The notes under the pieces are model-generated. The model was given only the letters and a program-made list of their open reading frames with translations, was not told the origin of the DNA and did not search any database. The position numbers and the translations under genes were made by a program. 64,000 nt of DNA from Methanotrichaceae archaeon (lineage in GTDB: Archaea; Halobacteriota; Methanosarcinia; Methanotrichales; Methanotrichaceae), in the NCBI GenBank assembly GCA_963803145.1, contig CAWDLW010000015.1, positions 192,001-256,000 of the forward strand. The letters run 5' to 3'. This document shows, one piece after another, positions 1 through 64,000 of this stretch. Positions within the stretch are counted from its first letter, which is position 1, and every line of letters begins with the position of its first letter.

Positions 1-1
1 G

Positions 2-328
2 ATTAATCTCATCTATATATGCGATTTCTGGGTTACCCGCTGTTGCATTTTTTGTCGGCTCGTCTGAGCCGGAGTTTGGATCGAAATGTACAGCACGCTT
101 AGCACCGGTGGTATGATTCGCTGGAGCGACGTAAACTAATTTAGTATCATCCTCAGTCACGTTGTGGCCGGTAACACAAGGCCCAAATCCATCATTTGTA
201 TGTCCAACATACATCGAGCCGTCTATGCTCGCCCCTGGCGTTACAATAAATGTTGTGCATTCGTGCGCTGCACTTGATTGAATTGAAGTAGATAAAATAA
301 CAAGAAACACTATTAATTCTATTCTCAT
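2..328 (-). CDS. C69-family dipeptidase (Ntn hydrolase), secreted; N-terminal part only, runs off the window
   Basis: Manual translation from ATG at 328: MRIELIVFLVILSTSIQSSAAHE-CTTFIVTPGASIDGSMYVGHTNDG; signal peptide followed by the C-T-x-x-x-V...S-x-DGS...H-x-N-D N-terminus typical of peptidase C69. Confidence 0.8.
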   Translation of the reverse strand, partial: MRIELIVFLVILSTSIQSSAAHECTTFIVTPGASIDGSMYVGHTNDGFGPCVTGHNVTEDDTKLVYVAPANHTTGAKRAVHFDPNSGSDEPTKNATAGNPEIAYIDEIN

Positions 329-362
329 GATATGCTCCCTCCTTGAGATCGATCAAGATTCT

Positions 363-920
363 CTAGGACGTCCCATCCGATTTCCATTCCATCTTCCTCA
401 GAGCATACGCAGCGCTCAATTGGACTTCGGTACTGTTATCGTTTAGCGCCTGAGTCAATTGATTTATTGCACGTCGATCTCCGATCCTTCCCAGGACTCT
501 AGCAGCGTTTACTCGAATATCGATATTATTTGACCTAAGAGCCCGTATCAAAGAAATCACTGCCGGAATTCCGATCTTTGTGAGCGCCATTGCAGCAGAT
601 ATTTGAACCTCAGTGTCATTATCTCTGAGAGCGTTGATCAATGGCCCAATTGTTCGGGTCGAATTGTGTTTCCCAAGAGCCAATGCAACCTTGCTACGGA
701 CACTGCTATTTTTATCATTCAAGGCAACTATCAATGAATCGATAACTCCGGTATCATTTAGCTTTTGGAGATACTCTACGGCATGTAATCTGACTTCAGA
801 GCTGTTATTTTTTAGATCTACGAGCGGCGAAACTTTGCCTTTCAGCTCGCTTTGCGCCATAACAGGCATGCACAGTAATGATATCACTGCTATTATGAAA
901 ATAAGATTGATTTTGATAAT
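363..920 (-). CDS. HEAT/PBS-lyase repeat protein with signal peptide (ORF-track start 887; likely non-canonical start at 920 or 917)
   Basis: Repeated LxDxxxxVRxxAAxALG units; hydrophobic N-terminus extends upstream to ATT/ATC behind AGGAGG. Confidence 0.8.
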   Translation of the reverse strand: MIKINLIFIIAVISLLCMPVMAQSELKGKVSPLVDLKNNSSEVRLHAVEYLQKLNDTGVIDSLIVALNDKNSSVRSKVALALGKHNSTRTIGPLINALRDNDTEVQISAAMALTKIGIPAVISLIRALRSNNIDIRVNAARVLGRIGDRRAINQLTQALNDNSTEVQLSAAYALRKMEWKSDGTS

Positions 921-1211
921 CCTGCCTCCTAAGCGATCTATAATGTAAAAATTAACTAAAAGCTCTTTCGGTCCACTGCGTCAAACCAGATTATGCTCAT
1001 GTTGAATTAGATATTTCAACTTTTCAAGCTTTAGCCCTATGGCATCAGCTTGAAAGTGGAGGCATTGGAGCTGTAGACCAGATGGTATTTATAAAGCTCA
1101 CATGGGCCTGACGATCAGGATGGGGCTCATGCCCGAAAAATGAAATGGTGAATTTGCAGGTTATATGTATAAGGAGTTGGGATTGGCCCTAGTATCCCAA
1201 ATCCTTTTACC

Positions 1212-2696
1212 CTACTTCTTTGGGCTGAATTTTATAGCCCGATCATACATAATCTCTGAGTAGGATGGTCCAATTTTTGTAGCTTTCTCCAGGTATATCC
1301 TCCAGGCAATCATGAGTGGTTGATCGAGGTTTATACCGTATGCTCCCACACCATAAGGTACCTCATAACAGTGTGGATCTCCATTGGAGTGTCTGGCGAT
1401 CTTGTAGACATAAAGGTATTTCGCATTAGTATCTCCGGGGAGATAGGCATCTGCAGTCCCATTGAAATCCTGATCAGTGATCGCTCCAATGCCATTCCAT
1501 GCATTTGCTCCGAATAAGCCGATGTTCTGGTACGTCGCCTTTCCTGCGGCTACATGGTTAACCCCATAGACGATTATGAACTCATTTGTATCATTGCCCA
1601 AGGTAATCGGCGGATTTCGTGAGAAACCATAGTACTGCGAGATGTTATTGAAGGGAGGTGTCTGCGAAGAGAGAGTCTGGTTCGCAGTCCAGAGATAGCA
1701 TGCATCGTTGTTAGGACCATAGGTACTGATTCCTCTCTGGAACGCCTCATTCGCATCTGGGTACCATTGGCTAGTCGGAAGCTCAATGGCATTCAATCCG
1801 CTGTATTTGGTTAGGATAGCTTGCCTCAATTTATTGAGATCGGGCGTCAAACCAAACTCTGCTTCCCCTGTTCCACGCACTCTTAGTTCTGGCACGTTAT
1901 ACGGATCTAGCTTTGTAGATTTGTTGGGGGTAATCCGGAAGATAGTGGCAGGTGTACTATTGATGTAATCGTTGCCAACTTGCTTATCTTTGAATAGAGC
2001 AGGGCGAATATATATGGTAAATGTATCTGAATTATTCTCTAGACCCATATTCAACATGGGGGAGGGAATCACCTGTGTGTTAATTATGCCGTCTGAATAC
2101 CCTACGGACTCCGCGACAGCACGGATGCGTTGATCGACGCCTTTGTCGGCCGTAGTGACTATCATGGTAGTTTGATTGAAAGGATTTCCTGCTGTTCCAT
2201 TTGGTGTCCCGTCAGTTTTAATGATTTCCATATTCAGAGGATCGCCTAAGTCGAACCAAGGCCATAAGGTTTTATTTCCATATGTCCTAGAAAATAAATT
2301 GACATCGAAATTGAAGTATCTACACTCAGGCGGTGTTCTTCCTACGAAAACAATAGCTTCATCAGGACGGAGTCGGAAATAGGCCGTCGCATTACCGCTA
2401 AATCCGAGTGCTTTAGCTAACATGGATGGTTTTTTGTCTACCTTGTAACCAGGCGCCGCTGGCACAAAATATGCTATATATTTTGTGGTTGGATTGTTCC
2501 CCCATGCAGAAGGCAACAATCCTTGATTATATAACTTAATTACATCATAAAAACCCAGCTCACCTTGTTGTACTGTAAACCCATCCTTTTCTAATGCTTG
2601 TTTAAAGGCATTCACGTTACCTACATTCACATTCGCTGCAGTGCAAGTTCCTATTAATATTGCAAACAAGACAGCAAATATTATATATCCTTTCAT
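1212..2696 (-). CDS. Secreted hypothetical protein, 494 aa
   Basis: Long ORF, GGAGG RBS, signal peptide MKGYIIFAVLFAILIGTCTA; no family recognised. Confidence 0.75.
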   Translation of the reverse strand: MKGYIIFAVLFAILIGTCTAANVNVGNVNAFKQALEKDGFTVQQGELGFYDVIKLYNQGLLPSAWGNNPTTKYIAYFVPAAPGYKVDKKPSMLAKALGFSGNATAYFRLRPDEAIVFVGRTPPECRYFNFDVNLFSRTYGNKTLWPWFDLGDPLNMEIIKTDGTPNGTAGNPFNQTTMIVTTADKGVDQRIRAVAESVGYSDGIINTQVIPSPMLNMGLENNSDTFTIYIRPALFKDKQVGNDYINSTPATIFRITPNKSTKLDPYNVPELRVRGTGEAEFGLTPDLNKLRQAILTKYSGLNAIELPTSQWYPDANEAFQRGISTYGPNNDACYLWTANQTLSSQTPPFNNISQYYGFSRNPPITLGNDTNEFIIVYGVNHVAAGKATYQNIGLFGANAWNGIGAITDQDFNGTADAYLPGDTNAKYLYVYKIARHSNGDPHCYEVPYGVGAYGINLDQPLMIAWRIYLEKATKIGPSYSEIMYDRAIKFSPKK

Positions 2697-2834
2697 ATAC
2701 TATGCGCCTCCTGCCAACTAAATTAGCAGCAATTGTCGTCGAACTACAAAAAGTTTAGCCTTATATGTAGAACCTCTATGCAAGCAATGCCTTGAGAAAA
2801 GATTAATTAAAGTAAACGAGTAGTTTGGCATAGG

Positions 2835-4122
2835 ATGACCCAGAAAAAGATGTCTTCCTGGTTTCCATCTACTAGCCAAGCCTACGGGTGCAGCCTGCAA
2901 CCTCGGCTGTAAATACTGCTTCTTTCTATCCAAGAAGAATCTCTACCCCGGAAGCAGCTTCAGAATGTCTGATGAGCTTCTAGAAACCTATATCCGCCAA
3001 TATATTGAAGCACAGCAGATTCCCCAGGCTACCATTGCCTGGCAGGGCGGCGAGCCGACACTGATGGGCCTGGACTTTTTCAGGCGGTCGATCCAATATC
3101 AGCAGAAGTACAGGCGACCAGGAATGGTCATCCAGAACACCATGCAGACCAATGGCACCCTTTTGGATGATGAGTGGTGCGAGTTCTTCCACAATAATAA
3201 CTTCCTCGTCGGCCTGAGCCTGGACGGGCCGAAAAGGCTTCACGATGCCTATCGTGTAGACAAAGCCGGCAGGCCGACCTTTGATAAAGTGATGAGAGCA
3301 GCAAAGCTCTTGCGAAAGCATAAAGTCGATTTCAATATTCTGACAACTGTGCATGCTGCAAACGGCGATTACCCATTGGATGTTTACCGCTTTTTGAGAG
3401 ATGAAGTAAAAGCAAATTTTATACAATTCATTCCCATTGTAGAGAGAGATAACGATACGGGCTTTCAAGAGGGCGATAAGGTCACAGATCGCTCTGTAAA
3501 GGCGGAGCAATATGGAAGGTTCCTGATAGATATCTTCGATGAATGGGTAAAAAAGGATGTGGGGAAGATTTTCGTTCAGATCTTCGATATAGCTCTGGCA
3601 GCATGGTCTGGAGCCCCTCCAGGCATCTGTGCCTTCTCTCAGACCTGCGGAACAGCCATGGCCATGGAGCATAACGGCGATATGTACTCGTGCGATCACT
3701 TTGTGGAGCCCAAATACTTATTGGGGAATATTAAAGAGAAAAACATGGCCCATCTAGCTTCATCGGAGAAGCAGAGAAGATTTGGCCAGGACAAGCTGGA
3801 TTCCCTTCCAAAATACTGTCGCCGGTGTGAGGTATTATTTGTCTGTCATGGAGAATGCCCAAAGAACCGTTTTATAAGGACTCCTGATGGTGAGCCGGGA
3901 CTGAATTACCTCTGCGCAGGCTACAAAGAGTTCTTTAGACATATCGATGGCCCCATGAGGTTCATGGCTCACGAGCTCAGACAGGGACAGACCCCTGCTA
4001 ATGCTATGAACTACACGACAAATGGTAAAATCTCCGGGGTAATCTTCAAGCCTGGCAGGAACGATCCCTGTCCATGCGGCAGCGGGCTGAAGTTTAAGAA
4101 GTGCCACGGCAAGGCTGGATGA
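2835..4122 (+). CDS. Anaerobic sulfatase maturase (anSME, radical SAM/SPASM, C-terminal SEC-C); 5' end apparently frameshifted
   Basis: FHLLAKPTGAACNLGCKYC lies upstream of and in frame with the ORF-track ATG (2965); WQGGEPTL, YSCDHFV, CxxCxxxxxCxGxCPK, GRNDPCPCGSGLKFKKCHG. Confidence 0.9.
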
Positions 4123-4178
4123 AAATATGAAAGTTTAGCTCAACTAAGAAAAATCTTATATCTTACCAGTTCGTTTAG

Positions 4179-5285
4179 ATGAACGTGGCCCCTGGCAATG
4201 GTCTGAAGATCCTTGCATGGATCTCGGTTATTATTCTCATCATTATCACCGCCTATATAAGCAGATTTCTAATAGGCACAATAATGCTCGGCATATTGCT
4301 TGCTTATATGCTCTTTCCAATTTATAAATTGGCCTTTATGAAAACCGGATCAGGGAGGAGATCTTCTCAAATAGCAATATCGGCGGTATTGATCACGGCA
4401 GTCTTGATCCTGCTGGTCTTTTATCTTATTATCTCACAGGGATTGACTGGCCCTTCTGCAAATGTCCCTGCGACCAATAATATCACTTCAGCTAACCTTT
4501 GGGCGAATTTAGGTATCTTGCCCAATCTTAAACAGTCTCAAGAAATGGCTAATTTCAAAAATGCGGTTCAGGGTGGTATGATCTCTTTCATGATCTCGTT
4601 TATCATTCCGGCTGTTGTTCACGAGGTAGTGAATTCATTGGTCATTCCCATCCTGCAAAGTAAGATACTGGACTTCACATTGGCATTTCCCATCTTTCTA
4701 ATTCAATTGATAGTTGCGACCTTTTTAGCATACTATCTTCTCTTGAATGGAAAGGAGGCCGCTCTAAGGTCGCCAAACCTTCTTCCAGAAGAGCAAAGGT
4801 TGGTTGGCAGACATTTTTTAAAGGAGCTGAATGGAATCTTCAAAACGCTTCTAACAGCAAACTTCGATATTGCTGCATATAATTTCCTGGTGGGCATCAT
4901 TATGTTTTCTCTGATAGGGGTGCCTTTTTCAGCAGTATGGGCAATAATGGCAGCTTTTCTATCTCTGATCAGATTCTTTGGCCCGCTGCTTATTTTCGTC
5001 CCGCTGTCCGTCTTCCTATTCCTGACAAACGATATTCCAAGGGGATTTCTCCTCCTTCTCTGTGGAGCTTCCCTTCTGGAATATGTCCCGGAATGCATCT
5101 TGCGGCCTCGCATATCTGAAGGGGGCTCTCCTGTCAACATCGCCTTGGCTTTTCTATCTTATGTAGCACCAATTTTGGTGCTTGGACTCATGGGAATTAT
5201 CATAGGACCCTTTATGTATGGATTATCGATAGCAGCCTACAGAACCGCACAACATTACAGCGAAAAAGAGATGCATAGCAGATGA
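4179..5285 (+). CDS. AI-2E family transporter
   Basis: About 8 TM segments; ILRPRI...GLMGIIIGP C-terminal motif. Confidence 0.8.
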   Translation: MNVAPGNGLKILAWISVIILIIITAYISRFLIGTIMLGILLAYMLFPIYKLAFMKTGSGRRSSQIAISAVLITAVLILLVFYLIISQGLTGPSANVPATNNITSANLWANLGILPNLKQSQEMANFKNAVQGGMISFMISFIIPAVVHEVVNSLVIPILQSKILDFTLAFPIFLIQLIVATFLAYYLLLNGKEAALRSPNLLPEEQRLVGRHFLKELNGIFKTLLTANFDIAAYNFLVGIIMFSLIGVPFSAVWAIMAAFLSLIRFFGPLLIFVPLSVFLFLTNDIPRGFLLLLCGASLLEYVPECILRPRISEGGSPVNIALAFLSYVAPILVLGLMGIIIGPFMYGLSIAAYRTAQHYSEKEMHSR

Positions 5286-5346
5286 TAAGTGGTAAAATCT
5301 CCATCTTTTGGGAAACAGAGTAAAAGACATATACCATGACGGTATT

Positions 5347-7896
5347 ATGACAAGCGGAGGGAGATCTATTCGTAAATCCTCATGTTTTATATTGGTCGCC
5401 TTGGTACTTTTAATGATATTCCTCGGGGCCTCTATCAGCCCTGCCTCAGATCAAGTGGCTGGCAAACCAAATTACCTTCAATTGAATAGCAGCTTCAAAA
5501 ACGATCAATTGGCAAATAATGCCAGCACAGGGGTCGACCTCCTTACCAACAGGAGAAAGCCTCTAGCCACCAACTCCAGCCTGGCATCTGTGGCCTACGG
5601 TGATGTCATTCAGCCTGATAAGGCCACGAGTGTTAGGGTTGTCAGAGCTAATAAAAGCGATGAGTGCCAGCCTGTAGTAGGTTTGACTTACAAGGACTCC
5701 ACCCAATGCTGGCCACAGGTGGCCCAGCCTCCCAAGGGCGCTCCAAATGTTGTATTCATTGTGCTTGATGATATTGGATACGGCGGCCTGGGATGCTTTG
5801 GCGGACCCGTTAATACTACGAATATCGATAAACTAGCGACGGGAGGATTGCGATACACTAACTTCCATACCACAGCGATTTGTGCTCCCACTCGCGCTTG
5901 CCTGCTCACTGGACGCAACCACCACTCTGTTGGTATGGGAACTCTTCCAGAGTTTGCCGACGGCTATGATGGATATAATGGCAACTTGTCAAAGAATGCT
6001 GCCACGATGGCCGAGATGCTTCAGTCTCAGGGCTACGATACCTACTGCATAGGCAAATGGCACCTTACGCCTTCAGATGCGATCAATGCTGCAGGGCCTT
6101 ACGATGAATGGCCCACTAGCCGAGGATTTGAAAGATACTATGGTTTCCTGGCGTCCCATACCAGCCAGTGGTATCCTGATTTGATCTATGATACACATCG
6201 TATAGATCCTCCAGCCACGCCTGAGCAGGGATACCATCTATCAAAGGATCTGGTTAACAGATCCATAGAGTTCATAAACGATGAAAAGGCGGTCAGCCCG
6301 AATAAACCCTTCTTCCTCTATCTTGCATTCGGTGCAGGCCACTGGCCACACCATGCGCCCAAGGCTTACATTGATAAATACAAGGGCAAGTTTGACCAGG
6401 GCTGGGATGTTATGCGAAATGATACTCTGGCCAGAGAGAAGGCTCTTGGAGTTGTGCCCAATAATACCGACCTTCCGCCGCGGGACCAGTATGTCAAAGC
6501 GTGGGATAACCTGACCCCGGACGAGAAGAAGGTATATGCACGCTTGGCCGAGGTCCATGCAGGATACGTTGACTATACTGATGAACAGCTGGGCAGGTTC
6601 ATCGATTACCTGAATCAAAGCGGACAGCTGAACAACACGATGATCGTGGTGCTCTCGGATAACGGTGCCAGCCCTGAAGGTGATGCCAACGGCTATACTA
6701 ATATGGTTCTCTGGGCCAATGGAATATCAGAAGGTGGAGATTCTGCAGGATTCCTGGGAAATGGTACATCTCTACCCAATTCCAATATAAGCACCATGCT
6801 GAAGAAGCTAGATGATCTTGGCGGGCCCCTATCGTATCCGACGTATCCTCTGGGCTGGGCCATGGCAGATAATACTCCCGACCGGCTCTACAAGTGGACC
6901 ACAAATGAAGGCGGCGTACACGATCCTCTGATCATATACTGGCCAGCAGTAATCAAAGATCAAGGTGGCATTCGAACCCAGTTCTGTCATGCCATTGATA
7001 TAGTTCCGACGGTTCTGGATGTAATGGGACTAAAGGCGCCGGAGGTCTATAATGGCTATCCCCAGAAGCCCATAGAGGGGATCAGCCTGGCCTATACATT
7101 CAACAACTCGAGCGCGCCGACCCGTAAGACGGTCCAGTACTTCGAAATGATGGGAACGCGCGCACTCTGGTACGAAGGCTGGAAGGCAGTTGCTTTCCAT
7201 CACGTTAACTCAGGAGGTAACTTCGATCAGGACGTCTGGCAGCTTTACAATCTCTCAGCGGATGTCTCAGAGTCCCACAATCTCGCATCAGTGTATCCTG
7301 AGATGGTGAAAAGTATGGAGGAGCGCTGGTGGGTCGAGGCAGGCAAATATAACGTTTTGCCTCTTGATGACCGTATTGGGGAGCGCTATGCTCCCAATCC
7401 TAAGACTGGATCGTTCACATATTATCCTGGAGCGGAGAAGGCTGTGGAGCCAGATATCCCCGATACTCATAACAGCTCCTACAATGTCACCGCTTATGTC
7501 GATATCCCGCAAACAGCGGCAGAAGGGGTTCTCTTCTCCATTGGAGGACGGTTTGCCGGACTCTCATTTTACGTCCAGAACAGCCATCTAATCTACGATT
7601 ACAACTTCTTCGGCCTGAAACATTACATTATCACATCGAAGGATAAAGTGCCCACAGGGCTATCAACGTTGGGCTTCTCCTTCAACAAGACTGGGAAGTT
7701 CAAAGGTATCGGAACGCTGTTCATTAATGGCAAGCAGGAAGGCCAGACTTATATCCCTATGACAGTGCCAACTCGATACTCCTACGACGAGGGCCTGGAG
7801 ATAGGCAAAGATCCTCAGACGCCTGTGACCGATAACTACACGAGCCCATTCAAGTTCAACGGGACTCTAGAAAAGGTCGTAATGGAGGTCAAGTGA
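5347..7896 (+). CDS. Secreted Cys-type arylsulfatase (AtsA-like) with C-terminal beta-sandwich extension
   Basis: PNVVFIVLDDIG, CAPTR formylglycine motif, LLTGR, GKWHL, SDNG; signal peptide. Start uncertain (TTG 5308, ATG 5347 or ATT 5368). Confidence 0.92.
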   Translation: MTSGGRSIRKSSCFILVALVLLMIFLGASISPASDQVAGKPNYLQLNSSFKNDQLANNASTGVDLLTNRRKPLATNSSLASVAYGDVIQPDKATSVRVVRANKSDECQPVVGLTYKDSTQCWPQVAQPPKGAPNVVFIVLDDIGYGGLGCFGGPVNTTNIDKLATGGLRYTNFHTTAICAPTRACLLTGRNHHSVGMGTLPEFADGYDGYNGNLSKNAATMAEMLQSQGYDTYCIGKWHLTPSDAINAAGPYDEWPTSRGFERYYGFLASHTSQWYPDLIYDTHRIDPPATPEQGYHLSKDLVNRSIEFINDEKAVSPNKPFFLYLAFGAGHWPHHAPKAYIDKYKGKFDQGWDVMRNDTLAREKALGVVPNNTDLPPRDQYVKAWDNLTPDEKKVYARLAEVHAGYVDYTDEQLGRFIDYLNQSGQLNNTMIVVLSDNGASPEGDANGYTNMVLWANGISEGGDSAGFLGNGTSLPNSNISTMLKKLDDLGGPLSYPTYPLGWAMADNTPDRLYKWTTNEGGVHDPLIIYWPAVIKDQGGIRTQFCHAIDIVPTVLDVMGLKAPEVYNGYPQKPIEGISLAYTFNNSSAPTRKTVQYFEMMGTRALWYEGWKAVAFHHVNSGGNFDQDVWQLYNLSADVSESHNLASVYPEMVKSMEERWWVEAGKYNVLPLDDRIGERYAPNPKTGSFTYYPGAEKAVEPDIPDTHNSSYNVTAYVDIPQTAAEGVLFSIGGRFAGLSFYVQNSHLIYDYNFFGLKHYIITSKDKVPTGLSTLGFSFNKTGKFKGIGTLFINGKQEGQTYIPMTVPTRYSYDEGLEIGKDPQTPVTDNYTSPFKFNGTLEKVVMEVK

Positions 7897-7933
7897 TAAG
7901 ATCTGGATTAAATTGGGATATATCGTATCCTAG

Positions 7934-7964
7934 GATCCCGGCATTAGCCGGGATCATCTTTTAT
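7934..7964 (+). terminator. Hairpin plus T-rich tail after the sulfatase gene
   Basis: GATCCCGGC-ATTA-GCCGGGATC followed by ATCTTTTAT. Confidence 0.6.
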
Positions 7965-8182
7965 TATCCTGACAGGAATAGCGCAAACTAAGCTAACAGT
8001 CTGCAATATAGGAGAGATCACGCGCCCAATATTTTTTGGAATTTTCGGAGGGCAACAAAGAAGTTCGTCCCGGGACTTACTAAAACAGCACGTGTTAAAG
8101 TATAAGAAGTGCCGCAGGAAGGCAGGATGAAAAGAGGGATTATTAGCTTCACTGGGGAAGCCAAACCTCCACAACCAGGGAT

Positions 8183-8692
8183 CTATATATAGAGTGTGTG
8201 AAGAAACAACAGTATATTACCTATAATAAAAAGCAAGAGACCTAAAGCGCCAATAGTCCTCTTGGGCGCTCGGCGGGCTACGAACATTAGAATATATGTT
8301 ATGACCGCCACTGCTATGACCACTGCAAGAACTTTATGGATGGGTGCCAGGAGATGCTTGGCCATCCCATAGTAGTATAGGATGTACTCTACTAGAGTTG
8401 ATTGGTGGTAAAACGTCACCTGATACACGGATAGCAGTATTATCGCGATGATAATTACCAAAAGTACCTTTCTATTGAACTTCAAAATGGCCTTTGCAGC
8501 CTTTGTAGATCGACCGAATGCCTTAGATGTTCGATAGTCCAAGCGATCGTTTAGCCGATCGATCTTCTCTGCTGATACGAGATACTCTATAGCCAGGAAA
8601 ATGCCTGCAAAGAAGTTGGCAATGATTCCCATCTGCTCCAAAGCTACATCATCCAGTCCAAATACCGCCAAGTGAAGATCAATTAAAGGCAT
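8183..8692 (-). CDS. Hypothetical membrane protein (about 4 TM)
   Basis: Hydrophobic segments; AGGTG RBS before ATG 8692 (ORF track starts 8713). Confidence 0.65.
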   Translation of the reverse strand: MPLIDLHLAVFGLDDVALEQMGIIANFFAGIFLAIEYLVSAEKIDRLNDRLDYRTSKAFGRSTKAAKAILKFNRKVLLVIIIAIILLSVYQVTFYHQSTLVEYILYYYGMAKHLLAPIHKVLAVVIAVAVITYILMFVARRAPKRTIGALGLLLFIIGNILLFLHTLYI

Positions 8693-9125
8693 TAGTTCAC
8701 CTTTGCATCCCATGCTGCACTGCTACCAATTATCCGCCTGAGGATATACATCTCGCCAATGAGATATGATACCGGAATTTCAACAATTCCATAAGCCCTA
8801 TATCCGTCATGGATCAATTCCCATCCAGAGATAAATACTTTGTACCTGTGATCTCTCCCCCATTAATATAATATCAATCGATATTGGAGATGCCATATGA
8901 TTTTATCTTTAATCTCTCGCTCATCTATCCCCCGAAAATCCAATTCAGTGATTTTTGCCAGTTAAAATAGGAATGATTATCAGCTTCATTTTCATGAAGA
9001 TCCTTTAGTAACAGGATAGGATGCCATCTCCGGAAGGATCGATAGCCTTGAATGAGTCCGCAACAAGAGGTCTTATAATAAGCCAGATATTTGCGAATCT
9101 ACTGGATAGGCATAAATTATGAAGA

Positions 9126-10577
9126 TTAATCAAAGCATAAGAGAGCCATTGAAAGAGCGGATAGAAGGGCAGTCTGTTGGGGCTGCCCAGGTTCTGCCAG
9201 GTTCTCACCAAAGTATCTAAAGAGGCGGTGGAGGTAATAAGGCTCATAGCTGAGATCGTGGTTCTCGCCCGGCATCACCAGCAGGTCGAAGGGCTTATCC
9301 GCTCTAATGAAAGCATCCACCAGCTGCATAGTCATGCAGGGATTTACGTTATCATCCACATCCCCGGTGATCATTAGCAGCTTTCCTGTCAAGTTTCCGG
9401 CTTTGAGTGCAGTTATCTGTTCTGTGTAATTTGAGTCCAATCCCTCGTACTTCTCGCCCCAGAATGCTCCATAGAACCTGCTGTCATAATCTCCAGAAGA
9501 TGCCACACCTACCTTGTAGAACTCCGGATAGGTTAGCAATGCCTGAGCAGTCATCAACCCACCCGCAGAGTGCCCGAACATTCCCACCCGGCTCAAGTCC
9601 ATAAAAGGCCTATCTTTCGCTAACTGCTTGAGGCCATTTACATGATCGGCAAGGCCACCGACATCCCCCAGATGGCCGTAGGCTGCGTCATGGAACTCCT
9701 TAGATCTGTAAGCAGTGCCCGGACCATCCATAGTAACAACTATGAACCCGAGCTCAGCGACTGCCTGAGCCCTCCAGAAGATCTTGTTGACCCAAGATAG
9801 GTCTTCGGGGAATGATTTAGCTGTGACTATGGTATAGGGCCCAGGGTAAACGGTCTCAACAACTGGATACTTCTGGGATGAGTTGAAATTGGTGGGCTTG
9901 AAGATTAAGCCGTAAAGATCTGTTTTGCCATCAAGCGCCTTGATGCTGAACCTCTCTGGGGGCCTCCAGCCCATATCTGTAATGTTCTTTATATCTCCCT
10001 TCTCCAAATTCATGATTACATTGCCGTTCAGATCCCTTAGCACCGTCACAGGCGGAAGATCCACTCGCGAGTAAGTATCAAGAAAAGCGGTTCTGTCAGG
10101 GGTCATCTGTATGTCGTGATCTGCGTCTTCAGGCGTAAGAAGCGTGAGCCCGCTGCCGTTGAGGCCTATTTTGTAGAGATGACGGAAATAAGGGTCTTGC
10201 CCTGGCTCTTTGCCTCCGGCTGTGAAGTATACCAACGATTCATTCTCATCCACACACAGAAGCTTCCTGACAACCCAATCCCCGGAGGTTATGGCGTTCT
10301 TTTGTCTTCCATTTTTATCATAGAGGTACAGATGGCCATAGCCGCTCGCCTCAGAAAACCAAACTATATCTCCATTTTTCAGGACCCTAGCATTAGGTAG
10401 GCTGGCATAATCCAGGTTGGCCTCAACATAAGTGGGGCCACTCTCATTTAAGATCTCTTCAGTCTGTCCGTTATCAGGATTGATCTTCAGAAGATGCAAC
10501 GCCTTTTCGCCCCTATCTGCATAGAGCGAGTAGAGTACCTGGCCATCGTCGCTCCACCATTGAAGAACATCACTCAT
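9126..10577 (-). CDS. S9/DPP IV-family peptidase, C-terminal fragment (catalytic domain) of a frameshift-split gene
   Basis: GHSAGG nucleophile, DDNV, NH; YPGP; propeller blades SGYGHLYLYD, ITSGDWVV. Confidence 0.85.
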   Translation of the reverse strand: MSDVLQWWSDDGQVLYSLYADRGEKALHLLKINPDNGQTEEILNESGPTYVEANLDYASLPNARVLKNGDIVWFSEASGYGHLYLYDKNGRQKNAITSGDWVVRKLLCVDENESLVYFTAGGKEPGQDPYFRHLYKIGLNGSGLTLLTPEDADHDIQMTPDRTAFLDTYSRVDLPPVTVLRDLNGNVIMNLEKGDIKNITDMGWRPPERFSIKALDGKTDLYGLIFKPTNFNSSQKYPVVETVYPGPYTIVTAKSFPEDLSWVNKIFWRAQAVAELGFIVVTMDGPGTAYRSKEFHDAAYGHLGDVGGLADHVNGLKQLAKDRPFMDLSRVGMFGHSAGGLMTAQALLTYPEFYKVGVASSGDYDSRFYGAFWGEKYEGLDSNYTEQITALKAGNLTGKLLMITGDVDDNVNPCMTMQLVDAFIRADKPFDLLVMPGENHDLSYEPYYLHRLFRYFGENLAEPGQPQQTALLSALSMALLCFD

Positions 10578-11472
10578 CGGTATCCATTAGAGATACCTCG
10601 GGCTGGGCTTTGTAAGCAATAGGGATGATTTTCTTCTCAAGAACATCTATCACTACCGGCTCATACATTGGAACATACTTATCCCCCGGCATAGCAAACC
10701 TGTAAGTCCAAGGTCTGGGCCTGGAGCTGTTATCAGGCACATACTGGAGGAGATACAATGGAGTAACATTACTCTGATTCATCCTGAATGTAGCAATTCT
10801 TCTGGAATCCGGAGACCACACGGCATAAGGCATTGGCGTATCATTCAGCCTGACCTGGCTGATCGGGTGCAAGACTGTGTCGGATCTCGTTGCATAAGCG
10901 TAGTCTTTAGATCCGTCGGTAGTCAGAGGATACTTCTCGCCGGCAGATATATCCCTGATCCATAGGTTATAGTCATGGACGTAGGCTGCCATGCTTCCGT
11001 CAGGGGAGAGCCCTTCACCAGGCCTAGCGTCCCTATCAGTGGATACCTCAGAGATACTATAGCTCTGAAGATTACACTGCCAGGTTTTGTTAAAGGCAGA
11101 GAACCTGATATTGCCCTTCATAAAGGTTATATAAGAAAATGGCAGGTTCGATGGATCTACTCGATCACCGGAGATTGCAGCAAGCACTTTAGCAAGTGCT
11201 GTTTGATTAAAGGCGAATTCCTTAGTCCTGTTTTTAATATCCACCAGGATGAACTGCTTGCCTTCACGACTTATTCTCAAATACCAGAAGGAAGAGGATC
11301 CATCTATCCAGTTAGGAGTGATGCTGACGTTATAGAGGGTCGGGATTACATTAGCTGGCACGAACTGCTCTGCCCGAGCATAGTCAGTGGTATTGTTAAG
11401 ACTGAAAGCAGGGGGAATGAGCACCAAAGCGGCTATCAGGAGCCAATAGAAGAGTAAGCGCATAACGTACAC
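10570..11472 (-). CDS. S9/DPP IV-family peptidase, N-terminal fragment (signal peptide plus propeller)
   Basis: SPDGSMAAYVHDYNLW, LTTDG, WSPDS; ends at TGA overlapping the next fragment. Confidence 0.8.
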   Translation of the reverse strand: MYVMRLLFYWLLIAALVLIPPAFSLNNTTDYARAEQFVPANVIPTLYNVSITPNWIDGSSSFWYLRISREGKQFILVDIKNRTKEFAFNQTALAKVLAAISGDRVDPSNLPFSYITFMKGNIRFSAFNKTWQCNLQSYSISEVSTDRDARPGEGLSPDGSMAAYVHDYNLWIRDISAGEKYPLTTDGSKDYAYATRSDTVLHPISQVRLNDTPMPYAVWSPDSRRIATFRMNQSNVTPLYLLQYVPDNSSRPRPWTYRFAMPGDKYVPMYEPVVIDVLEKKIIPIAYKAQPEVSLMDTDE

Positions 11473-11592
11473 TTGTTCACTTGCTTTAATTAACTTATCA
11501 TTACCGATAAATTAAATTCTTCAGAGAACAACTATAATAATTGCACTACTTATAATTGAAAAATGGTAGAAGATGAAGGCTTTTGGCCTTCA

Positions 11593-13224
11593 TCAACTTG
11601 CTTTTGCCGCATTTGGAAACGCCCTTGATGGCGTATTCGGGTACTTGAGCATGCTGGCAACAAGTTGCCTATAAATCTTTATTCCGGCGTTTTCAACGAA
11701 ATCATGCTCCCCAGCAATGTTATGCTGCTCGCCCGGATCTATCTCGATGTTGTAGACCGCGGGGATTTGGCCGTAATCGCTCTCAGGACCCTGGAATGAG
11801 TCATAGGCTTTGTAATGAATCTTGAACTGATGCCAGCGTATGGCCCCGGGATAGGCCTGGGCTGAGCTATCAGCCCCGAAATACCACACGACCCATTCTC
11901 TGTTGGAATTATTTTGTTTTCCTAATAGGAAATTCGATTGGTCTATTCCATCGATGGGCCTATCCGTGGGGACCTTTCCTCCCCCGAGGGCTGCAAATGT
12001 GCTGAAGAGATCAAGGGTACACATGATCCCATTAGACACCCCGCCGGCTTCGATCTTCCCAGGCCATCGGATTATACAGGGAACGCGCACACCGCCTTCG
12101 TAGGCTGTACCTATTCCGCCACGGAATGGCGAATAGCCCGAATCAGGCCATTGGTCAAGCGTTGGTCCATTATCGCTTGTCATAACGATTATGGTGTTAT
12201 TATCTAACCCCGCTTCTCGGACGGCATCAATAATTTGGCCGACGTAAGAGTCCATCTCCATTAATCCATCGCCATATGGGCCTTTGCTGGACTTTCCTGC
12301 CCATTTTGGATTTTGGACACTGGGGAAATGAGTCCGGGCAAAGGCCATGTATAGGAAGAAGGGCTTAGTGGAGTTCGACTGATTCTGGATATACGCGATA
12401 GCTTTGCCTACGTTTTTCTCATCAACAAATGCCATCGAAGTCAGGTTTAATGGCTCCACGAGTGTAAGGTTCTCGCCTTTCTTTGCCTCTACCAGGCCAT
12501 AAATTGGCTTTCCCAACTCTGAATCTGGATCGTATCCAAGGCGTTCCGGCTGACTGTAGGCATTGAAGTGATATAATTGCCCAAAGAACTCATCGAAACC
12601 CATATTTTGAGGCTCGCTTTCATTGATATCGCCCATGTGCCACTTGCCAAAGATAGCGGTTCTATAGCCCGCATTGGACAGCACTTTAGCAATGGTGGTC
12701 TCATTAGGAGATATGCCCGCACCAACACCAGGTGGCGTGGCCATGTTCATGCCCGTTCTGATCGGGAGCCGCCCTGTCAACATGGCCGCCCTGGTGGGAG
12801 TGCATTGCGTCTCCGAGTAGAAGGATGTTAGCCTGAGGCCCTCTTTGGCCATCTGATCCATCCTGGGTGTCGGTGCGCCTAATACAGCGCCGCCGCCATA
12901 GCAGCCTGGATCCATATAGCCCATGTTATCGGCCATCATGATTATTATATTCGGCCTAGGTGCTGGAGCGACATCCTCGTGGACTACCTGCTGAAGGCTC
13001 GCATTCTTGGATAAAACATTTTTCCTATTCGTTACCGCGTCTACTCCTATATTCTCTGAGGCTATTGCGTTATTACCATTTGCTTCAGGAGCAGTCGAGT
13101 TGCTTATTTTTAGATCTAAGGGTATTGGAGATAATCCTGTGTTACTGGAATCTAGACTGCAGCTGGCAACTGAAATTAGAAAAATACAGCCAATTGCTAG
13201 TGTACATATGGATCGATATCTAAT
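11593..13224 (-). CDS. Secreted Cys-type arylsulfatase; proposed ATT start at 13224 (ORF-track start 12939 is internal)
   Basis: RPNIIIMMADNMG, CTPTR, LTGR, GKWH, SDNG; 95 extra in-frame codons upstream, including a signal peptide. Confidence 0.9.
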   Translation of the reverse strand: MRYRSICTLAIGCIFLISVASCSLDSSNTGLSPIPLDLKISNSTAPEANGNNAIASENIGVDAVTNRKNVLSKNASLQQVVHEDVAPAPRPNIIIMMADNMGYMDPGCYGGGAVLGAPTPRMDQMAKEGLRLTSFYSETQCTPTRAAMLTGRLPIRTGMNMATPPGVGAGISPNETTIAKVLSNAGYRTAIFGKWHMGDINESEPQNMGFDEFFGQLYHFNAYSQPERLGYDPDSELGKPIYGLVEAKKGENLTLVEPLNLTSMAFVDEKNVGKAIAYIQNQSNSTKPFFLYMAFARTHFPSVQNPKWAGKSSKGPYGDGLMEMDSYVGQIIDAVREAGLDNNTIIVMTSDNGPTLDQWPDSGYSPFRGGIGTAYEGGVRVPCIIRWPGKIEAGGVSNGIMCTLDLFSTFAALGGGKVPTDRPIDGIDQSNFLLGKQNNSNREWVVWYFGADSSAQAYPGAIRWHQFKIHYKAYDSFQGPESDYGQIPAVYNIEIDPGEQHNIAGEHDFVENAGIKIYRQLVASMLKYPNTPSRAFPNAAKAS

Positions 13225-13599
13225 ACAGATCCCCTCTAGTTTCCCATATTAAGCTCATATGTATAAATAGATTTTTGAAAATGGTTAGCAAAAGAGTGAA
13301 AGAAAATAAGCATTTTTTTCGAGTCTGTGAAATATACTGAAATATATAATGCACCATACTTCTAAACACATAAATATGTAAAAATTGAGTGATGCTATGA
13401 GAGTAATAGTCAATCTTAATTTTACATTGGCTGTGCCCGATGGTTAATCATGACAAGTGTTGACGCTCCCGCACATGAAACCCAAAGCTTCTACGGCCTT
13501 TCAACCAATAAGCTACATCTCTTGGGCTTTGCATATGCTAAGCGTAATTTGATTTAACCCTGATCTCCGGCTTTTCTCTTTAGCCAATCTAAACTACCC

Positions 13600-13962
13600 T
13601 CACAGTTTAGCCACCGGCAGAGTTGCACCACTCGTAACTCCACCAATGTCGACCATTGCACCATCATTGTTATCGGCTAATCCAAGAGGATACAGCCCAC
13701 AGGCGGACATTGAATTGCATACAAATTCATTGAGCGTTATATTAAGGCTAGGCCTGGTTCCACTGAGATATGCCATTCCATTGCTTATTTCACCAGCAGG
13801 AAAAACGCCGGCCCCATCATTGATTATTCCGATTGTTCCCGGAACTCCATTTGGAACTAATCCACTAGATCCAATCACTATGGGTGCTTGCCCAAACGAA
13901 GACGAACAGCAAATTAGCATCATGATGAAAATCATGATTATTGGTTTCGCTTTTCTCATCAT
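13600..13962 (-). CDS. Small secreted hypothetical protein
   Basis: GGAGGG RBS, MMRKAK plus hydrophobic signal, Gly-rich mature part. Confidence 0.6.
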   Translation of the reverse strand: MMRKAKPIIMIFIMMLICCSSSFGQAPIVIGSSGLVPNGVPGTIGIINDGAGVFPAGEISNGMAYLSGTRPSLNITLNEFVCNSMSACGLYPLGLADNNDGAMVDIGGVTSGATLPVAKL

Positions 13963-14193
13963 CTTACTTCCCTCCAATTTTTATCATATTGCTTGTTGAC
14001 TATATAGAAGCTTCTTGTATATCACCATTTTGTCCTAGACTAATGGTAATGCCAATTGATGCATTAATTGGGCAAAAGGCTACAAAGACATGTTGCTACA
14101 TTCTAACTACTGGCCCTTTGACATATTAGATTACCGGAAGTGCTGTCTCCATGACTTGGAAAGTTGCAGCTGCAAAATTGCATTTAGCCCGGC

Positions 14194-15144
14194 TTATCTG
14201 CTAGGATTTCTGATAACTCCCTGGTCAAACCTATGAGAAGGCCTCAGGAAAGATGCTACAGCGGCTACCAGAGAGACTATGAATGAGACCAGAAAGACCT
14301 CATGCATGCCCATCTCGAAGTCTATGAGCGATGTGCCGCTCATGCCACCTCCATAGAGGAAGACGTGGAACATCACATCGAATGGTATGCGGCTGAGCAC
14401 GAGAGGGAAGCCTATGGCTATGCTGAGCATGCTGCCTGTGTTCATGAGCATAACGTTTGTGCCCGAGGCTATGCCCCTCTTTTCTGGAGGCACAGATGAC
14501 ATGATGGAGTTTGTATTGGGGGAAGCAAACAGGCCTGATCCACCACCCATGAGGATCATGTACAAAGCAAGCCACCAGTAAGATGTGGTGCTTACCACCG
14601 TTGTCAAGCCCAGGAGACCAAGGGCCGATACCAGAAGGCCAGCAGTTGCCAGCCCCCTAGAGCCATATCTGTCTGAGAGGTGGCCCGAGACTGGCCCCAC
14701 CAGCATGAATGCCGCTCCAAAGGGTGCCATCATTATGCCAGCAGTGAGCGGGTCCTCTCCATATGGGCCCTGGAGGAAGAAGATCAGGATAAAGAGAACC
14801 GCGCCTCTGGCTAGGCTGTTTAGGAACCTGGCAACTGACGCATAGGCGAAGAGCCTATCATTAAAGAGCTTGAAGTCCATCATAGGCTGCTCTACTTTGC
14901 GCTCCAATGCAAAGAATGCCGCCAGACCAATGACCGCACAGACAAAAAGGATATAGACATACATAATGCTTATCAGCGGAAAGGCCGCGAGGGAGACTGC
15001 CAAAAGCAACGATCCCAGCACCAGCAAGATATCACCAGGAGATATGTCAAACGCTTCCCTTGCTTCCTTGGGTATTACAATTTGACCACGCTCTCCTACC
15101 TTAACGCTTCCAAAGATCCGTAAGTCTTTCTTAGAGGTCTCCAT
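14194..15144 (-). pseudogene. In-frame chimera of an AbrB/SpoVT-family regulator N-terminus and the C-terminal half of a DHA2 MFS transporter (probable deletion product)
   Basis: IFGSVKVGERGQIVIPKEAREAFDISPGDILLVLG joins directly to MFS TM8-14 (GHLSDRYGSR, GLFASPNTNSIMSSVP). Confidence 0.7.
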
Positions 15145-15213
15145 TCCTTTGTTCTCAGATTCTTCATATCAAATCACTGATAGAATCTGATTCTTTCGTT
15201 GAGTTGTAATCCT

Positions 15214-16260
15214 TCAAGACGAAATAGCATCTTGGCAATCGCAGCTTACCTCTTTATAAATATAATACCTGAGCGGTATTTCGGCATTTACTGTGCTCTG
15301 ATCTGCAGTTCTTACATGGAAGTTCTTCATCAGAGGAATATCCACGTTTTTAGCAAGGACTATTTGATTATCTTTGTTGTCCATTGTTATAGCCATGCTA
15401 GTCGGGTCAACAGTTCTTATACTCAGTTTATCATATTGCTGGTCTACTTTGATTGAGATAGGGCTATCTGAGATCTGGAATATCCCATCTATTATGGCAT
15501 TAGCCTTCGAGTCGGTCTTGATAGCATCCTTTAAGTGGACGGCAATGATGACGATATCCTTAGTTGCTCCTAGATCTGTTTTGAAGTAATAGGTTTGATC
15601 TGATGTTGTCGCACTATCCATAGATAGTCGAACGATGTTGGTATCGACCGTTTGGTTATTCTTTCTGAGCTCCAGTAACACACCTTTGCTATCAGTATCT
15701 ATGCCATTCAAGAAAAGCTCATAGCCCTCCTTAAGTTTTAGGGGATTATCTGAGGATATCGCCATCTCAGAGTCATCATCCATCAGAACCGTGCTGAGTT
15801 GCTCATTGGTCATCAAGTTTGTATTTTCAGATTTATTATAAAGTATCGGCACAGCCACATTAGATGCAGACATTGCAGCAGTTGTTTGGCGACTATAAGC
15901 AGCAAAATCTCTATCGCCAAGGAATCCGATCACATAATATTGGCCCCATGGCTTGAACTTGAAGTTCACTGTTTGAGCTTCGGTCTGGTAGACTACACCC
16001 CTGTAGCCTTCCGCATCCTCTATATCGCTAAGAGTGCTGCTACTATTTTCCGAAATGCTAGACAGCCTAAACGTGAGCCTCTCTGTCCCGATATTCTTGT
16101 CTAGATCATAAAATAAACCGGCAAAGTTGCTATGATCCCAGCTAAATTGGTTCATGCCAAGATCTGCAACTGCGCCAGCTATATCTACTTTATTAGATGC
16201 CGAGCCGATCAACGATACTGAGATCATTACAAAAAGCACTACATATATATTTGCTCTCAT
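15214..16260 (-). CDS. S-layer-domain protein (single Methanosarcinales-type DUF1608 domain)
   Basis: WDHSNFAGLFYDLDKNIGTERLTF, YYVIGFLG, PLKLKEGYEL, IDGIFQIS, LRYYIYKE; signal peptide. Confidence 0.85.
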   Translation of the reverse strand: MRANIYVVLFVMISVSLIGSASNKVDIAGAVADLGMNQFSWDHSNFAGLFYDLDKNIGTERLTFRLSSISENSSSTLSDIEDAEGYRGVVYQTEAQTVNFKFKPWGQYYVIGFLGDRDFAAYSRQTTAAMSASNVAVPILYNKSENTNLMTNEQLSTVLMDDDSEMAISSDNPLKLKEGYELFLNGIDTDSKGVLLELRKNNQTVDTNIVRLSMDSATTSDQTYYFKTDLGATKDIVIIAVHLKDAIKTDSKANAIIDGIFQISDSPISIKVDQQYDKLSIRTVDPTSMAITMDNKDNQIVLAKNVDIPLMKNFHVRTADQSTVNAEIPLRYYIYKEVSCDCQDAISS

Positions 16261-16470
16261 ACAGAACCTTCCTGAATTCCTAATAATTTTGCCTGATGAT
16301 AGCGCTTTAGATGATGGTGTTAGTCATTTTATACATACCTACAGGAGCCGGGATTAGATCCAATTTCCCAGCTCCATGGCTTGAACAAAGCTAGTCTAGC
16401 CGACCTCTGGCCTATGGCTCACTTTCTGCACCTGGTGCACAAAAGTCCCTATTTTTCTTTCTGATTATAT

Positions 16471-19400
16471 CTATTTCATACTTTGTTTTTCGACTCCAAA
16501 ATTAAGATCTGTTATCGAATCTGCGGATAAGTTGACTGAGAGCATCCCTCCTTTTGGAGCAGTCTGATTCCATCCGGGTTTTAGAACTTCTCGGATATTA
16601 TATTCACCAGGAGTCAGATAGGGGAAGATATACTTGCCTTCTTTGCCTGTGGTGTTGGTGGCAAGCACCTTGGCTGCAGCAGTCTCTAGTTGGATGGTCC
16701 AGCCCGCCAATCCTCGCTCTTCGGAACTCCAAACTCCATCCCCATTAGTATCGTTAAACATAGCCCCAGAGATAGAAAGCGCCCACCTATTGCCGAAGTC
16801 CATGCCGCTGGCATTTCCTCCCGTGAGGTTAATAAGGCGGAATTCCGCGCGCGGAAGAGTGCGAGTCCAGCCATGCCGCTGCTCCTCTGTCAAGTTATAG
16901 ATGCCGGGAGATAGGTGAATTATTGAATATGAGCCGTCTGACTTGGTGAGATTGGTTGCATTAAATGTCCCATTTTGCATCTGAAGCCTGATCTCCCAAC
17001 CTCCTAGGCCCTTTTCCGTTGATTCCTTTATTCCGTTGCCATTTGTATCGTTGAACTTAATACCGGAGATCGCCCTAATCCCACGATTGCCGAAATTGAT
17101 GCTGCTAGCATTGTATCTGGTAAGGTTGATCGACAAAGGACTGCTGATAGGAGCTGTCCTGGCCCATCCCGGCTTTGGAATCTGGCTGATGAAATACCTT
17201 CCAGGTGTCAGATTGGTGAAGTTATACGCTCCATCCTTATTTGTAGTCGCTTCAGCTATTATTTTTCCCAATGGCCTCTCCAAATTTATGATCCAGCCGG
17301 ACAATCCCACTTCTCCAGCTTCAATTCTTCCGTTTCCATTGGCATCGTTGAACTCGGTTCCCGAAATGCTCAAGGCTCCACGGTTGCCGAAGTCAATACT
17401 GGAGTTGGCAAGGCTAAGTGCCGCTCCATAAGCCTTCTCGATAGGAGCAGTCTGGGACCAGCCGATCTGCTGCTCCTCAGAGAGATTATAGGTTCCCGGC
17501 TGCAGATTGCCAAAGAAGTAGACGCCAGTCTTGTTTGTGGTATTTGTGGCCAGCACTGTTCCAGCTTGCAGCAGATGGATTGTCCAGCCAGGCATGCCTT
17601 TTTCATCTTTTTCCTTTATCCCGTTTCCATTGGTATCATTGAACTTGAAACCTGAGATGGACAGAATGCCTCTATTGCCGAAGTCCAGACCACTAGCATC
17701 GGACATAGTCAGAGTCACAGACCAGACCCTGCTTCTGGGTGCGGTCACTCTCCATCCAGGCTTTTGAACCTCTCTGACGGTATACCTCCCTGGTGGCAGG
17801 AAACTGAAAGAATATGCCCCAGAGGCTGAGGTGATGTTCCTGGCAATGACCTGGCCAGAAGGCTGCTCAAGGTTTATGACCCAACCCGAGAGTCCCGGCT
17901 CACCTGGATCTCTGACTCTATTGCCGTTTCTATCATTGAACTTTGTTCCGGAAATGGTTAATGCTCCACGGTTTCCGAAGTCCACATTCCTGGCATCTGC
18001 AAGGCTCAAGTTGACTGTCCGAATCCCTCCTACAGGGGCTGTTTGAGTCCAGCCTGGAATGAGAACCTCTGTCAAATTGAAAGTCCAAGGCTCCAGGTTC
18101 TCGAACTTATAAGTGCCGTCGGAGCCTGTAATTGTGGTTGCAATTATTCCTCCGGCAGGGGCCTGAAGATTTATTGTCCATCCGGAAAGTCCTCTTTCAC
18201 CAGGATCTAGGACTCCATTGCCATTTCTATCGTCGAACTTAATTCCTGAAATCTTTCGTATGCCTCGGTTTCCAAAGTCGATGCCAGTGATGCCTGTATC
18301 CGCGGCTTTAAGCTCAATCCTGTGATATCCGCCAGCAGGAGCGGTTTGAGCCCACCCTTGCTGCAGTATCTCTTTAACATAGTAAGCGCCTGGTCCTAGA
18401 TTGGCGAAGCTGTAAGCTCCGCCCGGGCCGGTGATGGCAGTACTGAGGAGGTTTCCTGGAGGATACTCCAGATAGACGACCCAGCCCGGCAGTCCAAGCT
18501 CTCCAGGGTCAAAGACTTTGTTGCCATTGGCATCATCGAACTTGGCTCCGGAGATTGTCATGGTGCCAATGTTTCCGAAGTCTACTCCGCCCACAACGGA
18601 ATCGGCATCTGTGATTACTACCACCCTGACGCCACCAGCTGGAACTGTCGGGATCCAGCCTGGCTGAAGAACCTCGGATACCGTGTAAGTGCCTGGCTTA
18701 AGCTTTGAGAAACCATAAGAACCGTCGAGGCCAGTTGTTGCATCAACTGTGGTTCCATCTGGTTTGGTCAGACGGATGGTGAAACCCTCCAGTCCGGGCT
18801 CTCTTTCATCCTTGACACCATCAGCGTTCAGATCATAAAACTTCATTCCCGATATGGATTTATCCCCTTCGCCACCGGAGATCTCGATCCGGTTGCCAAA
18901 ATCAATGCCTGTCGCATCATAGTCCTTCAGCTCCACCCTCTGTGCACCCGAACCCTTAGATGGAGCAGTCTGGGTCCATGGATACTTCTGAGCCTCTCGG
19001 ACCCAATAAACGCCCGGCTGCAGATCTTTGAAGCTGTAGGAGCCGTCACTTCCAGTGACCGTCCTGGCTATCTCGCTTCCTTCAGGCTGCTCAAGAATTA
19101 TTGTCCAATTTCCCAAACCCTCCTCGTAATAACCTTTGATTCCGTCCCCATTTGAGTCGTTGAACTTCATTCCTGAAATGGAGAGAGCTCCCATATTCGC
19201 AAAGTCGATGCCTTCAGAATTGGTATTGGGGTCAAGATCTACATACTGAATTCCATTGTCAGGTTTGACTGGCTTCCAGCCCGGCTTCGCCTCTTCTCTG
19301 ACCACATACTTCCCAGGAGCAAGCTTGGTGAACGAATAGGTTCCGTTGGGCGATCCGCTCAAGCCTCCGGGCGATGTAGTCGTCTTGGCAACGACATTGC

Positions 19401-21801
19401 CTTCAGGCTGCTCAAGCTGTATATTCCAACCTCCAAGACCTGGCTCGCCTGCATCCCTTAGTCCATTGCCATTTTTATCATAGAATTTAGTCCCATTGAT
19501 GGCCCTTATTCCCTGGTTGCCGAAATCGATCTTCCCTACATTTCTATCAGAGAGAACTGCTTTATGAACCCCTCCGGCGGGATACGTAGCTGTCCAACCG
19601 GTCATATTTCCCTCGCTAACCTCATAGGTTCCAGGCTCAAGGTTCTCGAACTTATACTCGCCCTTCGAATCAGTGAAAGTCTTCTCCTGAGTGCCCCCAG
19701 GTCTTGTTAGAATAATGGGCCACTGCTCCATTCCGGGCTCATCTTTATCTCTGACTTTGCTGCCATTTCTATCGTTGAATTTTGTTCCGTTAATGGAAAG
19801 AGCACCACGGTTGCCGAAATCTAGATCATCTTTGTCATCTGCCTGGAGGGTTATCTTGTAGGATCCCGATTTGGGGGCGGTCTGGACCCAACCCACTTTT
19901 AGCTCCTCGGTAAGAGTATACTCTCCGGGCTCAAGTTCATCGAACTCATACCATCCACCAGGATCGGTATTTGTTCCATACTCTCCCACTGGCCCTTTGA
20001 TCTTTATCTTCCAGTCGCTCATCCCAGGTTCATTTGAAAGCTCTTCGGGAAGAAGGCCGCCCAGCGAGCGACGGTCCCAAGAGCCATCGCCATTTGTATC
20101 GTTGAACTTTACACCTGAAAGGCTGAGATCGCCTGAAAAGCCGAAGTCCGCTTTGCCTGATTGGTTCTTTAACGAAAGGGTTACCGGGTTGGAGGTTCTT
20201 TCTTTCCATCCCTTCTGTTTGATAACAGTCGCCTTATATGTTCCAGGGTCGAGGTTATTGAACTCGTACTTGCCATTGGGGCCCGTTGTGGTTGTAGTGA
20301 CATTGCCATCAGACTTAGTGAGATTTACACTCCATCCGGAGAGGCCCAGGCCATTCATTATCGTTCCATTATGATACCTATCGTTATACACTGTGCCGTT
20401 GACCTTGAGGTTCTTCGAGTTGCTGGCCTGGCTCCCGAACAGGATATCCTGAACGTCCGATTCCTTCAAGGTAATATCAGCGAAACCTGCAACCGGCAAG
20501 GTCATTGTCCAGCCATCTGGCTTGTCTATTGTCACTCTATAGGTGCCGGGCTCCAGATGTTCGAACTTAAAGGACCCGTCTCCCTTGGTTTTATCTGAGT
20601 TCTCAGAGCCATCTGGCCTTCCCAGCTTTATGGTCCAGCCTTCCAGGTAGTTCTCATCATCCTCTTTTGTGCCGTTGCCATTGGCATCGTTGAAAAGAGC
20701 GCCTGATATGGTGAGGCTCCCACGATTTCCGAAATTCAAGTTTGCGATGTCTTCCGTCCTTATTTGGACCTGGTGTGAGCCAGAAGCTGGCGAGATCTGC
20801 TCCCAGCCCTTTACGGATTCTTCGCTGATCTCATAGTGATCAGGAGGGAGGTTTTCGAAGAGGTAGAACCCATCAGATTTTGTGGTAGCAGTCTCAGTGC
20901 TGCCGTCTGGTTTGGTCAGCTTGATGGTCCAGCTCCCTACGCCCGTCTCATCTCCATCCCACTGTCCATTGCCGTTTTTATCATTGAACTTGAACCCAGA
21001 TATCGTATGAGGCTGGTTGGCCCCGGGCATGTTTCCAAAATCCAGGCCTGATATATCCTTATCCTTTATCGAAATATCATAGCCCTCAGTCGCTGGCATC
21101 GTCTGCTTCCAGCCATCCTTCCCTATCTCTTTGACTTTGTAATCTCCTGGATTGAGGCCGCTGAACTTATAAGTTCCATCCGGGTTGGTGTAAGCCGTAT
21201 CATAGCCATCGGGCTTGAATAGTCGAATGCCCCAGTTGGCCAGCCCATCCTCACCGTTCTCTTTTGTTCCATTGCCATTTGAGTCGTTGAACATCAGGCC
21301 AGAGATCGAATATGTCTTATTGGCGGCTGCAGAGCTCTGTTCTGAACCCGTCTTTGATCCTGGTTTTGCGTTTATGTTGACGCAGCTGAAGGAGTTCCAG
21401 GAATTCCAGGCGGACATACTGCCGTTGCCTATCTTAGACGAGCATGCTGCACAAACCTCGCGAGGGGTGTTATATGGGCCGGAGTAATAATCGATCGAAT
21501 ATCCAAATGTTCCGCCGCTGCCATCTGGCAGCAATATCCCTCCTTTATCATCCGGATGATTGGGGAAAAGGAAAAGCCAGTCATCCTTCACGGGGCCATC
21601 AATTGTTCCATGTCCAGTGGCATGCAGCAGGTACTGTGGACTGCCAAAAGGCTTATCCATGATCGAATTTTGATCTGAGGAATTAGCTGTCGACTGGGAA
21701 ATCGATGGCTGAATCAGAATAAAGGCTAGAAGAAGAATAACTGAAATAGAAGAAACAAACCTAAAAGATGAAGATTTACTCGTTACGACTGCTGACTTCA
21801 T
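16471..21801 (-). CDS. Large secreted surface protein with 16 SdrD-B/Cna-B-like repeats
   Basis: 16 copies of (S/T)ISGxKFxDxNGNG...EPGLxGWxIxL...GxYxFxxLxPGxYxVxE...DFGN; signal peptide; GGAG before ATG 21801 (ORF track 21879). Confidence 0.9.
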   Translation of the reverse strand: MKSAVVTSKSSSFRFVSSISVILLLAFILIQPSISQSTANSSDQNSIMDKPFGSPQYLLHATGHGTIDGPVKDDWLFLFPNHPDDKGGILLPDGSGGTFGYSIDYYSGPYNTPREVCAACSSKIGNGSMSAWNSWNSFSCVNINAKPGSKTGSEQSSAAANKTYSISGLMFNDSNGNGTKENGEDGLANWGIRLFKPDGYDTAYTNPDGTYKFSGLNPGDYKVKEIGKDGWKQTMPATEGYDISIKDKDISGLDFGNMPGANQPHTISGFKFNDKNGNGQWDGDETGVGSWTIKLTKPDGSTETATTKSDGFYLFENLPPDHYEISEESVKGWEQISPASGSHQVQIRTEDIANLNFGNRGSLTISGALFNDANGNGTKEDDENYLEGWTIKLGRPDGSENSDKTKGDGSFKFEHLEPGTYRVTIDKPDGWTMTLPVAGFADITLKESDVQDILFGSQASNSKNLKVNGTVYNDRYHNGTIMNGLGLSGWSVNLTKSDGNVTTTTTGPNGKYEFNNLDPGTYKATVIKQKGWKERTSNPVTLSLKNQSGKADFGFSGDLSLSGVKFNDTNGDGSWDRRSLGGLLPEELSNEPGMSDWKIKIKGPVGEYGTNTDPGGWYEFDELEPGEYTLTEELKVGWVQTAPKSGSYKITLQADDKDDLDFGNRGALSINGTKFNDRNGSKVRDKDEPGMEQWPIILTRPGGTQEKTFTDSKGEYKFENLEPGTYEVSEGNMTGWTATYPAGGVHKAVLSDRNVGKIDFGNQGIRAINGTKFYDKNGNGLRDAGEPGLGGWNIQLEQPEGNVVAKTTTSPGGLSGSPNGTYSFTKLAPGKYVVREEAKPGWKPVKPDNGIQYVDLDPNTNSEGIDFANMGALSISGMKFNDSNGDGIKGYYEEGLGNWTIILEQPEGSEIARTVTGSDGSYSFKDLQPGVYWVREAQKYPWTQTAPSKGSGAQRVELKDYDATGIDFGNRIEISGGEGDKSISGMKFYDLNADGVKDEREPGLEGFTIRLTKPDGTTVDATTGLDGSYGFSKLKPGTYTVSEVLQPGWIPTVPAGGVRVVVITDADSVVGGVDFGNIGTMTISGAKFDDANGNKVFDPGELGLPGWVVYLEYPPGNLLSTAITGPGGAYSFANLGPGAYYVKEILQQGWAQTAPAGGYHRIELKAADTGITGIDFGNRGIRKISGIKFDDRNGNGVLDPGERGLSGWTINLQAPAGGIIATTITGSDGTYKFENLEPWTFNLTEVLIPGWTQTAPVGGIRTVNLSLADARNVDFGNRGALTISGTKFNDRNGNRVRDPGEPGLSGWVINLEQPSGQVIARNITSASGAYSFSFLPPGRYTVREVQKPGWRVTAPRSRVWSVTLTMSDASGLDFGNRGILSISGFKFNDTNGNGIKEKDEKGMPGWTIHLLQAGTVLATNTTNKTGVYFFGNLQPGTYNLSEEQQIGWSQTAPIEKAYGAALSLANSSIDFGNRGALSISGTEFNDANGNGRIEAGEVGLSGWIINLERPLGKIIAEATTNKDGAYNFTNLTPGRYFISQIPKPGWARTAPISSPLSINLTRYNASSINFGNRGIRAISGIKFNDTNGNGIKESTEKGLGGWEIRLQMQNGTFNATNLTKSDGSYSIIHLSPGIYNLTEEQRHGWTRTLPRAEFRLINLTGGNASGMDFGNRWALSISGAMFNDTNGDGVWSSEERGLAGWTIQLETAAAKVLATNTTGKEGKYIFPYLTPGEYNIREVLKPGWNQTAPKGGMLSVNLSADSITDLNFGVEKQSMK

Positions 21802-22087
21802 ATTTTCTCCAACATTGTTTATCCAGCCAAATTGGATGCTATATTTACTAGTGATAGCATTCAAGCCATAATCATCCATATTCCCTCACCACCATCGCTT
21901 TAGTGCTTAGCGCCAGGCCTTTTAATATTCAAGATATCACCTTTCGATAGATAAACTTAAGGGGTTTAATGGAAAGTCAGCCTGCCAAGGCGTTGGAGCG
22001 CGGCAGAAGGCAGTTAGGGCAGCTCTGGAACGCTATTTCTCAAGTAAACGATCCTCTCTGCACATATTATATTTATTCGAGAATTAA

Positions 22088-23062
22088 TCAGGCCCAAGTC
22101 ACCTCTACATCATCCGTCCTATACCCCGGCCTTACATGAGACAGCTCGATCGGCGTTGTCACTCCGCTCTTCAGCATTATCAGCCCCGTAAAAGCGATCA
22201 TCGAGCCGTTATCGCCCATGAATTTCCTATCCGGCAGATAGAACTCGGCTCCACGCTCCTCGCACATTATGTTCAGCATCTGGCCTAACCTCTTGTTCGC
22301 CCCAACGCCGCCCACAAGCATTGCCTCCTTCTTCTCTGCATGGGCCATCGCCCTCTCTGTCACCTCGACAAGCATTGCAAAGGCGGTCTCCTGAAGACTG
22401 TAGCAGACATCCGCCAAGTCATTTTTTTTCGCAGCCTCTGTGGCAGCTGTAGACATACCTGAGAAAGATAGATCCATGCCCTTCACAGTGTAAGGAAAGG
22501 GTATGTAGCGTTTGGCGCCCAAAGCCTGCTCCTCGACCTTTGGTCCGCCCGGGTGAGAAAGCCCTACTGAGCGAGCGAACTTATCTATCGCATTTCCTAT
22601 GCTGATATCCAGTGTTTCGCCGAAGATCCTATATCTGCCCTGGCGCAGAGCAAGCACCTGTGAGTTCGCGCCACTGACATAAATCACCACAGGGTCCTCT
22701 GCCCCGCTCTGCCATTTGCCAACCTCGATATGCGCTATGCAATGGTTCACTCCTACTAAGGGCAGCCTGAACCTGAGAGATAGAACACGCGCCGCCGTTG
22801 CCACAGTCCTGAGGCACGGCCCAAGCCCAGGACCCTGGGAGAATGCTATAGCATCTATCTTTAGATCATCCTCTCTGGCCTTCGCCAGAACAGCACCAAC
22901 AACCTCAGCCATATGCTCTGCATGATGCTGGGATGCCTCCCTAGGATGGATGCCTCCTTTGGCCGGCACATACGTTGCGCTCTTTTCGAAGATCACTTCT
23001 TTTTCGTTTACCATGGCAGCGCTGAGATTCCAGGCTGTGCCTTCAAGACCGAATACTATCAT
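22088..23062 (-). CDS. kae1: tRNA N6-threonylcarbamoyladenosine synthase Kae1
   Basis: GLEGTAW, GGIHPREA, SQGPGLGPCL, VNHCIAHIEVG, GETLD, DNG. Confidence 0.96.
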   Translation of the reverse strand: MIVFGLEGTAWNLSAAMVNEKEVIFEKSATYVPAKGGIHPREASQHHAEHMAEVVGAVLAKAREDDLKIDAIAFSQGPGLGPCLRTVATAARVLSLRFRLPLVGVNHCIAHIEVGKWQSGAEDPVVIYVSGANSQVLALRQGRYRIFGETLDISIGNAIDKFARSVGLSHPGGPKVEEQALGAKRYIPFPYTVKGMDLSFSGMSTAATEAAKKNDLADVCYSLQETAFAMLVEVTERAMAHAEKKEAMLVGGVGANKRLGQMLNIMCEERGAEFYLPDRKFMGDNGSMIAFTGLIMLKSGVTTPIELSHVRPGYRTDDVEVTWA

Positions 23063-23077
23063 TACTATAGCTACTCC

Positions 23078-24496
23078 TCAGATATATCCAAGGCCGATGT
23101 CTTTTCTGTAACGCATTCCATTGAATCTGATCCTTTTGAGGTTATCATAAGCCTTCGTTCTGGCATCTGCGAGCGTTTCACTGCATGCAACCAATGTCAG
23201 CACACGCCCTCCAGTCGTGTAGAGCTTGCGTTTTCCCTGCGCATCAGTTCCTAAGGCAGTCCCATTATGATAGACCAGAATACCAGGATCGACATTATCA
23301 AGGTCTGAGATAGGCATATTTGTATAATGCTCTCCCGGGTATCCTGGGCGCTCCTCAGAACCGCTGGACAACGACTTGATAGCCCTTCCCGAAACTGCGC
23401 ATACTCCAAGGCAATAATCTTTGGACCACTCCAAGTTCATCTGATCCAACCTCCTATCAAGCATCGCCTCGGACAACTGGTAGAAATCGGTTTTCAGCCT
23501 CGGAAGGATGACCTCAGCCTCAGGGTCTCCAAGTCTAACATTAATCTCAAGCACATACGGGTCCTTATCTTCAGATACCATCAGTCCGAAGTATATCACG
23601 CCCACGTATTCAGTGCCCGTTGCCTCTTTAAACCCCTTTACCGTCGGTATCGCTATCCTGTTCATTATCTTCTCAGTCAGCTCATTATCCAGCCAGGGGT
23701 GTGGCGAGAATCCGCCCATTCCGCCAGTGTTCGGGTTGTTATCCAGATTTGGGTTGCCCGATAGCTTATTAAAAAGACGTATTGCTACTTTTTCGTCCAT
23801 TGAAAAAGCCTGTTTGTAATCCAAAGCAGATTCCAGCGGAAGAACTGTTTGACCGTCGCTGCAGCCAAAGAACATCAGCTCGCGCCCATGCAGCTTCTGC
23901 TCAATTTCTATTCTATTCCCAGCATTTCCGAAAAGCTTGGGGCTTACCATTATCCGGTCTATCGTAGAAAGGGTTTCATTTAGGGAGTCGCAAACAACCG
24001 AGCCTTTTCCTGCTGCGAGGCCGTCAGCCTTCACAACAAGGCCGCTTTCAGGATTTTCGGCATAGGATTGTCGTGCATATTCCTTTGCCTCCTCCGGATC
24101 GGAGAAATTCTGGCATGGTGGTACTGGAACATTCAAGCGTTTGAGAAGATCCTTTGTGTAGCACTTGCTGCCCTCTAGGATGGCAGCTTCACGTCTCGGG
24201 CCGACTATTCTCTGCCCGTCCTCCTGAAAAATATTAACTATTCCATCTGATAGATAGCCCTCAGGCCCTACAAATGTCAGATCTATTCCCTCGCTTTTTG
24301 CGAAGTTCAACAGCTCGGGGATGGACTTAAGCTGCCTGCCATCCTTTACGGCAAGGCAACATTTTTCAATCATCTCACTGCCAGCATTGCCTGGAGCAAC
24401 ATACACCCTTTCTACGATTGCGCTCCTGGCGAAGGCATGAGCTACAGCGTTCCCCCTGCCACCAGCATCAACCACCAGAACCTTTGCACCGCACAT
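23078..24496 (-). CDS. purD: Phosphoribosylamine--glycine ligase
   Basis: VVKADGLAAGKG, PNTGGMG, LEINVRLGDPE, GGRVL; ATG at 24496 preferred over 24613. Confidence 0.95.
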   Translation of the reverse strand: MCGAKVLVVDAGGRGNAVAHAFARSAIVERVYVAPGNAGSEMIEKCCLAVKDGRQLKSIPELLNFAKSEGIDLTFVGPEGYLSDGIVNIFQEDGQRIVGPRREAAILEGSKCYTKDLLKRLNVPVPPCQNFSDPEEAKEYARQSYAENPESGLVVKADGLAAGKGSVVCDSLNETLSTIDRIMVSPKLFGNAGNRIEIEQKLHGRELMFFGCSDGQTVLPLESALDYKQAFSMDEKVAIRLFNKLSGNPNLDNNPNTGGMGGFSPHPWLDNELTEKIMNRIAIPTVKGFKEATGTEYVGVIYFGLMVSEDKDPYVLEINVRLGDPEAEVILPRLKTDFYQLSEAMLDRRLDQMNLEWSKDYCLGVCAVSGRAIKSLSSGSEERPGYPGEHYTNMPISDLDNVDPGILVYHNGTALGTDAQGKRKLYTTGGRVLTLVACSETLADARTKAYDNLKRIRFNGMRYRKDIGLGYI

Positions 24497-24639
24497 ATAC
24501 GAGATCGAATGGATAACCTCTAGATAAGCATATTTGCTGAATATATTTGCGAAACAACACTCTGGAATCGGAGATTGCGATCTGATCGGGGATTCTAAAG
24601 GTGAGAGTACCACGTTACCTAAGGGGCTGATTAGGCATA

Positions 24640-25047
24640 TACTCCCATAACTCCCAGAAGAATCTGCTCAGCACGATCCAAGGGATAAACATCTATCTCA
24701 TTGGATTACAGTTCACGGACATTCAGGCATAGTAAAGAAACTTGCAATATCCCTCAATCCTGCTTGTGAAGGCATTGAAGAGCGGCATATCCTTAGACGG
24801 ATCACCAATCGATGGCTGCCTGGAATTCAGAAACCACGCGCGATCCTGCGCCCTGATGTATCTACATTCATCCTCCTTCCATGGAAATCTAAGTACGGCG
24901 CGAACAAAGCCAGGTTCACCTGTGAGGTCCGCCGCTTTAATGGCAAGCCCCTCATACCGATCCCAGGAATACTCAAACGCCAGCTAGATCAGGCCAAAGA
25001 GATGGGCTATGCAATGAACGTCAGCCCCGAGATTGAATTCTTCTATA
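24640..25047 (+). pseudogene. glnA: Degraded 5' fragment of glutamine synthetase I
   Basis: Pieces across shifting frames: LQFTDIQ, GISLDGSPIDG, ILRPDVSTFILLPW, KARFTCEV..NGKP, ILKRQLDQAKEMGYAMNVSPEIEFF; truncated thereafter. Confidence 0.8.
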
Positions 25048-25107
25048 ATGGGCATCCGCATTGGCCGCCCGAAATGTATATATCCAGCATCGACGTTGGA
25101 GCGTTCC

Positions 25108-25181
25108 GGGCCGGTAGCTTAGTCAGGTAGAGCGAAAGGCTCTTAACCTTTAGGTCGGGGGTTCAAATCCCTCTCGGCCCG
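25108..25181 (+). tRNA. tRNA-Lys(CTT)
   Basis: GGGCCGG acceptor stem, AAAGG-CT CTT AA-CCTTT anticodon arm, GGTTCAAATCC T arm. Confidence 0.96.
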
Positions 25182-25190
25182 CTTTAATTT

Positions 25191-25395
25191 GGGGCTGTGG
25201 CCTAGCCAGGTAGGGCGACGGGCTCCAGCGGTATATTTGATGATGAGCAACGGGTCTACTGAGGCCTCTCGACGGGGAGGCTGTTGATGATCCGTTGGAG
25301 CACTGAAATGGGTTGTTACCAGCCATCGTTTTCCGGCTGAACACTTCAGTATCGGAGAGACCCGTCGATCGTGCGTTCGAATCGCACCAGCCCCA
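25191..25395 (+). tRNA. tRNA-Trp(CCA) with a 131-nt intron (25229-25359)
   Basis: GGGGCTG/CAGCCCC acceptor stem, ACGGG/CCCGT anticodon stem, BHB (CTCC/GGAG helix, AGC and AGA bulges) at 37/38. Confidence 0.95.
25229..25359 (+). ncRNA. tRNA-Trp intron-encoded box C/D guide RNA (predicted Cm34, Cm39)
   Basis: C box ATGATGA 25240, D' CTGA 25259, C' TTGATGA 25284, D CTGA 25303; guides ACGGGTCT and CCGTTGGAGC pair with the pre-tRNA. Confidence 0.9.
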
Positions 25396-25432
25396 CGTCT
25401 TCTACATCCGCAGAGATTAAATATACTCGAAC

Positions 25433-25765
25433 ATGCTCTTCACTCCTATGGACGCGGAGATGTATCGTAATATCCTAACCATGTGCTGGTCTATCAAAGA
25501 GGTTAACAAGAACCTCAGCGATAGAAGGTCCACAGTTGATTACTCGATAAAGTATCTGAAGAGCGCATGCTCAAACCTGGCAGGCATGCTAAGGCAAGTT
25601 GATAAGTCCGCCCCGAACGAGGCTATTGATGTTGTAGGCAGCAATGGCCAGAAAATGACCTTCACGCTAAAGGAGGTCGCGGATATGCTTTATGATGCTA
25701 AAAAGATCATAGAGCTGAATTTGATAAATAATATCGACTACTGGGCGAAAGCACATGTAGATTAG
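25433..25765 (+). CDS. Hypothetical protein
   Basis: 110-aa ORF with globular composition directly after the tRNAs. Confidence 0.6.
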   Translation: MLFTPMDAEMYRNILTMCWSIKEVNKNLSDRRSTVDYSIKYLKSACSNLAGMLRQVDKSAPNEAIDVVGSNGQKMTFTLKEVADMLYDAKKIIELNLINNIDYWAKAHVD

Positions 25766-26036
25766 ATGAAGCAAAAAAATCGGCCTGTAACTAGTTATAA
25801 ACTACTTGTAAGCTCCTGCTGAATTATCCCGCGCATCAGCAGCACTATAATTACTATTTTTCATGTAACGCCTCAGAACTCATAGGGCTCATCATAGTTT
25901 CAGAGAGATTTCATCATCATCGGCGTTATGATAAGTTGATAAAGGAATTCTAATGGATCTTCTTAGGATCTTTGAGAGACAGTTAGTAATCGAATGAATA
26001 GCCCCATACAAACAACGTCGAGGCTATTTAGGAGAC

Positions 26037-26435
26037 CTAAGGGCTGAATAATTTTTGAACAACAAGCAGAAGTGCGTCTTTGGAGATAGGCTTGACGAGA
26101 TATGTGCTTGCTCCTAGATCATAGCTTCTTTGGATATCATCATCTATGTTGGAGCCTGTAAGCATAATGATGGGTATGTGACTGAAGCGCATATCCTTCT
26201 TGATCTTTGTCAGAAGCTCTATGCCGCTTATATCTGGTAGATTGATATCTAAAAGTATGATATTTGGCATCTTTCCTTCTGTAGCCAGGCGCGTCAAAGC
26301 ACTCATAGCCTCTTTGCCGTCGACTGCAATAACTAGACCTTTATCAAGCCTATTATATCTGAGAACCCGTCTCGTGAAGGCCACATCTTCAGGATTATCC
26401 TCCACCAACAGGATCCTTAAATCTTGAGGTTCCAT
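26037..26435 (-). CDS. Single-domain response regulator (Rcp1/CheY-like)
   Basis: ILLVEDN, LLDINLP, LTGS, YLVKP. Confidence 0.92.
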   Translation of the reverse strand: MEPQDLRILLVEDNPEDVAFTRRVLRYNRLDKGLVIAVDGKEAMSALTRLATEGKMPNIILLDINLPDISGIELLTKIKKDMRFSHIPIIMLTGSNIDDDIQRSYDLGASTYLVKPISKDALLLVVQKLFSP

Positions 26436-26578
26436 TCATCCACCCAAACTCTAAATCCAGCCCTTATAGCCAAGGATAACCTACCCGCAAAAATAGTTTT
26501 CCCATTAATTATAGTCATCGACAATCTATCAGTTTTCTCCATATTATATAATCCCCCCACCATAATTCGGAATTAGGG

Positions 26579-27490
26579 CTACAGAAGCTTATTTGGCACT
26601 CTGCCGCTGGATAGAAGGACGACCCTGCTAAGAGGGACTTCCCCGGCCAGCTCGTAGCCCATAGCGCTACCCAGCCTTTCAGCAAAGTTGAGTATCTCAG
26701 AATGCTCGGGCATCGCGTCTCTGCTTAATCTGAGCCTAGATTTGCCGAGATGCATATAAGCCTTGACCTCGACGAAGTCCGGATTACTTGACTCAAGGAG
26801 TTTGGCATATCTCTCTGGATCATGCATATTCATGCCCCTTGCCATGGTCATTCTTATAACCGTCCTGCATCTGTGATCCCCAATTATCGAGAGACTTTGA
26901 ATTATCTTGCCCCAAAGATCACCAGTCGGATTGGATACCTTTCTATAAAGCTCCTCATCAGGCGCGTTTAAACTGAGATAGAGCTGTGTAGGCTCTAGAC
27001 CCTCAAGGACTTCAGGCTTTGTGCCATTTGTGACAAGGAAGGATGTCATATCCTTTTTCTTGATCTCATTTATCAGTTCTTGGAGATAGGGATATAACGT
27101 CGGCTCACCCATAAGCGATATTGCGACGTGCGCAGGTCTCCCGGCCTCATTAAGCCTAGCCAGGTCAGTCGTTTTTGAGCCTTTGTATCCCGAAAGAATC
27201 CTGTTCTGTCCCTTGAGGATTCCATCCAAGAGCTCCTTCGGCCCTGTCGGCGCCAATATTGGCAGAGGGCCATCTATCGGCCTCCAGCAATGAAGGCAAA
27301 GGTGATTACACTTCAGTGTGGGAGTCATCTGGACGCAGCGGTGGCTTGATATTCCATAGAAGTGATGCTTGTAGCATTGGTCGCCGCCTCGAAGGCTGCG
27401 ATTCAGCCAGAGGCAGGACTTGACCGCGCCTTCGCCGACCAGATGGTATCCCTGTTTTGATAATGCCTGTTCAGCAGTAAGCTGACCCAT
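26579..27490 (-). CDS. taw1: 4-demethylwyosine synthase Taw1/TYW1 (radical SAM)
   Basis: VKSCLW, CYKHHFYGISSHRCVQMTP, CNHLCLHCWR, AISLMGEPTLY, VEVKAYMHLG. Confidence 0.95.
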   Translation of the reverse strand: MGQLTAEQALSKQGYHLVGEGAVKSCLWLNRSLRGGDQCYKHHFYGISSHRCVQMTPTLKCNHLCLHCWRPIDGPLPILAPTGPKELLDGILKGQNRILSGYKGSKTTDLARLNEAGRPAHVAISLMGEPTLYPYLQELINEIKKKDMTSFLVTNGTKPEVLEGLEPTQLYLSLNAPDEELYRKVSNPTGDLWGKIIQSLSIIGDHRCRTVIRMTMARGMNMHDPERYAKLLESSNPDFVEVKAYMHLGKSRLRLSRDAMPEHSEILNFAERLGSAMGYELAGEVPLSRVVLLSSGRVPNKLL

Positions 27491-27632
27491 GATAGTGAAA
27501 TAGTATTCTCGGGTAAATAGTTATTTCAAATCTCAGAATAGCTGTTTATTGTCCTGCCTCCCATAACCCTTGCCAGGATCATGGATCAAGCAATACAAAA
27601 TGATAAATCCTTGGGCAGCCCCCAGTGAAAGG

Positions 27633-29087
27633 ATGGTCCGGACCTACAGGCTGCTGATAATAGGACTACTATTGACATTTATTCTGGTAGGATCAGCATC
27701 GGCGCAATCCAACTCTACATATAGCATTAGCGCCGCCGATGTAGTAGCCAAGATAAAATCTGGCGAGGCTGTGGATTACCAGAATGTCTCAATAGAGGGC
27801 AATCTGGATCTAAGCGGTCTGAATGTTCCCGTAAACCAAGCTGTGATAATAACAAATTCACGAATCGGCAGTGCTAACTTCGATGGCGTCACATTTGAGG
27901 AGCCTTTGGATATGAGCGGCTCAGTGTTTCAGAAAAGCGTCAGTTTTGCAAAGGTCAAGTTCCTTTCAGACGCGAGGTTTACAGGCTCGGCTTTCATGGG
28001 TCCTGCAGACTTCAGAGATACTGATTTCGAAGGACCCACTTCATTTACCAGCGCGCAGTTTTTTAGCGATACAAGCTTTGGAAACGCCCAGTTCAGCAGC
28101 GATGCAAGTTTTTTAGATTCCAGCTTTGCTAGGGATGTGGACTTCAACTTCGCCCAGTTCTCTAGAACTGCATCTTTCTGGAATGCCAGTTTCGATAATG
28201 TTAGCTTTCTTGAGGCGAAGTTCATGGAACACGCCTCCTTCGGCTATACCCAATTCAATGGCAATTCTGTCTTTGCAGCCACGAATTTCGGAAGCGATGT
28301 AGTCTTCAAGTCATCGATATTTAGAGGCAATACCACCTTTGGGCTTTCTAAGTTCGACGGCTTATGCGACTTCACTGGTGTGAACTTCAAGGTCATGGCC
28401 ACGTTTTTAGGCACGAAGTTTTCCGATAATGTTTATTTCACTGACGCAAAGTTCGATAAAGATCTGATACTCGAGGGCGCAAGAATATACAGCATGCAGC
28501 TCGACAATGTTACCTTTGCAGAGGGCTCTAAAATAAACTTGAAGGATGCGGACTTCACCAGATTTGTAGTCAGGTGGAACGCCATTAAGGATCGCTTAAT
28601 CTTCGATGGGGCCGCCTATCAGGCGCTTGTCAAAAATTACAAGAACCTTGAATGGTTCGACGACTCTGATGACTGCTACTATCAGTACAGAATGCTTACT
28701 CAGTCCCAGGAGCCATGGGGCTGGACGAAGATCATAGATATTGTATCCTGGTTATCCTGCGGCTACGGGGTGCGTGTGAGCTATGTCACATTCTGGTGTA
28801 TCTTCACAATCCTTTTCTTCGGCTTCATCTACTGGGCTGGCAACGGTATGAGGCGATTCGAGCTTTCCGGCAGAGAGGTTCCGACGGATGGAGAGAGTAC
28901 GAATGATGATAGAACCCCGTTAACCGATGCCGTCTATTTCAGCACAGCGATGTTTACAACCTCTCAAGCCCCTTATTATAACTATCCTGTAGGAATCTAT
29001 AGACATCTGGCGATGTTTGAGGGCATACTCGGATGGTTCTTCCTCGGCCTCTTTGTCGTTGTGCTAAGTGGAGTATTGATACGATAG
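27633..29087 (+). CDS. Pentapeptide-repeat protein with C-terminal two-TM K-channel-like domain
   Basis: Many (A/V)xFxxxxF repeats; C-terminal GYG..TM..AVYFSTAMFTT..P.G...LAMFEGILGW; signal peptide. Confidence 0.8.
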   Translation: MVRTYRLLIIGLLLTFILVGSASAQSNSTYSISAADVVAKIKSGEAVDYQNVSIEGNLDLSGLNVPVNQAVIITNSRIGSANFDGVTFEEPLDMSGSVFQKSVSFAKVKFLSDARFTGSAFMGPADFRDTDFEGPTSFTSAQFFSDTSFGNAQFSSDASFLDSSFARDVDFNFAQFSRTASFWNASFDNVSFLEAKFMEHASFGYTQFNGNSVFAATNFGSDVVFKSSIFRGNTTFGLSKFDGLCDFTGVNFKVMATFLGTKFSDNVYFTDAKFDKDLILEGARIYSMQLDNVTFAEGSKINLKDADFTRFVVRWNAIKDRLIFDGAAYQALVKNYKNLEWFDDSDDCYYQYRMLTQSQEPWGWTKIIDIVSWLSCGYGVRVSYVTFWCIFTILFFGFIYWAGNGMRRFELSGREVPTDGESTNDDRTPLTDAVYFSTAMFTTSQAPYYNYPVGIYRHLAMFEGILGWFFLGLFVVVLSGVLIR

Positions 29088-29138
29088 CATCAGCCTCGGA
29101 AAGGTTGATATACGTGATTGCTTCATGAAAAGCTTCGA

Positions 29139-29213
29139 GGGCGCGTGGCCTAGTCAGGACAAGGCGGCAGCCTCCTAAGCTGTAGATCGGGGGTTCGAAT
29201 CCCCCCGCGCCCG
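29139..29213 (+). tRNA. tRNA-Arg(CCT)
   Basis: GGGCGCG/CGCGCCC acceptor stem, GCAGC-CT CCT AA-GCTGT, GGTTCGAATCC. Confidence 0.96.
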
Positions 29214-29320
29214 CTTTCTCCCTGGCTTGTTTTATCAAGATAACAGCGGGCGACAGAAGCAGTGACTCGCAGTGCTCAGACTAAAGCTAGCGCTTTCTTA
29301 GCCAGGATCAAACATCTGAA

Positions 29321-29995
29321 TCAATAGCCCAAACACTCATTTACCAGTATTAGCGTGATTCTGCCGGTCTGCTTTTCATTCGCTAGTATCACGCACTTTC
29401 CTATCCAACTTGGAGCGCCTAGTGCTTTCTTGGCACGCGCATCCTCCAATGGAAAGGCATACTCCATCACCCTCTGCAGTGCATCAGAAAGCGTTGGAAC
29501 TATCTTGTTCACGCCCGAAATGAGAATCAGGTGCTTGGCTGCAAAAGGCCAGGCTCCAACTCGGCTTCCGGTTCCATCACAGGATACAATCTCACCTGTC
29601 ATGGCGATGGCATTGACCCCTGAGAGAAAGTATTCGGCGCTGACCGATCTTCTTCTGAGCTCATTTCTCTTCCCAGCATCGTTCTCTGATATCACAATTT
29701 TGCGCAGATTCTTCCAGCTTGATTTTTCGCTATTCGCCAGGTCATCATAGCCAATCTCTATTAGTGTTGTGGATGAACCGTTCATAACCTCAGCGCCTTG
29801 AGGTATGATCTCCTTAATTTTAGCAAGGGCTGCATTTCCATCAGGAACGCGTATTACTTTGATGTTGCCCTTTTCCTCGATTGTCTTGGCTGTCGTATTT
29901 ATCTCGCTCTCGGAGGGGACACGGTTCCACCTTTTCGAATCGATCTTTAATTCAGGCAAAAGGTTGACAGCGCTGTATTTAGTGGCGTTTACCAT
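29321..29995 (-). CDS. LUD-domain (lactate utilization C-like) protein
   Basis: GSSTTLIEIG, FLSGVNAI, DGTGSRVG, GVNKIV. Confidence 0.85.
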   Translation of the reverse strand: MVNATKYSAVNLLPELKIDSKRWNRVPSESEINTTAKTIEEKGNIKVIRVPDGNAALAKIKEIIPQGAEVMNGSSTTLIEIGYDDLANSEKSSWKNLRKIVISENDAGKRNELRRRSVSAEYFLSGVNAIAMTGEIVSCDGTGSRVGAWPFAAKHLILISGVNKIVPTLSDALQRVMEYAFPLEDARAKKALGAPSWIGKCVILANEKQTGRITLILVNECLGY

Positions 29996-30107
29996 TCAAT
30001 CACCCTTTAACTATCATGAACTGCACTAATAGTATAAACTACTGTTAAATATCAATTATTGTCAAAGATTGTCAAATAATATTGAAAAACGAAGATTGAG
30101 GTCTGGA

Positions 30108-30536
30108 TCAGCTCGTAGTGCTGGCCTTAACGATATCCTTAACAATATACTTGACTAAGTCAGGGCTAACCTTAGTCTTCCCCTGAATTTGAGCTGTGAC
30201 CTCATCTATGCTCAAACCTAACGCAACCATAGCGCGGATTTCCGTCAGGGTGATATCATCCACGGTCAAATATCCATCGAAATTATTCCCATTATCCAGG
30301 CTATCCCAGATATCCCCCTCCAACAGCTCTATACCCTGCATCTCCAGGAATACTTGAAGAGCATTAGACATAGCCTTTCGATATGATGGCGATACTTGGA
30401 TCATTCTGAGACGAGGACATCTCTGCATGAGGGTGAGGATATCTACGTTTGAGGCTCTAAAGGCCAAATGAATCATCTTATCATCGGGATTGAGTTTAGG
30501 TATCTCAATCCTTTCGCTAACTATTCTAAGTCTCAT
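30108..30536 (-). CDS. DUF1699-family protein
   Basis: MRLRIVS...IHLAFRASNVDI...CPRLRMIQVSPSY...FLEMQGIELLEGD; start at ATG 30536. Confidence 0.8.
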   Translation of the reverse strand: MRLRIVSERIEIPKLNPDDKMIHLAFRASNVDILTLMQRCPRLRMIQVSPSYRKAMSNALQVFLEMQGIELLEGDIWDSLDNGNNFDGYLTVDDITLTEIRAMVALGLSIDEVTAQIQGKTKVSPDLVKYIVKDIVKASTTS

Positions 30537-30959
30537 ATTCTCTAGATTAATATAATGAACCAATCTCATTAATAGATGCTTGAACTGATCACTTGTGTAT
30601 AAATCGGCATGAATAGAACATAAACATTGGAAGAAATAAATTAATGTATCGATAATTGAGCATCTTACAGCCGACTTAAAACTCGTTGAAGAGCTTAAAG
30701 GGAACCCGACCTCAATTGACCAGCTCAAATCCAAGCGAGAGATACGGCATCCTCTTTGAATTCCATTCCATATAAAGCGTATTTTCAGAAGGTAACCAAG
30801 GAATTTATCTTTTTCATAGAATCTTTAGGATGTTATTATATATTATACTGATTATAAATCCGTAAAAGTTATATTACCTAACATACTAAATATCATTGCT
30901 AATCTCAAAAGGGACCAATCTTCCGATAGATAATATAGATTAACGAACGGAGGGAGACT

Positions 30960-31208
30960 ATGAAACGAAGTAGGCATACCATTATTTCGCAAGTCTTGAA
31001 TATATGTATTGGCGGCGCAAGCAAAACTAAAATAGTATATCAAGCGAACCTCAACTTCAGAACGGTTAATCCTTATATAGAGCTGCTTACAAAAAACGGC
31101 CTTATCAATATCAAGAATGGATCGACTGTAATATATGAGACTACAGAAAAAGGCAAGTCACTCTTGGATAGCATCAGACAAGTACAAAATGAATTATCAA
31201 AAACATAA
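30960..31208 (+). CDS. Archaeal winged-helix DNA-binding protein
   Basis: MKRSR..II..VL..C..GASKTKIVYQANLNF, YETTEKG; GGAGG RBS. Confidence 0.88.
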   Translation: MKRSRHTIISQVLNICIGGASKTKIVYQANLNFRTVNPYIELLTKNGLINIKNGSTVIYETTEKGKSLLDSIRQVQNELSKT

Positions 31209-31339
31209 CGCCGCTTATTGAAGAATCGGATCTGATGCATTAGCTGGGTGATGCCGGAGAATGGATAATAGTCTGTTCCATTCTCAGAATACCTCTATCC
31301 ATATCTTCCTGTTCGATAAATTCTAATGGACTCTGGCGT

Positions 31340-31771
31340 TTACCCCTCGCTATCTGCCAGGTCTTTATCTGGAATTATTATCTCCCACACCTCATTCTCT
31401 AAATCATTGATTGCACCGTCGTAATACTGAGCATTAACTTTATTATAAGCCCGATCAGCTGCCAAATTTACATTCTCTGGATAGCCTGTTCCCTCAAAGT
31501 TCATTGCATGAAGCGCACAGATTATATAATCCATCTCTACTTGCGTAAGATCGATCTCAACCTGTTTAGTGGTATCGAATTTATCTCGGAATAAATTTGG
31601 AAGTTGTATTTCCCCGCCTCTTCTCAGCTTCAGATAAACCGCGTCCATGAATTTATGCGCTAGAACATAAAGATCCCTTCTGGATACGGATTTGGGAAGG
31701 AAAAAATCATCCATATCGCTGAGTGCTGATAGAATTATATTGGCTTCCTCAAGATCAAATAACGACCTCAT
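31340..31771 (-). CDS. Hypothetical protein
   Basis: 143-aa ORF with GAGGGG RBS. Confidence 0.6.
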   Translation of the reverse strand: MRSLFDLEEANIILSALSDMDDFFLPKSVSRRDLYVLAHKFMDAVYLKLRRGGEIQLPNLFRDKFDTTKQVEIDLTQVEMDYIICALHAMNFEGTGYPENVNLAADRAYNKVNAQYYDGAINDLENEVWEIIIPDKDLADSEG

Positions 31772-32457
31772 AAGGACCCCTCGATCCTCTCATAGAGAAT
31801 CTAATTAAAAAGGTTTCAGGGTAGTTTGTTCCTTATTTCATATGATCAATAACTTTTGGGTTAACTGCCACACCATGAAGGGTATGGCTTGTAGCTAGTG
31901 GTCTACCTGCCAAAGCCGATAAAATCGAAGATAACGGTTATGTTAGATACGACAAAGGATGCAATGTTCATGGATTATTCAAACCGGGATCTCCCTGAAA
32001 GTCGCGATCTGACTAGGCGCATCCTGCCGCGAGCTTCGAGGCATTCAGTTTAAGATAAAGATACAATTAGTGAATCGGATGGTGAGCTTCGTGATTGCGG
32101 CGATCGATTATCCCGATCATAGGCACAGGAAGTTCATCCTTGCCTGGTTGGTCCTGTTAAAGCTCAGGATGACTCATCTCTTGGCATCCTGACTACTACT
32201 ACTGCCTGAGCAGCGCGAAGGTATGTCGAACTGATCTATCATCATCTCCGGATAGCCCATAGGCTTGTCGGTCCTTGACCATCCAAACGTTCTTGTGGCC
32301 TTCATCCGGCCATCTTTAGACAAGTTCGCCCCTACGGTTTCAAAGAGGGCGGCGTTATCATCTACAACTCACCGATATTCTGAAGTGGTAGGATGTTGGA
32401 TGATGAACAATGCTTATATTCTTTAATGCCCATTCAATGTGTATTGAGTGAGGGTCC

Positions 32458-32694
32458 ATGAACATTAATTTGGGCGCGCCCTACGAGGCCGCCATAAAGA
32501 GCATCATCGAGAAAGGCTATGCTGGAAGCCAGACTGAGGTTATACGCCAGGCCATCCTTGCCTACGAGCGGATAATCGAGGAGGAAGAGCTTGCCCTGGT
32601 ACACAAAGCGGTTGAGATAGAGATGGAAGAGATAGAGGCCAGAGAGAGCAAGACCTATTCTTTCGAAGACATAAAGAAGATCGTCAAAGGCTAA
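32458..32694 (+). CDS. ParD/CopG-like ribbon-helix-helix antitoxin
   Basis: MNINLG....IKSIIEKGYAGSQTEVIRQAI, acidic C-terminus, upstream of the toxin gene. Confidence 0.8.
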   Translation: MNINLGAPYEAAIKSIIEKGYAGSQTEVIRQAILAYERIIEEEELALVHKAVEIEMEEIEARESKTYSFEDIKKIVKG

Positions 32695-32704
32695 CCTGGA
32701 CATT

Positions 32705-32965
32705 ATGGAGCTTATCTTTTCAGAATCTGCCAGAAGGGAGATGGAGGATCTAGAGCAAGAATTGAAATTTCTTTTTATCGAGCATCTTGAAAAGATGCAA
32801 AAGGCGCCTCCTCGCAAGCACATGATGCATGGTATACCCTGTCATGTAGAAAAGGTGACGAAGCAGGCAAGAATAGTCTACAATATCAAAGGAGAACAAA
32901 TCTATGTGCTACACTGCTTCGCCAGTCACAAGGAGTACGAGCGCTGGTATAAATCATACAAATAG
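32705..32965 (+). CDS. RelE/ParE-family toxin
   Basis: LIFSESARREMEDL...RIVYNI....IYVLHCFASHKEY. Confidence 0.8.
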   Translation: MELIFSESARREMEDLEQELKFLFIEHLEKMQKAPPRKHMMHGIPCHVEKVTKQARIVYNIKGEQIYVLHCFASHKEYERWYKSYK

Positions 32966-33088
32966 GGCAGCGTGACCTTTGCGAAATGGAGTTGGATCTT
33001 GCCAATTCCTTAGTGATTGATCCAATCCCAAACCGGATGCTCTAGAGATCGATGATGCTAAATACTATTACTACAATTATTGTATGTT

Positions 33089-33781
33089 ATGCAAAGGATT
33101 GCTGTATTAACATTGTTGGTACTATCTCTGTTAGTACTATCCCTTCTAGAGATACCCACTCTCGCTGCCGTTGGTGGGAATTCATCCGAACAACTAGCGC
33201 CGGATTTAGTTGGACAGCTCAATCAATCCAATCAAACCGTGACTGCAAAAGAAGAGAGTTTATGGCTGCAAATGAGGACTCTGTGGCTGGAAAATGTGTT
33301 CTGGACCAGGATGGCTATGGTCAGCATAATCCAGGGCTGCGATAACAGAGTATCGGTTCAGAACAGATTAATGAGAAATTACCAGGATATGGAAACTACG
33401 CTCAGTCCTTATCTGGGGAATGAGACAGCAACCAGATACGGAGATCTGATCGAAAAGAATACTCAGATCACAATTGATCTTGCCACTGCCGCGGGGAATA
33501 AAAACCAATCTGCTCTCGAAAATGCAAACAAAAGCTTGTTTGAAAATGCTGATAGCATTGCCTCTTTCGAGAACACAACTGTTGCCAAGCTCCCCATCGA
33601 TGACAGAAAGGCTATGTGGCATAATTATCTGAATCTCACCAGAAACGAGACCACTGAGCTGGCTAACAAAGATTACAATGCCTCAATTGACACATTTGAT
33701 CTGCTGGAAGAGCAGACCAACATTATGGCTGATTCTCTGACCAACGGAATCATTCAGAATTCACCAATGGGGTTCGAGTAA
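33089..33781 (+). CDS. Secreted helical-bundle hypothetical protein
   Basis: Signal peptide; LWLENVFWTR, RLMRN, ENADSIA, MADSLTNGII. Confidence 0.65.
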   Translation: MQRIAVLTLLVLSLLVLSLLEIPTLAAVGGNSSEQLAPDLVGQLNQSNQTVTAKEESLWLQMRTLWLENVFWTRMAMVSIIQGCDNRVSVQNRLMRNYQDMETTLSPYLGNETATRYGDLIEKNTQITIDLATAAGNKNQSALENANKSLFENADSIASFENTTVAKLPIDDRKAMWHNYLNLTRNETTELANKDYNASIDTFDLLEEQTNIMADSLTNGIIQNSPMGFE

Positions 33782-33815
33782 CATGAGCGCAAAGTCAGCT
33801 TTAATAGGTGGAAAA

Positions 33816-34667
33816 ATGAAAAAGATATTAGCACTGGCAATCCTGATTGTGCTCCTCACAGTCAGCGCATGGGCTCAGCCAACTCCACAAGCTAAACCCC
33901 CAAGCCCGGAGTCTTTAGGAATTCAGATCCCAACACCCGCGTCCAGCACTCAAGCCCCGCCGACCTCCGAAAGCACACAAACTTTGATCGCTACAAGCGA
34001 ATCATCAGCCCGCGCCACAGGTTCCTCAGCTAGATCTGTATCAACGTCACCAACACTGACCGCCATAATAGTCCCGCCTGGGACCTCGTCACCCAACAAA
34101 TTCTATGTTCCCTACACACCATCTACTGTGGCCAGCTGTTATTACGGTCAGTGGCTCCCCTTATGGCTAAACGTGCAGGGCACTGGACAGCTGTATAGCT
34201 ATGAATGGTATCCAAGCGGACGGTTAGTTAGCCAGTACCTGACCAATATACGGAATCCAGGCTGGCAGAAGATGTGGTTTAACGGAGATGCCGCCGGATG
34301 GCATACACTGCAGTACTATTGCAGCGGCTGGAGCAATTACATATACATTTACGTCTATGGATCGTCCAACCCAACTCCAACACCACTGTCACCGTATCCG
34401 CCATCACCGTATCCACCGTCGCCCTATCCGCCATCCCCAGGATGCAACGCCAAAATAACCGTTACATCCAACTCGATTAGAGGATATTCGGTTTATGTGG
34501 ATGATAACTATGTTGGAGGAGACGGCCAAGGCAACCCGCGCGATGGCACATTCAGCTTCACTGTATCTGGAAATCAACCGCATACCATAAGGGTATACAG
34601 TAATGGCTTCAGCTATTCTCAGACCAAGCTCTATAGCTGCGGGAATAGCTACACGCTCAAAGTATGA
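33816..34667 (+). CDS. Secreted Pro/Ser/Thr-rich protein with Ig-like and PEGA-like domains
   Basis: AGGTGG RBS, signal peptide, (PSPYP)x3 linker, YSVYVDDNYVG. Confidence 0.75.
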   Translation: MKKILALAILIVLLTVSAWAQPTPQAKPPSPESLGIQIPTPASSTQAPPTSESTQTLIATSESSARATGSSARSVSTSPTLTAIIVPPGTSSPNKFYVPYTPSTVASCYYGQWLPLWLNVQGTGQLYSYEWYPSGRLVSQYLTNIRNPGWQKMWFNGDAAGWHTLQYYCSGWSNYIYIYVYGSSNPTPTPLSPYPPSPYPPSPYPPSPGCNAKITVTSNSIRGYSVYVDDNYVGGDGQGNPRDGTFSFTVSGNQPHTIRVYSNGFSYSQTKLYSCGNSYTLKV

Positions 34668-34694
34668 TCGGATCGAAATGATCCGATTTTTTTT
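34667..34694 (+). terminator. Hairpin plus oligo-T terminator
   Basis: ATCGGATC-GAAAT-GATCCGAT followed by a T run. Confidence 0.7.
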
Positions 34695-34940
34695 GGTTAT
34701 CGTGGACTATTTCGCTATTTGATTTCGTTGGTTATCAGAAAGTCGGCGAAAACAACTTTAGCCTGATGCTTATTCGTAGTTTCACTTGGTTATAAGATAT
34801 ATTATCCTTTGTATTATTATAGTGCATCTTTAATGCAATTTGAGATAGTGCCATCCAAGTGGCAAAGCAATATGAGAGACCCTAGAGATAAGTTAATATT
34901 GCTGTATCTCGATTTAATGCCAATGTCTGGAGGGACCCAT

Positions 34941-36107
34941 GTGAAGCTATTTGCGATATCTTTGGCTTTCGTCTGTTTATTGCTAATATCACTATTGGCA
35001 AATGGATCGACCGTCTCACAAGATCTAGGCAAAGATGCCTTGATGAATTTGGCTGGGAATATATCGTACAACGTGAGGAATCTCACCGTTAATGATACGG
35101 CCATTAGTGCCGCGAAAAATCAGTCTTTCAGTATGGCGATACCTGTCCGTAATTTGAGCGGCGGCCGAGCGTGGGATTTCCTTATGCTAAAAATAACGAA
35201 TAACGATACGAAAGGCACGATTGCCTCTGAGATCTCTGCCCTGAAGGGATCCGATGGCAGTTTGCTGTGGAAGAAAGATTTCCCTGAAGCGATTGCCTAC
35301 GCCTTCCCGGTGGATGATCCTAATGGAGATGGCAGCAGCGATGTTGTAGTTGACGTGGCTCTGACAGGCATGAGCTTCATACCTTATAGCGAGTTGCTTG
35401 TTCTGGACGGCAGTAACGGCACAGAGATCTGGAGAAGGCAAAACTTCCTGGCTGCAACTATAGCATATCCGCTGAACAAGACAATGCTTCTGGAACATCT
35501 CTTTGGAATAGATCCTGCGAATAAAACCGCTGTGACTAAAATAAGCTCAATTCTAGCCGCCAATGGAACAGAGATCGATTCCAGGATCTTCCAAGGGGCG
35601 ATAGCTATTGAGTACCCTGCATGCAATCTCACAGGAAATGCGAGCCATGATAGCATAATAGCGGCGTATAATATCGATGAGAAGAACAGCTCGGTATCAA
35701 CGGACATAAGTGCTTTGAGAAGCTTGGACCGCTCAGAGCTATGGCATAAGAAATTCAACAATTTGGCACTCGCGATTCCCAATGAGGATGTGACTGGAGA
35801 TGGCCTCTCGGATATTGTTGTCTATGAGATGCGCCCTGAAAGAAACAGCTCAAACAGCATAAATAGCACAAATACAAGCATCTCCCTTCTCAGAGGGTCG
35901 GACGGAGTGATGCTCTGGCAGAGGCTTTATAACGGCTCAGTTGCAATCGCCTCTACAGTTCCTGATCTTACTGGTGATGGGATCAAGGATTTCATCATAT
36001 ACAAATTCGGTGGCTCCGGCAAAGAAGCCGCTAGCGTTGAGGCGCTCAAAGGAGATAACGGATCGCTGCTGTGGAGCAGGCCATCGATGATTCTGTTGCC
36101 GCAGTAA
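34941..36107 (+). CDS. Secreted beta-propeller protein with FG-GAP-like DxxGDG loops
   Basis: GGAGG then GTG 34941; repeats ALxGxDGxLLW and DxTGDGxxD. Confidence 0.75.
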   Translation: MKLFAISLAFVCLLLISLLANGSTVSQDLGKDALMNLAGNISYNVRNLTVNDTAISAAKNQSFSMAIPVRNLSGGRAWDFLMLKITNNDTKGTIASEISALKGSDGSLLWKKDFPEAIAYAFPVDDPNGDGSSDVVVDVALTGMSFIPYSELLVLDGSNGTEIWRRQNFLAATIAYPLNKTMLLEHLFGIDPANKTAVTKISSILAANGTEIDSRIFQGAIAIEYPACNLTGNASHDSIIAAYNIDEKNSSVSTDISALRSLDRSELWHKKFNNLALAIPNEDVTGDGLSDIVVYEMRPERNSSNSINSTNTSISLLRGSDGVMLWQRLYNGSVAIASTVPDLTGDGIKDFIIYKFGGSGKEAASVEALKGDNGSLLWSRPSMILLPQ

Positions 36108-36522
36108 GCGGCATATCCTTTTTAATCCTCGTACGTGCGCCTCATAGCTGGCGTACAGCTGATGCACACTTCTTAATTCGCAATATGATAAAAGCGCCCA
36201 AATTATGCTTTAGATTCTAATTTATATATTATGATCATAGTTGCAGCTTAAAAACCTTTGATTAAGCTGTCATATTCTACTTACATTCAAAAATAAGCCC
36301 ATTTCATAGATCGTTTGCCGGGCATAGCTTATTTTGCCCGATACTCTAATATAGTTCTGGATTCATTTTCCGAAACGTTATGGTATTGATTTAAGTGATG
36401 CTCATGCTGGGATTGGACAGGAAAATTTTCCTTTGCCTGAAAAGCTTTTTCTAATATGGCTCCAAGGCATGTCCCCAGTAACGTGCATCTTATGTAAAAT
36501 AAAGCGCCTGGAGGGGATCGAT

Positions 36523-36768
36523 ATGGCGAGCGAGATCAAGAGGTGTTATAAGGAAATGGCCCATATAGATACTACTGAACAAGCCGTACAATGGTGTGCA
36601 GATGAGTCTGCTGATGTCGAGTTCTCCAACAACGTCGGCGTACGTAGGGTCTGGGTAAGGATCCAGGGTCACCCTGTTGTCGTCAGAGAGACATTGATCG
36701 ATGCGGTCAAGGTTCTAAATGAGATAGTCAGGAAGCGTAAGTCAGACGAAAGTCTGTATATCTGGTGA
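36523..36768 (+). CDS. Hypothetical protein
   Basis: GGAGGGG RBS before ATG 36523. Confidence 0.55.
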   Translation: MASEIKRCYKEMAHIDTTEQAVQWCADESADVEFSNNVGVRRVWVRIQGHPVVVRETLIDAVKVLNEIVRKRKSDESLYIW

Positions 36769-37286
36769 TGGGGGGATTAACGGTCTGAACACATTTACCT
36801 ATAAGCCAGCAAGGGATTGCCAAAAGGGCACGCTGTTGGCGCATGTGCACCGTATTGTATATTTCTAATATGGGATATTTCCAGCCAATCCTTATCATAA
36901 GATCTGCTATATCTCTGCGGTATGCCACACAATTTGCATGCGCTTACAATCGCTCGACACGTTGCTTGGTTCAGCTGAAGACCATGCTACAATGAATTAA
37001 TCTAAGGGCGACAATGTCATTGATACAAATTCAACTATATCATTTATAGCACCAATGGCTTTATAAAATAACTTTCGATTCAATGAAGTAATTATGGATA
37101 TACCCGTTATCAAATGAATAAGATCATCGATCATATTCTCATAGGAATGGTTAGCGCCAACAGAAGCGCCTCGATGATTATTATATATACCAAACGATGG
37201 CATTATTAGCAGATTTCAAACGCTATCTATACAACATGTAACATTTTTTAGTAATGTTTTTAAGCCTAGAAGAGACAATTATATTT

Positions 37287-37523
37287 ATGGCAAGTCAAAG
37301 CGATACGGATATCAAGGCGGAAGAGGAGTATAGAGAATATATCTGCAGAGAGGTATATCAGAATAAAGAATGCGGCTTTTCGGTGCGTGCAAAGAGCGAA
37401 GATGAAGTTATAGAGCACGCGCAAATGCACCAGGAGCAAGCCCATGGTATGACAGGAAGAACTCCAGATACTGAAAACAACATTAGAGGAAATATTAGGA
37501 CAGTCAGAGTTCCAGTTACCTAA
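37287..37523 (+). CDS. DUF1059-domain small metal-binding protein
   Basis: CRE.....CGFSVRAKSEDEVIEHAQMHQEQAHGM. Confidence 0.8.
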   Translation: MASQSDTDIKAEEEYREYICREVYQNKECGFSVRAKSEDEVIEHAQMHQEQAHGMTGRTPDTENNIRGNIRTVRVPVT

Positions 37524-37740
37524 ACCTTATCGATAATTTTTATATTTCGTTATATCTTTTAGTTACATATCATATTTCTCTTAAACAATTAGCATGCTAA
37601 CCCTCGAACTGATAATGATAACTTATAAATCAAATGGTAAGCAGCCGAAGGTGCCATTGGATAGATATCGAATAAAATCGAATCTTAGTCTCGAAAATTG
37701 AGGCTGGCCTCTATCTGAGACCAGCGCCTTAATTGTTAGT

Positions 37741-38646
37741 CTAGTAGTTTGTGCTACTGTATGCTCCAGTAGTCTGCCCAGTGGTCACACCTCCGACAGT
37801 CTGGCTCTGGGATGTCAGGCTGGATGAAACAGCTGTGCCAGTATAGGGTGTACTGTAGGTTGCGGGTACACCGTAGGCTATGCCCTGTGTGTCACAGACG
37901 CCCACAGGAAGTATCCAGGCATTATAGCCGTACATCCTCAATAAAGTCATTGCCACGGCGGAGTTGATGTCGTTATCGCTTATTACAGCTACCGTCGAGC
38001 CTATAGGAATGCTTGCGATATTATTGGCCAGATTAGCAAGGGGTATTCGAATGACGTTACCGTATCCAACAGGTATGATAGCAGTTCCACTAGGGCTGAC
38101 ATCCAGGACGATGACATTTCCAATGCCTTGAGTTACAATTGTCTGGAAATCGTATATAGGCATAATGAACGCCCTGTATTGCGGATATAGAACTAGGAAA
38201 TTCTCAGCTCTGCTGTTTATGACTGTTCTTTCTTCAGTTGTCAGCTCAGATTTCTGGCTTACAGTATAGTAGTTCCGGACATCTGAGATCGCGGTCTGAT
38301 TGGCATTCTGGTTAAGATTCTGGCTAATGTTCTGATTGGCATTACCACCAGCTGCAAATTGGGTACCGGTCTGGCCTATATTCTGTCCGACATTGCCAGC
38401 GCCGATAGCTATTTGCCTTGCATTTTGATTCAGAGTCTGGTTAGCGGTCGTATTGTTGTGCCCAAAGGCCAGCTGATTGGCTCTCTGGTTTATGTTCTGA
38501 TTGATATTTGCACCGCCAGTCGCCCCAGCGAACTGATTCGCATTTTGTGTGATGCCCTGATTTACTACTTGGGCTGATGCAGTTGCTGCTAGAACAACAG
38601 ATACCATCAGCACTGTTAAGATAATTTTGGTATTCGTATAAAACAC
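37741..38646 (-). CDS. Secreted protein: N/Q-rich repeats plus rhodanese-like domain
   Basis: Signal peptide, five NQxxxQxxxQxA repeats, VIVLDV...IPL..L...VAVI.....SAVAMTLLRMYGYNAWIL. Confidence 0.75.
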   Translation of the reverse strand: MFYTNTKIILTVLMVSVVLAATASAQVVNQGITQNANQFAGATGGANINQNINQRANQLAFGHNNTTANQTLNQNARQIAIGAGNVGQNIGQTGTQFAAGGNANQNISQNLNQNANQTAISDVRNYYTVSQKSELTTEERTVINSRAENFLVLYPQYRAFIMPIYDFQTIVTQGIGNVIVLDVSPSGTAIIPVGYGNVIRIPLANLANNIASIPIGSTVAVISDNDINSAVAMTLLRMYGYNAWILPVGVCDTQGIAYGVPATYSTPYTGTAVSSSLTSQSQTVGGVTTGQTTGAYSSTNY

Positions 38647-38682
38647 CTAAGCAATATGGGAATCTAATCTATTTAAAAATTA

Positions 38683-40584
38683 TTAAACACTCGTATATTT
38701 TTTCAGCACCTTCGCCAGCTCCCCAATCTGCACGGGCTTGCTGATATATTCATCCATTCCCGACTCCAAGCATCGCTCCCTATCGCCTTTAAGAGCATGA
38801 GCAGTGACAGCTATAATCTTCGGTCCACCATCGGGCCAGCGCCTACGTATCTCTTTTGTGGCCTCTATGCCATCCATCTCTGGCATTTGAACATCCATAA
38901 GGATAATATCATAGGGCTGGCGCTCCAGTGCCTGGAGAACCTCCTGGCCATCAGCCACAGGATCGGCTTTATATCCCAGCTTCTTAAGCATGAGCAGAGC
39001 CATCCTTTGATTTACTAGGTTATCTTCTGCCAGGAGTATACGTAAGTCTTTACATGCCTTAGCTTCGCTTAAATATACGATAGAAGGCTTCACTTTCTTG
39101 GAAGGATGATCAGGCACATAAGTAGAAATCGTGAAGTAGAAGATACTGCCCTCACCTTCCTCGCTCTCCGCCCAGATCCTCCCGCCCATGAGTTCCACAA
39201 GTTTCTTGCTTATTGCGAGCCCTAAGCCAGTCCCTCCGTACTTCCGGGAGGTGGACGCATCGGCTTGCGAAAAAGGCTGAAATAATCCGCCAAGGATATC
39301 CCGAGATATGCCTATGCCGGTATCCTTTACAGAGAATAGTATCTCATAGCTTTCGTCCTCGCGCTGATCGGCCTGAATAGAGACCGCTATCTTTCCCTTA
39401 TCTGTAAACTTCACAGCGTTGCTGAGTAAATTGACCAAAACCTGACGTATCCTTGATGCGTCTCCAGCTAAGATCTCTGGGATATATCCAACTTCCTTGA
39501 AGGAGAGTTCTAAACCCTTCTCAGAGCCACATGGAGAGATCAGATCAAGAGACTCCTCAATGCAGGATCGGATGCTGAAGGGCTCACACTCAAGTTCAAG
39601 CTTTTCGACCTCTATTCTGGAGAAGTCAAGGATATCGTTTATTATAGCGAGCAGGGCTTGGCCGCTGTTCCTAATCGTCTCGACAAATTCTTTTTGCTCC
39701 TGATCTAAATTTGTCTCCATGAGAAGGCTGGTCATCCCTATAACTGCGTTCATGGGAGTTCTAATTTCGTGGCTCATGGTTGCCAGAAACTCCGACTTAG
39801 CCCTACCTGCAGCCTCGGCAGATTCCTTGGCCTTAAGGAGTTCTGCCTCCGCTTTCGTACGCTTCTTGATCTCCAGTACAAGCTTAAGATTGATTTTTTC
39901 TAAGCGTTCATTGGCCTTCAACAGATCATCCTCTGTTCTCCTCCGCCCTAATGCCTCAGCCTGTAGTGTCCGATCAGCCTCCTTAAGTTCCTCCGTCCTC
40001 TCCATGAGCCGCTGCTCTAGGGCATCCTTGGCCTCACGGAGTGCCTCATCCATCTGCTTATGCTTTGTGATATCAGTGAATATCAACGCAAGCTGGCTCG
40101 GGGCAGGGCGATAAGCGGATATTTCGCAATCCCTATTGAGCACCGAAGAATGGATTTCAAAATGAATCGGCATGCCTGCAAGAGCAATATTGCCATATAC
40201 TCGGGTCCAATATGGATCGTTATCAGGTAATATTTCGCTCTTAAATTTGCCTACAACATCCTCACGCTTAAGACCTATAATCTGTTCAAATGAGGGATTT
40301 ATATCCAGGAACCTGTAATCATATGGCTGACCTTTTTCATCACATATAATCTCGTGAAGAGCAAAGCCCTCAGCCATTCCATTAAACAGAGACTTATAGC
40401 GCTCCTCTGAATTCTTGAGTATTTTCACAGTTGATGATAAATCTTCCAATCGGGTTCGAAGCTCTTTCAAAACATCTGGCAAGATACCAATAAAGCTGCC
40501 TTGAACATCAGCATCCTTTAGCTTTAAATCATCCATACGCTGGAAGATTTCATCAATCCTCTGTTGGGAAATAGCATCAGTCAT
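38683..40584 (-). CDS. Hybrid PAS histidine kinase/response regulator
   Basis: PAS; [14 protein letters not shown]; [10 protein letters not shown]; DTGIG; GGTGLGL; receiver ILLAEDN/DVQMP/SKP. Confidence 0.95.
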
Positions 40585-40625
40585 ACTATTATCCTGCCAT
40601 GGCCCACATTTCTTAAAATATTATA

Positions 40626-40683
40626 TTTAGTAGTATCTCTACTATTCATAGTTTTTTAGTAGTATCTCTACTATTCATAGTTT
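40626..40683. repeat. Perfect 29-bp tandem duplication upstream of the kinase gene
   Basis: TTTAGTAGTATCTCTACTATTCATAGTTT x2. Confidence 0.9.
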
Positions 40684-40838
40684 ACTACTATTATTCCGGG
40701 ACTAACGACATGGCTTCAATAACTTATCTAGATCAATTCTGTTTATATAAATATGTAGCCGACCAGTTTCGTTGTCATAAATGATAATAAAAAATCTATG
40801 TATACCAGTTTATCTCTTTATGAACAGCTCTACTTTTC

Positions 40839-41690
40839 TCAAAATGGAAAATCTTTACACGAAAACCCAGCTGCTCCTTTATGGCCTCCTCCGCCATATT
40901 TCTTCGCCAAGACAGCACAGTTAACCTCCAGCTTATCGCTATAGAGGGTAATTCCCCAAAACTGACCACGAATATAGCTGTAGGCTATCACGAGGTCGTG
41001 TTTAGCAGGATCATACATGCTCTCGAAGAACTTGGATGAGACATTGCCTACGTTCACTGCTAGCGTTCGAAGACCTTCAAACTGGATCTCATACGCATGG
41101 GAGTGCATATATCTGGCACTTGTCTGTGCGACGTAAGAAAGGATCATTTTGCCTCGGCCAATCGTATTTTCATAAAAGGTACGATCTGCTATGAAGAGAT
41201 TATTCCAAAATTCCCAATTCTTAAGTGGATCAGTGTTTTCTAGCCGCAGTCCGTATTGGAATGGTAATATCTCGTTATCCCATTGGACTTGATCGCTATG
41301 GTCCCAAACATCATAGCGGCCTAAAAGATAGATAAACCTCGGCATCTCAACGTTTGGATATAGGTACTCCCAGGCAAGCTCACATGCTCCTTTGCCTATC
41401 TCTCGTTTTCCAAGTATAGTCTCGCCTGATGCTCCCCAAGCCTCAATAGCACTTATATGGTGATCGATCCAGACCAATTTACAGGATTGATTGAGCCTTA
41501 TCATCTGTTCAAATGGCTGCAGGCCAAAATCCACCACATAGATTGTATCTTCTGGCTCGATAGTCTCCCATGGAAATGGTTGGTTATAATTAATTGGATG
41601 GAGCTCTGCCTCTGGAAAACGGTGCTTGACTATAGCACCCGAGCAGTATCCATCGAAATCTGCTGAATGATAGAAAACATGAAGAGCCAT
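40839..41690 (-). CDS. DHH/DHHA1 phosphoesterase
   Basis: YHSADFDG, VVDF, WIDHH, GGGGHKGAAGF. Confidence 0.9.
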   Translation of the reverse strand: MALHVFYHSADFDGYCSGAIVKHRFPEAELHPINYNQPFPWETIEPEDTIYVVDFGLQPFEQMIRLNQSCKLVWIDHHISAIEAWGASGETILGKREIGKGACELAWEYLYPNVEMPRFIYLLGRYDVWDHSDQVQWDNEILPFQYGLRLENTDPLKNWEFWNNLFIADRTFYENTIGRGKMILSYVAQTSARYMHSHAYEIQFEGLRTLAVNVGNVSSKFFESMYDPAKHDLVIAYSYIRGQFWGITLYSDKLEVNCAVLAKKYGGGGHKGAAGFSCKDFPF

Positions 41691-42397
41691 TACTGTTCCT
41701 TCATAGATTTGCCTATATATATGGCTACAGGCGAATTGCGCCTGTGCATTCACTGATTGCTTCAGGGCGTTCGAAAAAATATATTAGTTTATTCACTAGA
41801 CCATCTTTCAAGCGCATATCCCCATTTTGGAGGGTCTAAGATACGCTATCTTAAAAGGTTTGTCATCTATAACTTGGTCGTTAGCAGCTATTTCCGAACT
41901 CAGAAAAGGGTAAATGGTCTCCGATGCTCGCAGAGGAATTTAATCATCTCTATCGAAACATTTATTACGACTATTGACGTATATGATAAGTGGCAAAAGT
42001 CGATCCTATTCGCCTTGCCTCCTTATTGCTAGTCTCCGTGCCAAGACGTATAATCAGACTTTTGCCTTCCCCAATTCTCATTAATGCTTCCGCATGCCCC
42101 AGCATTTTGATATATTGATATTCCTGCGATCATCATGCTATCTATTGAACACGCTATAATATTTTAGCGTCGGCAGGATGCACTTCGCCAGTTCGTTCTA
42201 ATTTCGGTGATTCTACTTCAAGATTTAAATTGGCTAACTCAAGATAGCATAAGGTCCTAAAGGGCATCCATTAAGATCGGCTGATATTCTTACGATATTG
42301 GATTCGTCAATTGAAAGCAATAATATATATAGTTTAGAGTGAAGAAAATTATAGAAGTAGAGAACCCTAGAAATTGAATCGATAGTAGGAGTGGATT

Positions 42398-43966
42398 ATG
42401 AGAAAACACAAATCCTTTTTGGCCTTATATGTTTTGATTATTTTAGCATGCGCAATGGGTGCTAACGTTCAAGCACAACCGACGACCAGAGTCGAAATCA
42501 GCGATAATTCTTTTCAGCCGGATATAATTTCTATCCCGGCAGGTACAACCGTGATTTGGACGAATGATGATACTACCGATCACACAGTAACCAGTGATGA
42601 CAGCGCATTCCATTCCGGATATATTGCTCCCGGCGGACATTACAGCCGTCTTTTTGACACTCCGGGGGACTATCCCTATCACTGCAATATTCACCCATTT
42701 ATGCGCTCTATGATTCATGTAGAGCCGAAGCCATCGTCTACATCGGCTAATACGCCGAATGCATATCAAAGCGCCGTTTCCACAGAGGCTACTCAGAACT
42801 CGGCCACGCAATACGCTCAATATCCTCAATACGCTCAGAACTATCAGACGAAGATGATTTCAGGAGCCTCATCATATACTCATATAACAAATCCCAAAGA
42901 ATATGATATCCAAAGCAATCCGCCCGCATATTTATATTTCCGCGATCAAGAACAGGCAGTGCCTTACAACCAGTATCAAACCTATGCCGAGCAGGAAGAA
43001 GGCAACTTCTTATGGGTTCAGGGAACCCCTAGCTGGAGCCAATATGCAACAGCTCCGGAAGGGACCTCAGTATCGCTCATTGCATCCACTCCTACAGGAG
43101 GCAATGGTTATCTGTATGAGACATATCCAGATGGCCATACGATCAAGAACTACTATTACTTCTTCCCATACAGCCAGTTAGGCATTAATTTAGATACAGT
43201 TGGTCAGCACAAACTGTTCTTCTCAAAAGACGATCAAATGAGCAACTCAATAGTTATCGATGTGACAGGATCGAATCAATTATCCAATGTGCAGCCAGAA
43301 TATCAGCAGCCGGGTAATCCTCAGCCAAGCTATGTACAGCAGAATTATCAGCAATCAAATTATCAGCAGTCGAATTACCAGCAGTCGACCTATAATTACG
43401 GATCTCAAGGTTATCAGCAGTCTGAAGGCCAGCAGGAAAGCTATAATCTCCAGCCGAAGCCTCAGGCAAAGGAGACACCTACCGAATATAGCTCATTCTT
43501 GGAAGAATCAATGGTGAGACAGGACAGCAATGGTCGGCTAACCAGCGATGGCATCCAGGGGACTGATTTCGATCTGCAGTCTTCAAATGAGAACATTCTT
43601 ACACGGGGGCTGCTCTATGGCGGCACCTCATACATTCTTGTTGCGAACCCGAATAGTGCTTCATATACGGTCACAGTGAATCCCGGGTTAAGCATCTGGA
43701 ATGTGCAGTGTGCCCAGGTCCAATATGGCAACTTGATGATTGCAAAGGCCAATAATTTGCTTCAAATAACAGTTCCGGCACACCAATCAGGCTTGATAAT
43801 CATCCAGCCGCAGAGAAAGAGATATTCCTTCTCAATCGGACCCAAGCCAGCTTATAGCATCAGTGTAGGACCGAAACCTGCATACAGCTTTAGTGCAGGA
43901 CCCAAACCAGCATATAGCTTTAGAGCTGGTCCAACGCCGCAATACAGTTTCAGAGCCGGATATTAG
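42398..43966 (+). CDS. Secreted cupredoxin (plastocyanin-like) fused to Q/Y-rich region and C-terminal decapeptide repeats
   Basis: GTTVIWTNDD..DHTVT, YHCNIHPFM copper loop; signal peptide. Confidence 0.85.
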   Translation: MRKHKSFLALYVLIILACAMGANVQAQPTTRVEISDNSFQPDIISIPAGTTVIWTNDDTTDHTVTSDDSAFHSGYIAPGGHYSRLFDTPGDYPYHCNIHPFMRSMIHVEPKPSSTSANTPNAYQSAVSTEATQNSATQYAQYPQYAQNYQTKMISGASSYTHITNPKEYDIQSNPPAYLYFRDQEQAVPYNQYQTYAEQEEGNFLWVQGTPSWSQYATAPEGTSVSLIASTPTGGNGYLYETYPDGHTIKNYYYFFPYSQLGINLDTVGQHKLFFSKDDQMSNSIVIDVTGSNQLSNVQPEYQQPGNPQPSYVQQNYQQSNYQQSNYQQSTYNYGSQGYQQSEGQQESYNLQPKPQAKETPTEYSSFLEESMVRQDSNGRLTSDGIQGTDFDLQSSNENILTRGLLYGGTSYILVANPNSASYTVTVNPGLSIWNVQCAQVQYGNLMIAKANNLLQITVPAHQSGLIIIQPQRKRYSFSIGPKPAYSISVGPKPAYSFSAGPKPAYSFRAGPTPQYSFRAGY

Positions 43967-44077
43967 GCGGCTCTCTCTATTTTATATATACATTTGTACA
44001 GAAGCACATGTAATATTTCTTTGAAGGCTCTTTCTGCATGCAAAAACTTTTTCTTAAGGTATATCTATTATTTAGCT

Positions 44078-45007
44078 ATGATGAAACCGATCAGGGAGTG
44101 GTTTGTAGTTGCTTCTTTAACGTTTATTTTGATAATACCTAGTTTGTTATGTATGCCTGCACTAGGGGAAAAAAATACCGCTAGCTACTGGTTTGAAAAA
44201 GGAAATGATTTTTTGGACAATCGATCTTATGAGAATGCGATCCAAGCATATAATAGTGCTATTGATATGAATCCGCAGTTTACGGGAGCATTGGCCGCTA
44301 AAGGCATTGCCCTTGTAGGCCTGGGCAAATATAACGAGGCTATTGAATGCTTTGATAAGGCGACTACGATAGACCCTGACTACGCTGATGCCTGGAATAA
44401 CAAAGGGCTAGCTCTTGCCAAAGGCTTAGGCAAGTACGATGATGCAGTTTCAGCATGCGATAAGGCTATCAACATCAGTCCACAGGATGCTGACTTCTGG
44501 AACGGCAAAGGCGTTGCCCTTATTGGCCTAGGCAAGTACGATGAAGCAGTCCAGGTTTTCGATAGATCAATCGAACTAGATCCATCGGATGCATCTACCT
44601 GGAAGAATAAAGGCAATGCACTTGATAACCTAGGCAGATATGATGAGGCGATCAAAGCCTATGAAAAGGCCCTCAACATCAATCCGCGAGATGCAGAATC
44701 GTATAGCTATGAAGGCATTACTCTCATGCAGGAGGGTAAATACGATGATGCCATTAAGGCATTTGATAAGGCCATAGATATTAACTCGCAATATGCAGAT
44801 GCCTGGTTCAACAAAGGCAACGCTCTTGGCAGCCAGGGCAAATTTAGTGAAGCCGTGAAGGCATTTGATATGGCTATAAAGCTAAATCCAAAATTCGCGG
44901 AAGCTTGGGACAATAAAGGCCAGGCCCTCAAGGATCTTGGAAATAACTCTGAAGCAGATGCAGCCTTCTCGAAAGCTAAGGAGCTGGGGTACAACAGCAA
45001 TGATTAG
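44078..45007 (+). CDS. Secreted TPR-repeat protein
   Basis: About 8 AWxNKGxAL..LGKYDEA..AFDKAI repeats. Confidence 0.92.
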   Translation: MMKPIREWFVVASLTFILIIPSLLCMPALGEKNTASYWFEKGNDFLDNRSYENAIQAYNSAIDMNPQFTGALAAKGIALVGLGKYNEAIECFDKATTIDPDYADAWNNKGLALAKGLGKYDDAVSACDKAINISPQDADFWNGKGVALIGLGKYDEAVQVFDRSIELDPSDASTWKNKGNALDNLGRYDEAIKAYEKALNINPRDAESYSYEGITLMQEGKYDDAIKAFDKAIDINSQYADAWFNKGNALGSQGKFSEAVKAFDMAIKLNPKFAEAWDNKGQALKDLGNNSEADAAFSKAKELGYNSND

Positions 45008-45045
45008 ACAGTGGTTATAAATAATTTGGAGTTGTAGTAATAATT

Positions 45046-45249
45046 ATGTTCCCTAAAAGAGAACCTGGTCCAGGTCTGCCCAACCTTGGAGATAATCTGA
45101 TCGTCCCCGAACGACCTGAGTTGCCTGAGATAAATCCTCCAATGCCATCTGTGAATCCCTTCAACCCACTCCAGGCATCTCTTGATAGGATCGAGAGAAA
45201 GCTGCAGGAGATTGATAACAGGTTAAAGACAATTGAAAGCAAGCTCTAA
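45046..45249 (+). CDS. Small Pro-rich/coiled-coil protein
   Basis: Pro-rich N-half; LDRIERKLQEIDNRLKTIESKL heptads. Confidence 0.5.
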   Translation: MFPKREPGPGLPNLGDNLIVPERPELPEINPPMPSVNPFNPLQASLDRIERKLQEIDNRLKTIESKL

Positions 45250-45783
45250 TCAAGCAGATTCTTGGTAACATCTCAAATAAATCAATATCAATCTGCCTTA
45301 TACCTTCTTAAAGCGTTTTTTCTTGGCCCAGATCTTGTACAGCAACAAAATAAGCTTCGAATTTAGATGGCATCAGTAGATCAAATTCCTGTATATCCTA
45401 GCCAGATGTGCGCGAACCCTATACAGGCAGCTTACTAATCAAACCCTATTTAGGACTGCACTAAGTATATCCTGTCGCCGAATCTGATTTATTCTCCTTT
45501 TAGGCTCGGATCAAACTCAAATTTCTTGTAGAGGTGCAAGATATACTCAATATAAACTTATTTTATCATAATAACATAGTATAAATAATATCATAATAAC
45601 ATGTAAATATATTGCAATGAAATTAATTAAGTTCACCCTGATATGAGGCGCTAGATACGTGTTTATGAATCAGCATTCAGCTGCATAATAGAATGTAATC
45701 TCCTAAAGTGCTTATCGAAGAGACATGTTTTAATCAAAAATCTTTTAATACTGAAAATCAATCCTTAGATAGGAGGGATCCAC

Positions 45784-46062
45784 ATAGCTGATAAGGAGAT
45801 TAGGAACTTTGCCCTCAGGGATGCTCAAGGCAACGAAATAGGCGTTTTTACTGGTAAATCACCTAGGCAGGCAGCATTGAAGGCTGCAAATAGAGGCTAT
45901 ACAGATATAAGGCTCAGAGAGCGAGGCACGAAGAAGGTTCATCTGTTCGAGGGCGAGAGGGTCCAGGTTGATAAGCCCGCGGGCGCACCTGCCTGGATGC
46001 CAGATAAAATCTGGAAGCCAAAGGTGAAGAAGGTAGGCATTGAAAAACTCGCTGAGGTTTGA
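45784..46062 (+). CDS. Non-histone chromosomal protein MC1 (ATA start)
   Basis: (M)ADKEIRNFALRDAQGNEIGVFTGKSPRQAALKAANRG...IRLRERGTKKVHLFEG...APAWMPDKIWKPKVKKVGIEKL; AGGAGG 7 nt upstream. Confidence 0.95.
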   Translation: MADKEIRNFALRDAQGNEIGVFTGKSPRQAALKAANRGYTDIRLRERGTKKVHLFEGERVQVDKPAGAPAWMPDKIWKPKVKKVGIEKLAEV

Positions 46063-46245
46063 GGTCCTATAATTCCTAAGATTGGATATACATATTGAGG
46101 CTAATGGAGCCTTCTTGACCTCAAAACCCTTAGCCTCTTCTCGATTTTCCTGTTATTACAAAATTATGCTTAAGACGTTTTCTTATATTAGAGAACACTA
46201 CAGGCAAAGCAATTAATCATCCGACTATATCTAAGAGATCGTATG

Positions 46246-47286
46246 CTATTGTTTTCTTCTTAGCCACAGCGTGTAAGGGTAAAAAATGACAGAAAGAACT
46301 TTATCCAGGATTCCTCTATTAGATGTATCACATTTTTCGCTATGCTCCTTTCCCCCAGGCGCTTCGCTTACCAACGATGGCGGCATTCGAGTCCCATCCG
46401 GCGCCTTACGCTCAAACGTGACAAACATAGCATCTTTTTTGGGAACCATTCTAGAGCCCATAGTGTTTGCATAAACCCTTGTAAATTCTGCACCTAATAA
46501 CAGTATATTTGCAGAGTAGAAGATCCAGAGCAGCAGGACCATAAGCGATCCAGCGACGCCATAGACGGACGCTATGGAGCTATAGCCTAAATAAAGACTC
46601 ACAAGATACTTGCCTATAGTAAAGAGTATCGATGTTGCGATTGCTCCGACCCAGCTATCCCTCCAAGAAATATCAATATCAGGGACAATCTTGAAGATCA
46701 CAGCGAAGATAAATGTTATCGCCAGAAATGAGACAATGAAGTTAGTAGTTTGCAGTTCTGTGTAACTTCTCATTATGCTTTCAAAGTGTGCATTCAAGAT
46801 AGCCAGACCTGTGCTTATAATCAACGAAATCAGCAGAAGAAAACCCAGCCCAAGAACCAGCAGGAATGAAAAAATACGATCGCGGACGATGCCTATGATG
46901 CCTCGACCCGACCTTGGCTTAACATCCCAGATAGTATTTAACGCATCCTGGAGTTGGCCGAAGATTCCAGTTGCCCCGACGATTAGAGCTGCAATACCAA
47001 TAATTGTTGCAAATGGACCTCCTCCTGATTTGCCTGCATTCTCTATTATGACCTGTATTGCCTGAGCGCTCTGCTCGCCGACAAGACCGCGGATCTGAGC
47101 GACTATATGCCCTTTGGCGGCCTCCTGGCCAAAGGCTATGCCCGCTATGCCTATTACTATCACAAGCAGTGGGGCAAGCGAGAATATGGTATAGTAGGCT
47201 AAGGCCGCAGCGAGCCTTAAGGCATTGTCTTCATTCCAATTTGAGAGCGTATCCCTAAACATTCTCAAGATCAGCTTCAGATCCAC
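46246..47286 (-). CDS. YihY/virulence factor BrkB-family membrane protein
   Basis: AAALAYYTIFSLAPL, LQDALNTIW, YGVAGSLMVLLLWIFYS..ILLLGAEF. Confidence 0.92.
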   Translation of the reverse strand: MDLKLILRMFRDTLSNWNEDNALRLAAALAYYTIFSLAPLLVIVIGIAGIAFGQEAAKGHIVAQIRGLVGEQSAQAIQVIIENAGKSGGGPFATIIGIAALIVGATGIFGQLQDALNTIWDVKPRSGRGIIGIVRDRIFSFLLVLGLGFLLLISLIISTGLAILNAHFESIMRSYTELQTTNFIVSFLAITFIFAVIFKIVPDIDISWRDSWVGAIATSILFTIGKYLVSLYLGYSSIASVYGVAGSLMVLLLWIFYSANILLLGAEFTRVYANTMGSRMVPKKDAMFVTFERKAPDGTRMPPSLVSEAPGGKEHSEKCDTSNRGILDKVLSVIFYPYTLWLRRKQ

Positions 47287-47538
47287 GGTTAAACTCCTCT
47301 GTTAAATGCAGCAGGAAATGTTAGGACATGTTATATAATTTGCCGGGCCACTATAGGCCTCCCAGCTAGACCTCTTAAATAGAGAGGAATTTATGCTCAT
47401 ATGTCCAAATGGACCAAATCTCTATGGAAGGCTTCCAAGCCCGTAGTTTAAAATCAGAAGGGGAAAAGGATATATGGCGGCCCACTGCAGAGGATTTGCA
47501 AAGCAGGGCATATTGTCCAGGAATCGCCTTGCGGAGAC

Positions 47539-48807
47539 ATGCTTATAATGTCAGACCAATGTACGTGTCATAGTCACAATACACATCCATATGAGAGAAC
47601 TCAAGAAAACGATTTCTCTTTCAGCATCATCTGTGAAGAGGATGGAACTCGAGCTAGATCAGGAATAATAAAAACCAGGCACGGTAGCATAGAGACGCCT
47701 TATTTCGTGCCTGTCGCAACCCTGGCCTCAGTTCGCTCCCTTGGATCGGATGATTTGGATGCTCTCGGTGTGCAATGCACACTTGCAAATACATATCATC
47801 TTCACTTGAAGCCGGGAGATGAGGTTGTAAGAAGATTGGGCGGCTTACACAGGTTTATGGGGTTTGGCAGGCCCATCTTTTCAGATTCGGGCGGATTTCA
47901 AGCATTTTCTCTAGGATACGGAAGGGAACATAATTTAAATAAAATTGGAGGCGTATTTCCCAGAGGAAGAAACGCCGATGTGCCTAAGGAGAACCTGACA
48001 AAGATCACAGACGAAGGCATCTCTTTCAAATCCCTTTATGATGGAGCATGGCATTTCTTGAATGCGAAGAGATCCATGGAAATTCAGTCTAACTTAGGCT
48101 CGGATATAATAATGGCCTTCGATGAGTGTACTTCCCCGCTCTCGGACTATAGTTATACTAAAAAGGCAATGGAGCGAACCCATGAGTGGGCAAGATCCTC
48201 TCTGGAATACCACGATAATAGTCAGGCAATTTACGGCATAATTCAGGGCGGCTGGTTCGAGGATTTGAGGGCTGAGAGCACCGAGTTCATCAAGTCGCTT
48301 CCCTTCGACGGCATCGCCATCGGCGGCTCCTTAGGCAACTGCAAGAAGGATATGCATCAGGTTCTGGATTGGGTGATTCCAAAGCTTGACACCAGGCCAA
48401 GACATCTTCTTGGAATAGGCGAGATCGACGATGTCTTCGAGTGCATAGAGCGCGGGATAGATACCTTTGACTGTGTCTCGCCCACAAGGATTGCCAGGAG
48501 AGGAAGCCTGTATATATCCCCAGAATCAGGCGGATGCATTGAGAATAAGTTCAGGATAGATATAAAGGCCAATAGGCATAAAGAGGACTTGAAGCCCATA
48601 GATCCTGCGTGCAGATGTCCCACATGTCTCAGATACTCCAGAGCATATCTGAGGCACCTTTATGCTGCCAAAGAGCTGACTTACTTCCGATTGGCATCCA
48701 TTCATAATCTCTATTTCATGCTCAGGCTTATGGAGATGATAAGGGAGAGCATAAAGCAAGGCACATTTACTGAATTGAAGGATAAATGGCTGAATATAAA
48801 TGTCTGA
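47539..48807 (+). CDS. tgt: Bacterial-type tRNA-guanine(34) transglycosylase
   Basis: LANTYHLHLKPG, DSGGFQ, SDIIMAFDEC, GIIQGG, RHLLGIG, GIDTFDCV.PTRIARRG, CRCPTC..YSRAYLRHL, IHNL. Confidence 0.95.
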   Translation: MLIMSDQCTCHSHNTHPYERTQENDFSFSIICEEDGTRARSGIIKTRHGSIETPYFVPVATLASVRSLGSDDLDALGVQCTLANTYHLHLKPGDEVVRRLGGLHRFMGFGRPIFSDSGGFQAFSLGYGREHNLNKIGGVFPRGRNADVPKENLTKITDEGISFKSLYDGAWHFLNAKRSMEIQSNLGSDIIMAFDECTSPLSDYSYTKKAMERTHEWARSSLEYHDNSQAIYGIIQGGWFEDLRAESTEFIKSLPFDGIAIGGSLGNCKKDMHQVLDWVIPKLDTRPRHLLGIGEIDDVFECIERGIDTFDCVSPTRIARRGSLYISPESGGCIENKFRIDIKANRHKEDLKPIDPACRCPTCLRYSRAYLRHLYAAKELTYFRLASIHNLYFMLRLMEMIRESIKQGTFTELKDKWLNINV

Positions 48808-49609
48808 AAGGTTGAATCGTGAGGATAGTTCAGTTATGGTTGATGAGCCCAAATATAGCAGAGATGAGGCCTACAGCTTAAATGATAAGGTACACAAATT
48901 TCTATACAAATTTGAGCTGGATAAAACTCAAGTTACAATAATCATCTGCGGTCTCTACATATTCTTCTCCTTTGCGGGAAATATTGCAGCAACAAAGGTC
49001 ACATACTTCGGAAATTTTGTAATGGATGCGGGGTTCATTTACTCTCTCACATTCACCTGGAGGGATCTTATACATAAACAGCTGGGAAAGAAGGCTGCTG
49101 TTACTACTATATGGATGAGCGCTATAATAAATCTTATTGCAGCCCTTTACTTTCAGCTTGTGGTTCTCATGCCTGCGCAGTCCGGATGGGCCGATAAGGG
49201 AGGGCAAGCTGCATGGCAATTTCTCTTTGGCATAATTGATACCTCAGGCGGTGTATGGTGGCAGGCCATATTTTCACTCCAGCTTAGAATAGTCATAGGT
49301 TCGATAATAACTATGGTGATTGCAGAGCTTGTGGATACCCAGGTATATCATCAGTGGACCTCGGGAATAGGAAAGGATAAACCCGAGTGGACAAGGGTCT
49401 TCGTCTCCAATGCGTTCTCAATTCCAGTCGATAGCATTCTCTTCCCTTTGATAGCCTTCACAGGGATTGTCGGCGTAGACGCGATGATGCAGATGTTCGG
49501 CACAAATATAATCGTCAAGGTGATAACTACACTTCTGGCCTTCTGGACGATATACCTAGTGCCAGAGAAGCCTATCTATAGGGATGTGGCGAAATCAGTA
49601 GAGAGTTGA
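48800..49609 (+). CDS. YhhQ/VUT-family queuosine-precursor transporter
   Basis: NIAATK, FTWRDLIH..LGK, RIVIGS...AELVD, R...SN..S.PVDSILF..IAF; 8-nt overlap with tgt. Confidence 0.88.
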   Translation: MSERLNREDSSVMVDEPKYSRDEAYSLNDKVHKFLYKFELDKTQVTIIICGLYIFFSFAGNIAATKVTYFGNFVMDAGFIYSLTFTWRDLIHKQLGKKAAVTTIWMSAIINLIAALYFQLVVLMPAQSGWADKGGQAAWQFLFGIIDTSGGVWWQAIFSLQLRIVIGSIITMVIAELVDTQVYHQWTSGIGKDKPEWTRVFVSNAFSIPVDSILFPLIAFTGIVGVDAMMQMFGTNIIVKVITTLLAFWTIYLVPEKPIYRDVAKSVES

Positions 49610-49739
49610 TGCCAAGGATATGAATATACTTAGGATGCAAGGACTTAATATAGCCAGATATGGCTCGAATAGCCATATCTGGCGTCTTTTCTATTTTGAT
49701 CTAAAACTTTATATTAATAATTCATCGATCACTTTCGTC

Positions 49740-50606
49740 TTAGATGAAGTTCTCCAGAACCCGCCTCAGTCCCGCCTCCCTGTCCACTTTATGCGGCTTG
49801 TATCCGGGAAACATCTCATCGAACCTGGGCATATCCTTTTCATAGAACTTTCCAATGGCCACAGGCGCATCAGAGTTGTAATCCCACGACCTTATTATCT
49901 TGAGTGCTTCATCGAAGTTGCTGGGATCATTGTCCTTAACCTCGTAAATGCGCTTGTTATAGAAGTCATAAAGGTTGTTGTAGGTCACACAAACCTGAAG
50001 AACATCCACGAAGGAGAATCCTTTATGCATTATAGCATCCTTGAGCAATCTCTTGAAATGCTCCATCCTGCCAGGATAAGCCCTAGCTATGAAAGATGCA
50101 CCGCTTGCAAGCATTATCTCCAGAGGATTCATAGGATACTCCTCAGTTCCCTTCGGAGTCGATTTTCCTCTAAAGCCCATAGGAGATGTTGGCGTGTACT
50201 GGCCTGTAGTCAGGCCGTAAACGCGGTTATCATGTAGAACCAATGTCAGATCGATGTTCCTCTTTGCGGCAAATACGAGATGATCCAGGCCCTCTGCCAG
50301 CGAATCGCCATCACCTGAGAAGCATATCACCTTAAGCTCAGGATTCGCTAGCTTAATGGCTGTTGCTGCAGGCAGCGTTCTTCCATGTATCGAATAAAAG
50401 CTGTTTACGTTCAGATAATCTGCAATCTTCGCATGCTGGCCGATTCCAGATACTATGACAACATTCTCCAGTGGAAAGCCTTCATCGCTCATCTCCTTGA
50501 GCAGAGATTTCATTGCATTCAGGATGCCGAAGTTCGCACAGCCGGGGCACCACTGGTTCTTGGCATAGGTTGTTATATCTTTAGGATTCATATCTTTAGA
50601 ACTCAT
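49740..50606 (-). CDS. korB: 2-oxoacid:ferredoxin oxidoreductase beta subunit
   Basis: WCPGC, SGIG, HGR, GDGD, DNRVYGLTTGQ. Confidence 0.9.
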   Translation of the reverse strand: MSSKDMNPKDITTYAKNQWCPGCANFGILNAMKSLLKEMSDEGFPLENVVIVSGIGQHAKIADYLNVNSFYSIHGRTLPAATAIKLANPELKVICFSGDGDSLAEGLDHLVFAAKRNIDLTLVLHDNRVYGLTTGQYTPTSPMGFRGKSTPKGTEEYPMNPLEIMLASGASFIARAYPGRMEHFKRLLKDAIMHKGFSFVDVLQVCVTYNNLYDFYNKRIYEVKDNDPSNFDEALKIIRSWDYNSDAPVAIGKFYEKDMPRFDEMFPGYKPHKVDREAGLRRVLENFI

Positions 50607-52264
50607 GCTGCCACCTTCCCAAGCTCTGCCTCAAGGTCGTCCAATGAGAAAGGCCTGCCGTCATACTTCAGTATTTTATCATCAGTACGGATTCCATATT
50701 GCATGAGGAGCCTTGCAAGCTGACCTGTTGAGTTGCATTCTACGCATATCGTCCTCTCGACAGACCTCAATGCCTCTTTCAGCTTTTTCAAGGGAAATGG
50801 AGATAACACCAATACTTGGATTGCCTTCATGCCGAACTTCTCGGCAGCCTCCATGCAGACTCCTTTGTTTGAGCCCCAGCATAATAATGCCGTCTTTCCC
50901 TCGCCGTAAACCTTTACAGTCTCATAGTTATCCAAATCCTTTGACATGGATATTCCCTTGAGCCTCCGCTTATCTACGAGGTCGCTCGTGATTTTGGGGT
51001 CCTCAGTTGTTATGCCATACTCATCATGGACATAGCTATCTATCTTTATCACCTGATCCTTTGCAGGCGGGAACGCAAGCGGCGAGACGCCCGTATCTGT
51101 ATATTTATATCTATCATACTTGCCCTCGCCATTCCATAGTAGAGGAGCCTCCTCATCCGGTTCGCCCGCCGCTCCGATATCGAAGCTATAAAGCCCTTCG
51201 GATACGATTTTATCAGAGAGTATGAATGCAGGAACCTGGTACTTCCATGCCATGTTCATTGCAACACCCGACCAATAGTATGCATCATCTGCATCCCCAG
51301 GTGAGACAACGAACCGCGGAAACTCGCCCTGGCCGGCGTTGAGTATGAAGTGCAGATCGCTCTGAGCCGTATATGTCGGCAGACCTGTAGATGGACCCGT
51401 TCTTTGTCCCATCATTATTACGACAGGCAGCTCTGCCTGCCCTGCCAGGCTCAGGCCCTCGGTCATTAGACAGAAGCCTCCGCCGGAAGTTCCCACTGCA
51501 GTCTTGACTCCAGCATATGCAAATCCTAAGGCCATGAGCATAACAGCGATCTCGCTTTCAGGATGGATAACCTTGAGACCGAACTCTTCTGCGAGAGCTG
51601 CCATAAACTCGAGAAGGCTTGAAGATGGTGTCATGGGGTATGCTACATATGCATTCAATCCCCCCTTGATAAGTCCGAGTCCAATCGCATGGTTTCCTGT
51701 GAGAACAGGCAAACTTGGCTGGTCCAGCTTTTTTATCTCGACATGTTTCTGGGCAACATCGTATCCTCTTCGGGCTATCCTCAAGTTCTCTTCCAGCTTC
51801 TTGGGTATATGCTTTTTAAGAACCAGCTCAAGTACTCTCCAATCGATTCCCAGAGATTTGCAGAGCCCGCCTATAATGCAGGTGTTGCGCATGACTGAAA
51901 GGCCGCCCTCTTCCTTCAATATTTTCTCAATAGGTAGCGGAAGCATTGTCTGCTTCAGGCCTTCAGGCTTCACTTTCCCTTGATCATATATGATGAGGGC
52001 ATCATCCTTGAGCCTGAATTTATGAATGTTAATCGTATCTTGATTCAAGGCAAGAATTGCATCAACACGATCTTTGTGCACCCCGATCTTATGGCTTGAA
52101 GCTCTTACGATAACGAAATTATGCCCGCCCCTGACAAGGGAAGGGTAGTCATAATACATGTAGACCCTGTATCCAAGCTGGTTGAAAAGACGGCCGATGG
52201 TCAGTCCAGCCTCATTTATGCCGTCTCCGGCTATGCCTCCTACAAGAACAGAAAAATCATTCAT
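50603..52264 (-). CDS. korA: 2-oxoacid:ferredoxin oxidoreductase alpha (gamma-alpha) subunit
   Basis: YPSLVRGGHN, AYPMTPSS, ESEIA, TSGGGF, RTGPSTGLPT. Confidence 0.9.
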   Translation of the reverse strand: MNDFSVLVGGIAGDGINEAGLTIGRLFNQLGYRVYMYYDYPSLVRGGHNFVIVRASSHKIGVHKDRVDAILALNQDTINIHKFRLKDDALIIYDQGKVKPEGLKQTMLPLPIEKILKEEGGLSVMRNTCIIGGLCKSLGIDWRVLELVLKKHIPKKLEENLRIARRGYDVAQKHVEIKKLDQPSLPVLTGNHAIGLGLIKGGLNAYVAYPMTPSSSLLEFMAALAEEFGLKVIHPESEIAVMLMALGFAYAGVKTAVGTSGGGFCLMTEGLSLAGQAELPVVIMMGQRTGPSTGLPTYTAQSDLHFILNAGQGEFPRFVVSPGDADDAYYWSGVAMNMAWKYQVPAFILSDKIVSEGLYSFDIGAAGEPDEEAPLLWNGEGKYDRYKYTDTGVSPLAFPPAKDQVIKIDSYVHDEYGITTEDPKITSDLVDKRRLKGISMSKDLDNYETVKVYGEGKTALLCWGSNKGVCMEAAEKFGMKAIQVLVLSPFPLKKLKEALRSVERTICVECNSTGQLARLLMQYGIRTDDKILKYDGRPFSLDDLEAELGKVAA

Positions 52265-52662
52265 TCAATTTCTCCTTTCTTACGCCATATTTAATTGAAG
52301 TCAGCATTCAATATCTCGATTCCAATACTATATCTCATAATACAGTATAAAGAATTTCCTGTATTCTCAAACGGCAATCACAATTTCTTCCATTGTGCGT
52401 ACTAGCCATCTAGCTATCAATTTATCAATTGTACATTTTACAATATCAATGGAACATTATAGTTTACATCTTTTAAAATTATATTAAGGGTTGTAGGACT
52501 GAAGTAGCTATGACGATTTGCGGGTTTTGCTTCAGATTATCCGAATCTAATCCAACTTACCGTAATAATTATTTAGTCCAGATGATATATACTTATATTT
52601 GACAAGCTGATGTTATAAAATATCGCTTGTCTTGCCGCAGAATTTTAAAAGGAGATTGAAAC

Positions 52663-52815
52663 ATGAAGGTCAAGTCCGTTCAGAAGTTCAACTACGCCGA
52701 CTCGTCTGGCGCAACTCAGAGCATCGATCCGGGAATGGTTGTAGATGTTCCTGAGGGTATAGCCAAGAACTGGATCAGTATGGGATGGGCTACTGAATAT
52801 AAGCCTGCAAAATAA
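52663..52815 (+). CDS. 50-aa small protein missed by the ORF track
   Basis: AGGAG RBS; MKVKSVQKFNYADSSGATQSIDPGMVVDVPEGIAKNWISMGWATEYKPAK. Confidence 0.7.
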   Translation: MKVKSVQKFNYADSSGATQSIDPGMVVDVPEGIAKNWISMGWATEYKPAK

Positions 52816-52968
52816 CCGGTTCACTGGATTCTAGAGTTTTCAGGAAAACTCTTTTTCCTTGACAGCCCGATATTCAATATTTACCACCGCCAATCCTCAC
52901 ATGTTGTGTGGAAATACCCCTCTTTCCTTAGCGATCATCATTTATACCCCTTGAATAGTCTAACTGAC

Positions 52969-54816
52969 ATGCATAACGGGTTGAGCCCCAGATCGGGCAA
53001 ATCCATTGTTATAATTCTAGCGATCATAACAATGATACTTTCTGGTTTCGCAGACGCTACATTCTCCGTCAAACCAGGAAATAGCATTCAGTCAGCCATA
53101 AGCGCTGCCAATCCAGGCCAAATCATTGAGGTGCAAAACGGCACCTTCCATGAGCGGATCAATATTACCAAACCTATCGCCCTTAAAGGGGTGGGTAATC
53201 CAATTATTGATGCAGGCGGCATTGGAAGCGCTATAACCATCTCGGCAAGTGGTTCAACTCTACTCGGATTTACAGTTACAGGATCCGGCATTGGTGGCGG
53301 AGATGCCGGCATAAAGGTGCTCTCCAGCGATAATATAATCAAAGACAACACAGTCATCAAAAATAATAACTACGGAATGATCCTATATCATAATGACAAA
53401 AATACTATACTTTCGAATGCAATGGTAGGAAACAAAAAAGGCGGAATTTTGCTGGTTCATTCCAACAACAATCTGATCTGGGACAACAATGTCAGCATGA
53501 ACTGGAACGGCATCACTATTGAAACCTCTACCGGCAATACCATCAAGTCCAACAATCTGACCAGGAACAAGTTGGGCATAAATGTTTCGAGCAATAACAT
53601 AAGCGAGAGTATCACCCCACATGGCAAGGGTGTATCAATTAAATACAGCGCCATCAGCAAACTGACGACCTACAATATCGACCAGAACAGCACAGGCTCA
53701 TCACCCAACGTCAACATCATCTATCAGAACAATCTTCAGAACAACGGCCAGAGTGCCTTCGACGATGGCAACAACCAGTGGGATAACGGCAAGGCAGGCA
53801 ACCATTATAGCAACTATGATGCCTATGAACAAGGCTGCACTGATCGCAACAGAAATGGCATCTGTGATAATAGTTATAGCATTCCGGGAGGACACAACGT
53901 AGATTCACTGCCGAAAGCCTCTCCTGACGCCATACTCAGCTACAAGTCAAAGGGATTGATGGGCTCAGAGCTGAAGATAGACCATAAAACCTTCCTGCCC
54001 GGCGCGGATATCAATGTAATATATCAGGCTCCAAGAAACTTCTCGGGCTGGGTGGGTGTTATAAAGGCGGATCAGCCCAGAGGAAGCGCCAGCCAGGAAA
54101 TGGCGCTGACCTATCAGAAGTTTGTAGGCTCATCAGGCATATTGAATCTACGGGCTCCAGCCGACAGCGGCGCATACGATCTTCGATTGTACGATGCTAC
54201 CAGCGGCGAGGAGATGGCCTCTTTGAATTTCATGGTCAAAATCCCAACGATTTCCGCCACTCCTAGCCCGGTGTATACTTGTGAGCAGATTACAGTCGCT
54301 TACGCAGGAGCCCCAGGTTTTGATAATGACTGGATAGCCATGTACAGATCGGGATCACCTGATACCAGTTACATTAATCGCCAGTACCTGGATGGAAAAG
54401 AGAACGGCACATTGATCCTTGACTCCCCCGATCCGGGCAGTTATGACTTCAGGATGTTCGAGAATAATAGTTACACCCGACTGGCCGCCAGCAACAGTGT
54501 GACAGTCAGAGCCTATAATGGCACCAAGGTCGAGGCCACACCAACTCATGTTGCGCCCGGAGGTACAGTCACTGTAACCTATTGGGGTGCACCGGCATCA
54601 GGATCAGGTGTCATTGGAATGTATGGAATGACTAGGCCTGACAAGTTCCCCATTGAAACAAGATCCCTTGGCAGCAGGAGCTGCGGAAGAATGACTTGGA
54701 AGCTTCCTTATGACGCAGGGCAATACGACTTCAGAATGTTCTACTCCGCGATCACCGATGTCGGACAAGGAGCTTACCAGATTTTGGGCCAGAGCGATGT
54801 GGTAACAGTAGGCTAG
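52969..54816 (+). CDS. Secreted NosD/parallel beta-helix protein with three C-terminal Ig-like repeats
   Basis: IQSAISAANPG, N-rich beta-helix, WDNGKAGNHYS, DxNxNGICD; repeats ending GxYDFRMF. Confidence 0.85.
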   Translation: MHNGLSPRSGKSIVIILAIITMILSGFADATFSVKPGNSIQSAISAANPGQIIEVQNGTFHERINITKPIALKGVGNPIIDAGGIGSAITISASGSTLLGFTVTGSGIGGGDAGIKVLSSDNIIKDNTVIKNNNYGMILYHNDKNTILSNAMVGNKKGGILLVHSNNNLIWDNNVSMNWNGITIETSTGNTIKSNNLTRNKLGINVSSNNISESITPHGKGVSIKYSAISKLTTYNIDQNSTGSSPNVNIIYQNNLQNNGQSAFDDGNNQWDNGKAGNHYSNYDAYEQGCTDRNRNGICDNSYSIPGGHNVDSLPKASPDAILSYKSKGLMGSELKIDHKTFLPGADINVIYQAPRNFSGWVGVIKADQPRGSASQEMALTYQKFVGSSGILNLRAPADSGAYDLRLYDATSGEEMASLNFMVKIPTISATPSPVYTCEQITVAYAGAPGFDNDWIAMYRSGSPDTSYINRQYLDGKENGTLILDSPDPGSYDFRMFENNSYTRLAASNSVTVRAYNGTKVEATPTHVAPGGTVTVTYWGAPASGSGVIGMYGMTRPDKFPIETRSLGSRSCGRMTWKLPYDAGQYDFRMFYSAITDVGQGAYQILGQSDVVTVG

Positions 54817-55342
54817 AAGCTAGGGAGTTAGTAGCCTGGCGGCAGAAGGATTGATCTGCGAGTAGCATAGCCGCCTAGGCGCAACTCCCTCCATTTTGAG
54901 GAAGCTATTCATGTCGTCGATTAAATCAACTAACGATCGCAGGAATCTATAAATTTTTTATCTTCCAAGGCTACAAAAATAAAAATTTCATATATGGCGA
55001 TTGATCAAGACCAAAGGGCATATCAATTAATCAAAGAATATATCAGAGCAGTCCAAGAACGTGAAAATGTATTATGGATAGAGCCCCCGATATGAGTATT
55101 GTTGCTTGCTTATCCTCTAGGTATATGTGCTAATTATCAGAATCAAGATTTAATATTCTCTTAATTAAGTACTTTGGCAGCGTATGCGTATATTTAAAAC
55201 AAAATCAGAATCAAAAATTTAGGTAAGATAAGTAAGTAATACGATACTGTAGCCATCGTAATGGCATAACGTTAGAACAGCATATTCCTATACCTTTATT
55301 AAAAAAACAAAGAGAGACTTTATTAACGTTGGTGGGGCGATT

Positions 55343-57460
55343 ATGAAGACATGGATTGTACTGCTTCCAATAATTATTACCTTAGCATTGTCAAATAGCA
55401 TAAATGCAGAAGAAGCGAATACTACTGATCATATCGAAGTGACTACTATCGGTCATCCTACCGGGGCCATTTGCCCTACAGAGTCGGGCTGTCCAACTGG
55501 TTCATCTTGTCCATCCGGAAGCGTCTGCCTAACTGACAGCGGTAGCTGCCCCACAGGAGGAAGCTGCCAGGGAAATACTTGCCCAAGCTGTGTTGAGTGT
55601 GTGTCTGCAGCATTCTGTCCAACCGGCTCCAAATGTGCGACAAGTTCCGGTTGCACTACTACAAGCAGCTGCCCAAGCGGAGCTGATTGTCCGACAGGTT
55701 CAAGCTGTGCGACCAACTCGGGCTGCACGACGGGAGCAACCTGCTTAACGGGGGCAACATGTCCTACAGATAGTGGATGTATCACAGGTGCAAGCTGTCC
55801 GACGGGATCTGGCTGTACAACTGGCGCAAGCTGTACATCAGATGCAAATTGTCCAACCGCAGCAGACTGCGTTACCAGCAGCAAATGCCCAAGCGGCCCA
55901 TCCTGTCCGACCGTATTGGGCTGTTGCGAAATAATAACCGATTCCAATACACCGACTGGTACAGACTGTCCGACAGGATCAACTTGCTTAACGGGGGCAA
56001 CATGTCCTACAGATAGTGGATGTATCACAGGTGCAAGCTGTCCAACTGGGTCTGGCTGTACAACTGGTGCAAGCTGTACATCAGATGCAAATTGTCCAAC
56101 CGCGGCAGACTGCGTTACCAGTAGCATTTGCCCGAGCGGCCCATCCTGTCCGACCGTATTGGGTTGTTGTGAAATAGTAACTGATTCAGGTACACCGACT
56201 GGTGCAGGCTGTCCAACAGGGTCCGATTGCACAACAAGCATAAGCTGCCCGACGGGTGCCAGCTGTCCAACTGGCGCGAGCTGTACATCAGATGCAAATT
56301 GTCCAACCGCGGCAGACTGCGTTACCAGCAGCAAATGCCCAAGCGGCCCATCCTGTCCGACCGTGTTGGGGTGCTGTCAAATAGTAACCAATTCGGGCAC
56401 TCCATCCAGCAATGGCTGTGTAACCGCCGCGATATGTCCAACTAGCGCAAGCTGTATGACAGGCACATCTTGCCCATCAACGAGCGATTGTCCCACAAGC
56501 TTGCTCTGCCCGACATTTAGCGATTGCACAACGAGTTCTCTATGTCCATCCAGCAGCGGCTGTATGACTAACTCAGAATGTCCAACAGGCAGCGACTGCG
56601 TAGCAGGTCCAAACTGCCAAGGTGACCTCACCTGCCCACGCAACATAGTATGCACGACATGCGGCATCTCCTCTGGGAGCAGATATAAGGAAAGCATCCA
56701 GAGACTGCTGACATTATCTGTTCAAAATGTGAACTACTACAAATACTCTGAGAACGCTCAAATGAATGCTATATTCAACGGCCCATATCCAACGACTCGA
56801 CAGATTAGCACTAAAGATGAAAGTGGAATCGTAGATTTAAAGGATAAAAATGCAAAGCAGATTTTAAAATTAGTGAGTTCCGATTATAGCGGCAAAACCC
56901 TCTCATCGCAAGAGAGCGAAGCTTATCTGATCGGCGATAAATTATATACCAAAGTAAATGGAGAATGGGCAGAGTCCGTAATCTCCAATCCTGTAAAGGC
57001 GTTTGAAGAACGCGACAAGCTTAAAGGCCTTGTGGGGCTCATCAGCAGCTCTGATATGGAAGTGATTGGCACTGAGGTAATTGATGGACAGCGATGCTAT
57101 AAGTTGAAGATCAATCCCGAGCTTCATGCTGCGAATAGCATACTTGCAGACCAGGCCATCGCAGCATATTCTTCAACTGCAGTATCGCTCCCATCGATAA
57201 GCTCGGAAGACCTATCGGAAGGCAATACTCTGCTCGATAACAGCAATATATCCTATACAATTTGGATCACATCGGCTACATACATTCCGAAGATGATGAA
57301 TGCAGAGATAACATTCGCTCTGACTCCCGCAAGCCTTAAGGGCGGATCGGACAGCATCCCCGACTTCAGAATTGATGCTGAAACGTTGGATACAATAGTG
57401 TTCAGTGACTTCAATGTGCCGGAGAAAATAGAAGTACCTACAGAGGTAAAGAGCTCCTGA
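55343..57460 (+). CDS. Secreted Cys-rich C-x5 repeat protein with C-terminal LppX/LprAFG-like domain
   Basis: Signal peptide; 67 Cys in about 400 aa; C-terminal EAYLIGDKLYTK, GTEVIDGQRCYKLKI, FSDFNVPEKIEVP. Confidence 0.85.
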   Translation: MKTWIVLLPIIITLALSNSINAEEANTTDHIEVTTIGHPTGAICPTESGCPTGSSCPSGSVCLTDSGSCPTGGSCQGNTCPSCVECVSAAFCPTGSKCATSSGCTTTSSCPSGADCPTGSSCATNSGCTTGATCLTGATCPTDSGCITGASCPTGSGCTTGASCTSDANCPTAADCVTSSKCPSGPSCPTVLGCCEIITDSNTPTGTDCPTGSTCLTGATCPTDSGCITGASCPTGSGCTTGASCTSDANCPTAADCVTSSICPSGPSCPTVLGCCEIVTDSGTPTGAGCPTGSDCTTSISCPTGASCPTGASCTSDANCPTAADCVTSSKCPSGPSCPTVLGCCQIVTNSGTPSSNGCVTAAICPTSASCMTGTSCPSTSDCPTSLLCPTFSDCTTSSLCPSSSGCMTNSECPTGSDCVAGPNCQGDLTCPRNIVCTTCGISSGSRYKESIQRLLTLSVQNVNYYKYSENAQMNAIFNGPYPTTRQISTKDESGIVDLKDKNAKQILKLVSSDYSGKTLSSQESEAYLIGDKLYTKVNGEWAESVISNPVKAFEERDKLKGLVGLISSSDMEVIGTEVIDGQRCYKLKINPELHAANSILADQAIAAYSSTAVSLPSISSEDLSEGNTLLDNSNISYTIWITSATYIPKMMNAEITFALTPASLKGGSDSIPDFRIDAETLDTIVFSDFNVPEKIEVPTEVKSS
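55736..56400 (+). repeat. Intragenic 243-bp tandem repeat (2 full copies plus 1 partial)
   Basis: TGCTTAACGGGGGCAACATGTCCTACAGATAG at 55742 and 55985; TGTACATCAGATGCAAATTGTCCAACC occurs three times. Confidence 0.88.
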
Positions 57461-57482
57461 AAAACATTGAATTTATATTGAC

Positions 57483-57503
57483 GGCAGCCTTAAGAGGGCT
57501 GCC
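57483..57503. terminator. Hairpin between convergent genes
   Basis: GGCAGCCTT-AAG-AGGGCTGCC. Confidence 0.55.
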
Positions 57504-57511
57504 CGAAATCT

Positions 57512-58495
57512 TCAACCGAATGGAAACTCGCCAACGTTGGCGCTATCGCTGTATCCCATTGATTCCCAATACCCCCTCTCCTCTTTATCAGTTACATCAA
57601 TCAAAGTGATCCATTTAGCCCATTTGTAGCCATACTTGTCCTTGGCAACGAGCTGAAAGGGAAAGCCTCGCTCAGGCGGAAGGGTGAGGTCATTGATTCC
57701 ATATGCCATAAGTATATTGTTATCTCTTAGATAATCCAGCGGAAGACCTGTGGAATAGTTATCTGCCGTATGGAAGATAACGTACTTTGCTTCAGGCCGA
57801 ATGCCGAAGCGGTTCAATAAATCCATAACTCTGAATCCAGTCCACTTGGCGTTGAAGCCCCAGCCCTCTACACATGGCATATATACAACTTCAGAGTAGT
57901 CCTGAAGACCTAAGAGCTCATCATAGCTCCAGTTAGTCTCCTTATTAACAAGCCCAGTAACCTCCAATCGGTAGGTTGCACGATCTATGAACTGAGTGCC
58001 CTGGATAGCATTGTTTCCTTGAGATCTCAGGGGCTCCAGAGAAACGCCAAGATACTCCTTTGCCTCCACTTCAGGCAGCTTGCTTGAGACAGGCACCTGA
58101 AATGTGACATTGTGCACGCTAGACTCCTCAGAGGCGATAGAGGCGATGCCTGAAAGCATCGCCAGCCCCATCAGCAGAGCGATCACTGAAAGCGCTGCTG
58201 CAATATAGCCAAGACGGCAATGCCGTAAGGATTTGCGCGGTATTATCCCATCGATAAAGATATAGCAGGATAACAAGAGTGCAGAAAGGCCGATCCAGGA
58301 ATGAATTGTATGGAAATCCAAGGGATAAAACCGAATATTTCCTGCAGAGAGATAACCAATCAAGCCAAATAAGGCAAAAACCACCGTGGCAATGCTGAGA
58401 TACTTATGAAACTGCTTTTTGAATCCGAAGACAATTAGAATTGTCAAAATTGCAGCGATCGCAGATGGAAGCCAGTGTAAAACCGAGAAGACCAT
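57512..58495 (-). CDS. Sulfite-oxidase/MsrP-like molybdopterin oxidoreductase with N-terminal 4-TM His-containing domain
   Basis: PCVEGW...WTG, LAYGINDLTLPPERGFP, YGYKWAKWI, GYWE..GY. Confidence 0.85.
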   Translation of the reverse strand: MVFSVLHWLPSAIAAILTILIVFGFKKQFHKYLSIATVVFALFGLIGYLSAGNIRFYPLDFHTIHSWIGLSALLLSCYIFIDGIIPRKSLRHCRLGYIAAALSVIALLMGLAMLSGIASIASEESSVHNVTFQVPVSSKLPEVEAKEYLGVSLEPLRSQGNNAIQGTQFIDRATYRLEVTGLVNKETNWSYDELLGLQDYSEVVYMPCVEGWGFNAKWTGFRVMDLLNRFGIRPEAKYVIFHTADNYSTGLPLDYLRDNNILMAYGINDLTLPPERGFPFQLVAKDKYGYKWAKWITLIDVTDKEERGYWESMGYSDSANVGEFPFG

Positions 58496-58618
58496 TAGAA
58501 ACTATAACTAGTGTCAGTATTAATATTAATAGGTTTATCTGCAGGAGATGTTTCACTGTTGACATATGGAAAATATAAGAGCCCAGGACTTGACGACCTG
58601 GGCTGGAAAATGTTTTGC

Positions 58619-59944
58619 CTATTGTTTGCTCTGAACCGGGATTGCAGTGGTATTGTTTTTCGTCTGGTTCTTGGTAGTATTTTGGAGGCCCAGCGTCACC
58701 TTCGAAAGCCTTTTCCTCGTCTCATTAATGCTGTCGCTTATCTTTTGGCCAATATTGCTCTGCCCGCCTGATGTTCCGCTTTTTACACCGCTAAGCCTTT
58801 GCTTGGTTGCATTTATTTGATCCTGCAAGGACATTACTGCCTTCGCTGTCTGATTCTTGGAGCTTTGGGCAGACTTATTTCCTGACGGCGCAGAGGTCTG
58901 CGTTGATGGCGCAGAGGTCTGTGTCCCGGTTACAGTCGGCCCCTGTGTCGGGATTGGAGGAGATGAAGGAGTTACAGAGCTCTCAGGCTTCATGGTCGGC
59001 TGAGTAATTTGTGGCACCTGACTAAATTGTGGCATCTGATTGAATTGTGATGCTTGGCTAAATTGCGGTGCTTGATTAATTTGTGGCATCTCATTAAATT
59101 GTGGCATCTTGGTTGTTTGTGATGCCTGAGCAGTTTGGGGTATCTGGGTTGTTTGTGGTACCTGGGCAGTTTGTGGTACCTGGGTTGTTTGTGTTTGCGA
59201 TGTTTGGGGTGCCGACGTACCGTACACTTGGGCATCCGTCAGTTGGCCCATATCCTTGTCAAGATCTATAGTGATCTGGTTACTGGTAGCATAATCATAG
59301 GCCAGAACTGAAGGCCTGCTGAATGGCGATATGCCGCCGAAGATAAGGCTGACCTTTGTGGCCTTCTTAGGTCCGAGCTCTGTGGTTGTAAACCCTTCCA
59401 TCGTGTAATAAGGCCAGCCCCATTGATCAAGAAGTGTGAAGTTATCAGGGCTTACAGTAAAGGGTGTTGTGCCGTTATTGGCTATACCTATCTCAAAAGC
59501 TATTGCCTGCTGATCCGGCTGCATCACCCAATCCACAATACCGTAGTACCTCAAGATTATATCGCCCATAATACCTTTGGGCGTCTTCCACCAGTTGATG
59601 CTGAACGGCTTGCCTCCCGTAGGAGTAACCTTCAGGAGCTTGTAGAGTGCAGTCTCGGGAACAGAGAAGATCAGCAAAGTGCGCCCTGGCTGAAGGCTTT
59701 TATAGGCACTAGGTTTATAGATATTATCCTTGCTGTCCACAAGCTCATAGGTGGCGTTGCTTGCTCCTAGTAGGCCCACATCCAATTCGAGATCCGCCTG
59801 AGTGTTGTTCTTGTCTTGCGATACGGGCGCCTTGGTCAGGCCGAAGAGCGTGCATTTTACAGCATCATTTCCTCCTTGTAGAGGAATAGCCTGAGTAAGG
59901 CCCAGGATCAAAGCGATAAACAGTATCAAAGCGAGCAGTCTCAT
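58619..59944 (-). CDS. Secreted protein with DUF4352-like domain and Gln-rich hexapeptide repeats
   Basis: GAGGGG RBS, MRLLALILF signal, NNGTTPFTVSPDNFTLLDQ, (QTTQVP)n. Confidence 0.7.
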   Translation of the reverse strand: MRLLALILFIALILGLTQAIPLQGGNDAVKCTLFGLTKAPVSQDKNNTQADLELDVGLLGASNATYELVDSKDNIYKPSAYKSLQPGRTLLIFSVPETALYKLLKVTPTGGKPFSINWWKTPKGIMGDIILRYYGIVDWVMQPDQQAIAFEIGIANNGTTPFTVSPDNFTLLDQWGWPYYTMEGFTTTELGPKKATKVSLIFGGISPFSRPSVLAYDYATSNQITIDLDKDMGQLTDAQVYGTSAPQTSQTQTTQVPQTAQVPQTTQIPQTAQASQTTKMPQFNEMPQINQAPQFSQASQFNQMPQFSQVPQITQPTMKPESSVTPSSPPIPTQGPTVTGTQTSAPSTQTSAPSGNKSAQSSKNQTAKAVMSLQDQINATKQRLSGVKSGTSGGQSNIGQKISDSINETRKRLSKVTLGLQNTTKNQTKNNTTAIPVQSKQ

Positions 59945-60088
59945 CCTTACCCCCTCAACCATCGACTTATGATTATTTATCTTTAATACTACCGCCAATA
60001 TTTACAATTCACTTATATACAGTTTATCCCTGAATATTTCGAGCATCTCTGCTTAGGAAATGTATATCTGCTTGTTACGCCATAGACC

Positions 60089-62158
60089 ATGGCGGTGTTC
60101 TTGTTGTCATCTCTCACCCTTGTAACCTGCGGTCTGCCTTATGCCAATGGGCCATGTCATCTGGGCCACCTAAGAACCTATGTCCCTGCAGATATCTTTG
60201 TAAGGGGACTAAGAAAGATGGGACGTGATGTTTTATTTGTCTGCGGCACCGATGCCCATGGAACTCCCATCGTGGTTAACGCCGAGGCGCAAGGCACGAC
60301 TCCCAAGACGCTAGTAGCCAAATACCACCAACATTTCAATGAGGTATTCAAGGGCATGAACGTGGCCTTCGACTATTTCGGCGATACGGATAACCCATCC
60401 AACTATGAGAGGACCCAGAATATTATGAAGGCATTGATGGATGGCGGATACGTTTATCCAAGGGAGATCGAGCTTGCATACTGCCCTTCGTGTAAACGCT
60501 TCCTGCCAGATAGATATGTGGAAGGCATCTGTCCCTACTGCGGCGTATCCGCACGCGGAGATGAGTGTGATCAGGGCTGTGGGCGGCATCTTGAACCGGG
60601 AGAGATTAAGAATGCCGTCTGCAAAGTCTGCGGAAACAAGGCCGAGTATAGGAAGCAGACACACTACTTCTTCAAGTTATCCGCCTTCAGGGATTTTCTC
60701 CTGAACTACCTTCCGACATTGGGAGGGACTGCTGTTGCAAGAAATTATGCGCTTGAATGGGTCCGTCAGGAGCTGAAGGACTGGTGCATCACCAGGAACA
60801 TGAGCTGGGGTGTGCAGTTCCCGGGTCACAATAACCTCGTTGTCTACGTTTGGGTTGATGCTCCCATCGGTTATATCTCCTTCACCGAAGAGTGGTGCGC
60901 CCAAAATAGTAGGGATTGGAAGGAGTATTGGAAAGACGACGCGAGGATAGTTCATTTCATCGGCGGAGATATCGTCTACCACCACTGTATCTTTTGGCCT
61001 GCTATGCTGAAGGGTGCTGACTATAGCCTACCGAGTGCCGTCGTTGCCAGCGGAATGCTGAAGGTTGATGACAAAAAGTTCTCCAAATCGCGCGGCTATG
61101 TTATCTGGGCGAAGGATGACTATCTTGACAAGGGCTTACATCCTGACCTTCTCAGGTATTACCTGGTAAGCTACACATCCCATACAAAAGAGGTTAACTT
61201 TGCCTGGAAGATCTTTGCAGAGAAGGTGAATACTGAGCTTGTTGGAGCCTTCGGCAACTTCTTGAATCGTGCACTGACATTCACAGTTAAAAATTTCGAT
61301 GGCATTGTTCCCCGTGGAGAGATTGATCCCGAAGTCATGGCCAAGATCGATGGAACGCTGAAAGAGGTTACATCAGGCATTGAAGAGTATGAGTTCAAGA
61401 AGGCGGTGGACTCGATCATGGCCCTGGCAGACTTCGGCAACATCTACTTCCAGGCGCATGAGCCTTGGAAGCTCATCAAAAACGATAAGGATAAAGCTGG
61501 CTCAGTTTTGAGAACCTGCCTTCAGATTGCCAAGGCATTGGTTATACTAATGGAGCCGGTCATGCCGTCGAAGATGGATGCTGCCTGGAGACAGCTCGGC
61601 ATGGATAACGTAGGCATGGACAACGTAGGCATGGACAACGTAGGCATGAATAACGTTAAAGACTGCAGATTTGATGAGGCTCTTGTACAGATTGCTGAAG
61701 GCCATGCCCTCGGGACACCTCAAATACTTTTTAGCAAGATGGAAGAAACGACCGTCAAAGAATTAGATAAAATCTTCAAGGAAAGGATAAAGCAAGCTGA
61801 ATCGAGGGAGTTGATAAAGAAAGTGGAGAATCCAGAGAAGATACCCTTTGATCTTTTCAAGTCAGTAGATCTGAGGATTGGTAAGATAGTTGAGGCCCAG
61901 CCAATAAAAGGATCAGATAAGCTCCTCAAGCTCATGGTTGACATAGGCACTGAGACACGACAAGTAGTTGCAGGCATAGCTCAAGCTTACAAACCTGAGG
62001 AGCTTGTCGGAAGCCAGGTAGCAGTAGTAGCCAACCTTGAACCTGCGAAGCTTTTTGGCGTCGAGTCGCAGGCAATGCTTCTGGCGGCGGATGTTGATGG
62101 AAAGGCAGTGCTTCTCAGGCCTCGGGAAGATGTCAGGCCTGGAACAAAGATAAAATGA
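60089..62158 (+). CDS. metG: Methionine--tRNA ligase
   Basis: LPYANG.CHLGH, Zn knuckles, [16 protein letters not shown]-terminal tRNA-binding OB domain. Confidence 0.97.
61598..61657 (+). repeat. 15-bp x4 in-frame tandem repeat inside metG
   Basis: GGCATGGATAACGTA, GGCATGGACAACGTA x2, GGCATGAATAACGTT. Confidence 0.92.
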
Positions 62159-62176
62159 AATCTAGGAGGTTTTAAC

Positions 62177-63901
62177 TTGCTCAAGGTTGCAAATTTATGT
62201 AAGACTTATAAGCTAAAGAATGGAGAGGTCTCCGCCCTGGAAGACATTAGCTTCACCGCAAAGCCTGGGGAGATTTTGGGCTTTGTTGGGAAAAGTGGCG
62301 GGGGAAAGAGCACCCTTATGAAGATTCTACGGGGCATGGATGGTTTCGATTCCGGCAGTATTACACTGGATGATCTCACAATAACCTCGGATTCAAGCGA
62401 TGATATGATCAGAGAGCAGATGAAGATCACAGCGATACATCTTCAACGAGACTTCGCCTTATGGACTGAGTCTGCCCTAAATAACGTTGTCAGGCGCGTT
62501 TACTCCCGCACAACCGGCTATGAGGTGCTGCCTATCCCAGCGGTACTGGACTACGATGAGATATATGAAGAGGCGATATATTATCTCAAGCTCGTAGGCC
62601 TCGAGAAGAAGGCGCTTCATTTAGCAACAATTCTCAGTGGCGGCGAGAAGCAGAGGCTTCTCATAGCTCGTCAGCTTGCAAAGAAGCCTAAAGTACTATT
62701 ACTGGACGAGCCTGCGACGATGGCGTGTCCTGCAACAAAGCAAGAGGTTCTGGACGCAATCAAGAATGTAAACAAAGAGCTTGGCATCACTATACTGGTA
62801 GTATCCCACCTTCCCGAGATACATGGGTATCTTTCAGATAGATTGATCTGGCTTGATAAAGGGAAAATAGTTGCAGATGGCGAGCCTAAGGTTGTGCTCA
62901 ATAAGTTCTTATCTGGTATAGGAGAGCTTGAACCTCTTTCAGCCAGGTTGAGTGCGCGTCCCCTGATAAAAGTCAGGGAGCTTTTCAAGAGGAACTATCT
63001 TGTAGGACCTGGCGAGGTTTTAAAGATAGAAAATCTCAACTTCGATATAAATGAGGGCGAGATAACATCGCTAATAGGCAATAGCGGTGGCGGTAAGACC
63101 ACTCTACTAAAGATCATGCAGGGCGTAAGGATGCCTGATGCAGGCGTTGTATACTACCGTTATGGCGATAAATGGGTGGATATGACGGCATACTCGCCTG
63201 AAAGGATGTACATTCGAAGAAGCCTGGGAATAATGTATCAGGAGTTCGCCCTATTCCCCGGAGAGATGATTATAGAGCAGATAGCCTATCAGCTTGGCAT
63301 AAAAGGCCAGGATGTTATTGAACATGCAAAATCTGTCGCAGATGATCTAGGGATAAGCGATAAGGTGCTCGATATCCTTTACACACTTACGGATATGTCG
63401 GAAGAAGATGCCAAGGCAGTTCTAGAATCTCTTGGTCTCACAAGGGATGTCTTCAAGGATCTCTTCCCGAGGTTCCCAACGACAGAAGCAGGTGAGTTTG
63501 CTGAGCCCGTGTTCAAGCTTATGGATCTGGACCCAAGCATTTTGTGGAAGCTTCCGGACCAGCTCAGTGGCGGAGAGAAGGTCAGGGCCGCTCTTGCGAT
63601 ACTTCTGGCTGCTAATCCCAAGATACTGATACTAGACGAGCCCTTTGGAGATATAGACCCAATCACCTTGAGAGAGGTATCTAATGCCATAAAGAAGATC
63701 AACTCTGAATTTGAGACGACGATACTTCTTGTCAGCCATCATGTTGACTTCGTGAGGGAAGTCTCGCACAGGGCTATCCTCATAGATAAGGGCGTTATAA
63801 CCGCTGATGGCGATCCTAACTATGTTAGTGATATCTTCATAGCGAAATGTGGGGCTGCTTATCTGAGGCAATCTCCAGAACGCTGTCCAATCAACGGATG
63901 A
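62177..63901 (+). CDS. atwA: Methyl-coenzyme M reductase system component A2 (dual ABC ATPase)
   Basis: AIHLQRDFALW, LSGGEKQR, LLDEPATMACP, second Walker A, LSGGE, LDEPFGDIDP; AGGAGG plus TTG. Confidence 0.92.
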   Translation: MLKVANLCKTYKLKNGEVSALEDISFTAKPGEILGFVGKSGGGKSTLMKILRGMDGFDSGSITLDDLTITSDSSDDMIREQMKITAIHLQRDFALWTESALNNVVRRVYSRTTGYEVLPIPAVLDYDEIYEEAIYYLKLVGLEKKALHLATILSGGEKQRLLIARQLAKKPKVLLLDEPATMACPATKQEVLDAIKNVNKELGITILVVSHLPEIHGYLSDRLIWLDKGKIVADGEPKVVLNKFLSGIGELEPLSARLSARPLIKVRELFKRNYLVGPGEVLKIENLNFDINEGEITSLIGNSGGGKTTLLKIMQGVRMPDAGVVYYRYGDKWVDMTAYSPERMYIRRSLGIMYQEFALFPGEMIIEQIAYQLGIKGQDVIEHAKSVADDLGISDKVLDILYTLTDMSEEDAKAVLESLGLTRDVFKDLFPRFPTTEAGEFAEPVFKLMDLDPSILWKLPDQLSGGEKVRAALAILLAANPKILILDEPFGDIDPITLREVSNAIKKINSEFETTILLVSHHVDFVREVSHRAILIDKGVITADGDPNYVSDIFIAKCGAAYLRQSPERCPING

Positions 63902-63906
63902 TTCGT

Positions 63907-64000
63907 ATGGACCCCGAGCTTAAGGAGATCTTCGAGCAGGTATCTGAGCAGATCTCCCTGGATGAGTTCGAGAGCAGAGTCGAAGAGAAGATCTCACTTA
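63907..64000 (+). CDS. N-terminus of a probable RPA-like OB-fold protein (partial)
   Basis: MDPELKEIFEQVSEQISLDEFESRVEEKISL resembles euryarchaeal RPA N-termini. Confidence 0.5.
   Translation, partial: MDPELKEIFEQVSEQISLDEFESRVEEKISL

Follow-up and report, generated by a model that had tools for sequence, protein, structure and literature searches.

Queuosine (Q) is by textbook account a bacterial and eukaryotic modification of tRNA, archaeosine an archaeal one. Why, then, does a methanogen of the family Methanotrichaceae encode a tRNA-guanine transglycosylase (TGT) of bacterial type, followed by the gene of a membrane transporter, and which base is handled by this enzyme? The two genes reside in a 64,000-nucleotide stretch of DNA (the window), in which the first-pass annotation had read them as a horizontally acquired module for queuine (q) salvage. 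Import of a 7-deazaguanine base and its insertion at G34, with no maturation at the tRNA level, is the most likely answer.

The transglycosylase gene and its operon

The TGT gene (47539-48807, plus strand), recognized as an open reading frame and by profile and motif evidence, encodes a protein of 422 aa. The score is 468.2 bits with TIGR00430 (curated cut-off 306.75), but 117.3 bits with TIGR00432, the archaeosine TGT (arcTGT) model, for which the cut-off is 350; as first supposed, its sequence places the protein among the bacterial-type G34 enzymes and not among the archaeosine TGTs. Enzymes of the arcTGT/TgtA type belong to the same superfamily and share the base-exchange chemistry, but feature C-terminal domains and a PUA. 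Neither a PUA nor any C-terminal extension is found in the window TGT, the Pfam TGT domain (PF01702, 423.4 bits) spanning residues 38-419 of 422. The bacterial signatures listed in the first-pass annotation all reside in the translation, NTYHL, DSGGFQ, AFDEC and TFDCVSPTRIARRG along with the Zn site (C358, C360, C363 and H389, corresponding to Cys318, Cys320, Cys323 and His349 of Z. mobilis TGT), as does the PTRxARxG tRNA-binding motif. Residues D116, D195 and C197 match Z. mobilis D102, D156 and C158, and D311 the nucleophile D280. The catalytic D102 and D280, the base-binding D156 and the Zn ligands (Z. mobilis numbering) are each conserved in 34/34 aligned members of the clade to which the protein belongs, named here GGSLG after its pocket loop.

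The AF2 model (pLDDT 85.4) is a (beta/alpha)8 barrel with a Zn subdomain, matched in Foldseek by Z. mobilis TGT (TM 0.93, rmsd about 1.6 A). Confidence is low at the N-terminus (residues 1-23) and in a clade-specific insert of about 26 aa which follows DSGGFQ (about 126-151, pLDDT < 50, or more narrowly about 128-149). Model confidence, fold match and a dN/dS ratio of 0.14 relative to the same-genus orthologue argue that the reading frame is not due to chance; the catalytic machinery is intact, and the gene is under purifying selection. The TGTs of E. coli and Z. mobilis are 40-45% identical to the window protein, and have in common with it the fold, the catalytic Asp residues, the Zn site, Cys158 and substrates of the U33-G34-U35 type; the insert is extra with respect to both. 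Insert and altered pocket loop could mark a changed specificity, the target being a different tRNA position, another RNA or, as for DpdA, DNA, or the gene might be a decaying relic. Such readings seem highly improbable: the DpdA model yields 30 bits (cut-off 200), the PTRxARxG motif and all catalytic residues are retained, and position 15 is already served by a true arcTGT. A relic would be at odds with the dN/dS value and with the presence of the gene in 74 of the 105 family genomes analyzed and in other families.

The downstream gene (48800-49609, plus strand) encodes a membrane transporter of 269 aa of the YhhQ/QPTR (Vut_1) family, scoring 106.5 bits with PF02592 (cut-off 27.2) and 64.1 bits with TIGR00697 (cut-off 50.95). 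It belongs to a low-scoring, divergent subgroup, type B, encountered only next to TGTs of the GGSLG clade and 22-30% identical to the ordinary type-A YhhQ, and no tblastn match (E<=1e-3) to E. coli YhhQ was obtained on the type-B loci tested. Among the matches listed, all type-B homologues are at least 64% identical, and one, a lead only, is labelled 'Methanophagales ANME-1'. A contig search with the type-B YhhQ as single protein query returned one close relative only, and matches in the protein atlas were to generic VUT clusters only.

The two genes overlap by 8 nt (48800-48807, plus strand), as originally recorded; the segment reads ATGTCTGA, extends between the YhhQ start and the TGT stop, and is a translationally coupled operon junction. 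Downstream of the YhhQ stop, before a convergent 2-oxoacid:ferredoxin oxidoreductase beta gene, a perfect 13-bp inverted repeat (49653-49665 / 49671-49683) is followed by a T-rich run. The whole element (49653-49699, plus strand) folds at -24.2 kcal/mol (z -5.3), a value equalled by 0/200 shuffles, and likely is the end of the operon. Upstream, a 252-bp spacer (47287-47538), which presumably hosts the promoter, separates the TGT gene from a divergent BrkB/YihY-like gene (46246-47286, minus strand). No match to riboswitches or other Rfam families was found at E<=1 across 46900-49900, nor, at gathering score, at the related loci L027, L029 and L030.

Queuosine and archaeosine genes in the host and its family

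The host is a Methanotrichaceae methanogen, its genome being 99.3% complete. A chimeric contig was ruled out: the contig is archaeal, carries mcrA along with the TGT gene, has flanks syntenic with those of the congener G002, and its G+C content is even across the window. A separate arcTGT gene, anticipated in the first-pass annotation, resides elsewhere in the genome (G000:C8:351320-352600, 604 bits). The queC gene was found in the host as in 101/105 genomes of the family, and the host makes preQ0 by itself. As had been expected, queA, queF and queH were not found in the host genome, and queG gave only a weak match (71 bits, cut-off 200); the de novo Q pathway, made up by QueF, QueA and QueG or QueH with TGT, is incomplete in this genome. 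Within the family queA is missing altogether (0/105); a single genome of the 105 has QueH, located on a contig of 1.7 kb, and two have QueF. The genotype emerging from the host and family searches is tgt plus QPTR, without other Q genes. A Q-nucleoside hydrolase had no match, but for Qng1 this negative carries no information, since the control of that search likewise matched nowhere. The GUN tRNAs Asp-GUC, Asn-GUU, His-GUG and Tyr-GUA are encoded once each, and each has the U33-G34-U35 context.

In 68/76 family genomes with the TGT, the gene that immediately follows it in the same orientation is type-B YhhQ, and in 2/76 it is type-A YhhQ; type B was found in 0/29 genomes devoid of the TGT. The linkage of the two genes is thus strongly conserved, and the pair is a module shared across the family rather than one acquired privately by this host. 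In public records these proteins are already named Tgt, named matches all being Methanothrix or Methanotrichaceae.

According to the preferred explanation, a predicted YhhQ/QPTR permease would take up a 7-deazaguanine base from neighbouring bacteria, and a QueA-independent TGT would swap G34 for that base in the tRNAs for Asp, Asn, His and Tyr. The inserted base would undergo no further maturation on tRNA; were it queuine, the leading candidate, true Q34 would result, as in Chlamydia and eukaryotes. A two-gene salvage operon of this kind is proposed tentatively, with a chance that we set close to even. The genomic linkage of type-B YhhQ to the TGT would fit transport of a 7-deazaguanine, and the near absence of QueA, QueH and QueF from the family is consistent with the lack of a maturation step.

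The genotype recalls that of Chlamydia trachomatis. As related in passages of PMC11570991 and PMC11130926 (citing Yuan 2019), this bacterium has a bacterial-type TGT with a non-canonical loop and a QPTR importer, but no QueA, QueG/H or QueF, and salvages queuine directly; its QPTR carries q, not preQ0 or preQ1, and the bacterial 'tgt plus QPTR only' genotype is interpreted there as queuine salvage. By analogy, the predicted logic would be alike, a finished base being imported and directly inserted at G34. Unlike Chlamydia, the host is here an archaeon which makes preQ0 and archaeosine.

Some observations count against this reading. In G002 the TGT is retained without an adjacent YhhQ. Q was reportedly missing from archaeal tRNA in the classic LC-MS surveys. 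Last, since the host makes preQ0, an endogenous substrate is available, and an importer would not be strictly needed for this base. Insertion of preQ0 at G34, drawn from the archaeosine pathway or via YhhQ, was the alternative named in the first-pass annotation and is a serious rival to queuine, though on balance rather unlikely; 7-cyano-7-deazaguanosine or an unknown derivative, not Q, would then be the wobble base. It agrees with the wide occurrence of queC and the scarcity of QueF in the family. Also, a bacterial TGT binds preQ0 in PDB 1p0b, according to the title of the entry, and preQ0 is a cargo of E. coli YhhQ (PMC5372724). Yet preQ0 has no known role at position 34, and the TGT would compete with arcTGT over one pool. 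In 13 family genomes, moreover, type B is found alongside a second, ordinary type-A YhhQ, and the retention of both suggests that the two types have different cargoes.

The pocket loop and the choice of base

GGL[AS]VGE, the canonical loop of the base-binding pocket found in E. coli and Z. mobilis TGT, is replaced in the window TGT by GGSLGN (residues 262-267). GGSLG is invariant throughout the clade (GGSLG[N/K]), and shorter by one residue than the canonical loop. The first-pass annotation had correctly picked up both this loop and the retained Cys158 equivalent, C197 in the window TGT, which is conserved in 34/34 clade rows. The Glu235-equivalent column is occupied by N in 31/34 clade rows, by Glu in 71/76 bacterial rows. 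Two alignments of the loop are possible, 'SL' taking the place of either 'LA' or 'AV'. If the helix after the loop sets the register, 'SL' stands in for 'LAV', and Leu would fall at the Val233 place; the clade loop differs from the space-opening V233G change.

Eukaryotic QTRT1, which inserts queuine directly, matches the window TGT with 232 bits. QTRT1 keeps Glu235, and functions as a heterodimer with QTRT2; neither feature was seen for the window TGT. An exchange of the same residue, Glu235Gln, in Z. mobilis TGT is presented in the title of a study as a swap of substrate selectivity, reportedly toward preQ0. In bacterial TGT, Glu235 holds the Leu231/Ala232 peptide switch required for the binding of the preQ1 aminomethyl group (PMC3660597); its replacement by Asn in most clade members is in line with the use of preQ0. 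At positions 158 and 233, eukaryotic queuine enzymes have Val and Gly, respectively (PMC3660597), neither of which is found in the window TGT, and in E. coli Cys158 favours preQ1 over queuine (PMC3074131). The pocket motif of queuine-salvaging TGTs, printed in PMC11570991 as GG[LS][AS]G, through which the Chlamydia type was compared, is fitted by GGSLG at 4/5 positions, the equivalence of positions being unsure because the clade loop is shorter. An invariant Cys158, a Leu at the Val233 place and the imperfect motif would count against queuine. Proposed as the substrate in the first-pass annotation, queuine holds as leading candidate but is not established, because Cys158 is conserved, and the loop is shorter, devoid of Glu235, and not of the V233G type.

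Cys158, tuned for preQ1 (PMC3074131), would also suit an enzyme working with salvaged preQ1, left unmatured at position 34, or with both preQ1 and queuine, as in Bartonella henselae. Endowed with tgt and QPTR, without QueA/G/H, Bartonella uses preQ1 besides q, as described in passages of PMC11570991. The Bartonella loop printed there is, however, a canonical GGLAVG, and the GGSLG clade lacks one loop residue and Glu235. QueA is furthermore retained in every canonical-loop lineage examined, and the variant loop GGETIGYN found in CPR also adjoins queA (L290 and L294). A role for preQ1 is accordingly held to be improbable.

A natural control is provided by the sister Methanosarcinia families f4-f7, which also have a bacterial-type TGT, and likewise no QueF (0/5). 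Their enzymes form a separate lineage, 34-39% identical to the window TGT, in a clade of their own (support 100). The loop is canonical (GGLS[IV]GEP), unlike GGSLGN, and goes with queA, directly upstream of tgt in 8/10 loci, and with QueH, detected in 5/5 genomes tested. The canonical bacterial system similarly includes QueA and QueG/QueH, whereas the window TGT has no QueA partner and is linked to a transporter gene. In Castelle 2021, bacterial queuosine genes are noted in archaea, 'Methanosarcinales' and DPANN included, as printed in PMC8204110 (Fig. 4 legend); the f4-f7 set of queA-tgt and QueH is probably that finding. The premise of the first-pass annotation that archaea are considered Q-less is qualified by these genes, already in print.

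A mainly archaeal clade

The GGSLG TGT clade is mainly archaeal, and encompasses Methanotrichaceae, family f17, Archaeoglobaceae and DPANN; record titles of its members include Methanothrix and Archaeoglobus, genera with cultured strains. The TGT and YhhQ genes are paired in 7/7 loci of f17, and YhhQ lies beside the clade TGT in 4/9 loci of Archaeoglobaceae and 9/28 of DPANN. In none of 28 named GGSLG loci is the TGT adjoined by queA. The clade is old and mostly archaeal, and the idea of a private or recent bacterial acquisition was not borne out. Searches beyond the phylum survey covered three further members, G301, G302 and G303, two labelled DPANN and one Saccharibacteria, a bacterium. In these, queA was found in 0/3 and queC likewise in 0/3; with queC missing, base salvage would be obligatory in at least some clade members, and an endogenous supply of preQ0 is not a general rule, which weakens the case for that base.

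It is conceivable, if somewhat doubtful, that this mainly archaeal clade, lacking both the Glu235 switch and QueA, serves to install a 7-deazaguanine as the wobble base in GUN tRNAs, either as scavenged Q or as preQ0 or an undescribed derivative. The hosts would be free-living archaea (Methanotrichaceae, Archaeoglobaceae, f17) as well as DPANN. With its short loop without Glu235, and Cys158 retained, the clade is a natural experiment in TGT base choice. If preQ0 or a derivative were the natural wobble base, the pocket would represent a third way of selecting the base, next to those of bacteria and eukaryotes. If the base were scavenged queuosine, the rule of 'no Q in Archaea' would be overturned. 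Acetoclastic methanogens, which are of global importance, Archaeoglobaceae and DPANN would then need a bacterial micronutrient for the decoding of NAU/NAC codons, a new cross-feeding link within methanogenic consortia.

The TGT/YhhQ operon and its host genome

The operon is made up by two same-strand ORFs: a bacterial-type tRNA-guanine(34) transglycosylase (TGT) of 422 aa (47539-48807, plus strand), and a YhhQ/QPTR (Vut_1) transporter of 269 aa (48800-49609, plus strand). As described in the first-pass annotation, the two overlap by 8 nt (48800-48807, plus strand; ATGTCTGA). Sequence and folding reveal a perfect 13-bp hairpin, then a T-run, 3' of the YhhQ stop on the same strand; no Rfam families, riboswitches included, were found around the operon. 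All the bacterial signatures quoted for the TGT are found in the translation, which scores 468.2 bits with NCBIfam TIGR00430 (cut-off 306.75), and falls under the cut-offs of the archaeosine model TIGR00432 (117.3 bits vs. 350) and of the DpdA model (30 vs. 200 bits). Since the Pfam TGT domain spans residues 38-419, neither the archaeal PUA nor another C-terminal extension is present, as had been claimed. The identity of the second gene holds as well (PF02592, 106.5 bits; TIGR00697, 64.1 bits, cut-off 50.95). The top sequence match of the TGT among solved structures is the Z. mobilis enzyme (304 bits), human QTRT1 and P. horikoshii arcTGT scoring 232 and 61 bits, respectively. An AlphaFold2 model built from a 30-row alignment (pLDDT 85.4) fits Z. 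mobilis TGT with a TM of 0.93 (target-normalised) and an rmsd of about 1.6 Å. The gene is under purifying selection, dN/dS relative to the same-genus genome G002 being 0.14, compared to 0.20-0.21 for two neighbouring genes.

The host genome (4.13 Mb, 51 contigs, 99.3% complete, 6.8% contamination) carries mcrA (958 bits) on the TGT contig, about 60 kb off. McrA shares 96% identity with the record 'Methanotrichaceae archaeon' and 84-88% with Methanothrix/Methanosaeta MAGs. A chimeric contig was ruled out by the synteny of the TGT's flanking genes with G002. Downstream of the TGT lie YhhQ, a two-subunit 2-oxoacid:ferredoxin oxidoreductase and a 636-aa ORF (52906-54816). This segment is absent at the syntenic G002 site (locus L211, compared with 49740-52264, minus strand), where about 1 kb without long ORFs follows the TGT; an indel hotspot thus adjoins the module.

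As a check, the first-pass reading asked for a separate arcTGT and no queA, queH, queF or queG, and the genome agrees. It encodes a true arcTGT (604 bits) and queC (231 bits); queA, QueH and QueF were not found, the sole queG match scoring 71 bits, under the cut-off of 200. A second TGT-fold gene (353136-353882 of contig C8; 116 bits on the arcTGT model, 585-aa open frame), located 0.5 kb downstream of the arcTGT, probably encodes archaeosine synthase (ArcS). All four GUN tRNAs are present in single copy with U33-G34-U35, those for Asn and Tyr being intron-bearing. Genome-wide ARAGORN with introns allowed found 48 tRNAs, including tRNA-SeC; once long introns were permitted as well, 'tRNA-Pyl' and 'tRNA-Arg' were also called (introns 802-1909 nt), which look like false positives. 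In the window, tRNA-Lys(CUU) (25108-25182) is neighboured by a long tRNA match with an intron (25191-25395); within it falls a C/D-box sRNA match (sR3, 25236-25308), an arrangement resembling the intron-encoded guide RNA of archaeal tRNA-Trp. A second C/D-box match, sR41, is at 25871-25924 on the minus strand.

Pocket loop and spread of the GGSLG clade

TGT genes were translated from 110 loci, 34 close relatives (the window copy, a further 30 loci from Methanotrichaceae, and single Woesearchaeota-, Saccharibacteria- and Pacearchaeota-labelled MAGs) and 76 more distant bacterial rows. The noncanonical loop noticed at first pass recurs as GGSLG[N/K/D/E][C/S/T/N]K in all 34 close rows, which likewise retain Cys158, as had been noted for the window enzyme, along with D102, D156, D280 and the four Zn ligands (Z. 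mobilis numbering). Unlike canonical bacterial TGTs, the clade has lost Glu235, present in 71 of the 76 distant rows, which have loops of the GGL[SA]VGE kind. The alignment places a one-residue deletion in the loop, 'LAV' being replaced by 'SL' when counted back from the following helix, and the Glu235 column is Asn in 31/34 rows. After DSGGFQ the clade typically carries an extra stretch of about 26 aa (more in genus g2), modelled with pLDDT <50. Quick IQ-TREE trees (LG+G4; 112 and 122 rows) recover the GGSLG clade as monophyletic (SH-aLRT 100). Loops GGSFSK, GGDLGD, GGGPEG and GGALDK were found in CPR and other bacteria (among loci L275-L278, L288, L291, L295 and L098), and the CPR variant GGE[ST][IV]GYN adjoins queA in L290 and L294; TGT loops are more diverse than the customary division into two classes suggests.

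In 105 Methanotrichaceae genomes, bacterial-type TGT is over the cut-off in 74, from 11 of 16 genera (76 at E<=1e-60), is missing in genus g8 (0/16), and is found in g2 (55/59) and g6 (7/7). YhhQ (PF02592) was found in 94 genomes and queC in 101, QueF in two, QueH in one, on a 1.7-kb contig, and queA in none. YhhQ proteins fall by Pfam score into type A (>145 bits) and type B (95-117 bits, window protein included), which are only 22-30% identical. Type B lies directly downstream of the TGT on the same strand in 68 of the 76 TGT genomes, type A in two, both of genus g4. No YhhQ was found within 2.5 kb in the remaining six, the TGT being at or near a contig end in three; G002, where the segment is lost, is one of the six. 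Type B is missing in all 29 genomes lacking the TGT; type A resides in 37 genomes, 18 with and 19 without TGT, and both types coexist in 13. The two QueF matches are in G098 and G017. In G098 (20304-21169 of contig C187, locus L209) the QueF homologue (38.8 bits) immediately precedes a second YhhQ, of type A (172.8 bits); the pair may have been acquired separately, or may be a contaminant.

The window TGT had 63 matches at E<=1e-50 in a phylum-level sample of 401 genomes. Matches are found in 10/12 genomes of family f1, host included (at least 69% identity when full-length), 9/54 of family f17 (70-75%), 37/64 of family f10 (54-60%) and one of family f36 (57%); enzymes of the canonical type, about 40% identical, in 4/4 genomes of f11 and 1/1 of f4. 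Each of the seven f17 loci fetched reads GGSLGN in the loop, and its TGT is directly followed by a YhhQ of type B (70-78% identical). The f10 and f36 loci have GGSLGK (9/9), and a type-A-like YhhQ beside the TGT in 4/9. By record name, relatives of one f10 enzyme come from Archaeoglobus, Archaeoglobaceae and Archaeoglobi MAGs (66-94% identity) and from MAGs of Woesearchaeota and Nanoarchaeia (54-66%). One f10 row has the same sequence as the record 'Archaeoglobaceae archaeon'. Within 3 kb of the TGT, YhhQ was found in 9 and queA in none of 28 named GGSLG-loop loci, two of which repeat contigs already in the set. queA adjoins TGT rows without GGSLG loop in L285 and L297 (Glu-type loops), L290 and L294 (GGETIGYN), and a fragment in L305. 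Neither queA nor queC over cut-off was found in three small clade-bearing genomes (G301-G303). In an 84-row tree the GGSLG clade (support 99) splits into two branches, one with Archaeoglobaceae and some DPANN (99), the other (98) with DPANN and a Saccharibacteria row at the base and Methanotrichaceae above, f17 being nested, with weak support, inside the latter.

The canonical queA-tgt lineage of sister families

Bacterial-type TGT was monitored in 301 Methanosarcinia genomes, and is found in sister families f4 (31/32), f5 (11/12), f6 (1/2) and f7 (1/1), and in f3 only once in 134 genomes. The f4-f7 enzymes represent a different lineage, being 34-39% identical to the window TGT, with a canonical GGLS[IV]GEP loop in place of GGSLG. 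Ten loci were fetched (L219-L228, from G134, G280, G139, G199, G218, G220, G164, G222, G239 and G184); in eight the TGT directly follows a queA 41-45% identical to E. coli QueA, and nine TGT rows form their own clade (support 100). QueH was found in 5/5 and QueF in 0/5 genomes tested. Judging from gene content, f4-f7 archaea could complete Q on the tRNA, but apparently cannot turn their own preQ0 into preQ1; lacking QueF, they would have to salvage preQ1 or use an unknown reductase.

Proposed salvage and candidate bases

What the comparative data firmly show is an intact transglycosylase of the G34 type, under selection, in genetic linkage with an importer of the QPTR family and never accompanied by enzymes converting preQ1-tRNA to Q-tRNA. 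Archaeal lineages with the canonical loop, in contrast, retain QueA and QueH. Such a distribution would be expected if the final base were imported by YhhQ and inserted directly by the TGT at G34. The module would be a variant of the known TGT-only/QPTR salvage system. PMC11570991 and PMC11130926 take 'tgt only plus QPTR' in bacteria as q salvage, and report that the C. trachomatis QPTR transports q, not preQ0/preQ1, the E. coli QPTR preQ0 and preQ1, not q. By analogy with bacteria, the imported base would be queuine.

Pocket residues bear on the choice of base. According to PMC3074131, Cys158 adapts E. coli TGT to preQ1, the human counterpart being Val. PMC3660597 reports that Z. mobilis C158V loses preQ1 affinity, that V233G makes space for queuine, and that Glu235 secures the Leu231/Ala232 peptide switch by which the aminomethyl group of preQ1 is bound. 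In a separate study, a Glu235Gln exchange reportedly swaps substrate selectivity. The GGSLG clade has Cys158 as E. coli, not Val as the human enzyme, its loop change is not V233G, and Glu235 is lost; candidate bases were ranked on these features and on the Glu235Gln report. Queuine, together with the general salvage model, comes first, with a probability slightly short of even. Insertion of preQ0 is favoured by the loss of Glu235, as the Glu235Gln swap is said to favour this base; it is placed second and is rather unlikely. Use of preQ1, alone or together with queuine, agrees with the retained Cys158, not with the loss of the Glu235 switch, and is more doubtful still. Another target or no function is improbable for a selected enzyme with conserved catalytic residues, and is ranked last. 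Of the queuine-salvage reading proposed at first pass, importer coupling and lack of queA, QueH and QueF hold; queuine as the base is the leading candidate only. The observation stands and its interpretation is borne out in part.

Castelle et al. (PMC8204110) already described queuosine-pathway genes in archaea; their Fig. 4 legend mentions 'some Euryarchaeota (Methanosarcinales)' for QueA, QueH and TGT, and the supplementary tables may list Methanotrichaceae; YhhQ homologues in archaea were noted, and preQ0 salvage proposed, by Zallot 2017 (PMC5372724). Public records already name 'tRNA guanosine(34) transglycosylase Tgt [Methanothrix sp.]' and 'queuosine precursor transporter'. Its genes being common, named in public records and in part mentioned in the literature, the module is less surprising than first thought. 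In full-text searches no paper joined 'queuosine' with 'Methanothrix' or 'queuine' with 'Methanosaeta', and 'queuosine' with 'Methanosarcinales' returned, besides Castelle 2021, only a 2008 Haloferax study. As far as this search reached, no publication recognises a distinct archaeal TGT clade, QueA-less and QPTR-linked, that has a pocket loop of its own, contrasts it with the queA-tgt-QueH lineage, or proposes salvage in Methanotrichaceae and Archaeoglobaceae. The TGT/YhhQ module matters to specialists of tRNA modification and of methanogens, since it is testable in cultured strains.
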